From NCBI GenBank assembly GCA_950097015.1, contig CATNEN010000029.1, positions 744,001 to 808,000 on the forward strand: DNA of 64,000 nt. Reading direction: 5' to 3'. Shown piece after piece: positions 1-64,000 of this stretch. The notes beneath the pieces were generated by a model, which was not told where the DNA came from, did not search any database, and worked only from the letters and a program-made list of their open reading frames with translations. Each line of letters begins with the position of its first letter. Positions within the stretch are counted from its first letter, which is position 1. A program made the position numbers and the translations under genes. This DNA is from Macrostomum hystrix (taxonomy: Eukaryota > Animalia > Platyhelminthes).

Positions 1-205
1 CTGACACCCTGAATCTGACACCCTGAATCTGACACCCTGAATCTGACACCCTGAATCTGACACCCTGACTCTGACACCCTGAATCTGACACCCTGACTCT
101 AACATCCTGAATCTGACACCCTGAATCTGACACTCTGACTCTAACATCCTGAATCTGACACCCTGAATCTGACACCCTGACTCTGACACCCTGAATCTGA
201 CATCT
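1..205. repeat. 14-bp minisatellite (CTGAATCTGACACC)n, intronic
   Basis: Direct tandem copies visible. Confidence 0.9.
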
Positions 206-225
206 AGTACCAAACCACGAACTAG

Positions 226-3200
226 CAGGACAGAGACCACACAGACGGTTACGAGCAGGAGCTTGAGAAGATCTCAATGAAAGACGACGGCTACATCGGC
301 CTGGTGCTGAAGGTTCTGGCTCGAATCTGCGACGGTCAGCACAAGGGCCTGCAGAATTACCTTCGCGAACAGCCGGACAACATCAAGTCTTTCAATCTAG
401 TTGCCGAAGTCTCACAGTTTATCAATGTGGCTTATTCCAACATCAATAGCGATACCATTGAGCTGCTCATACAGCTGTTCTCCTCCGTCAATGAGTTCTG
501 CGCTGTGAGTTCATACATGGCTATGTAATATAAATATCACCTATTGAACATTGCAAACAAACAACTGGATTCTGTCATTCAATATTCCATTTAGGGCAAC
601 CAAGAAAACAGGGCGACAGTCTACGATAACAAAATCATCGACTACATCAATTTCATTTTGCGGACGTCTGATTTTGATAACTGCGAGCTGGAACAGATTC
701 TTAGCATGCGCCAGGCCATAGCCAACTTGCTGATGTCACTCATTGAGGAGAACTCGCCTGAGGCTGTCGTGATTGGTCGAGAGGTCAAGGACACTCTGGA
801 CAAAGAGGCTCTGTACAGGGTCATGACAGAGTGCTACGAGTATTACCAGAGAGACAATTCTGGCAAGGACGGCTGGCTGAGACGGCTCATGGTGAGCTGC
901 TGGCTGATATCTGTGGACTGTGCAGTCTGATATCTGTGGATTGTGCAGTCTGATATCTGTGGACTGTGCAGTCTGATATCTGTGGACTGTGCAGTCTGAT
1001 ATCTGTGGATTGTGCAGTCTGATATCTGTGGACTGTGCTGTCTGATATCTGTGGACTGTGCAGTCTGATATCTGTGGACTGTGCTGTCTGATATCTGTGG
1101 ACTGTGCTGTCTGATATCTGTGGACTGTGCAGTCTGATATCTGTGGACTGTGCTGTCTGATATCTGTGGACTGTGCAGTCTGATATCTGTGGACTGTGCA
1201 GTCTGATATCTGTGGACTGTGCAGTCTGATATCTGTGGACTGTGCAGTCTGATATCTGTGGACTGTATGCAGTCTGATATCTGTGGACTGTGCAGTCGGA
1301 TATCTGTGGACTGTGTTCACGCATTCCTCACGCACTTTGTAGAAGAATGACGACAACAAGGAACTGAGAGAGGCAATTTTTGATGTTGGCTTCTCATTTT
1401 ACACCATTCTGGCCCGGCTTTACGATATTGATCCCACAATGGGAAAGAAGGGTGAGCGAATTGATCTGATGACAAATTTAAGTAGTTTTTATTGGACCGT
1501 TGATTATCCATTCACTAATCACAAACTTATTTTTGTTGCTAGTACTAAGCACCATTATTAAGCGATAACAAGACAGCCGTTGGTTACTCGACCAATTTTG
1601 ATTTCCAGACACAGAACAATATGGACGAGGTAGGCAAGCCTCTTCCCTTCATCATCTGCTCTGCCTACTTCGTTGTTTTTTTTTAAAAAACTCAAACAGT
1701 TCAGAGACCTGTCAAACAGGTTAGGGGACTTGTCTAACAGGTTAGGGGACTTGTCTAACAGGTTAGGGGACTTGTCTAACAGGTTAGGGGACTTGTCTAA
1801 CAGGTTAGGGGACTTGTCTAACAGGTTAGGGGACTTGTCTAACAGGTTAGGGGACTTGTCTAACAGGTTAGGGGACTTGTCTAACAGGTTAGGGGACTTG
1901 TCTAACAGGTTAGGGGACTTGTCTAACAGGTTAGGGGACTTGTCTAACAGGTTAAGGGACTTGTCTAACAGGTTAGGGACTTGTCTAACAGGTTAGGGGA
2001 CTTGTCTAACAGGTTAGGGGACTTGTCTAACAGGTTAGGGGACTTGTCTAACAGGTTAGGGGACTTGTCTAACAGGTTAGGGGACTTGTCTAACAGGTTA
2101 GGGGACTTGTCTAACAGGTTAGGGGACTTATCTAACAGGTCGGTCTAACAGGTCGGTCTGACAGGTCTGTCTAAATCTAATTCTAGTTAGAATCTAGCAT
2201 TATTAATTAGTTAATCTACATCCTGTTGTGCGCTGGTTCTGAGCAACATCCAAAATACTGATCTAGCAATGTGACGTCCGTCTTATAGAGTGCTGCGCCA
2301 ATCTAGCTCGTAAAAGTCATGCGCTTTTTAAACACAGCTTAAAAAACAATAAAAATGAGCCCCAGTAACCATTTTGCAATGCAAGTCCTATTTTCAATCG
2401 CTGGTGGAGGTGGAGGTGGAGGCTTAAATCATTTGCGTTGAATTGCCTGCTTTGATTTTCCAGAAATTCATGAATACAAATTCATAATTATTCAATCTGA
2501 AGCTTATTTAATTGGCATGGCAAGGCAGAAAATTATGTCATAATAAAGCAATGTGTATGCGACTCAATGGGTTTGAAAATAAGAACCGATGCCATGCTTG
2601 CTTCTATGAGATTTTCCCTCTAAAAAATCTCAACTCCAGAGCTGAGAGTCACCGATCTGCAACTGAAGGCTTTCAAGTTTTTCAAGAAGAACTCAATGAC
2701 CATCGAAATGCTGAAGGATTCCAATCTGCAGAAGATTCACTTCCGGGTGCGGAATAAGGTCAGTGGAGTGGGGACCAATCAGAGGAGGGGTGCGGCCTGA
2801 TGCACTGACCAATCAGAGCTGGGGTATGGCCTGTTGCACTGACAATCAGAAGTCAGCAACTTTATTGGGCAAACAATTCGCTGAACTTAGCCCCCCGAAT
2901 TTACTGCAGAATGTGCTCAGAGAGGAGGTGAAAGAGAAGCTGAAGTGGAACGTGGATCGCAACTCGTCCAGCACGAAAATTCGCGACTTCATGGACTGGA
3001 CTAAAGCCATCCTGAACGACATTCACTACCAGAAGAAGGTGCTGTCCAACCCGCTGACCATTGTGCTCACCCGATTCTGGCTCATCTGGAACCATGCAGC
3101 CACTCTGGTGGCGGTCATTCTCAACCTCATCATGCTTATTGGACTCGAGGCTCCACCGGGCGGTGCCAACACGCCGACATTCGACATATCGAGTGACGCC

Positions 3201-6200
3201 TCCTTGATGCCTCCCCAAGCTTTCTTCAAGTGAGTGTCAACTTTTTCTGTCCTTCTTCCCGTGGGCCTGTCAGTGTCGGAGAGGTCAACACGTAGGCTTT
3301 TTTTCGCTAAAAGGTCATGGGTTCGAATCCGCTGCATGGACCTTGGGCTGGGATTCGAACTTACGACCACTCGATCAGAGCTCCGACGCTCTAACAACAG
3401 GGCTATAAGTAATAATAAAAATAATTGCAGGCAGTGGCACATCATTTGTTGACACTAGACTCGCAGTCAGCGAGGAGGCAATTCTGCCCATTTCTCTGAC
3501 TCCTGAGCACACACGTTCACAGGTGTGTACATCTGCCCTGACTTTCTCATCGTCAGGCAGTGTACACTCTCACTGTGCCTTGGAGGTTGGCCTTTAAGGG
3601 CGTGAATTGCAAGATAGGCCTCGTCTCACCGCGGAATCGAGCTCAGGGACCTTGGTGCGAGAGGCAGACGCGTCAGCCGCCCTGTAAGTTATCTAGAATA
3701 TTAACAATGAAAACTAACGGAACAATGCCCGCAGCACCACCGGTCAGTGGAAGGCCGACTATCCGACCCTGCCGACCTGGCTATACGCATTCGCTTACAT
3801 CCTTGATGCATTGTCCATTGTCATCCTGCTGGCCTTCTTCGTGGCCAATCATCCGCGCCCGCCGGATGTTGGCCGGCTGATTCGCCGGCTCCGTCGACTG
3901 CGCCGTAAGGAGCTCGACGAAGATGAGGACCTGCGCGAGGCCGGAGGCCAGGACAAGCTCTCCGTGAGGCTGCTGTCTATCGCCACCCTCTACTACCTGG
4001 TGTTCATAGGCTGCGCCTTCGCTGGCACCTTCTATAGTCCGTACTTCTTCGCCTTTCACCTACTGAACATTGTCAATAACAACCAGATGCTTCGAGGCGT
4101 CATTCAGGCCGTCACCACCAATGGTAAGTGAACAAATCAATGATGCGAAATTGAGGAATTGTCCGGATTAGATTGCAAATTTAAGGCAGCGGGGGCTAGG
4201 GAGCAGGGGTTACTGAGAGTAGAAAAGTAGGAGAAGAAAATAGAATATGCTAACTACTCTACTGATAGTAGAAAAGTAAGAGAAGAAAGGCTCCGCTTGT
4301 TAGAGTCGGGAATCGAACCCCCGACCTTCAAGTCGTGAGTCCCATGCTATAACCACTAGGCTACAACCTAGTTGGGCCAGATGTACAGCCAGTTGCGCGG
4401 AGCATCCATAGCTCAGTTATTATCAGCAGTATCAGTAGACCACGCTATTTTCCCCTGTGGGTATTTAAATAAACCGATGCCTACTTCACGACAGCTCCCA
4501 AACCGAATGAACGATTTTCGTGAAGTCCGTCCACAATTGTTCACAATTTTCCGCCCTTTACGATGAACTAACATTTAAAGCCTTCCGAGTAAAAAATGTG
4601 GTTATTTGAAATACCCCTTTCTACTATTAAGTGTATTGTTCAATTACTCAAATCGCATCCATGGGCAGTGATTCGAACCCCAGATCACATGGTCAGAAGT
4701 CAGAAACAATATCTACTTGACTACCAAGCTACCCATACTGCTAAACTACCTCGATAAGAAGCCGAGATTGTTCTTGTCCGCGTTCTCCAATTGCCTATTC
4801 AACACCGTCGCACCTCGCCTACACAGGACTGTCGCTGGTGTGGGTGTCAGTGCTTGGCATCGCAATCATGTACCTCTACGCGGTGGTCGCATTCGCCAAG
4901 TTTCGTATCGCCTTCCGGCCAGACGACAGCCTGATGTTCTGCGGCACTCTCTACCAGTGCTTCGTGACCATCCTGCGCTACGGGCTCATTGGCGACCTGT
5001 TCGAGGTGATGAAGGCTCGGTGCTTCGTCTCGATGAGTCCTATTTCCTACTTCAATAAAAACTAAGCCTCTCACTGAACACACCCGAAATACCTGCCCAA
5101 TTTTGTAGAATCTTGTACCGCCAACGACACACAGAACATTCGACGAATACATCTGGATGGCCCTGTTTAGCGTAACATTCTTTATTATAATCACCACCAT
5201 TGGACTGAATATCATTTTCGGTATCATTGTGGACACCTTCAGTCAGCTCAGGTGATGATCAAAGCAACTTCTTCGAAACTAGCATTTAATTAGCATATTT
5301 TTACCAACCAGTCGCAAACGACAACTCATCAACCTCACACCTACAGCAACCTCACTCCTCAACCAACCTCACTCCTCCACCAACCTCACTCCTCCACCAA
5401 CCTCACTCCTCCACCAACCTCATTCCTCCACCAACCTCACTCCTCCACCAACCTCACACCTACAGCAACCTCACTCCTCAACCAACCTCACTCCTCCACC
5501 AACCTCACTCCTCCACCAACCTTACACCTACAGCAACCTCACTCCTCAACCAACCTCACTCCTTCATCAACCTCACTCCTCAACCAACCTCACTCCTCCA
5601 CCAACCTCACTCCTCCTCCAACCTCACTCTTCCACAAAGCTCACTTCTCAAAAAACGTCATTCCTCCACAAAGCTCACTCCTCCACAAAGCTCACTCCTC
5701 CACAAAGCTCACTCCTCCACAAAGCTCACTCCTCCACAAAGCTCACTCCTCCACAAAGCTCACTCCTCCACAAAGCTCACTCCTCCACAAAGCTCACTCC
5801 TCCACAAAGCTCACTCCTCCACAAAGCTCACTCCTCCAAAAACCTCATTCCTCCTCAAAGCTCACTCCTCCACAAAGCTCACTCCTCCACAAAGCTCACT
5901 CCTCCACAAATCTCACTCCTCCAAAAACCTCATTCCTCCTCAAAGCTCACTCCTCCAAAAACCTCATTCCTCCACAAAGCTCACTACTCTAAATACCTCA
6001 CCCTTGAGTTACTCTCGCAGCCGCGCCCGTCCTTAGCCAAAAAAAGTTTTCCCGCCGCTGACAGAGACAAGAAGTGGCTTGCCGAGACAGACATGCGCAA
6101 CTGCTGCTTCATCTGCTCTCGCAACAATTACGATTTCGAGCACCACGGCCAGGGCTTCGAACACCACGTGCGCAGCGAGCACAACATGTGGGCCTACATC

Positions 6201-8286
6201 TTCTTCTTCATTCACCTGGAGGACACAGCGAAGAATGACTACACTTCCTTGGATTTGCACGTGTACAAGATGGTAAGCTTTCATTATTCTCATTCATTCT
6301 TTCATTCTTTCCTATAAAATGTATTCCCCTCGACTTCAGCTCAAGGAAGAGAGATTCGACTTTTTCCCGCTCAACCGGGCTCTCTGCCTGTCCGCAAGGG
6401 ACGACGACTCGACGGAATCGAAAATCGACGAACTACTCAACAATGTGAAGGATTTGGTGCAGCACCAGAAGGAAGAGGTCAGCGAGGGGATATAAACTTT
6501 TAGATGTGTCTTCCCCAATGATGTCCCCAAATAAGGGTCGTCACTGGAATCTCGCATAATACACCATCTGGCATACTATCAGTCTAAATCACAATCCCAT
6601 CAGGCTAAACCCCAATCCCATCAGGCTAAACCCCAATCCCATCAGTCTAAATCACAATCCCATCAGTCTAAACCCCAATCCCATCAGGCTAAACCCCAAT
6701 CCCATCAGGCTAAACCCCAATCCCATCAGTCTAAACCCCAATCCCATCAGGCTAAACCCCAATCCCATCAGTCTAAATCACAATCCCATCAGTCTAAACC
6801 CCAATCCCATCAGTCTAAACCCCAATCCCATCAGGCTAAACCCCAATCCCATCAGTCTAAATCACAATCCCATCAGTCTAAACCCCAATCCCATCAGTCT
6901 AAATCACAATCCCATCAGTCTAAACCCCAATCCCATCAGGCTAAACCCCAATCCCATCAGTCTAAACCCCAATCCCATCAGTCTAAATCACAATCCCATC
7001 AGTCTAAACCCCAATCCCATCAGTCTAAACCCCAATCCCATCAGGCTTAACCCCAATCCCATCAGTCTAAATCACAATCCCATCAGTCTAAACCCCAATC
7101 CCATCAGTCTAAACCCCAATCCCATCAGGCTAAACCCCAATCCCATCAGTCTAAATCACAATCCATCAGTCTAAACCCCAATCCCATCAGTCTAAATCAC
7201 AATCCCATCAGTCTAAACCCCAATCCCATCAGTCTAAACCCCAATCCCATCAGTCTAAACCCCAATCCCATCAGGCTAAACCCCAATCCCATCAGTCTAA
7301 ACCCCAATCCCATCAGTCTAAACCCCAATCCCATCAGTCTAAATCACAATCCCATCAGTCTAAACCCCAATCCCATCAGTCTAAATCACAATCCCATCAG
7401 GCTAAACCCCAATCCCATCAGGCTAAACCCCAATCCCATCAGTCTAAATCACAATCCCATCAGTCTAAACCCCAATCCCATCAGGCTAAACCCCTATCCC
7501 ATCAGTCTAAACCCCAATCCCATCAGTCTAAACCCCAATCCCATCAGTCTAAACCCCAATCCCATCAGTCTAAATCACAATCCCATCAGGCTAAACCCCA
7601 ATCCCATCAGGCTAAACCCCAATCCCATCAGTCTAAATCACAATCCCATCAGTCTAAACCCCAATCCCATCAGGCTAAACCCCAATCCCATCAGTCTAAA
7701 CCCCAATCCCATCAGTCTAAACCCCAATCCCATCAGTCTAAACCCCAATCCCATCAGTCTAAACCCCAATCCCATCAGTCTAAACCACAATTTCCTTCAA
7801 GGAAACGGAGCGCCGTCGTTGGGTGGAGCTGAACCGGCAAAAGAAGTGGCAGCAGAAGGTGCTAAGCAGCGGTCATCAGCAGCAGGAATCGGCGGCGGCG
7901 GCGGCGGCAGTTGTCGGCGGAGTGGGCCTTCGCGGCAGTCAACCGAACGCGGCCCGCAGCTATTTTCTGAACGTGCCGCGCCGGCCGCACGAGGAAGGCG
8001 ACGATGACGACGAAGACGACGAGCTCCGGCGATCATCGTCACTTCCGGGCAGCGAGGATGACTACCGGCTGTCTGTGCCAAACGTGAGTGCAAAGTCATC
8101 TGCGGCCTCTCATATTCCTATTTGGTGTAGAAATATTTCCTCATTATCCAGACCCGACAAAACAAACCGCAGGTCAACCAGCCACACCGGCCTGCAGCGG
8201 GCCCGGTTGAGGATGCCGCCGCCACAGATGAGCACATGGGATTTCTAGACGACTACGATGAAAATGGGGAGCCGAGACCGCAGTAA
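226..8286 (+). CDS. ITPR: Divergent inositol-1,4,5-trisphosphate receptor-like (IP3R/RyR superfamily) Ca2+ release channel, 3' portion; 5' exons lie outside the window
   Basis: Phase-consistent GT-AG exons 226/229-504, 595-891, 1343-1451, (optional 1609-1629), 2640-2758, 2910-3229, 3735-4123, 4827-5005, 5109-5251, 6065-6272, 6340-6477, 7802-8083, 8173-8286 (TAA). Translation gives RIH-associated-like LARICDGQHKGLQNYLREQ...EFCAGNQEN, TIEMLKDSNLQKIHFRV, the S4-S5 linker LRGVIQAVTTNG, S6 GLNIIFGIIVDTFSQLR, and the C-terminal C2H2 zinc site CFIC...HVRSEHNMWAY. AATAAA at 8794-8799. Confidence 0.93.
903..1318. repeat. 23-bp minisatellite (GATATCTGTGGACTGTGCAGTCT)n in an IP3R intron
   Basis: About 18 tandem copies starting just after the donor at 892. 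Confidence 0.95.
1712..2165. repeat. 21-bp minisatellite (AACAGGTTAGGGGACTTGTCT)n
   Basis: About 20 near-perfect tandem copies. Confidence 0.95.
3410..3685 (-). mobile_element. tRNA-headed SINE family A
   Basis: Shares body (CTGACTCCTGAGCACACAC...GTGTACACTCTCACTG) and head (CTCGCACCAAGG...TTCGATTCCGCGG) with copies at 23900, 33908, 35903 and 63586; short AAT-type tail. Confidence 0.75.
4300..4368 (-). mobile_element. tRNA-derived SINE head (family B)
   Basis: Reverse complement reads GGTTGTAGCCTAGTGG...GGTTCGATTCCCGACTC, nearly matching 44119-44180. Confidence 0.65.
4433..4626. mobile_element. MITE-like dispersed element
   Basis: Inverted subterminal GGGTATTTAAATAAACC / GGTTATTTGAAATACCC; core CACGACAGCTCCCAAACCGAATGA shared (one mismatch) with copies at 9760-9875 and 45939-46177. 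Confidence 0.65.
5330..5990. repeat. ~17-bp minisatellite (CTCACTCCTCCACAAAG / CTCACTCCTCCACCAAC)n
   Basis: Tandem copies in two sub-variants. Confidence 0.9.
6586..7788. repeat. 21-bp minisatellite (AAACCCCAATCCCATCAGTCT)n
   Basis: About 57 tandem copies filling an IP3R intron. Confidence 0.95.
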
Positions 8287-8932
8287 GGAACTGGCAACGG
8301 CCTCGTCATGGACAGTTGTGACAGGGCGAAAGCTGTCAATCTATTGCTTCGCTTCTTTAGAGAAAAAATCAACCAATTCTACTCCTTTGATGCCGTGTTT
8401 TGAATTGCTCATAGATTCAGTGTGACAGTAACCTTTTAATTAATAATTCTTGCCATATCTCAACACCTAAAGTCTGAAAGTGTGACATTTTTTAGCTTAA
8501 TTCATTGAAATTCGTTTTATACTGGTATTATAATCATATACTCCTATATTGAAAGTACTCGTCTTTTCTATGATTATCTCACTGCTAAGTTCCGCTTTGA
8601 ATTTCGCGATTATCAATCACAAACTAAGAAAACATTTACCTCGCTTTAATGAAAAAACCTATTATTTACAAGCTACTGATGACTGACCTCTTACCAGGCT
8701 TGTACCTGCAGACCAAATTTCACGACTGTTCTTACTGCACGAACTAAAATAAGGTTTCAGATTTTCGAATTGAAATTGCTAAATGCATTAAGAAATAAAA
8801 CTTATTTTAGCATTGTTATCTTTTTATGCAGTCTTTGATATTAATTGTTGTTCTGAGATTTAGTTCGTAACGCTTAAAGTGGGTTTGAGAGTAGAAAGAG
8901 AGATATTTCAAATTGTCACAATCGTTGCAATC

Positions 8933-9100
8933 GTCGCCGCGGATAGCTCAGTCAGTAAGGTGTCGGACTTTGGATCAGATGGTCCTGGGTTCGACTCCCG
9001 ACCTAGTCTAGAACTATTCGTGCAGCCTTTGGCAAGCTGCTTTGCCCTGATGTGCTCACAGTCTACTCAGCTGCAAATGAGTACCGACATTTCGTCGGGT
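8933..9100 (+). mobile_element. tRNA-derived SINE (family B) with CORE/Meta-like central segment
   Basis: A box TAGCTCAGTCAGTAAG, B box GGTTCGACTCC, unpaired acceptor stem, followed by TTGGCAAGCTGC...CAGCTGCAAATGAGTACC. Confidence 0.65.
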
Positions 9101-9759
9101 AATAATAATTCCGGCTGGCGTGGAATAAAGCAGTTCTGTGCGGCAATTCTGTAAGGTTTGGATGCTGCCGATATGTTTGGAAAAAATAAATTCCATGGCT
9201 GACACGCGGCTGTCAACCGGTGTCCGAGAGAGCCGGGGAGTACATTAGGTGTGCAGTCCCCACCTGCTAGTGTGCCTGACACACAACACCTGCACTGGCC
9301 CTTGGGTCTAGTGTCAATTATTATTATTAATACAATCGTCTTTTTTCTTCATCTCCAAAAATATTCAACCAATCACGTTGAAATTCCAGAACACGTCTAC
9401 AATTTTCCACTCTATCCGGTGAAACAACTCGCATGCAGAATCACAAAACACCGGCATCGTCGAGATATTCAACGATTCTTGTCGGGGTTTCTGGTGGCAA
9501 AAAACCGCCAATATGGGCATAATTTTTCTGCTCACAAAATTTCATCATTTAATAATGTCGGCTATCCATTGTTGACTATTTTAGATTGATAAAATTGTTA
9601 ATTTTATATTTTTGAACCAATGTGGATTCGCCAAAGAGGCTGGTACAGAGCATAGTCAGTTGTCGTTGTCAGCAGGGTCTTCGACAAGAATCGCAGAATT
9701 ACTCGATCGACGATGCTGACGTCCGACGGCTTTGAACGTTAGGGCGGAAAATGTTGATC

Positions 9760-9875
9760 CATACTTTCATTTTAATCGGTCATTCGGTTTGGGAGCTATC
9801 GTGATGTAGGCAGGTGGGTATTTGAAATCCCCCGTGGTTTTTCCCGATGGGGAAATTAGTGCACTCTGTCTACTG
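9760..9875 (-). mobile_element. MITE-like element, partial copy
   Basis: Reverse complement contains ATTTCAAATACC...CACGATAGCTCCCAAACCGAATGACCGATT, as at 45970-46022. Confidence 0.65.
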
Positions 9876-10170
9876 TTGAGTGATTTCCTTCTCCTCCTCC
9901 GGAGGAGTTCCGCCAGTGATTACTATTCAGCAGATGCGAACCCGGACAGAACTTGTAGATAAGCGATTGTGCAGGCCTCACTCGTAAGAATGTACTTGCA
10001 TTTAGAAAAGTGAAAAGGAGAAATGTGCATTCAGTGCCCGTGAACATAGATATAGCATTTTAGCACATACAGAGAGACAAGTGCGCGACCTAAGCAAAAT
10101 CATTTCTGAAGTCATCTCTATCTGTGCTCCTTTTCAAGTTGGTCCTAAATTAGTCCGCTGCCATAGCGAC

Positions 10171-10785
10171 TCAACTAATCGTCGTCGCAGCCAATGGAGC
10201 TGTCAGGCGCGGCCGTCGACCCGACTGTAGACGACGTCGGCCGCTACGCTCAGGACTTCGGCTTTCGCTGCATGCGGCGGAGCCGTCGGGCTGCCGTGGC
10301 AGGGGAGGCCGAGAAGGCGGGGTTAGGCCGCAGCCGATCAGCACCATCGCCGAGCCGGTCAAATTTGTGTTGGTGCGCGGCCGCCACCGCCGCCACCGCT
10401 GCGGACGCCAGCCATCGGTCGAAGCAGTAGAGACATTGTACAGTGACGTTGCCGTGGCAACTCTCTGAATGGCTGCATCATCGCTGGTGCCATTAGCTGA
10501 CTGCCAACGGCAGGTGCCAAGACGGCGCGGCTGATCTGCAACGAACTGATCTTTAAAGTCGAGCACGTCGCTAACTGCAATCGTAGACGCTCGAGTCAAT
10601 GTTTGCTGTTGCTGCCGCGGCTGCCTACCCTGCTGTCTTGGTAACTGAAGGTCCGCGGCTCGAATTCGTGTTTTCGCCGGCTGCCACGCTAAACTGACAA
10701 ACGGCGGCCTGCCGATCTCAAGTACAGGAGGCCGCCGCAGCTGCCTCACTGGGCTTTGGAGTTTGAGGTCGACTAGCTGGCTCAT
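10171..10785 (-). CDS. Possible single-exon orphan ORF, 204 aa, Arg/Pro/Gln-rich, no recognisable domain
   Basis: GC/CpG-rich, non-repetitive ATG-to-TGA ORF between AT-rich flanks; no family motif recognised; overlapping frames are also partly open. Confidence 0.25.
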   Translation of the reverse strand: MSQLVDLKLQSPVRQLRRPPVLEIGRPPFVSLAWQPAKTRIRAADLQLPRQQGRQPRQQQQTLTRASTIAVSDVLDFKDQFVADQPRRLGTCRWQSANGTSDDAAIQRVATATSLYNVSTASTDGWRPQRWRRWRPRTNTNLTGSAMVLIGCGLTPPSRPPLPRQPDGSAACSESRSPERSGRRRLQSGRRPRLTAPLAATTIS

Positions 10786-11581
10786 GGATGCTCTTGTACA
10801 TCGGTGAGTCCACGAAAGGGTAATAAGGATGAGATCTTACAGAGTTAACATGCGGCTTGAAGGAGCGGATCTTGGCCTAACAGTTTTTTGCGCTTGATGC
10901 AGCCTGAAGTATTTGCCCAGTCAATTTGAGCAATGAACGAAGGCGACTGTTATCGTCGAGTGGCTGGTTTAAGAAGCAAAAGCATGGCCCTTCTAGTTGT
11001 GTGCCCTCACCGCACACACTCATTTCTCTCATGAGTGTGTGCTTCAATTGGCGGCTTTGCTTACTTAGTCGGCTGGCTAATCTTTGTGATGTTTGCTAAC
11101 AGCCACTTCATTTTCGTGGTGTGGCGGCGAGGCTTCAGTGAGAAAATTATCATAGTAAGAGCACAGTTTGTTGTCAGCAAACTAACTTGTAGATAAAAGT
11201 ACATTCCAACAATCTCATTTGTATAAGGGGAATGGCCGACGCTCGCTTTGCATTCGTGCAGCGTGTTTCCAAACTATCTTCATATTTAAAGCATCACTGA
11301 ACAGTTTAGCCTGAACGCATTTTGCGAAAACAAAGTAAAAGTTTGGAAGTAAAAGTGAAAGTTAAGGACTCTTAATTTTTTACGTAACGAGAAGTGTACT
11401 TATATGAGTTGAAAGTCTTTAATAAAATAGTAAAACTTTTTATTTTTATCGTATCGAATAGATCTCGAAAAAAAACAATAAACGTATATCTAGTGGGCTC
11501 TTAACAATGTGTGTAACTAGACAATGTAACAAGAACTGCAGCTGCTTTACTAATTATTATTCATCTTCATCATTTCCCTCC

Positions 11582-12822
11582 CATAGCCTGCACCCACCTC
11601 CTCACTTTCTGCCTGCTGCCTTGCACCCGCCTCCTCACTTTTTGCCTGCTGCCCTGCACCCGCCTCCTCACTTTCTGCCTTGCCCTGCACCCGACTCCTC
11701 ACTTTCTGCCTTGCCCTGCACCCACCTCCTCACTTTCTGCCTTGCCTTGCACCCGCCTCCTCACTTTCTGCCTTGCCCTGCACCCACCTCCTCACTTTCT
11801 GCCTGCTGCCTTGCACCCGCCTCCTCACTTTTTGCCTGCTGCCTTGCACCCGCCTCCTCACTTTCTGCCTTGCCCTGCACCCGCCTCCTCACTTTCTGCC
11901 TTGCCCTGCACCCACCTCCTCACTTTCTGCCTTGCCTTGCACCCGCCTCCTCACTTTCTGCCTTGCCCTGCACCCACCACCTCACTTTCTGCCTTGCCCT
12001 GCACCCGCCTCCTCACTTTCTGCCTTGCCCTGCACCCACCTCCTCACTTTCTGCCTTGCCTTGCACCCGCCTCCTCACTTTCTGCCTTGCCCTGCACCCA
12101 CCTCCTCACTTTCTGCCTGCTGCCTTGCACCCGCCTCCTCACTTTTTGCCTGCTGCCTTGCACCCGCCTCCTCACTTTCTGCCTTGCCCTGCACCCGCCT
12201 CCTCACTTTCTGCCTTGCCCTGCACCCACCTCCTCACTTTCTGCCTTGCCTTGCACCCGCCTCCTCACTTTCTGCCTTGCCCTGCACCCACCTCCTCACT
12301 TTCTGCCTTGCCCTGCACCCGCCTCCTCACTTTCTGCCTTGCCCTGCACCCACCTCCTCACTTTCTGCCTTGCCTTGCACCCGCCTCCTCACTTTCTGCC
12401 TTGCCCTGCACCCACCTCCTCACTTTCTGCCTTGCCCTGCACCCACCTCCTCACTTTCTGCCTGCTGCCTTGCACCCGCCTCCTCACTTTTTGCCTGCTG
12501 CCTTGCACCCGCCTTCTCACCTTCTGCCTGCTGCCTTGCACCCGCCTCCTCACTTTTTGCCTGCTGCCTTGCACCCACCTCCTCACTTTCTGCCTTGCCT
12601 TGCACCCGCCTCCTCACTTTCTGCCTTGCCCTGCACCCACCTCCTCACTTTCTGCCTTGCCCTGCACCCACCACCTCACTTTCTGCCTGCTGCCCTGCAA
12701 CCACCTCCTCACTTTCTGCCTGCTGCCCTGCAACCACCTCACTTTCTGCCTGCTGCCCTGCAACCACCTCACTTTCTGCCTGCTGCCCTGCAACCACCTC
12801 CTCACATTCTGCCTTGACCTGC
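11582..12822. repeat. 31/35-bp C/T-rich minisatellite (CCTGCACCCRCCTCCTCACTTTCTGCCTTGC)n
   Basis: About 38 tandem copies; explains the three overlapping Pro/Leu/Cys ORFs. Confidence 0.95.
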
Positions 12823-13580
12823 ACTAAGACATAATGAAAAATATTTTTTTTAATTGGCAGAAACATATATTTACAGTATGGGTAAAACAATTTGGGGTAT
12901 TAATGAGTGACAGCTGAAGATACGTCAGATTAGAAAATTAACAAAAGAGGTTTCCAGCTGTCCATGCGAAACAACCCCGTATGAAAACAATTGAATCGAA
13001 CTGAAGCAAGTGACAAATTATAATGTTGCTAATTGTTGAGATTGGGCAAAAGGCAGCGGTGGTACTGAAGGAGGCGAAGCAACAGTCAATGGCAGGTTCA
13101 CGAGAAAAGTAAACATGGTTTAAAACTTGTGTACAAATCCAACAAAATATTTAAAGATTATTAATTCAAAAGCACAAAAAAGCTTTTAAAGACTGCAGAA
13201 CGTCTAAACACTGATACTTTGAGAAAACACTAAACCATCTATCTATTAGGTTCTTTTTTAATTACTCCAAAATTAGAAAATTAGGGTCAAAGTAATGCAA
13301 AAAGCACAGTTTTTTAATTAGAAGCGAAGGGCCCTACTGACTGGCCGCTTAACCAGACGATCTGAGCATCTGAGGGACTGACTGCTCAATCTGAGCATCT
13401 AAGAAACTGCCTGCTTAATCTGAGGATCTGAGGGACTGACTGCTCAACCGTAGGATATTGAAGGATGGCTTGCCATTTCGTTATCATTGGTTTAAAGTAC
13501 AGACAAAGTACATTATCAGGAAAGAAATCACAGTAACTATCGAGTAGTGTGCACCGATTCAACCAGCTTCAACAAGCAGC

Positions 13581-16500
13581 TTAAGAAGTTACGGCATCCA
13601 AAACAGCCAGCGGCACGCACAGCGTGGAGTCCTCCAGGCAGACAATATCGAAGCTGTTGGCGTAGCCGGCCAGCCGGTCGTCAACCCGGTCATTCAGGAA
13701 GCCAACCGTGAGCACGTGATCCGCCTTGCAACCCTCGGACATGCGCAGGTCGCCCATTGTGTCGCCCATTAGGAGGATGTTGCGTCGTTCGGCGGACGCC
13801 AGGTCGTCCGTATCGCCAGCGGCGAAGGCGGAGAAGCGTTTGTTGAAGGTGTGAATCAGAGGCTCAGAGAATCCGCGAAGTACACCCTGAAATGCAGAAA
13901 CAGACATGTGAATAAACTCGAAGAACTTGAAAAAACTTTGGATCCTTTCACAATGTCTGTTATGATATTTACATGAACTTTTTTCCTAGAATGCATCCGA
14001 TATGGGATGTTTTTGTTAAGAATACATCCCCTCTGGGATGCGTTTCCTAGAAAACATTCTCTCAAGGAACTTTCCTCTCGAATGCTTATGACCTGATAAA
14101 AGCGAAAAGTCTCACAAAGCTTGCGGACTATTTAAAGCAACAAAGCGGAGAGCTGACCTGGTCATTGTAAAGCATAAAATTGCTGACCACTCGAATCAGC
14201 CGACCGCGAATGTCGAAGTGCACTAGAATCTCTTCGATGATGTCGCCAATGCCGGCAGAGAAGATCAGGCATGGAATGTTGAGCTCAACAATGCGGTCAA
14301 AGAAGTGATGCCAGCCGTCTCTGAGAATGAGCAGATTCAATGTGACAAGGTGTCTGGGTTAAGATTCATACTTTCTCGTGTCTCATCTCTCTCTTATGTC
14401 TTACCCCTCCCAGTATCTCATCTCTCTCCACGTCCCATCTCTCCCTGTGTCTCATCTATCCCCCCTGTCTTATCTATTGTTGTGTCTCATATATCTCCCT
14501 GTCTTATCTATTGTTGTGTCTCATCTATCTCCCTGTCTTATCTATTGTTGTGTCTCATATATCTCCCTGTCTTATCTATTGTTGTGTCTCATCTATCTCC
14601 CTGTCTTATCTATTGTTGTGTCTCATCTATCTCCCTGTCTTGTATATTGTTGTGTCTCATCTATCTCCCTGTCTTATCTATTGTTGTGTCTCATCTATCT
14701 CCCTGTCTTATCTATTGTTGTGTCTCATCTATCTCCCTGTCTTATCTATTGTTGTGTCTCATCTATCTCCCTGTCTTATCTATTGTTGTGTCTCATCTAT
14801 CTCCCTGTCTTATCTATTGTTGTGTCTCATCTATCTCCCTGTCTTATCTATTGTTGTGTCTCATCTATCTCCCCTGTCTTATCTATTGTTGTGTCTCATC
14901 TATCTCCCTGTCTTATCTATTGTTGTGTCTCATCTATCTCCCTGTCTTGTATATTGTTGTGTCTCATCTATCTCCCTGTCTTATCTATTGTTGTGTCTCA
15001 TCTATCTCCCTGTCTTATCTATTGTTGTGTCTCATCTATCTCCCTGTCTTATCTATTGTTGTGTCTCATCTATCTCCCTGTCTTATCTATTGTTGTGTCT
15101 CATCTATCTCCCTGTCTTGTATATTGTTGTGTCTCATCTATCTCCCTGTCTTGTATATTGTTGTGTCTCATCTATCCCCCATGTCTTATCTATTGTTGTG
15201 TCTCATCTATCTCCCTGTCTTATCTATTGTTGTGTCTCATCTATCTCCCTGTCTTATCTATTGTTGTGTCTCATCTATCTCCCTGTCTTATCTAATGTTG
15301 TGTCTCATCTATCTCCCTGTCTTATCTATTGTTGTGTCTCATCTATCTCCCTGTCTTATCTATTGTTGTGTCTCATCTATCTCCCTGTCTTATCTATTGT
15401 TGTGTCTCATCTATCTCCCTGTCTTGTATATTGTTGTGTCTCATCTATCTCCCTGTCTTATCTATTGTTGTGTCTCATCTATCTCCCTGTCTTATCTATT
15501 GTTGTGTCTCATCTATCTCCCTGTCTTATCTATTGTTGTGTCTCATCTATCTCCCCTGTCTTGTATATTGTTGTGTCTCATCTATCTCCCTGTCTTATCT
15601 ATTGTTGTGTCTCATCTATCTCCCTGTCTTATCTATTGTTGTGTCTCATCTATCTCCCCTGTCTTGTAAATTGTTGTGTCTCATCTATCTCCCTGTCTTA
15701 TCTATTGTTGTGTCTCATCTATCTCCCTGTCTTGTATATTGTCGTGTCTCATCTATCTCCCTGTCTTGTATATTGTTGTGTCTCATCTATCTCCCTGTCT
15801 TATCTATTGTTGTGTCTCATCTATCTCCCTGTCTTATCTATTGTTGTGTCTCATCTATCCCCCTGTCTTATCTATTGTTGTGTCTCATCTATCTCCCTGT
15901 CTTATCTATTGTTGTGTCTCATCTATCTCCCTGTCTTATCTATTGTTGTGTCTCATCTATCTCCCCTGTCTTGTATATTGTTGTGTCTCATCTATCTCCC
16001 TGTCTTATCTATTGTTGTGTCTCATCTATCTCCCTGTCTTATCTATTGTTGTGTCTCATCTATCTCCCTGTCTTATCTATTGTTGTGTCTCATCTATCTC
16101 CCTGTCTTATCTATTGTTGTGTCTCATCTATCTCCCCTGTCTTGTATATTGTTGTGTCTCATCTATCTCCCTGTCTTATCTATTGTTGTGTCTCATCTAT
16201 CTCCCTGTCTTATCTATTGTTGTGTCTCATCTATCTCCCTGTCTTATCTATTGTTGTGTCTCATCTATCTCCCTGTCTTATCTATTGTTGTGTCTCATCT
16301 ATCTCCCTGTCTTATCTATTGTTGTGTCTCATCTATCTCCCTGTCTTATCTATTGTTGTGTCTCATCTATCTCCCTGTCTTATCTATTGTTGTGTCTCAT
16401 CTATCTCCCCTGTCTTATCTATTGTTGTGTCTCATCTATCTCCCTGTCTTATCTATTGTTGTGTCACATCTATCTCCCTGTCTTATCTATTGTTGTGTCT

Positions 16501-19500
16501 CATCTATCTCCCTGTCTTATCTATTGTTGTGTCTCATCTATCTCCCTGTCTTATCTATTGTTGTGTCTCATCTATCTCCCTGTCTTATCTATTGTTGTGT
16601 CTCATCTATCTCCCCTGTCTTATCTATTGTTGTGTCTCATCTATCTCCCCTGTCTTATCTATTGTTGTGTCTCATCTATCTCCCTGTCTTGTATATTGTT
16701 GTGTCTCATATATCTCCCTGTCTTGTATATTGTTGTGTCTCATCTATCTCCCTGTCTTATCTATTGTTGTGTCTCATCTATCCCCCATGTCTTATCTATT
16801 GTTGTGTCTCATCTATCTCCCTGTCTTGTATATTGTTGTGTCTCATCTATCCCCCATGTCTTATCTATTGTTGTGTCTCATCTATCTCCCTGTCTTGTAT
16901 ATTGTTGTGTCTCATCTATCCCCCATGTCTTATCTATTGTTGTGTCTCATCCATCTCCCTGTCTTGTATATTGTTGTGTCTCATCTATCTCCCTGTCTTA
17001 TCTATTGTTGTGTCTCATCGATCTCCCTGTCTTGTATATTGTTGTGTCTCATCTATCTCCCTGTCTTATCTATTGTTGTGTCTCATCTATCTCCCTGTCT
17101 TGTATATTGTTGTGTCTCATCTATCTCCCTGTCTTATCTATTGTTGTGTCTCATCTATCCCCCCTGTCTTATCTATTGTTGTGTCTCATATATCTCCCTG
17201 TCTTATCTATTGTTGTGTCTCATCTATCTCCCTGTCTTGTATATTGTTGTGTCTCATCTATCTCCCTGTCTTATCTATTGTTGTGTCTCATCTATCTCCC
17301 TGTCTTATCTATTGTTGTGTCTCATCTATCTCCCTGTCTTATCTATTGTTGTGTCTCATCTATCTCCCTGTCTTATCTATTGTTGTGTCTCATCTATCTC
17401 CCTGTCTTATCTATTGTTGTGTCTCATCTATCTCCCTGTCTTATCTATTGTTGTGTCTCATCTATCTCCCCTGTCTTATCTATTGTTGTGTCTCATCTAT
17501 CTCCCTGTCTTATCTATTGTTGTGTCTCATCTATCTCCCTGTCTTGTATATTGTTGTGTCTCATCTATCTCCCTGTCTTATCTATTGTTGTGTCTCATCT
17601 ATCTCCCTGTCTTATCTATTGTTGTGTCTCATCTATCTCCCTGTCTTATCTATTGTTGTGTCTCATCTATCTCCCTGTCTTATCTATTGTTGTGTCTCAT
17701 CTATCTCCCTGTCTTATCTATTGTTGTGTCTCATCTATCTCCCTGTCTTGTATATTGTTGTGTCTCATCTATCCCCCCTGTCTTATCTATTGTTGTGTCT
17801 CATCTATCTCCCTGTCTTATCTATTGTTGTGTCTCATCTATCTCCCTGTCTTATCTATTGTTGTGTCTCATCTATCTCCCTGTCTTATCTAATGTTGTGT
17901 CTCATCTATCTCCCTGTCTTATCTATTGTTGTGTCTCATCTATCTCCCTGTCTTATCTATTGTTGTGTCTCATCTATCTCCCTGTCTTATCTATTGTTGT
18001 GTCTCATCTATCTCCCTGTCTTGTATATTGTTGTGTCTCATCTATCTCCCTGTCTTATCTATTGTTGTGTCTCATCTATCTCCCTGTCTTATCTATTGTT
18101 GTGTCTCATCTATCTCCCTGTCTTATCTATTGTTGTGTCTCATCTATCTCCCCTGTCTTGTATATTGTTGTGTCTCATCTATCTCCCTGTCTTATCTATT
18201 GTTGTGTCTCATCTATCTCCCTGTCTTATCTATTGTTGTGTCTCATCTATCTCCCCTGTCTTGTATATTGTTGTGTCTCATCTATCTCCCTGTCTTATCT
18301 ATTGTTGTGTCTCATCTATCTCCCTGTCTTGTATATTGTCGTGTCTCATCTATCTCCCTGTCTTGTATATTGTTGTGTCTCATCTATCTCCCTGTCTTAT
18401 CTATTGTTGTGTCTCATCTATCTCCCTGTCTTATCTATTGTTGTGTCTCATCTATCCCCCTGTCTTATCTATTGTTGTGTCTCATCTATCTCCCTGTCTT
18501 ATCTATTGTTGTGTCTCATCTATCTCCCTGTCTTATCTATTGTTGTGTCTCATCTATCTCCCCTGTCTTGTATATTGTTGTGTCTCATCTATCTCCCTGT
18601 CTTATCTATTGTTGTGTCTCATCTATCTCCCTGTCTTATCTATTGTTGTGTCTCATCTATCTCCCTGTCTTATCTATTGTTGTGTCTCATCTATCTCCCT
18701 GTCTTATCTATTGTTGTGTCTCATCTATCTCCCTGTCTTATCTATTGTTGTGTCTCATCTATCTCCCTGTCTTATCTATTGTTGTGTCTCATCTATCTCC
18801 CCTGTCTTGTATATTGTTGTGTCTCATCTATCTCCCTGTCTTATCTATTGTTGTGTCTCATCTATCTCCCTGTCTTATCTATTGTTGTGTCTCATCTATC
18901 TCCCTGTCTTATCTATTGTTGTGTCTCATCTATCTCCCTGTCTTATCTATTGTTGTGTCTCATCTATCTCCCTGTCTTATCTATTGTTGTGTCTCATCTA
19001 TCCCCCCTGTCTTATCTATTGTTGTGTCTCATCTATCTCCCTGTCTTATCTATTGTTGTGTCTCATCTATCTCCCTGTCTTATCTATTGTTGTGTCTCAT
19101 CTATCTCCCTGTCTTATCTAATGTTGTGTCTCATCTATCTCCCTGTCTTATCTATTGTTGTGTCTCATCTATCTCCCTGTCTTATCTATTGTTGTGTCTC
19201 ATCTATCTCCCTGTCTTATCTATTGTTGTGTCTCATCTATCTCCCTGTCTTATCTATTGTTGTGTCTCATCTATCTCCCTGTCTTATCTATTGTTGTGTC
19301 TCATCTATCTCCCCTGTCTTATCTATTGTTGTGTCTCATCTATCTCCCTGTCTTGTATATTGTTGTGTCTCATATATCTCCCTGTCTTGTATATTGTTGT
19401 GTCTCATCTATCTCCCTGTCTTATCTATTGTTGTGTCTCATCTATCCCCCATGTCTTATCTATTGTTGTGTCTCATCTATCTCCCTGTCTTGTATATTGT

Positions 19501-22500
19501 TGTGTCTCATCTATCCCCCATGTCTTATCTATTGTTGTGTCTCATCTATCTCCCTGTCTTGTATATTGTTGTGTCTCATCTATCCCCCATGTCTTATCTA
19601 TTGTTGTGTCTCATCTATCTCCCTGTCTTGTATATTGTTGTGTCTCATCTATCTCCCTGTCTTATCTATTGTTGTGTCTCATCTATCTCCCTGTCTTGTA
19701 TATTGTTGTGTCTCATCTATCTCCCTGTCTTATCTATTGTTGTGTCTCATCTATCTCCCTGTCTTGTATATTGTTGTGTCTCATCTATCTCCCTGTCTTA
19801 TCTATTGTTGTGTCTCATCTATCCCCCCTGTCTTATCTATTGTTGTGTCTCATATATCTCCCTGTCTTATCTATTGTTGTGTCTCATCTATCTCCCTGTC
19901 TTGTATATTGTTGTGTCTCATCTATCTCCCTGTCTTATCTATTGTTGTGTCTCATCTATCTCCCTGTCTTATCTATTGTTGTGTCTCATCTATCTCCCCT
20001 GTCTTATCTATTGTTGTGTCTCATCTATCTCCCTGTCTTATCTATTGTTGTGTCTCATCTATCTCCCTGTCTTATCTATTGTTGTGTCTCATCTATCTCC
20101 CCTGTCTTATCTATTGTTGTGTCTCATCTATCTCCCTGTCTTATCTATTGTTGTGTCTCATCTATCTCCCTGTCTTGTATATTGTTGTGTCTCATCTATC
20201 TCCCTGTCTTATCTATTGTTGTGTCTCATCTATCCCCCCTGTCTTATCTATTGTTGTGTCTCATCTATCTCCCTGTCTTATCTATTGTTGTGTCTCATCT
20301 ATCTCCCTGTCTTGTATATTGTTGTGTCTCATCTATCTCCCTGTCTTATCTATTGTTGTGTCTCATCTATCTCCCTGTCTTATCTATTGTTGTGTCTCAT
20401 CTATCTCCCTGTCTTATCTATTGTTGTGTCTCATCTATCTCCCTGTCTTATCTATTGTTGTGTCTCATCTATCTCCCTGTCTTATCTATTGTTGTGTCTC
20501 ATCTATCTCCCCTGTCTTGTATATTGTTGTGTCTCATCTATCTCCCTGTCTTATCTATTGTTGTGTCTCATCTATCTCCCTGTCTTATCTATTGTTGTGT
20601 CTCATCTATCTCCCTGTCTTATCTATTGTTGTGTCTCATCTATCTCCCTGTCTTATCTATTGTTGTGTCTCATCTATCTCCCTGTCTTATCTATTGTTGT
20701 GTCTCATCTATCCCCCCTGTCTTATCTATTGTTGTGTCTCATCTATCTCCCTGTCTTATCTATTGTTGTGTCTCATCTATCTCCCTGTCTTATCTATTGT
20801 TGTGTCTCATCTATCTCCCTGTCTTATCTAATGTTGTGTCTCATCTATCTCCCTGTCTTATCTATTGTTGTGTCTCATCTATCTCCCTGTCTTATCTATT
20901 GTTGTGTCTCATCTATCTCCCTGTCTTATCTATTGTTGTGTCTCATCTATCTCCCTGTCTTATCTATTGTTGTGTCTCATCTATCTCCCCTGTCTTATCT
21001 ATTGTTGTGTCTCATCTATCTCCCCTGTCTTATCTATTGTTGTGTCTCATCTATCTCCCTGTCTTGTATATTGTTGTGTCTCATATATCTCCCTGTCTTG
21101 TATATTGTTGTGTCTCATCTATCTCCCTGTCTTATCTATTGTTGTGTCTCATCTATCCCCCATGTCTTATCTATTGTTGTGTCTCATCTATCTCCCTGTC
21201 TTGTATATTGTTGTGTCTCATCTATCCCCCATGTCTTATCTATTGTTGTGTCTCATCTATCTCCCTGTCTTGTATATTGTTGTGTCTCATCTATCTCCCT
21301 GTCTTATCTATTGTTGTGTCTCATCTATCTCCCTGTCTTGTATATTGTTGTGTCTCATCTATCTCCCTGTCTTATCTATTGTTGTGTCTCATCTATCTCC
21401 CTGTCTTGTATATTGTTGTGTCTCATCTATCTCCCTGTCTTATCTATTGTTGTGTCTCATCTATCCCCCCTGTCTTATCTATTGTTGTGTCTCATATATC
21501 TCCCTGTCTTATCTATTGTTGTGTCTCATCTATCTCCCTGTCTTATCTATTGTTGTGTCTCATCTATCTCCCCTGTCTTGTATATTGTTGTGTCTCATCT
21601 ATCTCCCTGTCTTATCTATTGTTGTGTCTCATCTATCTCCCTGTCTTATCTATTGTTGTGTCTCATCTATCTCCCTGTCTTATCTATTGTTGTGTCTCAT
21701 CTATCTCCCTGTCTTATCTATTGTTGTGTCTCATCTATCTCCCCTGTCTTGTATATTGTTGTGTCTCATCTATCTCCCTGTCTTATCTATTGTTGTGTCT
21801 CATCTATCTCCCTGTCTTATCTATTGTTGTGTCTCATCTATCTCCCTGTCTTATCTATTGTTGTGTCTCATCTATCTCCCTGTCTTATCTATTGTTGTGT
21901 CTCATCTATCTCCCTGTCTTATCTATTGTTGTGTCTCATCTATCCCCCCTGTCTTATCTATTGTTGTGTCTCATCTATCTCCCTGTCTTATCTATTGTTG
22001 TGTCTCATCTATCTCCCTGTCTTATCTATTGTTGTGTCTCATCTATCTCCCTGTCTTATCTAATGTTGTGTCTCATCTATCTCCCTGTCTTATCTATTGT
22101 TGTGTCTCATCTATCTCCCTGTCTTATCTATTGTTGTGTCTCATCTATCTCCCTGTCTTATCTATTGTTGTGTCTCATCTATCTCCCTGTCTTATCTATT
22201 GTTGTGTCTCATCTATCTCCCTGTCTTATCTATTGTTGTGTCTCATCTATCTCCCCTGTCTTATCTATTGTTGTGTCTCATCTATCTCCCCTGTCTTATC
22301 TATTGTTGTGTCTCATCTATCTCCCTGTCTTGTATATTGTTGTGTCTCATATATCTCCCTGTCTTGTATATTGTTGTGTCTCATCTATCTCCCTGTCTTA
22401 TCTATTGTTGTGTCTCATCTATCCCCCATGTCTTATCTATTGTTGTGTCTCATCTATCCCCCCTGTCTTATCTATTGTTGTGTCTCATCTATCTCCCTGT

Positions 22501-24537
22501 CTTATCTATTGTTGTGTCTCATCTATCTCCCTGTCTTGTATATTGTTGTGTCTCATCTATCTCCCTGTCTTATCTATTGTTGTGTCTCATCTATCTCCCT
22601 GTCTTGTATATTGTTGTGTCTCATCTATCTCCCTGTCTTATCTATTGTTGTGTCTCATCTATCCCCCCTGTCTTATCTATTGTTGTGTCTCATATATCTC
22701 CCTGTCTTATCTATTGTTGTGTCTCATCTATCTCCCTGTCTTGTATATTGTTGTGTCTCATCTATCTCCCTGTCTTATCTATTGTTGTGTCTCATCTATC
22801 TCCCTGTCTTATCTATTGTTGTGTCTCATCTATCTCCCCTGTCTTATCTATTGTTGTGTCTCATCTATCTCCCTGTCTTATCTATTGTTGTGTCTCATCT
22901 ATCTCCCTGTCTTATCTATTGTTGTGTCTCATCTATCTCCCCTGTCTTATCTATTGTTGTGTCTCATCTATCCCAGTGTCTCGTCTCTTTCTAAGTCTCA
23001 TCTCTCGACAATTTGTCTTTCTCTGTTCTATTTTTTTCTCGTCGACCAAGTGCTAAGGTGTTATATACATGTACGAGTTTATAAAAGAGACTTTCAAAGC
23101 CATTACCGCAGCGCAACGCCAGACACATCGACAGTCTGAGCTAGAATAGACTTTTGAAATCCGGCTTCAACCATTCTATCGTGCGATCTAGTCCACCATT
23201 CGATCATGTGAGGCACTTTCTCCTCCTCGGACATGTCAGGACAGATCTCGATAGCGTAATATTTGGTGTACAGTTCTTTAAAATAGCCATGGTCCTCGGG
23301 GGACAGGTCCGGGTAGGACTCCATTATGCCGTGCGATGAAGGCACTCGGCGACCATTCTCGGTGAATTTCGACAAAGTGTGATCAAAATCGGTGATGATC
23401 TCGAATGCCGATGGCCCAGCCTGGATCATGGCCCGCAGCTTCTCGAGAACTCGCCGCCGGTTCTTAATCACCAGGCGACACTGAGGGGAATGCGATGCGA
23501 AATATAATATGTATTTCGGACACTATAATCTTCGCTGAGGCATTGTTTGGCGACAGTCGAAACACCGGAGGCGACTCTTACTCATTCGGCCGACCACAGA
23601 GCACACAATAAGCCCCCTAGCATTATCTTCGCAGCTGTGCCCCAGATAAATGTGACGGGTCTATGAGAATTTAACGCAGGAATTTTTCCCGCAGAAAGAC
23701 AGACAGACAGACAGACAGACAGGTAGGAAGGTAAACAGGCAATCACGAGAAATTTCCTGCGGGAAATTCTCGTGCGGGGAAAGCTCGGCGGGAAAAATTC
23801 CTGCGGGAAATTCTCGTGCTCCCAAATGTGACCTCGCCGCGGATTCGAGCTCAGGGACCTCGGAGCGAGTCTCGAATTCCAAGGTAAATGAATGAGATCG
23901 GGGGTCGGTTGCTGAGCGGTTAACGTGTTTGCCTCTCGCACCAAGGTGCTAAGTTCGATTCCGCGGCGAGGCCACATTAATTTGGGTCGTGCAATTTACA
24001 CCCTTGAGGGCTAATCCCCAAGGTACAGTGAGAGTGTACACTGCCTGACGATGAGAAAGTCAGGGCAGATGTACACACCTGTGTGAGCGTGTGCCTGCGT
24101 ACAGTATCTGTGTGCGTGTGTGCTCGGGAGTCAGCGAAATGGGCTAGTGCCAATAAGTGATGTGCCATTGCCCGCAACCCTCCTGCAATTATTATTATTG
24201 CTATTATTATGAAGGTAAATCAATTTGAAATTCTACATTTCAGCGTTCGACACCAATAGAAGTTAAAAGCAGAGAAACCAGGCCGCACCTTCACATCGCC
24301 AAAGGTGCATACAACAGGCTCCTCGCTCGGCTCCTCCCGCTCCGTCTGATTCAGCAGTTGCAGCAGCGGCTCCGCCGACGCTGGCGCAGCACGCGAAGCT
24401 CGGCGCCGCCTGCCGCCGGCTGATCGTCGTTGATCACCGATGCGGCGACTTCGATAGGCCAGCAGGCAGGCTAGAGCAGCCAAGCTGGTGCCTATTATGA
24501 GCAGGCTGCGTGACTTCAGACTGTCAGCTAGCAGCAT
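13581..24537 (-). CDS. NT5C3: Cytosolic 5'-nucleotidase III (pyrimidine/m7GMP 5'-nucleotidase, HAD family) with N-terminal hydrophobic anchor
   Basis: Exons 24537-24289, 23480-23107, 14320-14158, 13886-13581, phases consistent (0,2,0). Motifs ITDFDHTLSKF (HAD motif I), MIEWWTRSH, IFSAGIGD, LIHTFNK, ILLMGDTMGD, VGFLND. Confidence 0.95.
14455..22975. repeat. ~8.5-kb 34/35-bp satellite (TGTCTTATCTATTGTTGTGTCTCATCTATCTCCC)n inside NT5C3 intron 2
   Basis: About 250 tandem copies with recurring variant units. Confidence 0.98.
23900..24210 (+). mobile_element. tRNA-headed SINE family A, near full length
   Basis: A box TGCTGAGCGG, B box GTTCGATTCC, shared body, (ATT)n tail. Confidence 0.8.
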
Positions 24538-24689
24538 GAGGACTATCTTGATCTGTATAGGCTGGACCGAAGATTCAACTGGGTGATGTCTTGGATTCAG
24601 CTGCGGCTGCTTGAAAACTGTAAATCAGGGGATGAGGTCACCACTATCTCTACTGCGCTTGCTAGTTCGACTATACGGACACAGACTAG

Positions 24690-26112
24690 CGATGGGACTG
24701 GGCAAGTGTGCATGATGGGTCTGGGCAAGTGTGCATGATGGGTCTGGGCAAGTGTGTGCATGATGGGACTGGGCAAGTGTGCATGATGGGTCTGGGCAAG
24801 TGTGCATGATGGGACTGGGCAAGTGTGCATGATGGGTCTGGGCAAGTGTGCATGATGGGACTGGGCAAGTGTGCATGATGGGTCTGGGCAAGTGTGCATG
24901 ATGGGACTGGGCAAGTGTGCATGATGGGACTGGGCAAGTGTGCATGATGGGTCTGGGCAAGTGTGTGCATGATGGGACTGGGCAAGTGTGCATGAAAGGT
25001 CTGGGCAAGTGTGTGCATGATGGGTCTGGGCAAGTGTGCATGATGGGACTGGGCAAGTGTGCATGATGGGACTGGGCAAGTGTGCATGATGGGTCTGGGC
25101 AAGTGTGCATGATGGGTCTGGGCAAGTGTGCATGATGGGACTGGGCAAGTGTGCATGATGGGTCTGGGCAAGTGTGTGCATGATGGGACTGGGCAAGTGT
25201 GCTTGATGGGTCTGGGCAAGTGTGTGCATGATGGGACTGGGCAAGTGTGCATGATGGGTCTGGGCAAGTGTGCATGATGGGACTGGGCAAGTGTGCATGA
25301 TGGGTCTGGGCAAGTGTGCATGATGGGACTGGGCAAGTGTGCATGATGGGTCTGGGCAAGTGTGCATGATGGGTCTGGGCAAGTGTGCATGATGGGACTG
25401 GGCAAGTGTGCATGATGGGTCTGGGCAAGTGTGCATGATGGGACTGGGCAAGTGTGCATGAAAGGTCTGGGCAAGTGTGTGCATGATGGGACTGGGCAAG
25501 TGTGCATGATGAGTCTGGGCAAGTGTGTGCATGATGGGACTGGGCAAGTGTGCATGATGGGTCTGGGCAAGTGTGTGCATGATGGGACTGGGCAAGTGTG
25601 CATGAAAGGTCTGGGCAAGTGTGTGCATGATGGGACTGGGCAAGTGTGCATGATGGGTCTGGGCAAGTGTGTGCATGATGGGACTGGGCAAGTGTGCATG
25701 AAAGGTCTGGGCAAGTGTGTGCATGATGGGACTGGGCAAGTGTGCATGAAAGGTCTGGGCAAGTGTGTGCATGATGGGTCTGGGCAAGTGTGCATGATGG
25801 GTCTGGGCAAGTGTGTGCATGATGGGACTGGGCAAGTGTGCATGAAAGGTCTGGGCAAGTGTGCATGATGGGTCTGGGCAAGTGTGCATGATGGGACTGG
25901 GCAAGTGTGCATGATGGGACTGGGCAAGTGTGCATGATGGGACTGGGCAAGTGTGTGCATGATGGGACTGGGCAAGTGTGCATGATGGGACTGGGCAAGT
26001 GTGCGTGATGGGACTGGGCAAGTGTGCATGATGGGTCTGGGCAAGTGTGCATGATGGGTCTGGGCAAGTGTGCATGAAAGGTCTGGGCAAGTGTGCATGA
26101 TGAGTCTGGGCA
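24690..26112. repeat. 23/25-bp minisatellite (GATGGGWCTGGGCAAGTGTGCAT)n
   Basis: About 60 tandem copies upstream of NT5C3. Confidence 0.95.
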
Positions 26113-26136
26113 ATGTGGATTTGTGTGTGTGCGGTT

Positions 26137-28485
26137 GGACTAGCCTAGTAGCAATGCTCTATAATCATGGGACTAGCCTAGCAGCAATGCTCTATAATCA
26201 TGGGACTAGCCTAGTAGCAATGCTCTATAATCATGGGATTAGCCTAGTAGCAATGCTCTATAATCATGGGACTAGCCTAGTAGCAATGCTCTATAATCAC
26301 GGGAGTAGCCTAGTAGCAATGCTCTATAATCATGGGATTAGCCTAGTAGCAATGCTCTATAATCATGGGACTAGCCTAGTAGCAATGCTCTATAATCATG
26401 GGATTAGCCTAGTAGCAATGCTCTATAATCATGGGACTAGCCTAGTAGCAATGCTCTATAATCACGGGAGTAGCCTAGTAGCAATGCTCTATAATCATGG
26501 GAGTAGCCTAGTAGCAATGCTCTATAATCATGGGATTAGCCTAGTAGCAATGCTCTATAATCATGGGAGTAGCCTAGTAGCAATGCTCTATAATCATGGG
26601 ACTAGCCTAGTAGCAATGCTCTATAATCATGGGACTAGCCTAGTAGCAATGCTCTATAATCATGGGACTAGCCTAGTAGCAATGCTCTATAATCATGGGA
26701 CTAGCCTAGTAGCAATGCTCTATAATCATGGGACTAGCCTAGTAGCAATGCTCTATAATCATGGGACTAGCCTAGTAGCAATGCTCTATAATCACGGGAG
26801 TAGCCTAGTAGCAATGCTCTATAATCATGGGACTAGCCTAGTAGCAATGCTCTATAATCATGGGATTAGCCTAGTAGCAATGCTCTATAATCATGGGACT
26901 AGCCTAGTAGCAATGCTCTATAATCACGGGAGTAGCCTAGTAGCAATGCTCTATAATCATGGGACTAGCCTAGTAGCAATGCTCTATAATCATGGGACTA
27001 GCCTAGTAGCAATGCTCTATAATCATGGGACTAGCCTAGTAGCAATGCTCTATAATCATGGGACTAGCCTAGTAGCAATGCTCTATAATCATGGGACTAG
27101 CCTAGTAGCAATGCTCTATAATCATGGGACTAGCCTAGTAGCAATGCTCTATAATCACGGGAGTAGCCTAGTAGCAATGCTCTATAATCATGGGACTAGC
27201 CTAGTAGCAATGCTCTATAATCATGGGATTAGCCTAGTAGCAATGCTCTATAATCATGGGAGTAGCCTAGTAGCAATGCTCTATAATCATGGGAGTAGCC
27301 TAGTAGCAATGCTCTATAATCATGGGAGTAGCCTAGTAGCAATGCTCTATAATCATGGGATTAGCCTAGTAGCAATGCTCTATAATCATGGGAGTAGCCT
27401 AGTAGCAATGCTCTATAATCACGGGAGTAGCCTAGTAGCAATGCTCTATAATCATGGGAGTAGCCTAGCAGCAATGCTCTATAATCATGGGACTAGCCTA
27501 GTAGCAATGCTCTATAATCACGGGAGTAGCCTAGTAGCAATGCTCTATAATCATGGGACTAGCCTAGTAGCAATGCTCTATAATCATGGGAGTAGCCTAG
27601 TAGCAATGCTCTATAATCATGGGAGTAGCCTAGTAGCAATGCTCTATAATCATGGGAGTAGCCTAGTAGCAATGCTCTATAATCATGGGAGTAGCCTAGT
27701 AGCAATGCTCTATAATCATGGGATTAGCCTAGTAGCAATGCTCTATAATCATGGGAGTAGCCTAGTAGCAATGCTCTATAATCATGGGATTAGCCTAGTA
27801 GCAATGCTCTATAATCATGGGATTAGCCTAGTAGCAATGCTCTATAATCATGGGACTAGCCTAGTAGCAATGCTCTATAATCATGGGATTAGCCTAGTAG
27901 CAATGCTCTATAATCATGGGAGTAGCCTAGTAGCAATGCTCTATAATCATGGGACTAGCCTAGTAGCAATGCTCTATAATCATGGGACTAGCCTAGTAGC
28001 AATGCTCTATAATCATGGGACTAGCCTAGTAGCAATGCTCTATAATCATGGGATTAGCCTAGTAGCAATGCTCTATAATCATGGGAGTAGCCTAGTAGCA
28101 ATGCTCTATAATCATGGGACTAGCCTAGTAGCAATGCTCTATAATCATGGGAGTAGCCTAGTAGCAATGCTCTATAATCATGGGATTAGCCTAGTAGCAA
28201 TGCTCTATAATCATGGGACTAGCCTAGTAGCAATGCTCTATAATCACGGGAGTAGCCTAGTAGCAATGCTCTATAATCATGGGATTAGCCTAGTAGCAAT
28301 GCTCTATAATCATGGGATTAGCCTAGTAGCAATGCTCTATAATCATGGGATTAGCCTAGTAGCAATGCTCTATAATCATGGGATTAGCCTAGTAGCAATG
28401 CTCTATAATCATGGGACTAGCCTAGTAGCAATGCTCTATAATCATGGGACTAGCCTAGTAGCAATGCTCTATAATCATGGGACTC
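26137..28485. repeat. 33-bp minisatellite (ACTAGCCTAGTAGCAATGCTCTATAATCATGGG)n
   Basis: About 71 tandem copies; source of the spurious 874-aa (TSLVAMLYNHG)n ORF. Confidence 0.97.
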
Positions 28486-28828
28486 CTTTAATGAAACACA
28501 AAAAACAATTCAAAATAGCTCTCCACAATAGTATATATAATATAGTACTATATAGTATATATATAATAGTCGAAATCGAATGCAATTCAGATGCCCTCTG
28601 TATCATGAATGCCATGTTATGTTTGATAGTAGCACTTTCCGACTCACGAACAGGACACTTAACTTACACAATTAAATTCGATATATACAAATAATTTCGA
28701 CACATATAGGCTATCGACATGACTTTGAATTCTAAAAGTCGCAAAATACCCTAACTGATACTCAAACGGATTAGCAAAAAATGCTTTAAGACTTCATTTT
28801 CAAACATTTTCTCAACACATTCATTTAA

Positions 28829-29668
28829 TTAAGCGGCTTTGGATTCCGCCAACACTCGAGTCGTAGTCGACGTCTCCACTGCCTCTGCTGGTGCGGATGT
28901 GGTCGTAGTCACCTGACTAGGTCGGTTTTGCAGTCGCTGCTGCGCCTCCAGCACCCTGGCGTGCATAGCGTAGCCAAGGCCGGATAAGACCGTGGTGAAG
29001 GCCGACATCCACCACAGCAGCTGCAGCGGGGCGGCGTCGGGTGGGGCACCAATCAGCGGGCAGCAGAGAGCCGCAGTCAAGGTACTCAACTGCAGCGCCG
29101 TGTTGGCTTTGCTCAGCGTCAACGGCTTGACCTCCTGGGCGCTGGCCAGCAGGCCGGAGGCGCCGGCATCCTGACGCTGCGAGTTGCGAAGCGAAGCAAC
29201 GGCCGTGCCGCCAATCAGCATCAGATCCCGCCCGATGTACAGAGCGATCAGCTGAGCTGGCAGCAGCCCGGTGTACCCCAGCGACAGGGACAGCGCTGCC
29301 ACCAGCACCTTGTCGCCCAAAGGATCCAGCAGGCTGCCCAGCAGCGACTGTTGGCTAGGCCAGCGCCTGGCAATCCAGCCGTCCAATCCGTCTGACAGTC
29401 CGGCAGCCAGGGTCAGGACAGCCGCCGGGCCAAAGCTGTTGGCAATAATGCAGGCCGCAATGCAAGGAGCGGCTACAATTCGACCAGCTGAGATGGCATT
29501 CGGTACTGTGTACACTCGACCTCTGCGAAGACTGGCCTCAGAAGCTCCCGGATCGGTTGTCATTGATTGGCTAGCTGCTGGTGTTAATATAATATTCAGG
29601 TTGCTGAAGAGAGACGCTCGGCCATTGGTTGGCGGCCGTAGCCAATGAGAGCAGAGCAGACGGGACAG
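28829..29668 (-). CDS. CRLS1: Cardiolipin synthase (CDP-alcohol phosphatidyltransferase); start codon unresolved
   Basis: VYTVPNAISAGR and the CDP-alcohol phosphotransferase motif DGLDGWIARRWPSQQSLLGSLLDPLGDK. First in-frame ATG is at 29563, but the open frame extends to an acceptor (TTTACAG, AG at 29670-29669). The start could come from SL trans-splicing or from a 36-nt exon 29757-29722. Confidence 0.92.
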   Translation of the reverse strand: MSRLLCSHWLRPPTNGRASLFSNLNIILTPAASQSMTTDPGASEASLRRGRVYTVPNAISAGRIVAAPCIAACIIANSFGPAAVLTLAAGLSDGLDGWIARRWPSQQSLLGSLLDPLGDKVLVAALSLSLGYTGLLPAQLIALYIGRDLMLIGGTAVASLRNSQRQDAGASGLLASAQEVKPLTLSKANTALQLSTLTAALCCPLIGAPPDAAPLQLLWWMSAFTTVLSGLGYAMHARVLEAQQRLQNRPSQVTTTTSAPAEAVETSTTTRVLAESKAA

Positions 29669-30609
29669 CTGTAAATTATTGTGCGGGATTATTGACTTGT
29701 CATCTGCGATCAAAACCTAACTCTGTAAGTACAGAACGCACGCTTGTGTATTGCCATCTGTCCTTTTTGTTCAGTAGAAGTCCGGTGAAAAATATGCTGT
29801 TTACATGCGTAAGTAATACTCGTAGATACATAATGTACTTTATTGTCTAGCAAATTATACTCGCAATCGTACTGTAGTCGTAGTTGGTGAGACAAGCATC
29901 AGACTTATCTACATTCCTTTATTTCTCCGTAGCAACTTGTGCATGCCGTGCCTTCCCAGTTAAACAAAATAGTGAACAATGACGCATTCCTGGCGAATCA
30001 GAACAAACTCAAACTACAGGCAATTTTTTTGCTCGTTTATTCGGGGACACAAAATTGCCAGATCTGTAGGGCCAGCTCACGGGTCAATGGGTTAGACAAC
30101 ATTCAACAATAAACTATATAATAAAGCTGCGAAATCAATAATATCAATAAAAAGCTATAGATCAATGAAAAAACTAATATAGCTAAACAAAGCAAGACAC
30201 GCGAGTAGACTGATCACATTCATGTGTTTATAAATTAAATTTTTTGTGCCATAAAACAAAACTACGATAAAATATATGCTAACAAGGTAAAATAATGCCA
30301 CTTGTTTTATTCCAAACTCAAGAAGACAAAAACAGAAACAAAAAGGATTAAAAACTGTGCTTGCCCGCGGAGGAAAATTTGACAAGAAAAATGCGGACCA
30401 CAAAATGTTGCAATTTTATTTTTTTAAGGAAGAGTAGAATAGGAGAAAAAAAACAAACGAGATTACAATCATACATTCAAAACTAAAAAATTTATTATAT
30501 AAGTAATAAGTAAATGCAGGAAAATGAAAAAGCTATCAGTTTTGGACGACAAAAACTAGTCTGTAAAGGTAAAACACAGGCTGATGGCTTTATGTAATGG
30601 TTGCTTGCC

Positions 30610-32505
30610 ACTATCACCCTAATTCCATTGTCACTATCACCCTGATTCCATTGTCACTCTCACCCTGATTCCATTGCCACTCTCACCCTGATTCCATTGT
30701 CACTCTCACCCTGATTCCATTGTCACTCTCACCCTGATTCCATTGTCACTATCACCCTGATTCCATTGTCACTCTCACCCTGATTCCATTGCCACTCTCA
30801 CCCTGATTCCATTGTCACTCTCACCCTGATTCCATTGTCACTCTCACCCTGATTCCATTGTCACTCTCACCCTGATTCCATTGTCACTCTCACCCTGATT
30901 CCATTGCCACTCTCACCCTGATTCCATTGTCACTCTCACCCTGATTCCATTGTCACTCTCACCCTGATTCCATTGCCACTGTCTCCCTGATTCCATTGTC
31001 ACTGTCTCCCTGATTCCATTGTCACTGTCTCCCTGATTCCATTGCCACTATCACCCTGATTCCATTGCCACTATCACCCTGATTCCATTGTCACTCTCAC
31101 CCTGATTCCATTGTCACTATCACCCTGATTCCATTGTCACTATCACCCTGATTCCATTGTCACTCTCACCCTGATTCCATTGGCACTCTCACCCTGATTC
31201 CATTGCCACTATCACCCTGATTCCATTGTCACTCTCACCCTGATTCCATTGTCACTATCACCCTGATTCCATTGTCACTATCACCCTGATTCCATTGCCA
31301 CTATCACCCTGATTCCATTGTCACTCTCACCCTGATTCCATTGTCACTATCACCCTGATTCCATTGTCACTCTCACCCTGATTCCATTGTCACTCTCACC
31401 CTGATTCCATTGTCACTCTCACCCTGATTCCATTGTCACTCTTGCCCTGATTCCATTGTCACTATCACCCTGATTCCATTGTCACTCTCTCCCTGATTCC
31501 ATTGTCACTCTTGCCCTGATTCCATTGTCACTATCACCCTGATTCCATTGTCACTCTCACCCTGATTCCATTGCCACTATCACCCTAATTCCATTGTCAC
31601 TATCACCCTGATTCCATTGCCACTATCACCCTGATTCCATTGCCACTATCACCCTAATTCCATTGTCACTATCACCCTGATTCCATTGCCACTATCACCC
31701 TAATTCCATTGTCACTCTCACCTTGATTCCATTGTCACTCTCACCCTGATTCCATTGTCACTCTCACCCTGATTCCATTGTCACTGTCTCCCTGATTCCA
31801 TTGTCACTGTCTCCCTGATTCCATTGCCACTATCACCCTGATTCCATTGCCACTATCACCCTGATTCCATTGTCACTCTCACCCTGATTCCATTGCCACT
31901 ATCACCCTGATTCCATTGCCACTATCACCCTGATTCCATTGCCACTCTCACCCTGATTCCATTGGCACTCTCACCCTGATTCCATTGGCACTCTCACCCT
32001 GATTCCATTGTCACTCTCACCCTAATTCCATTGTCACTCTCACCCTGATTCCATTGTCACTCTCACCCTGATTCCATTGTCACTATCACCTTAATTCCAT
32101 TGTCACTATCACCTTAATTCCATTGTCACTATCACCTTAATTCCATTGTCACTATCACCTTAATTCCATTGTCACTATCACCTTAATTCCATTGTCACTA
32201 TCACCTTAATTCCATTGTCACTATCACCCTAATTCCATTGTCACTATCACCCTAATTCCATTGTCACTATCACCCTAATTCCATTGTCACTCTCTCCCTG
32301 ATTCCATTGTCACTCTTGCCCTAATTCCATTGTCACTCTCTCCCTGATTCCATTCTGACTGTCACCCTAACTCCAGTGTCACTCTTGCCGTGATTCCATT
32401 GTCACTATTACACTGATTCCATTGTCACTCTCGCCCTGATTTCATTCTCACTGTCACCCTAATTCCATTGTCACTCTTGCCCTGATTCCATTGTCACTAT
32501 CACTA
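30610..32505. repeat. 23-bp minisatellite (CCCTGATTCCATTGTCACTCTCA)n
   Basis: About 82 tandem copies between SLC35B2 and CRLS1. Confidence 0.97.
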
Positions 32506-33041
32506 TTTTGAATTCAATCTAATATAGTCATACGAGAAGGGTTAAAAATATATACGAGTATTTTGAGAAAATGTTACTAAGCTTACAAGTATTGTATCAG
32601 AAAGCATGTCTTGTTCAATAACCGATAAGAAAAATAAACGGAAATGAATAAAACGAAAGCTGAGAAGAAAGCAACGGTACACTCAATATACGCGCACATG
32701 TGTGTTAATGGTTAATCGATAATGACAACATTATTGAACTGCTATTAACGCAAAAACAAAGAAAGATAATTATTTTATAATAAATTTACTGGCAGAAACT
32801 CGCTGTAATTTCCTTTATATATTAGAAAAATATCTAGGATAAAATGCACGATCTAAAATTATGTCCAAAAAGTAAAGCAGAATATTAGTAATCTATCACA
32901 CAGCGCATGATAAATTGTTTGAAAAACTAAATAGGACAATTTGACGTGGCTCTTTAACATACAACACTTAGTCACAAGGTATAGACGCTGATGGTAAAAA
33001 CACAAAAATAGAAAATGGTCCGACCACTAAATAAGCGGAAG

Positions 33042-33312
33042 TCTAATCAGGAACACTAATTAGGGGAGTGGAAGACCAATCAGGAACACTAATTGGGGGA
33101 GTGGAAGACTAATTAGGAACACTAATTGAGGGAGTGGAAGACTAATTAGGAACACTAATTGGGGGTGGAAGCCCAATCAGGAACACTAATTGGGGGTGGA
33201 AGCCCAATCAGGAACACTAATTGGGGGGAGTGGAAGCCTAATCAGGAACACTAATTGGGGAGAGTGGAAGCCTAATTAGGAACACTAATTGGGGCAAGTG
33301 GAAGCCTAATTA
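33042..33312. repeat. ~33-bp minisatellite (AATCAGGAACACTAATTGGGGGAGTGGAAGCCT)n just 3' of the SLC35B2 stop
   Basis: About 8 imperfect copies. Confidence 0.85.
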
Positions 33313-33329
33313 TCTACCTGCTGGACTCA

Positions 33330-36300
33330 TTAGCCAGTCCTGTTGGTCCGTGGCTGCCTCAGGCGCTGGCCTAGGTAGATTCTAAGAAACAGGCCCAGAA
33401 ATACGACGGCTACACCCAGGTAGCCGAGAGGTGGCACTCGATGCTGATAGATTAGGCAGGACAGCAGAATGGCGAAAGCCTGCCGGACTGTCATGATGAT
33501 GATGAAGGTGACGGACCCGAATCTGGCAATAGTGTGAAAGATGACCAGCTGGCCAACAGTGGAGCACACAGATAGCAGGCCCAGGTGCATCAGGAACAGG
33601 GGATGCCGATAGGCGAATGCCAAAGCGGCAGGCAATGAGCCCTGCTCAAGCTGAGCAGCCACTGTGAGCACGCAGGAGAGAACACTGGTGCCGGCCATCA
33701 TCTGCAGGGTGGACACGCCGTGGCGGGTGAACAGGAGGCTCTGCCAGGTGCTGGTGAATGCGTCGAAGGCCATGTAGCCGGCTAGGAGGGCGACGCCGCT
33801 AATTGTCGTCGAAGTGGTGGAGGACGATCGATCGTCCGACTCAGAGGTCAGAAGGAAGGCGCTGGTTCCTATGGGATTTTTTCGAGAGGATTACTTTAGG
33901 ACTGCGGTGTAAAAATAAAAATAAAAATTGCAGGATGGCTGCGGGCAAGGACACATCATAGGGTGACACTAGACCCGCAGCCAGCGAGGATGCAATTATG
34001 CCTGTTTCGCTAACTACTGAGCACACGTACACAGATACTGTACGCAGGCACGTACTCACAGCGGTGTACACCTAAATTGCACGAACCCCCAAGCCTACTC
34101 TCCGCGGCTGCGCCCCAAATGAATGCGGCCTCGCCGCGGAATCGAGCTCAGGGACCTTGGTGCGAGAAGCAATCGCGTTAGCCGCTCTGCCACTCACCCT
34201 CCTGGACTGCAGTGTTGGGGATGGATGCTCATAGGTCATTCATAGAGGGCGATATATCACTTTAAAGAAAATTGATCAATTAGATTGTCTCATAGTTGCT
34301 CATAGCCCATTCAAGGATTATAATTGCTCAGTTAAGGATCATCATTATCAAGAGATTATCATGCTCTTCAATCTGGCCTTATAAAGGTAATTAAAAAACA
34401 GACAGTAGTTAACAAGCTCACCGGCACTAATCAAAGCCGCAGTGGCGTACTCGTCCCATCTATAGGATTTGCGCGACACCAGCTTGCCCATCAGCATGAC
34501 AGGAATGATTTTGCATGCTTTGGCCAGCACCTGCGTTGGGAAGCTAACATAGAGCAGAGCCTCATATTGGCACCAGGAGCTGAGAACATTAGACAATGAA
34601 CTCCAGGTGTACTCAAAGGCCGGCGCCCGATGCGGTGTTCGACTGGCTAGGCTAATAGCTGCGACGGCTAGCAGACCGGATAGGAAACGATTGGCAAACA
34701 CCAGGAACTGCGAGTCGCGAAAGCGTTCGCCGTGTCCGTAGTCAGCTGTTACCATGCGCTCCTGGAGCACACCCCAGGTCAGGTAGGCCGCCTAGAATTC
34801 AATAAACAATCGCATAATACTACTTATAGACCAAAATTAGCCCTTAAATACTGCTAGCAAATGTAAAGGTACACTTTAAAATATTCAATAACAAAAAATG
34901 AACACAAGCTAGATTTTCACCTGTAGTCCGATGACGCAGGCGGCTAGATTAATATACCATTCCCGACTATGCGGCTGCGGCTGCTGCTGAACAGTCGCCG
35001 TCTCCGCCTTCCTATTGGCTGCAGACTTGCTCAGCTCAGCTTCCAGATCGGACTGGGGGCCGGAGCCCACGGCCAGGAGGTGGATTAGCCATGACAAGCA
35101 GCCAGTGCCCCTGCAGTCCTGCTGCGCCCGCCTGCTAGTCAAAGTTCGATTTCAGTTGACGTCACTCTGTTCCTGTACCAGTCACTTTGTTCCTGTACCA
35201 GTCACTTTGTTCCTGTACCAGTCACTTTGTTCCTGTACCAGTCACTTTGTTCCTGTACCAGTCACTCTGTTCCTGTACTAGTCACTCTATTCCTGTACCA
35301 GTCACTCTGTTCCTGTACTAGTCACTCTATTCCTGTACCAGTCACTCTGTTCCTGTACTAGTCACTCTATTCCTGTACCAGTCACTCTATTCCTGTACCA
35401 GTCACTCTGTTCTTTTTCCAGTCACTCTATTCCTGTACCAGTCACTCTGTTCCTGTACCAGTCACTCTGTTCCTGTACCAGTCACTCTGTTCCTGTACCA
35501 GTCACTCTGTTCCTGTACCAGTCACTCTGTTCCTGTACCAGTCACCTGTTCCACACTGTTAAATCTTCTTTGAGAAATAAAAGGGAAAATAGTCACCTGG
35601 GTGCTCGATTCTCGTAGTCCCACACGCGAGCCAATAGCACAATGCACCCTAGAGGCAGCAGCACAGATCCGTAGCCAATCAGATTGGCCAGCAGCCTGCT
35701 TAGCCACCAACTGTCGCCGCTATTGGTTCCAGTATTAGCATCGCCGTGATGCAATAGCAGAGCGGCGATAACAGACGGTAGGCAAACAAAGGCGCAAGCG
35801 CTTAGCAACAAGCCGATGGCGCTGTCAGAATAGAACGGAGTAAAATATAACATTAATAAAGTATGAATAAAATATAACTCACCAGCCTTTCGCTCTATAG
35901 TAATAATATTTGCAAGAGGTCTGTGAGCAATTTTATTTGCTGCCCATTTCGCTGACTCCTGAGCACACACTCACACAAGTGTGTACAACTGACCTGACTT
36001 TCTCATTGTGAGGCAGTGTACACTCTCACTGTGCCATGAATGTTAGACCTCATGCGCTTAAACTGCAGAACAAGCACTCAAGCGTGTATTGTCGAAATGT
36101 TGCCTCGAATGAATGTGGCCTCGCTGCGGAATCATGCTCAGGGACCTTGTTGCGAGAGGTCTTAGACTCAGACTCAGACTCAGACCCACCATTCACCATA
36201 ATTAGCGCTTATTAATCATTGTGCTAATTATCAATTATGTTATTATTATGATTATAATAAATTAGTGTTTAGCAGATTGATCTGAAATAGTGTAACAGAC

Positions 36301-37520
36301 TAGCTCAGACTTCTATAGAAACTTAGTCTTCTACTAAGCTAAATGCAAGGATTAGTTAAAAAAGAAAACAATTAAACGATAAAAATAATTTTTTACTACA
36401 TTATGCGTGTCAATCCTGGGTCAGCAACCTTCGGCCGGCGGGCCCGAAGCTCCCTAACCAGGCCCCATCCAGCACCTACACTTATATACTGTATTATCAC
36501 TAACATATACCTGTCAGTTGTCTTCTCTCTTGATTGCATCATCTTGCAACTCGAATCACATTTTTCCACTCCTATTGATGCGCCCACTGTCTAAAATCTC
36601 TCCCCTATCTAATCGCTCCCTTGACTTATCTCTTCCTGTCTTATCTCTCCAGCATCTCATCTCTGCTTTGTCTTATCTATCCCGTCTTATCTCTACCTGT
36701 CTCATCTCTCCATGTTTCGTCTATCCCCTGTCTTATCTCTCCATGTTTCGTCTATCCCCTGTCTTATCTCTCCATGTTTCGTCTATCTTCTGTCTTATCT
36801 CTCCATGTTTCGTCTATCCGCTGTCTTATCTCTCCATGTTTCGTCTATCTTCTGTCTTATCTGTCCATGTTTCGTCTATCTTCTGTCTCATCTCTCCATG
36901 TTTCGTCTATCTTCTGTCTTATCTATCCATCCTGTAACTCCCAGTTTTTCCAGCCTTAGTCTCATCTTTGCCTGTCCTTTCTATCTCTCTCTCTGTGTTT
37001 TATCTATCCCCTGCCCCATCTCTCCACTATCAATGCGATCCGCTGTTGTCTTTTGGATTCTATCTGTGGCCTGCGAGGCGTAAAAGGTTGCGGATTCCCG
37101 GTCTAAATAGAACAAAGACTACTAGAACTTCTTGATAAAAGCGTACTTACCTACACCTACCAGAAGTCCCCATAAAATGACGACACAGAGAAATTCTCAA
37201 AAATAAAAACAAAGGAACCCAATGTTATTACGTGCACGAGTGAATTATGGGAATTAGCGAAGGAAAATGTGATATTTCAAAACTGCCTCAAGAAGTTCAT
37301 TCACTTACCAGGCGTGCAACTGGCGCAGGCTCAAATCGCCAATTTTATTAGTTAATCGAAGCCTGAACTGTTCAATCTTGCTGGCTGCGGCAGGCAACGG
37401 CAGTCGGGAGGTCACATAATAGTACGCCGAGGCGCCATTCGCGACCGCATCTGACGAAGATCGTCCGGTCTGATACGACCGACGCTGGGTAGCGGCGCCG
37501 CCAACGCCGCTGCTTGTCAT
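33330..37520 (-). CDS. SLC35B2: PAPS transporter 1 (nucleotide-sugar transporter family, slalom/PAPST1)
   Basis: Exons 37520-37309, 35821-35597, 35110-34921, 34791-34422, 33868-33330, phases consistent (2,2,0,1). Motifs [84 protein letters not shown]. Confidence 0.95.
33908..34200 (-). mobile_element. tRNA-headed SINE family A in an SLC35B2 intron
   Basis: CCTCGCCGCGGAATCGAGCTCAGGGACCTTGGTGCGAG head plus shared body blocks. Confidence 0.75.
35158..35548. repeat. 20-bp minisatellite (GTCACTCTGTTCCTGTACCA)n
   Basis: About 19 tandem copies in an SLC35B2 intron. Confidence 0.95.
35903..36160 (-). mobile_element. tRNA-headed SINE family A, diverged
   Basis: Body and head similar to 3410-3685. 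Confidence 0.7.
36630..37025. repeat. 31-bp minisatellite (CTGTCTTATCTCTCCATGTTTCGTCTATCYY)n
   Basis: Tandem copies; shares TGTCTTATCT...CTATC with the 34-bp satellite. Confidence 0.85.
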
Positions 37521-40500
37521 TGGCCAAATATTGAAACTGTGTGCCAATTGTTGTCAGGCGTCGCAGCTGAAATTAAATTTTGTTTCAGAAATCTAAAACG
37601 AAATACTTTAAAATAGATTTATAGATGTGTGCGTAGAGTAGACTTGACGATTTTTCAAATCGATAGTTTGTAGGGAGTAAATATTCAGCGACTGTGAAAT
37701 TGCTGAACAAATATATAAGAATCGAACATATGGGCGTCTCTAGAGGGGCTGTGTTGAGTGTGTGAAGTAGTGAGAAATAAGGAATTTATGTGCAGTGAAA
37801 TGGAGACTAGCTTTGCAGCGTAGCAGCTGGTTTTCATTCACTCTCCCCTACGAAATTGAACTTGGGAAAAATGTATTTACTACGTGCATTCCTGTACGAC
37901 GTGTTTGCATTGCCTAAACCCCACCCGCTCGATTCTTGAACTAGAGAACTGTGAAAGTCTCCATTGAGTTGGTGCAGAAATGTACAAAGCTTGAGCATAG
38001 CTCTGAATCGAAGTTTTACGAGCACTATCGCTTTAAAATTTTACTTTGACTAGATCAGAAAAAATGCAACTTTCTGAATATGAACAGCTCTTCACTTGCT
38101 TTCAGCAAATTGAAAAAAAATGAACAACATCGGACCACATTGAATTGAACTTGTAGCATAAAGGAACAGGTTTTCTTTTTTAGCACCTGAGAATAGGCAA
38201 CTCCCCAAAGTAAAATGAGGGTATACACTGCCCAACAATCAGAAAGCAAGGGGCTTGAGTGCACCCTTGAGTATCGCCTTGGGATTGGTGGAAAGAATAG
38301 AAATAACTTATGTTAAGCTTAAATGATGCATAGGGCTTGTGTAGTGTACTGCTAAAAATTTAACTAACAAAAAAGTCATGCAGGAGCTGATCCATCATAT
38401 TTTAGGGAAGGAGAGAGCCAAGGCCACTAAGCCTTGGAGTTTGGATACCTACTACTTGCACATACTTATCAAATTTTTTGTGCAAATTGATCATAATTTT
38501 CATTTTCTATATTAGACATTTAGAGTAAAGCTATTCATTGCAAAAAGATGACAAAGAAAAATGTACAACAGCTTGAATAATAGTATAAACCCTTTAAATA
38601 TTTCTTGCCAATGTCCATATGATTTATCAACAAAAATATTATTTTTATGACTAACCTTACCTAATTGAAAAACTTTAGTAGGTCCCATCTTGTAAATCAG
38701 AATGTAAAAATACCATAGATCATGTTGAATGTGCTTATTTTACTTACAAATACGATTTCCAACCAACATGCTCCAGTAGCTATAGAATTGGAAACTTTAT
38801 ATTGCAAAAAACTGGCCACTTTAATCAATTATTGAATACAACCAATAAATCAATTTTTTGTCTTGTGCCATTGCAAATATCTTAACTATTTGTACACCTT
38901 AAATATTAGTAGTAAATTAAAGTATAATTGTGAAGCAGAGGGAAATAAATGTAGAATTCTTAAGGAAGAAAGAGTTGAATAGGCCAGAATTATACATAAC
39001 CAGTAAAGAAAGAATGTAGAGATGAGCCATGTTACATAATATCTATATTAAAGGTAATTAAGAAGGGGCTAGAATACTAGACATATAGCTAAGATGATTT
39101 TATTAGCTACAAGACTTCTTTAGGTTTGTCAGTTGTAGCCAAACATCTAGATTAAAAAGCTATCTTATTATTTTTAGTGAGGTCCTATTTTTTGTTTTCT
39201 TAAAAGGCAAAAATCTTGTTAAGAATAATATCAGAAACTAAACAATGCCTACTTACATAAAAAATAATGCTTAAAATGTTATAAGCTGTTTACATGATAA
39301 GTGTCAAATATAGTATTAAAGTGAGCCACTAGGCTAGCAATGTAGTTGTGGCTTCACTTTTAGTTAGCCTAGATTCACCTATATGTGCACCTTTTTTCTT
39401 CCTTTTTTGGCAACCCTTTTCTTCTGACTTTCTAAGATTACTGAGTTTGGCTTCTCCACTGGCACTAAATTCTTGATCAACCTTTCTTCTGTATCTCCTT
39501 TCTAGTCTGGTCAAACCTCTTCTTGATTGTCCATTTTTTCTTTTGTAGCCTTCTTTTCTTAATCCTATCTTAGTCTAAGTTGGCTACTATTTATCCTGAT
39601 TGCCTAGTCTCTGATCTTGCAAAAAGTTAATATACATCACTTAAAGTTTAGCTAGGCTTGATTAACACTAATATACTTAATTTGTGAAAAAATCTTTCTC
39701 TAGAATACAAAAGTATTGTTATATTTATTTGCTAAAATATTGCTTAAGCCTTAAAGCACAGAAACAGTATTTTCTTGCTTCCTTGTGACATTGTATGCCC
39801 TGTTTGATAGCTATAGGCCTATCTAAGATTTTTTGAGTGCTGTATACATGAGATTGACAAAAAGGCTTCTTGAAACATACTCAGCCATTTTTAGTTTATA
39901 TAGGAACTAATTAGGGTAATGTATCATCAACTGAACAGTGTATCTTCAAAACCGAACAAGAATTTTAACTCCTTCCTTGGTCTAATGTAAGACAGAAACA
40001 AGCTATTGTGTTTCATAGAACAACTAATTTAAAAGTCAAAGAAATTATCTATAAGCTGAGGCATGACATGCAATGAAGCATTAAAAGGAAGGAAAGATAT
40101 GGACATTTCAGTAGAATTTTTTATCACAAAAGCATTTTAAATTACTTTTTAACAAAATTTTATCTACATATACTTTAGACTAAGATTGTATGCGGTTGCT
40201 TTCCAATTAAATGACCATAAATGTAATTATTTATAGAGCATGAAAAATGCTATCAAATGACATAATTCATGATAGTTCACTCCTTAAAATAAGATTAAAC
40301 CACTCACTCAAATTATAAAACTGAACATCAAATTCTCTGTTCAGTTTAAAGATATATGAAAATCATTGTTTGGTTTTAGATGAAAAACATGAAAAACATT
40401 TTTCCTATTTGACAAAATAGCAAAAGTATATACTTTTTAGAAAGTTTTAAATGTTTTCTATAACTTGGCTTTCGATTTATAGGCCCTAATCATATCTTAA

Positions 40501-41131
40501 ATAGAAAATCTGTAGCTTAGGTTTGAAGTTAAAAAATCCATATTCTTGTTTGGTTGATGATACATTACCCTAACTGAATTTGACTAACAACTTTGTAATA
40601 TCACAATTTAAATTCATTAGTTAGGGCCTATGGCTATACAAATTAACAAAGGCTAAACAAAACAGTGAGTGTCAAGTGTTAGAAACATTGAGCCTTGGAG
40701 ACAGGAAAATAAAACTTAAATGACTTATAACTTCATGTTTTAATGACAAATAACAAATATATATTTGTCTTTTAGCAAACTTAAATTTACCAAACAAAAA
40801 TACATAGGCCCTATGTGCCCTAGCTTAGGCTACCTATAGCAAACAAGGATTATTTTGGCACTCTTCTCTTAACATTTTCTCATAAATTTTAGTAGGTTTG
40901 CCATTATACATATTTTTATTTAATAAGTCAATATTAAATTAAATACTATTTAGCTCAGGCTAGATAGTGCATACTTTTTTAGGCCTAGGCGACATCCTGC
41001 GCATACATTAACATTAAGCTTTACTTTTACAAAAAAGATAAATTATATTCACACATTATGCCGTAATAAGAACTATAATATTTGATCTGAAAATGTAAAA
41101 AATTGCCAACAGAAACTAACGAAAACAAAAA

Positions 41132-41305
41132 CGAGGCCTGCGGCAGACGCGCTTCCAGCTCCTTGATCATTGAAAGTTAATGATGGAATGTTTGATCATG
41201 TCGTTTTTTCACCTGCTGAGACTGAGCATGAAGAAACAGAAATTAGTCCTGCACCACCTGAGAGTGAGCCTGAAGGAACAGAAAACAGTCCTGCACCACC
41301 TGATC
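41132..41305 (-). pseudogene. Inverted partial duplicate of STK19 intron 2 / start of exon 3
   Basis: Reverse complement of ~45480-45654 (GAGCTGGAAGCGCGTCTGCCGCAGGCCTCG, the acceptor, and two 39-bp repeat units). Confidence 0.9.
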
Positions 41306-43646
41306 AGGACTGTTCTGATCAGCAGTTAACTGTTTTTATCTAACTTTTGACTATTTTTACTACTGTAATTTTCATCAAAATAGTCGATAGATACAGCAAG
41401 ATTCCGTCAGGTTCTCGAGTATTACTAAGCCGCCGCCGGCGGCACAATTTCAATGTCCATAAGGCGAACTGCATCTGCATGATCCAACCCCAATATCTTA
41501 TGACATGGCTCTGTCTGCCTTTTATTATTGTTTTTAACACGAATAAAAACTTGTACGTCTCATTCGAATATTTTTGCTTTTGCGATACAGCTTAACGATA
41601 GCATTTACTGTGTTTTAACAAGTTTCGTTTTCGACATTCTTCAAAATTGTGAAAAATTTCGGTTTCCCAGTTAAAAATTTAAAACAAATATAGCCCTGGC
41701 TTTAATTTTTTTCAGCAGTGATATAATAATTTAACCATAACAATGCTTTTTCACAAAACCTAAAAATACAGTTTTATAAAATTTAGACTGAAACATAAAA
41801 TCTGCTGTTTCCAATAAAATTGACTGTAAATACATTTACCATGTGAATAATGGTGACTTATGAGTGTAATTTTAAGTTGTGGTAAGATCAAGTGGATAAT
41901 ATGTGCTATTTGTTGTTTGCTGTTTTGCTAAAACCAATACATAGGCCTACTTAGTGTCTGACATGGCATGCTTATGTAGGCCTACTTCTACTTTAGTTAT
42001 ATTATGTATCGTACATCTACATGCAACACAAACATTGAAACAATATGTTGTGTTATATTTTACAACATTTTGATTGGTTTTGCTTTTTTTCCAGACTTTT
42101 TGTAGTATAATTATGCACTAAAGCTGTGTGCAGTGTACATTTATTTTACATTGGCAATAATCTGAATGACAAGATTTTTCATGTTGGAAAGTGTCAACAC
42201 AGCCCAGGGATGTAATTTTTTATGTAAATTATGTAAATGTAAATTATGTGCAAATCAGATTGGCTGTCTTTTGTTGCACTGTGCACCAGGTGCCTAACCA
42301 GGCTTTTGTTTCTTCTGTTTTGCTCATACACTGTGACTATGATGCTGTCATTCATTCACTTCTAGGAAATTTAATAGAATGAAGATCTAAACATAAAAGA
42401 GAGATAGGCCTAGGCATTCTTTTCAAATTGTTCATTTAACCACTTTTCTGAAAAGTTTCATTTCAAATCAAATTGACAACTTAGAGATTTCAATCATTAA
42501 GACTGCTATTTTGCACTTAATTTGGGCTGCTTCTGGGGTTCTGGGGAACTTGTCTATGGCAAATGTTCAGTGCAGGGGGAGATTAAAGCAAAATAGTTGA
42601 CATGCTTGGGAGTGTCTATGGCCAAAAGGGATGAGTTGGTTAGTGGGAAGGTAATTATTAGCATATTTTCTGTACTCTGCTAACATGCTCTACAAACTTT
42701 TTACGTTTAACTAACACACACTTAAAGTATATTAGCACCATGCCAAGAGACTGCCTGGCATCACCATCACTTATTGTGCATCCAAACTACCTTACTATTA
42801 CCCCTGCTGAAATTTGACACACAATCTTGCAGAATTTCGACATGGCATTTGACAATCATCATATCATTGTTTCTGATTGTTCATTTGTTTCCCAGTTTTT
42901 CAAAATGATTTCTTGATGTTTTCATATAAATTTAAAATGAAACTTTTCAGAAAAACTTTTAAACAAACAGTTCAAAATAATGAGAGGGATGTATAACCCT
43001 ACCCCATTGGATAGGCCCTATGCAGTATGCCATAGCTATGTGCTTAGGTTGAGTGTCAGCTAATGATGTATGAACAGGAGTCTTTGATTGGTTTTACTAT
43101 GTGTCACTATGAGATTTTTGGCAGAGCAAGCAATAGAAAAATTCTAATTAATTAGTCTAGGCCCTATCAATATTTTTGTCAATGTTTTTTTTAGCTTTTT
43201 GGGATAAGTTCATAAAATCTGCTTCTAGTACAGGTGTGTTATTTATTATGTGCATGAAAGAAAGTGCACAAAAGTGCGCAATTTTTACTCTTACTTGCCC
43301 CATTATTTAGAATGTGATTATGTCTAAGGTTCATAATTAAAAGTAATATAATTGAGAAATTATGCCTAGCCTAGTTATGCTAGATATACTTCCAACCTAT
43401 CAACATTTCACTTTCAAAGGCTAATTCTGATACTCATTTAAAATGTGGCCCAACATAAGTCAGGTGTTTTGCTCTATTATTTAAATGGCTTCTCTTTTTG
43501 CTATTTCAATATATTTTTTTTTAGTTTTCTCTTGGCTAATTTTAACTTTCAATACTCAACCCATTGCAGCTCAACCCAGCCTTTGTATTCAAAGTCTGCA
43601 ACCTCGGGGCCGACTGCCTCGGTTTGCACTTTCAGCCCATCCCCAG

Positions 43647-45747
43647 ATGCTGAAACGGCACATTAGCATCCGCGACCTGGTGCTGCCAGGCGGAGCTGCC
43701 AAGCGCGCCCGCCAGCCCAATGGCGATGGCGATGATACCGAAATGGACGCTGAAGGCGAAGTGTGGAGGGGCGTGCGTCGCCTCCTGTCGCTCTTCCCAA
43801 CGGACAGTTTTCAGCCGGCCCTGCCGCGCATAGCTTTGAAGCACCAGCTCTACAGCATTTGCCAGCGGCGGGCCCGCATCGACCAGGAGCTGCAGCGGCT
43901 GCGCGATTCCGGCCGATTGCGAATGTTTAAGATTGGCGGCGAAACAGACGAGCGCTTCGCCCTGCTGCTGGCCGACGAGTTCGAGGCGTTTGCCAAGGCC
44001 CGACGGGGCCGCCTGGCTGACGTTGTGTTTAGTGAGTGCCGCCTCCGCCTCGCCTCATTTGGGGTTGGTATGTTGGATGTTATTCCTTCTCTCCCTCTGT
44101 CATGAGTTGTTAAGTAAGGGATTGTAGCCTAAGGGACGGACTCACAATTTAAAGGTCGGGGGTTCGATTCCCGACTCTACTGGGACTATTTGTATCATTC
44201 TGCAAGACACTTAACTCTGCATTGCTTCAGTTCACCCAGCTGTTGAATTGTTGTAGCTGGGGTAATTAAGGGTGGATGTGGCATTCCCCAGTCCATGGAC
44301 TTAACAACCCGCATGCAGCCTTCAGACGCCCCCCGCAATAGCTGCGGCTGTGCTGTCGGCTGCACATCTGGCCTAACTGGGGCAGGTGTAATTAATATTA
44401 TAATCTATTGGTTATAATCCCTTCTATTCCTAATGTCCCCAGTCCAGGTGTATTGAAACAATCCTTGAATACTGACAGACAGGTACCTGACCCTGGTGCT
44501 CCACCAGACGGCCGATCTCAGCCTGAATCCAGGCCCAAATTTGCCCATCTCTGACGCCGAGATCTCCGAATTAGTGCGGGCCGGGTTTCTCACCGTGCGC
44601 GACTTTGGCTGCTACTGGGTGGCCTGTCCCGATATGGGCCGTTTTATTAGCGTCTACAGGAAAATGCGAGCCAAGATTCTGCGCACCCTGCGACGCGCCA
44701 AGTACAAGGAGATGCTGCGCTCGGTTAGAAACTGCTTTGTGTTCACTTTCTAGCTTCATTTAGAACTAATTTGTGTTCTCTAAAGATCGTTTCCTGATTT
44801 CCAGTTTTTTCCACTGGCATCTTACTGACCAGTTTGTTTTCTACTCAATTGCCTTCCGATAGTTCCAACACTGTTTTCTGTTCAGGCTCACTCTCAGGTG
44901 GTTCAGGATTGTTTTCTGCTTCTTCAGGCTCACTCTCAGGGGGTTCAGGACTGTTTTCTGCTTCTTCAGGCTCACTCTCAGGTGGTTCAGGACTGTTTTC
45001 TGCTTCTTCAGGCTCACTCTCAGGTGGTTCAGGACTGTTTTCTGCTTCTTCAGGCTCACTCTCAGGGGGTTCAGGACTGTTTTCTGCTTCTTCAGGCTCA
45101 CTCTCAGGTGGTTCAGGACTGTTTTCTGTTCCTTCAGGCTCACTCTCAGGTGGTTCAGGACTGTTTTCTGCTTCTTCAGGCTCACTCTCAGGTGGTTCAG
45201 GACTGTTTTCTGCTTCTTCAGGCTCACTCTCAGGTGGTTCAGGACTGTTTTCTGCTTCTTCAGGCTCACTCTCAGGTGGTTCAGGACTGTTTTCTGCTTC
45301 TTCAGGCTCACTCTCAGGTTGCTCAGGACTGTTTTCTGCTTCTTCAGGCTCGCTCTCAGGTGGTTCAGGACTGTTTTCTGCTTCTTCAGGCTCACCCTCA
45401 GGTGGTTCAGGACTGTTTTCTGTTCCTTCAGGCTCACCCTCAGGTGGTGCAGGACTGTTTTCTGCTTCTTCAGGCTCACCCTCAGGTAGTTCAGGACTAA
45501 TTTCTGTTCCTTCAGGCTCACTCTTAAGTGGTTCAGGACTAATTTCTGTTCCTTCAGGCTCAGTCTCAGCAGGTGAAAAAAACGACATGATCAAACATTC
45601 CATCATTCACTTTCAATGATCAAGGAGCTGGAAGCGCGTCTGCCGCAGGCCTCGCCTCCTCTAGAGTACATGATGCACGATCTGGTTGGCGATGGCACCC
45701 TCCGCGCTATTGATACCACCTCAGGTGTGCTCTACCGGCTGCCCTGA
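43647..45747 (+). CDS. STK19: STK19 (winged-helix DNA-binding / transcription-coupled repair factor)
   Basis: Exons 43647-44031, 44479-44723, 45625-45747 (phases 1,0). Motifs LKHQLYSI, LQRLRDSGRLRMFKIG, ELVRAGFLTVRD, YWVACPDMGRFI, RRAKYKEML, YMMHDLVGDG..IDTTSGVLYRL match the STK19 family. Confidence 0.92.
44119..44260 (+). mobile_element. tRNA-derived SINE (family B) with CORE/Meta-like segment, in STK19 intron 1
   Basis: B box GGTTCGATTCCC followed by TGCAAGACACTTAACTCTGCATTGCTTCAGTTCACCCAGCTG. Confidence 0.65.
44870..45565. repeat. 39-bp minisatellite (TCAGGCTCACTCTCAGGTGGTTCAGGACTGTTTTCTGCT...)n in STK19 intron 2
   Basis: About 17-18 copies; the unit is a multiple of 3, giving open frames on both strands. 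Confidence 0.95.
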
Positions 45748-45938
45748 CTGCTTTCTACGAAATTGAAATCTAAAGAAAATGCAAAAAAACTAATGATAAG
45801 TACATTTGTACTCATTTATCGACCCGGTCAAGTCTATGACTAAAAACAATTCCATGACTTCTTCCTCCGAAATCTATAAACCATTTGTTGTATATTAACT
45901 TGCATGTGAAACAATTATTGATTTAGTAAATGTTTTAA

Positions 45939-46177
45939 CAGTAGAGAGACCACGCTTTCCCCTGGGGCTATTTCAAATACCACTGCCTATTTCACGATAG
46001 CTCCCAAACCGAATGACCGATTTTCAGGAAAGTGAACCATATAAATTATAATTTTGCGCACTTAGCATTTTTTTTGCCCGTGTTCTGTATTTTCATAGCG
46101 ATGGGTTGAACATTTTATGAGATACAGAAAAAAAGAAGTTTGTTAGTATTTGAAAAGCCACTGTGGTCTCTCTACTG
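45939..46177. mobile_element. MITE-like element with perfect 15-bp terminal inverted repeats
   Basis: CAGTAGAGAGACCAC (45939-45953) / GTGGTCTCTCTACTG (46163-46177); core shared with two other copies. Confidence 0.75.
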
Positions 46178-46224
46178 CTAACCTATTTTAGTGCCACTTC
46201 GTACATTGAGTTACGACACTAATA

Positions 46225-46412
46225 ATGAGTCTGTTTGCACTGCATCCATAAACTGGCTCTGACGTCACGTCTACTGCTGCTATTATGATATGAGTCTGTT
46301 TGCACTGCATCCATAAACTGGCTCTGACGTCACGTCTACTGCTGCTATTATGATATGAGTCTGTTTGCACTGCATCTATAAACTGGCTCAGACGTCACGT
46401 CTACTGCTGCTA
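46225..46412. repeat. 65-bp unit x3 containing TGACGTCA
   Basis: Direct triplication; TGACGTCA at 46260 and 46325, variant AGACGTCA at 46390. Confidence 0.9.
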
Positions 46413-46744
46413 CTAGTCAACCGTAGTGATTCTTTTTTTACCTGTTTGACCGTCTTCATTTATAACGTTTTCTGTTCGTTATTTTTTGTTCTGGTCTTGG
46501 TTCCCAAGGTCAGTCTTGAGCCTGAAGCCTGCTCAGAGTGTGCTTGCGGCACAGGAGTCTCACAGCCCCCTGGAGTCTTTCCTGTGTACAAAAAACTACC
46601 TTAGCGCAGGCTTTTGTGCGTCGACTGCCTACAGCTCTGCCCCTTCTTCTCATTCTCTCTCTCTTTATGGTTCTCTGACCGAAATCTCTGCTTGCTTGTC
46701 CTGCATCTTGCTCCCAATCACCCACTACTCTACCATCCTTCTCC

Positions 46745-47068
46745 CAAAGATCTCTCCCATCTCCCCCCGATCTCCTCTCCCATTTCCCCCGATCTCCTCT
46801 CCCATTTCCCTTGCTCTCTTCTCCTATCTCCCCCGATTTCCTCTCCCATTTCCCCCGATCTCCTCTCCCATCTCGCCCGATCTCCTCTCCCATCTCCCCC
46901 CCGATCTCCTCTCCCATCTCGCCCGATCTCCTCTCCCATCTCCCCCCGATCTCCTCTCCCATCTCACCCGATCTCCTCTCCCATCTCCCCCCGATCTCCT
47001 CTCCCATCTCGCCCGATCTCCTCTCCCATATCTCCCCGATCTCCTCTCCCATCTCCCCTGATCTTCTC
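46745..47068. repeat. ~21-22-bp pyrimidine-rich minisatellite (CCCGATCTCCTCTCCCATCTC)n
   Basis: Tandem copies. Confidence 0.9.
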
Positions 47069-47631
47069 CTATTTCAAACTCCATTTTTACCTGTCGCATC
47101 TTCTGTTTCTCTCTCATCATCTCTCTTTTTTTCTCACCCCTCTTTCTCCCTATTGAAAAAATTGTAAACCATTTTTGCGTATTTTAAATGTTTGCCATAT
47201 TTTTCGCCTGTCGAAGATTCCAATTGTCTTTTGGTCTTGAAGCCAAAAAATCGAATGAAAAAATACATCTAAAGAAGCAATGCTTAAAGTACATTCTGCA
47301 CTATAAAATACACTTAACCATCGCATAGCCATCGTGAGTTTTAAATCGATTCGCTGTCATAAAAAACAGCTTAGATATAAAATATATTTGAATTGTACGC
47401 ATCTTTGTGTTCCATTTAGTTTCATGCACTTAAAAGTGAAAATTCTTTCAATACGAGCTGTCTTTTTGCACTTTTAACTTTTAAGGTTACGAAAAACATT
47501 CCTAATTAAACGTTTAGGGATTGTTTGTTTATTGATTCGTGTCATTTCCTAATTTATGATTTCAAAATTGAAAATCATCCTTATATGTGATTCATGATTT
47601 TTCAACTTCATATTTGGATATCCTTCTTCTC

Positions 47632-48035
47632 AACTGGGGATTTCCCACCTTTGAAGTGTATTGATTTTTCTATTTTGAAAATTGGGACTTTCCTACTTTG
47701 AAATTTGGAATTTTCCTACTATATATAATTTGGGATTATCCTACTTTAAAATTTGGGATTTTCCTACTATATATAATTTGGGATTATCCTACTTTAAAAT
47801 TTGGGATTTTCCTACTATATAATTTGGGATTTTCCTACTTTAAAATTTGGGATTTTCCTACTAGATAATTACGGATTTTCCTACTTTGAAATTTGGGCTT
47901 TTCCTACTATATAATGAGGGATTTTCCTACTTTATAATTAGGGATTTTCCTACTTTATATTTGGGATTTTCTTACTTTGAAATTTGGGATTTTCCTATTT
48001 CATATTTAGGGTTTTCCTATTTTGAAATTATGGAT
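47632..48035. repeat. Degenerate ~21-24-bp repeat (TTTGGGATTTTCCTACTWT...)n upstream of TMEM11
   Basis: About 17 imperfect copies. Confidence 0.85.
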
Positions 48036-48162
48036 TCGAGATTAGCCTTCATAGCTTTCTAAATCTTTGGCTTTAAAGAAGTCTTTTTTTCAGTTAATAT
48101 CTAGTTGCCCTGTTTTTGCCGGCTTAATTTGACCAGCTGACCGCAATGTTATTTCAGCCGGC

Positions 48163-48963
48163 ATGTCAGCTTCCGCCGCCGCTTCGTCACCTCGCACTTT
48201 CACTGTGATTCGCGGCGAGTCGCCGACCCCTTCGTCGCGTGGCTCCGAGTCTAACGGCGATAATGGTAACAGCCATAGCAACGGTAATGGCGCCCATAGC
48301 AACCAAGCTGGCTACGAGGATTGCGAAGCCCGGCTAGACGCTGCCGCCATCGACGGCGTCGGCGTTATCATCGTCGAGCCCGCGCACCTGGGCCTGGCCA
48401 CCGCCAGGTGGATCGCCTGTGGCAATTTTCTGCACAAATCGGCCGTGCTGTCCTCACTTGGCGCCTCCTGCTGCGCCGGCCTCGGAGCCTGGGGCTGCGG
48501 TGCCGCCTTCGCCGCTTCCAGCTGCGCCTCGGCCGGCGTCTACGAACTACTGTGGGCCTGCGACCCCGTGTCCAGGTGGGTGCTGGGAACTGGGTGTCTG
48601 CTGACACTGTCAGATGGAACTGGGTGTCTGCTGACACTATGTCAGGTGGAACTCTGTGTCTGCTGACACTGTCAGGTGGAACTGTGTGTCTGCTGACACT
48701 ATGTCAGATGGAACTGGGTGTATCCAGGTACCATAAAAGATACCAGATTTGAATATGTCATTAGACTGATCACCTGTTTAACCTGCAGGTACCAGGTGGA
48801 GCGCGACCTGTCCCAATTGCGGTACGCCTTGCCCTACGCCAGACTGGGGGCACCCAGCGTCACCGTGCTGCGCCGTCGCGATACAGTCAGGCGGCGGGCG
48901 CTCCACTGCTCAGCCGCGCTTGTCGCCGCATTACTAGCCGCCTATTGGTTGAGAACTCGCTGA
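48163..48963 (+). CDS. TMEM11: Mitochondrial transmembrane protein 11
   Basis: Exons 48163-48575 and 48789-48963 (phase 2). Motifs IIVEPAHLGLATARWIACGNFLHKSAVL, W.CDPVSRYQVE, VLRRRD..RRRALH match TMEM11. Confidence 0.92.
48585..48722. repeat. ~30-bp repeat (CTGCTGACACTRTCAGRTGGAACTGKGTGT)n in the TMEM11 intron
   Basis: 4-5 imperfect copies. Confidence 0.8.
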
Positions 48964-49670
48964 TTGGCTGAGAAACTGACTGATTCTGATTGGTTTACGC
49001 GGTGCTAGAGCTTTGGTCTTCGCAGCTGTGCTTCGCCTTTGACTATAGAATAGTGCGGTCTTTGTTTATTTCTGATTGCAAAGACTTGTAAAAGACAGTC
49101 AGCTGAATCAAATAGAATGCCAAGCTGACCAGATCCAACTTGTTTGTAGAACATCTTGTATGCATGCAAATAGTCTACTTTTCTTCTATTTATGTATATT
49201 TTCTGTTAAAATTCTAATTAGAATAAATTATGCACACCGTACTACTTAGTTATCAACCGCTGAAATATTAGGTAGGCCTAGCTTGGTTAGCTATGAATTT
49301 AAAGTAATCGTCTTCGTGGAGTATCTTATTTGTTCGCCGCATTTTTTTCATTCATTTCAGTCGCTAATTAAACTAACTTAAACTCGCTAATAATGTGTAA
49401 AACATTCTGGTTTACATGAATAAACAACTGTTCTGTACTGAGAGTTCCATCGTGTATGATTTTATGGTAGGTTCATTGAAATATACATGCATTTTCATCA
49501 CCGCCCTTCATCTGGTGGTTGCTGAGTTCTAAACTATTTTTTAACGAACCGTAAAAAGAAGAAAATTCTAAGCCCCTTAATTATTTTTTTATTTACGACT
49601 TTGTTCTTCCGAAACTTCCTAGTTTAAAAGCTGGATCAGAATAAATCTTTTTGATGGGGTTCTCTGTGTA

Positions 49671-50752
49671 TAGAGAGAAGAGAACAGCTGGTTCTGGGTG
49701 CATAGAGAGAAGAGAACAGCTGGTTCTGGGTGCATAGAGAGAAGAGAACAGCTGGTTCTGGGTGCATAGAGAGAAGAGAACAGCTGGTTCTGGGTGCATA
49801 GAGAGAAGAGAACAGCTGGTTCTGGGTGCATAGAGAGATGAGAACAGCTGGTTCTGGGTGCATAGAGAGAAGAGAACAGCTGGTTCTGGGTGTTTAGAGA
49901 GATGAGAACAGCTGGTTCTGGGTGCATAGAGAGAAGAGAACAGCTGGTTTTAGGTGAATAGTGAGATGATAACAGCTGGTTCTGGGTGCATAGAGAGAAG
50001 AGAACAGCTGGTTCTGGGTGCATAGAGACATGAGAACAGCTGGTTCTGGGTGCATAGAGAGAAGAGAACAGCTGGTTCTGGGTGCATAGAGACATGAGAA
50101 CAGCTGGTTCTGGGTGTTTAGAGAGAAGAGAACAGCTGGTTCTGGGTGCATAGAGAGATGAGAACAGCTGGTTCTGGGTGCATAGAGAGAAGAGAACAGC
50201 TGGTTTTAGGTGAATAGTGAGATGAGAACAGCTGGTTCTGGGTGCATAGAGAGATGAGAACAGCTGGTTCTGGGTGCATAGAGAGAAGAGAACAGCTGGT
50301 TTTAGGTGAATAGTGAGATGAGAACAGCTGGTTCTGGGTGCATAGAGAGATGAGAACAGCTGGTTCTGGGTGCATAGAGAGATGAGAACAGCTGGTTCTG
50401 GGTGCATAGAGAGAAGAGAACAGCTGGTTCTGGGTGCATAGAGAGAAGAGAACAGCTGTTTCTGGGTGCATAGAGAGATGAGAACAGCTGGTTCTGGGTG
50501 CATAGAGAGATGAGAACAGCTGGTTCTGGGTGCATAGAGAGATGAGAACAGCTGGTTCTGGGTGCATAGAGAGAAGAGAACAGCTGGTTCTGGGTGCATA
50601 GAGAGAAGAGAACAGCTGTTTCTGGGTGCATAGAGAGATGAGAACAGCTGGTTCTGGGTGCATAGAGAGATGAGAACAGCTGGTTCTGGGTGCATAGAGA
50701 GATGAGAACAGCTGGTTCTGGGTGCATAGTGAGATGAGAACAGCTGGTTCTA
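49671..50752. repeat. 32-bp minisatellite (AGAACAGCTGGTTCTGGGTGCATAGAGAGAAG)n upstream of SERCA
   Basis: About 33 tandem copies, each with CAGCTG. Confidence 0.97.
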
Positions 50753-51651
50753 GCTGTGCCTTATAAAAAATATTGGTAGCTGACCGCCACTTGGCAGTCT
50801 ATATTTAACCTCTTGCATTTATATTTATCCCAGCCCGGATGCACTGTCACGCAGATGTTGTTGTCGTTGCTGCATGTTTAGATCAGCGAACCGAACTGCC
50901 CGCCTGATTCGGGCAGATTGCTGACGTCAGCATCTAGCGCAGGAGTTCCTGCTGGATGCGTGTCCCAGCGGTGCTGCCAGATCATGTTCGGCCGGCCAGT
51001 TCCAGCTCTGCTTCCCTGCCTCCCCTTTCTAGAATGGGATCTTGATTGCCGGGCGCGCAGATTGAGAGGCCGCCCCGGCATAAGGTCAGGCAAGGCCCCT
51101 CCAATGCGCCAAAGCCCTCCCGCTGGCGTGGCATTTTGCTGCTAGACCTATGGGGCGCAGACCCAACATGCCGAAACTGCTACGGTGCGGCCTGGTGGAA
51201 TCGAGTGCTGTGGCTCGGCCTGCAGTCCAAGTATTGACTTATGCGCTCTTTCCTTCCCTTCCATTCGCATCCAGCTGCTCTCTTGGCCTCCCCAGTTCGT
51301 GTTCCCCTGGTCGTCGAGGTGCATTGGTGGAATGCTCGGAGGCGCATTACGAACCGCAGCCCAGCAGCCGCTCAGCTCGCGTCCATCTTACCTGCGTGTG
51401 CGCTTTTGCGTGGCCAACCCGCCGGTCCTGGGCCCAGCCAACCCCAGCCTCCGCGGCCATCGACCCGCCGGGCAACAAAGGCAACATCGAATAGCTGGCC
51501 AGGATAGCTGAGGTTAAAAAGGCCGCTTGTGACTGGCACTCGCTCTCTCTTTTGCACACGCGCGCACAAACACTGGCCGGTGTGAACAGCTAAGCGAGTG
51601 AGAGTGCGAGAGCCGACCTGCGACCCAACAGGACCAGAGCAAGCGCGAAGG

Positions 51652-60933
<9,282 letters not shown>

Positions 60934-62544
60934 ACGTGCTCGCTTGAGTATTCTCAAAGCGCAGCTTGTTGGTTCAGCAGTGCAAAATTATCTGTCCGAC
61001 AATGGAATTCTGCTCTAGTTTGTTAATTAAGTATCCATGAATAAATAAGAGTCTTCCTAGTGCATGTTCGTGTGCTATTAATATTGGCTTTGGCGTTACT
61101 TGTAGTCACAGTGGGACAAAACTAGCAAGTGTTGCGCCAGAGGTACATGTTGACTAACACTTGTGTAGGCCAATGCAGCTGTTTCACGGAAGCTAGACTG
61201 CTCACAGTTAATATTGTTTCGTGTGCTATTTGGTTTTCTGTATTTTTTATTAGACTAATTAAGTTGATTTACATAGTCGCTCATTTATGCCCCTTTAAGT
61301 AAAGTTATTATAAAGGTCAAACATTATAGCGACATTCTCCCTATAAATTCGCAAATGTCTTCATAAATTTTGTTTATAATTTTTAAACTCTTATTCCCTT
61401 GCCGTCGGGTCTCTCGTTTCGCTGCCTTGCGCTTTTGTACCTTTTGTCCTTGGCTCCGATCGCTTCTTATTGAAAGCGAAATTTCAGCTCTGTTCAGACT
61501 TACCCTCGACTTCTCTACTGTTAGTAGGTTGCCACGCATGCGTCCAAAATATTGATATGGCTTAATACGATGCATCGTATTCTTCGATGGTTTCATTTAA
61601 TTGCACGCGGGGGATTTACTATAAACTGTATTCTCGAACCATAGATACAATATCTTACTCGTAGAAAACAACACCTTAGACCAGTTGGACATTGATGTAC
61701 AGCCAGTGGCACAGCCGCAGCTATTGCGCAGAGATTCCAATGGCTGCGGACAACTGTTTCGTCTATGGACTGGAGAGGCCGCAACGACTGCGAAACTTTC
61801 TACCGCAGCTAACGCTTGTACCCAATTTACAGCTGGGTGAACTAAAGCACTAGGGAATTAAGTTTCTTGCTCAGTGACTGTTTCCCTTGGGCTGAGAGTC
61901 TAACTCCCGAAGAAGTTCGAAGCTCCAACCACTGGACTAGAAGCTAATTAATTTGTACTAAGCCATGATCAACGTACAGTCTTCTGTCAACTGTTTCCTG
62001 CTAATTTGTCCCTAGAAACGCTCAAATGTATGTGTTCAGCCGCTAACTCACTCTGATTCTTCAGCGGGGTAAACTATAAAGCTACTCTAGGAACTATTAG
62101 CTAGAGCACACAGGTTCAGTAGAAGGTTTCTTGTCACGGAATCCTTGCTGGCTCTGGTTTTGTTGCTCGACCGATTATGCTTGTACTTTAATTTATATTG
62201 TACCGTTCTGATTGAGCCCGCATATTTTGTCATCTCAGTTTCAAACTATTTGCTCTTAGCTCCTGTCATTAGCTTTTTAGAATTTGTCCATTCATTTATT
62301 GTCTTTGGTTTTCTGTTGCCGCGACCTTCAGTCTCTCTCTAGACTCAGCCTTAGACTCAGAAGCCACAAAAACACAAGCAAAAAAGGTTTATCAGAGCTG
62401 AATGTTTGCAAACTTTAAAATCAACAATTCGAGTATCAATAATAAAAATATTTAGTCATATTGCAAGAATTTAATTTATCAGTCACCGCTTTTGTATTTT
62501 AAGGCCTTGTTTCCAATTGGGAGATGAGGATGAGGTAGTTGGTT

Positions 62545-62780
62545 GAGGCGATGGGAGATGAGACGATGGGAGACGAGGCGATGGAAGATGAGGCGATGGG
62601 AGATGAGGCGATGGGAGATGAGGCGATGGGAGATGAGGCGATGGGAGATGAGGCGATGGGAGATGAGGCGATGGGAGATGAGGCGATGGGAGATGAGGCG
62701 ATGGGAGATAAGGCGATGGGAGATGAGACGATGGGAGATTAGGCGATGGGAGATCAGGCGATGGGAGATCAGGCGATGGA
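62545..62780. repeat. 15-bp minisatellite (GATGAGGCGATGGGA)n
   Basis: About 15 copies. Confidence 0.95.
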
Positions 62781-62915
62781 AGTTCGCTCCCCTCAACTTC
62801 CTCCGGAGGAGGAATTCAGCTCGTAAGGCCATATAAGTTTCAACGCTGAGTTGACAGTATTCTAGGAGGAGATATCGAAATGACAGACACACACACAGAC
62901 AAACAACACGTGAAA

Positions 62916-62985
62916 GGGGGCGAGTAGGTCAGCGGCTAGCGTCGCTGCCTCGCACTCCAATGGACGCTAGTTCGATTCTCCCTAC
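62916..62985 (+). mobile_element. tRNA-derived SINE head fragment
   Basis: A box-like TAGGTCAGCGG, B box-like GTTCGATTC, similar to the family A head. Confidence 0.5.
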
Positions 62986-63585
62986 AAGTCACGATTAATT
63001 TCGGGACTTGTTGGAGGGTTTGGACAGTAGCGACCGGCGGAGGTGCACCATATTTCGTGCAATTAAGCTTGAAATAATAGCTTCGCTCCTACCTTTCTGT
63101 GTGCCTGTTCTGCGTTGTGTGAGTTGTGTGCGTTGGAGCTGGGCGTGAGGCCTTGCGGGGGTGGCTGGGGCCGTGTGTCTGCTGACACTAGTGTTATTAG
63201 TGCATTCTATTGAATTAATGGACGGGTGTACACCGCCGCGTGCTTTCTGGATTTCCGTCAGCGCGATTGGATAAGCGTACACTCATCACCCGCCCACCCC
63301 CCCTGAGGACTGATTTCATATCAGCATTCCGCCCCGGCTTGGTCTGCTCTGTGCGTGTTGGGCTGGTGGGGGTGGGGGGCACTGCTGCCTATTCTGGGTG
63401 CCTCCTGCCCTCCCCGGCTGGTCTGTGCTGCTGTGTGTCGTGCCTGCTCAGGGGAGGCGGCGCGATGGGCGCTAAGCGCCTAGTTCGCCGGTCTGGGGGC
63501 GTGCCACTCCGTCGCTTGTGCGACAAGTGCCCCCTGCAAATAGATAGATAAGTAGAACAACACGTGAAAATTAGTATATTTAGAT

Positions 63586-64000
63586 GGGGGGTCAGTGGCA
63601 GAGCGGCTAACGCGTGTGCCCCACGTGAGCTCGATTCCGCGGCGAGGCCACATTCATTTGAATATGTCCTGAGTATGTATTGCTCTAAAATTCGTTAGAG
63701 CAATATGCTGAGTAAGTTATACATAAAAGAAGACAAGAAAACGTTTTTCTCAAAGCTGAAAAAGTAAATTATTATCTACGCTACGCGGAGAGAAGGCTTG
63801 GGGGCTTGTCCTGCAATTTACGCCCTTGAGGGCCGACCTCCAAGGTAGAAAGTGTACTCTGCTTGACGATGAGAAAGACATGGCAGATATGTACACACCT
63901 GTGTGAGCGTATGCCTGCGTACAGTATCTGTGTGCGTGTGTGCTCAGGAGTCAGCAAAATGGGCAGAATTGCCTCCTCGCTGGCTGTGGGTCTAGTGTCA
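63586..64000 (+). mobile_element. tRNA-headed SINE family A with an internal insertion, truncated by the window edge
   Basis: Head GGGGGTCAGTGGCAGAGCGG...CTCGATTCCGCGGCGAGGCCAC; body matches 24000-24150 and 3450-3600. Confidence 0.8.

What the first reader, a model, noticed from the sequence alone, without database searches (positions are those of the whole stretch)
4940..4996. IP3R-like channel with a remodelled selectivity filter (LRYG-LIGD instead of GLRSGGGVGD)
Seen: contiguous, intron-free coding sequence reads CGTLYQCFVTILRYGLIGDLFE. Established: IP3Rs have C..L..C..TV..HGLRSGGGVGD and RyRs GVRAGGGIGD; this filter is among the most conserved motifs of the superfamily, and its Asp governs Ca2+ selectivity. 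Here the segment is about five residues shorter (RSGGG missing), although the Asp is kept. The conserved Asp at the start of S6 (IP3R YDLLFF) is also replaced (FSVTFF), and the luminal loop is very short. The gate (GIIVDTF) and the Zn site are intact, so this is not a decayed gene. Inference: a divergent paralogue of the IP3R/RyR superfamily with different conductance or selectivity.
Basis: partly seen in the sequence, partly recalled or inferred. Interest (0 to 1): 0.8.

Follow-up and report, generated by a model that had tools for sequence, protein, structure and literature searches.

The report
Flatworm IP3R-B channel, glycine-free pore filter
The odd pore motif is real and is in the mRNA, but it is the standard signature of an old, almost unstudied invertebrate branch of the IP3-receptor/ryanodine-receptor family, not a one-off remodelling in this genome.

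Summary
The motif is there. Window 4940-5005 (+) encodes CGTLYQCFVTILRYGLIGDLFE. Spliced GT..AG contigs from three runs in two studies carry this exon without a single difference, so it is neither an assembly deletion nor a pseudogene.

The window holds the channel-forming 3' part of a Macrostomum-like flatworm gene. Matches include RIH_assoc, the transmembrane helices from about S1 to S6, the GIIVDTF gate and a Cys2His2 zinc finger.

The filter is not unique. R[YF]GLIGD[LM]F[ED] occurs in 71 proteins I retrieved from molluscs, annelids, nemerteans, a brachiopod and Macrostomum lignano. All are auto-annotated as "ITPR-like".

In trees the window protein sits in a spiralian clade (100/100). That clade lies inside a Placozoa+Bilateria group with short filters. 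Sponges and choanoflagellates (GGGLGE) and Capsaspora CAOG_04510 are next out, and canonical IP3Rs are separate. This fits the IP3R-B family of Alzayady et al. 2015.

Profile alignment gives a 2-residue deletion, not 5. The Glu of LFE is then the homologue of the canonical filter Asp, and the "kept" Asp sits where the glycines were.

Function is untested. I infer a Ca2+-regulated ER cation channel with altered permeation. First readers also noted non-canonical ITPR genes on other pieces of this genome.

The parts
226..506 (+). Exon with the RIH_assoc domain; carries the first Ca2+-sensor carboxylate (ICDGQH, Asp in place of hIP3R3 E1882) and the second (NEFC, equivalent to E1946). Boundaries approximate.
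   Evidence: Pfam PF08454 E=2.6e-16; alignment to 6dqj; tblastn with M. lignano orthologues.
595..891 (+). Exon of the ARM3-like region. Boundaries approximate.
   Evidence: ORF frames; tblastn 69-71% identity to M. lignano Mlig033347.
1349..1462 (+). Small exon. Boundaries approximate.
   Evidence: tblastn 71% identity.
2627..2758 (+). Small exon (FKFFKKNSMTIEML...). Boundaries approximate.
   Evidence: tblastn 75% identity.
2907..3229 (+). Exon with the first transmembrane helix. Its 3' end is verified; its 5' end is approximate.
   Evidence: tblastn 77% identity. The loose end of the spliced contig in X4 before 3735 equals window 3200-3229.
3735..4123 (+). Exon with transmembrane helices up to the S4-S5 linker (FFAFHLLNIVNNNQMLRGVIQAVTTNG).
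   Evidence: Spliced contigs, joint 4123|4827 GT..AG in X2, X4 and X5; 81% identity to M. lignano P0001.
4827..5005 (+). Exon with S5, a short luminal loop, the pore helix and the filter.
   Evidence: Spliced contigs with 0 differences; translation.
4976..5005 (+). Filter motif RYGLIGDLFE. Asp is at 4994-4996. Glu at 5003-5005 is the last codon of the exon.
   Evidence: motif statistics; homology alignment.
5109..5251 (+). Exon with S6. FSVTFF (5166-5183) replaces the canonical YDLLFF. Gate GIIVDTF at 5220-5240.
   Evidence: Joints 5005|5109 (X2, X4, X5) and 5251|6065 (X4, X5); PDB hits to IP3R S6 at E=0.0012; Pfam Ion_trans.
6065..6272 (+). Exon with the linker Cys2His2 zinc finger (6105-6182) and the EHNMW motif.
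   Evidence: joints; phmmer against PDB gives IP3R3 2.3e-09 and RyR about 3e-07, with C, C, H, H aligned.
6340..6477 (+). C-terminal domain exon.
   Evidence: Joint 6272|6340. The loose end behind 6478 equals window 7803 onward.
7802..8083 (+). C-terminal tail exon. Start verified; end inferred from a GTGAGT donor and from homology.
8173..8286 (+). Inferred last coding exon (acidic ...HMGFLDDYDENGEP... then stop).
   Evidence: tblastn 69% identity to the tail of M. lignano P0236, in another frame, with an AG acceptor. Not checked with reads.

Best explanation
Window 226-8286 (+) is the 3' part of an expressed gene of a Macrostomum-like flatworm. It encodes a giant intracellular channel of the IP3R-B branch of the IP3R/RyR superfamily, specifically a spiralian subfamily I call subtype 1. 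RYGLIGDLFE is that subfamily's conserved filter.

Shown here: the motif is in DNA and in spliced transcripts. The protein groups with M. lignano Mlig033347 inside a clade of mollusc, annelid, nemertean and brachiopod proteins that share the motif. Every Placozoa+Bilateria member examined has lost the triple glycine and is two residues shorter than its sponge and choanoflagellate relatives. The S6 gate, the zinc finger and both Ca2+-sensor carboxylates are kept.

Inferred: the protein forms a tetrameric ER cation channel that is gated or modulated by cytosolic Ca2+, probably not by IP3. Its narrow part would be built from the C-terminal end of an extended pore helix, with a ring of Asp (GD) and a ring of Glu (LFE), in place of the glycine-rich loop. 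Conductance and Ca2+ selectivity should then differ from IP3Rs and RyRs.
For: Identity and expression: Pfam RIH_assoc and Ion_trans; PDB matches only to IP3R and RyR; GT..AG spliced contigs in three runs from two studies with an intact frame.

Family: 1205 relatives in the representative search. More than 100 proteins of about 1500-3070 aa come from Spiralia, hemichordates, an acoel, Trichoplax and sponges, most with Ins145_P3_rec+MIR+RYDR_ITPR+RIH_assoc+Ion_trans.

Trees: subtype 1 has 100/100 support, subtype 1 plus subtype 2 has 99/94, the short-filter clade 100/98, the holozoan clade with Capsaspora CAOG_04510 100/100, and canonical IP3Rs form a separate clade.

Motif: in 71 sequences the final acid is present 71/71, the Asp 66/71, and the S6-start residue is His 60/71 and never Asp.

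Homology of the filter: with Trichoplax VGFLSGFHEAL bridging sponge FGLLSGGGLGEAL.

Ca2+ sensor: Asp and Glu kept.

IP3 pocket in relatives: R265, K508, R511, R568 and K569 are kept, but T266, T267, R269 and Y567 are lost.

Model: an AF2 model of the orthologue has the pore helix running through RFGLI, a break at GD and a one-turn helix LFDN, with pLDDT 88 and 73 for the ten-residue blocks 181-190 and 191-200 that hold the motif. Only RyR and IP3R folds are hit.

Against: No functional data exist for any bilaterian member. In canonical IP3Rs a single Gly substitution in GGGXG gives a dead pore (PMC7939385), so a glycine-free filter might not conduct at all. From my memory of the Alzayady 2015 abstract, the Capsaspora IP3R-B gave no Ca2+ release. 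The N-terminal ligand-binding part of this gene lies outside the window. That CAOG_04510 is the published CO.IP3R-B is an inference. The paper was not available, and the only basis is that CO.IP3R-A has another accession. RyRs could not be put in the tree because of the search's length cap. The structural reading rests on a monomer model.
Confidence: 0.78

Rival explanations
1. The protein is a non-conducting or 'dead-pore' family member. It would act as a scaffold, a Ca2+/ligand sensor or a regulatory subunit and would not itself pass ions.
For: Single Gly changes in GGGXG abolish Ca2+ release in IP3R1 and IP3R2 (PMC7939385). IP3R-B is cited as unable to bind IP3. From my memory of the Alzayady 2015 abstract, CO.IP3R-B released no Ca2+.
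Against: The pore-lining parts are the most conserved parts of the family. GLNIIFGIIVDTFSEL is almost invariant. The filter motif is fixed across phyla, with the final acidic residue present in 71/71 sequences. The zinc finger and Ca2+-sensor residues are kept. Such constraint on a pore that passes nothing would be odd.
Confidence: 0.2
2. The filter is a lineage-specific remodelling of this one flatworm gene. This is the novelty the first reader implied.
For: The motif differs from every solved IP3R and RyR. Exon F alone reaches only E=1.5 against the PDB.
Against: The identical or near-identical motif occurs in 71 proteins from at least five phyla, and the trees nest the gene within them.
Confidence: 0.02
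3. An assembly or sequencing deletion removed the glycines, or the locus is a pseudogene.
For: None found.
Against: The unspliced contigs of X1 and the spliced contigs of three other runs are identical over the exon. M. lignano fragments P0001 and P0002 carry LRFGLIGDLF. The frame is open through all verified exons.
Confidence: 0.01
4. It is the flatworm's ordinary IP3R (IP3R-A orthologue), simply fast-evolving in the pore.
For: Databases name the relatives 'IP3 receptor type 1/2/3-like', and they share the IP3R domain order.
Against: Canonical metazoan IP3Rs form a separate, fully supported clade. That clade includes a Ptychodera IP3R that coexists with two Ptychodera members of the short-filter clade. 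S. mansoni IP3R and RyR homologues keep GGGXGD (PMC3194816). IP3-pocket residues R269, T266, T267 and Y567 are lost family-wide.
Confidence: 0.03

Closest known systems
IP3R-B family (Alzayady et al. 2015, Mol Biol Evol 32:2236; Capsaspora CO.IP3R-B)
   Same: The window protein shares a fully supported holozoan clade with Capsaspora CAOG_04510, choanoflagellate and sponge proteins. Relatives have IP3R-like domain order and size. No vertebrate appears among the 120 best relatives. Key IP3-pocket residues are lost, which agrees with the cited lack of IP3 binding.
   Different: Membership rests on my inference that CAOG_04510 is CO.IP3R-B. The bilaterian members have a filter of their own. It is glycine-free and two residues shorter, and in subtype 1 it is fixed as RYGLIGD[LM]F[ED]. 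I could not find this described: a text search for the motif returned nothing and the 2015 paper was not readable here.
Canonical IP3 receptors (IP3R-A; ITPR1-3, solved structures 6dqj, 3jav, 8ear)
   Same: RIH_assoc, S6 with the hydrophobic gate, the Cys2His2 zinc finger, EHNMW, and both Ca2+-sensor carboxylates (E1882 becomes Asp, E1946 kept). Relatives carry the N-terminal Ins145_P3_rec and MIR domains.
   Different: There is no GGG[VI]GD. The S5-to-pore-helix loop is very short. The Asp at the start of S6 is replaced. The gate Ile equivalent to I2590 is Val. The protein falls in a separate clade.
Ryanodine receptors
   Same: Short luminal loop and an S5 sequence (YLYAVVAF versus YLYTVVAF). 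Exon F's only PDB hit is a RyR. The model's best Foldseek hits include RyR1 and RyR2 at about 30% identity.
   Different: Relatives are about 1500-3070 aa, and their precomputed Pfam lists show no SPRY or RyR-repeat domain. There is no GGGIGDE. RyRs were not included in my trees.
Tetrameric cation channels with a short acidic filter at the end of the pore helix (for example TRPV-type ...GMGD; from memory, a resemblance only)
   Same: A pore helix followed directly by G-D, as in the AF2 model.
   Different: No homology is claimed. This was not tested here.

Membership tests
IP3R/RyR superfamily | RIH_assoc domain upstream of the channel domain | tested here: met
   PF08454 E=2.6e-16, 59.8 bits against a cut-off of 28.5.
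IP3R/RyR superfamily | S6 with the conserved gate motif, followed by a Cys2His2 zinc finger and EHNMW | tested here: met
   GIIVDTF aligned to IP3R2/3 S6. C, C, H, H aligned to hIP3R3 2538/2541/2558/2563.
IP3R/RyR superfamily | GGGxGD selectivity filter | tested here: not met
   The window has RYGLIGDLFE. The feature is also absent from every Placozoa+Bilateria member of its clade that was examined.
IP3R/RyR superfamily | N-terminal MIR / RYDR_ITPR / ligand-binding domains | not testable with these tools
   The 5' part of the gene lies upstream of the window. Most full-length relatives carry PF08709, PF02815 and PF01365.
Canonical IP3R (IP3R-A) | Groups with metazoan IP3Rs in a tree | tested here: not met
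   Canonical IP3Rs form a separate 100/100 clade.
Canonical IP3R (IP3R-A) | Complete IP3-binding residue set (R265, T266, T267, R269, R504, K508, R511, Y567, R568, K569) | tested here: inconclusive
   The region is not in the window. In relatives, R265, K508, R511, R568 and K569 are kept, R504 becomes K, and T266, T267, R269 and Y567 are lost. The M. lignano orthologue is covered only in the alpha-domain, where it shows the same pattern.
Ryanodine receptor | About 5000 aa with SPRY and RyR repeat domains | tested here: not met
   Relatives are about 1500-3070 aa without those Pfam domains. The window itself cannot show this.
IP3R-B (Alzayady 2015) | Clade with Capsaspora CO.IP3R-B, apart from IP3R-A | tested here: met
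   100/100 clade with CAOG_04510. That this is CO.IP3R-B is inferred, because CO.IP3R-A is XP_004347577.1 and CAOG_04510 is the other MIR-bearing, IP3R-sized Capsaspora protein.
IP3R-B (Alzayady 2015) | Absent from vertebrates | tested here: inconclusive
   There is no vertebrate, arthropod or nematode among the 120 best hits to a subtype-1 query. Only 120 of 209 hits were listed.
IP3R-B (Alzayady 2015) | No IP3 binding | not testable with these tools
   Needs a binding assay.

The most novel reading that the evidence does not exclude
Bilaterian IP3R-B channels, with the RYGLIGD[LM]F[ED] subtype as the best-conserved example, are a third functional class of giant ER channels. They would not be gated by IP3. 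Their glycine-free filter with two acidic rings would give permeation unlike both IP3Rs and RyRs, for example low conductance or weak Ca2+ over monovalent selectivity. Several paralogues per genome occur in flatworms, molluscs, annelids and nemerteans.
Probability: 0.4. Interest if true: 0.7.

Novelty: new member of a known kind. Interest (0 to 1): 0.4.

Why it matters
Textbooks, and a recent paper read here, say invertebrates have one IP3R and one RyR. This gene belongs to a third branch that is large and strongly conserved. Flatworms, molluscs, annelids and nemerteans carry several copies each, and databases label them as ordinary ITPRs. Its pore lacks the glycine triplet that cannot tolerate even one substitution in human IP3Rs. 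The family therefore offers a natural experiment on how the filter of these giant channels works. It may also point to an unrecognised Ca2+-store conductance in model flatworms used for regeneration research. For this scan the result is mostly a correction: the feature is real and conserved, but not peculiar to this genome.

Tried and rejected
- The PDB sequence search with the filter exon alone gave only one RyR hit at E=1.5, too weak to use.
- Pfam found nothing on most single exons.
- Alzayady et al. 2015 could not be read by DOI or by PMC id. The 'IP3R-B' searches mostly hit 'IP3R-binding'.
- A text search for RYGLIGD, YGLIGD, CAOG_04510 and XP_004347257 returned nothing.
- A scallop 'RyR-like' paper turned out to describe a true 5191-aa RyR and is irrelevant here.
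The trees therefore lack RyRs.
- The very high-copy intron repeat at about 4264-4639 is not a recognisable tRNA.
- Notes of this scan gave nothing for 'ryanodine' or 'RyR'.
- One MAFFT run timed out and was replaced by motif look-ups.
- The assembly-deletion, pseudogene and lineage-specific readings were considered and rejected (see rival explanations).
It was recovered for only one sequence, Tubulanus P0175.

Full report
**Observation.** Window 4940-5005 on the + strand reads CGTLYQCFVTILRYGLIGDLFE in one open exon. The coordinates in the finding, 4940-4996, end at the GD. Downstream, FSVTFF lies at 5166-5183, GIIVDTF at 5220-5240, and a CFIC...H...H zinc-finger motif at 6105-6182. The loop between S5 and the pore helix is only about a dozen residues.

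**Gene model and expression.** Pfam finds RIH_assoc in the exon at 226-506 (E=2.6e-16) and Ion_trans on the S6 exon. PDB sequence searches with single exons hit only IP3Rs and RyRs.

Eight public runs hold the stretch. I laid contigs of four of them on window 3700-6500.
- X1 (on record as 'DNA?') covers exons and introns.
- X2, X4 and X5, from two studies, hold contigs that skip 4124-4826, 5006-5108 and 6273-6339; X4 and X5 also skip 5252-6064. All skipped stretches have GT..AG ends, and the contigs show 0 differences in the exon with the motif.
- The runs are not on record as RNA, but the spliced form shows that they contain cDNA.
- The joined exons give one open frame.
- Exon ends upstream of 2907 and the last intron (8084-8172) are inferred from tblastn with M. 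lignano proteins and from splice signals only.

Assembly deletion and pseudogene are therefore excluded.

**Organism.** The best named relatives are Macrostomum lignano proteins. Fragment P0001 is 81% identical over the S4-S5 exon and carries LRFGLIGDLF. Mlig033347 is 67-73% identical over the C-terminal region. The window therefore comes from a Macrostomum-like flatworm.

**Relatives.** A search of 1.84 billion representatives with P0001 gave 1205 hits. Cluster look-ups and a word search with the channel domain of a nemertean member returned more than 100 proteins of about 1500-3070 aa.
- They come from molluscs, annelids, nemerteans, a brachiopod, M. lignano (at least four loci), hemichordates, amphioxus, an acoel, Trichoplax, sponges, choanoflagellates and Capsaspora.
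- Most carry Ins145_P3_rec, MIR, RYDR_ITPR, RIH_assoc and Ion_trans.
- Most are named 'IP3 receptor type N-like' by automatic annotation.

**Filter motifs.**
- Subtype 1 has V[IV]RYGLIGD[LM]F[ED]. It occurs in molluscs, annelids, nemerteans, Lingula and Macrostomum, and the window belongs here.
- Subtype 2 has IHHG[FL]V[DE].PYTTFE in molluscs and IHRGLIAGIYDY in M. lignano.
- Hemichordates have VRFGLIDGLQE.
- Capsaspora CAOG_04510 has LNFGLENGLAS.
- Sponges and choanoflagellates keep L[KR].GLLSGGGLGEAL.

Among the 71 sequences in hand with the subtype-1 pattern, the last acidic position is Glu or Asp in 71/71. The GD Asp is present in 66/71. The residue at the start of S6 is His in 60/71 and never Asp; the window has Ser.

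**Trees.** I built a quick tree of 57 rows and a careful tree of 43 rows (ultrafast bootstrap / SH-aLRT).
- The window protein groups with Mlig033347 (100/100).
- Both lie inside subtype 1 (100/100).
- Subtype 1 is sister to spiralian subtype 2 (99/94).
- These lie inside a Placozoa+Bilateria clade in which all filters are short (100/98).
- Sponges come next, then choanoflagellates and Capsaspora CAOG_04510, all in a 100/100 holozoan clade.
- Canonical metazoan IP3Rs are a separate 100/100 clade. They include a Ptychodera IP3R that coexists with two Ptychodera members of the short-filter clade.
- Chytrid and mucoromycete proteins with GGGxGD lie between the two.
- RyRs are missing from these trees because the search tool's length cap kept them out.

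This topology matches what I recall of Alzayady et al. 2015: IP3R-A against IP3R-B/RyR, with IP3R-B lost in vertebrates. [quoted passage not shown] CO.IP3R-A is XP_004347577.1, so the other IP3R-sized Capsaspora protein, CAOG_04510, is probably CO.IP3R-B. That step is an inference, because the 2015 paper was not available.

**How the filter changed.** MAFFT on 56 pore segments and hmmalign to a profile built only from long-filter sequences both give GLRNGGGVGD against GLI--GDLFE. Trichoplax (VGFLSGFHEAL) bridges sponge FGLLSGGGLGEAL and the bilaterian forms. Three points follow.
- The deletion is two residues.
- The Glu that ends exon F (5003-5005) is the homologue of the canonical filter Asp.
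- The Asp stands where a glycine stood.

The five-residue alternative was recovered for one sequence only. Either way, the glycine triplet is gone from every Placozoa+Bilateria member examined. Because sponges and choanoflagellates keep it, the loss is derived and dates to before the split of placozoans and bilaterians.

**What is kept.**
- The two Ca2+-sensor carboxylates of hIP3R3 are present. E1882 is Asp in every metazoan member in which the motif was located, and E1946 is Glu in the window and in the four subtype-1 relatives in which it was located.
- The zinc-finger ligands align exactly.
- The gate Phe is kept, and the gate Ile is Val family-wide.
- In the N-terminal domain of relatives, R265, K508, R511, R568 and K569 are kept. 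R504 is Lys. T266, T267, R269 and Y567 are lost, in Capsaspora as well; the M. lignano orthologue is covered only in the alpha-domain, where the pattern is the same. That region lies outside the window.

**Model.** An AF2 model was built of the orthologue's S3-to-C-terminal-domain segment with 46 aligned relatives (mean pLDDT 80.6). The pore helix runs through RFGLI, breaks at GD, forms a one-turn helix LFDN, and then continues to S6. Foldseek finds only RyR and IP3R chains (E about 1e-10, 24-31% identity). This is a monomer model, so which residues face the pore remains an inference.

**Mechanism.** My preferred reading is a tetrameric ER cation channel with Ca2+-dependent gating, no classical IP3 gating, and a short filter made of two rings of carboxylates. 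I put this at about 0.5-0.55. The main rival is a non-conducting protein, at about 0.2. It is supported by the dead-pore effect of single Gly substitutions in IP3R1 and IP3R2 (PMC7939385). It is weakened by the extreme conservation of the pore lining.

**Novelty.** That subfamily has no characterised properties. I found no text mentioning the motif. First-reader notes on other pieces of this genome also mention non-canonical ITPR genes; I did not check them.

Noticed in passing
window 1-202, 904-1315, 1706-2140, 5330-5989, 6578-7791: Five introns of this gene each hold their own long minisatellite, with periods of 14, 23, 21, 17 and 21 nt and 14-58 copies at 88-98% matches. The arrays read as long open frames in ORF lists. 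A further array (period 31/314) lies at 11587-12824, downstream of the gene.
   Followed up: partly
window 4264-4639 (intron between exons E and F): Two short segments (about 4303-4369 and 4478-4524) are extremely high-copy. Summed contig depth in run X1 is up to about 450,000, against about 70-110 for the flanks, with hundreds of loose ends. This looks like a very abundant short interspersed repeat. ARAGORN finds no tRNA there.
   Followed up: partly
window 5006-5017: Read through the donor, the intron begins V-M-K-A. Several mollusc subtype-1 proteins have exonic ...GDLFEVMKAH... at the same place. The window's real next exon (NLVPPTTHRTF) has the same length as the mollusc segment, so this is probably coincidence, and the read-through hits a stop after 20 codons.
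   Followed up: partly
relatives P0199, P0176, P0265, P0230, P0257, P0281, P0066, P0170 (N-terminal ~600 aa): Across the sampled IP3R-B-like clade, from Capsaspora to molluscs, a basic pocket is conserved (R265, K504, K508, R511, R568 and K569 equivalents). Four IP3 contacts are lost (T266, T267, R269, Y567). This may mean a ligand other than IP3.
   Followed up: partly
P0174, P0175, P0201, P0222 (nemertean and chiton relatives): Some database proteins carry 15-30 extra residues directly after GD[LM]FE, at the position of the conserved intron. These could be retained introns in gene models or real alternative or micro-exons. A first-reader note on another piece of this genome (s1-278239) mentions acidic microexons after the filter.
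   Followed up: no
window 8084-8286: The C-terminal end of the protein (acidic ...GFLDDYDENGEP) is conserved with M. lignano. It lies in a separate last exon in another frame. Reading straight on from 7802 to the stop at 8248 gives a wrong tail.
   Followed up: partly
P0003-P0011 (metagenome and Logan fragments): Environmental contigs encode the nearly invariant S4-S5 segment GYFFAFHLLNIVNNNQLLRGVIQAVTQNG. They break off at the same intron position as the window gene (after ...NG), so the intron position is shared widely.
   Followed up: no
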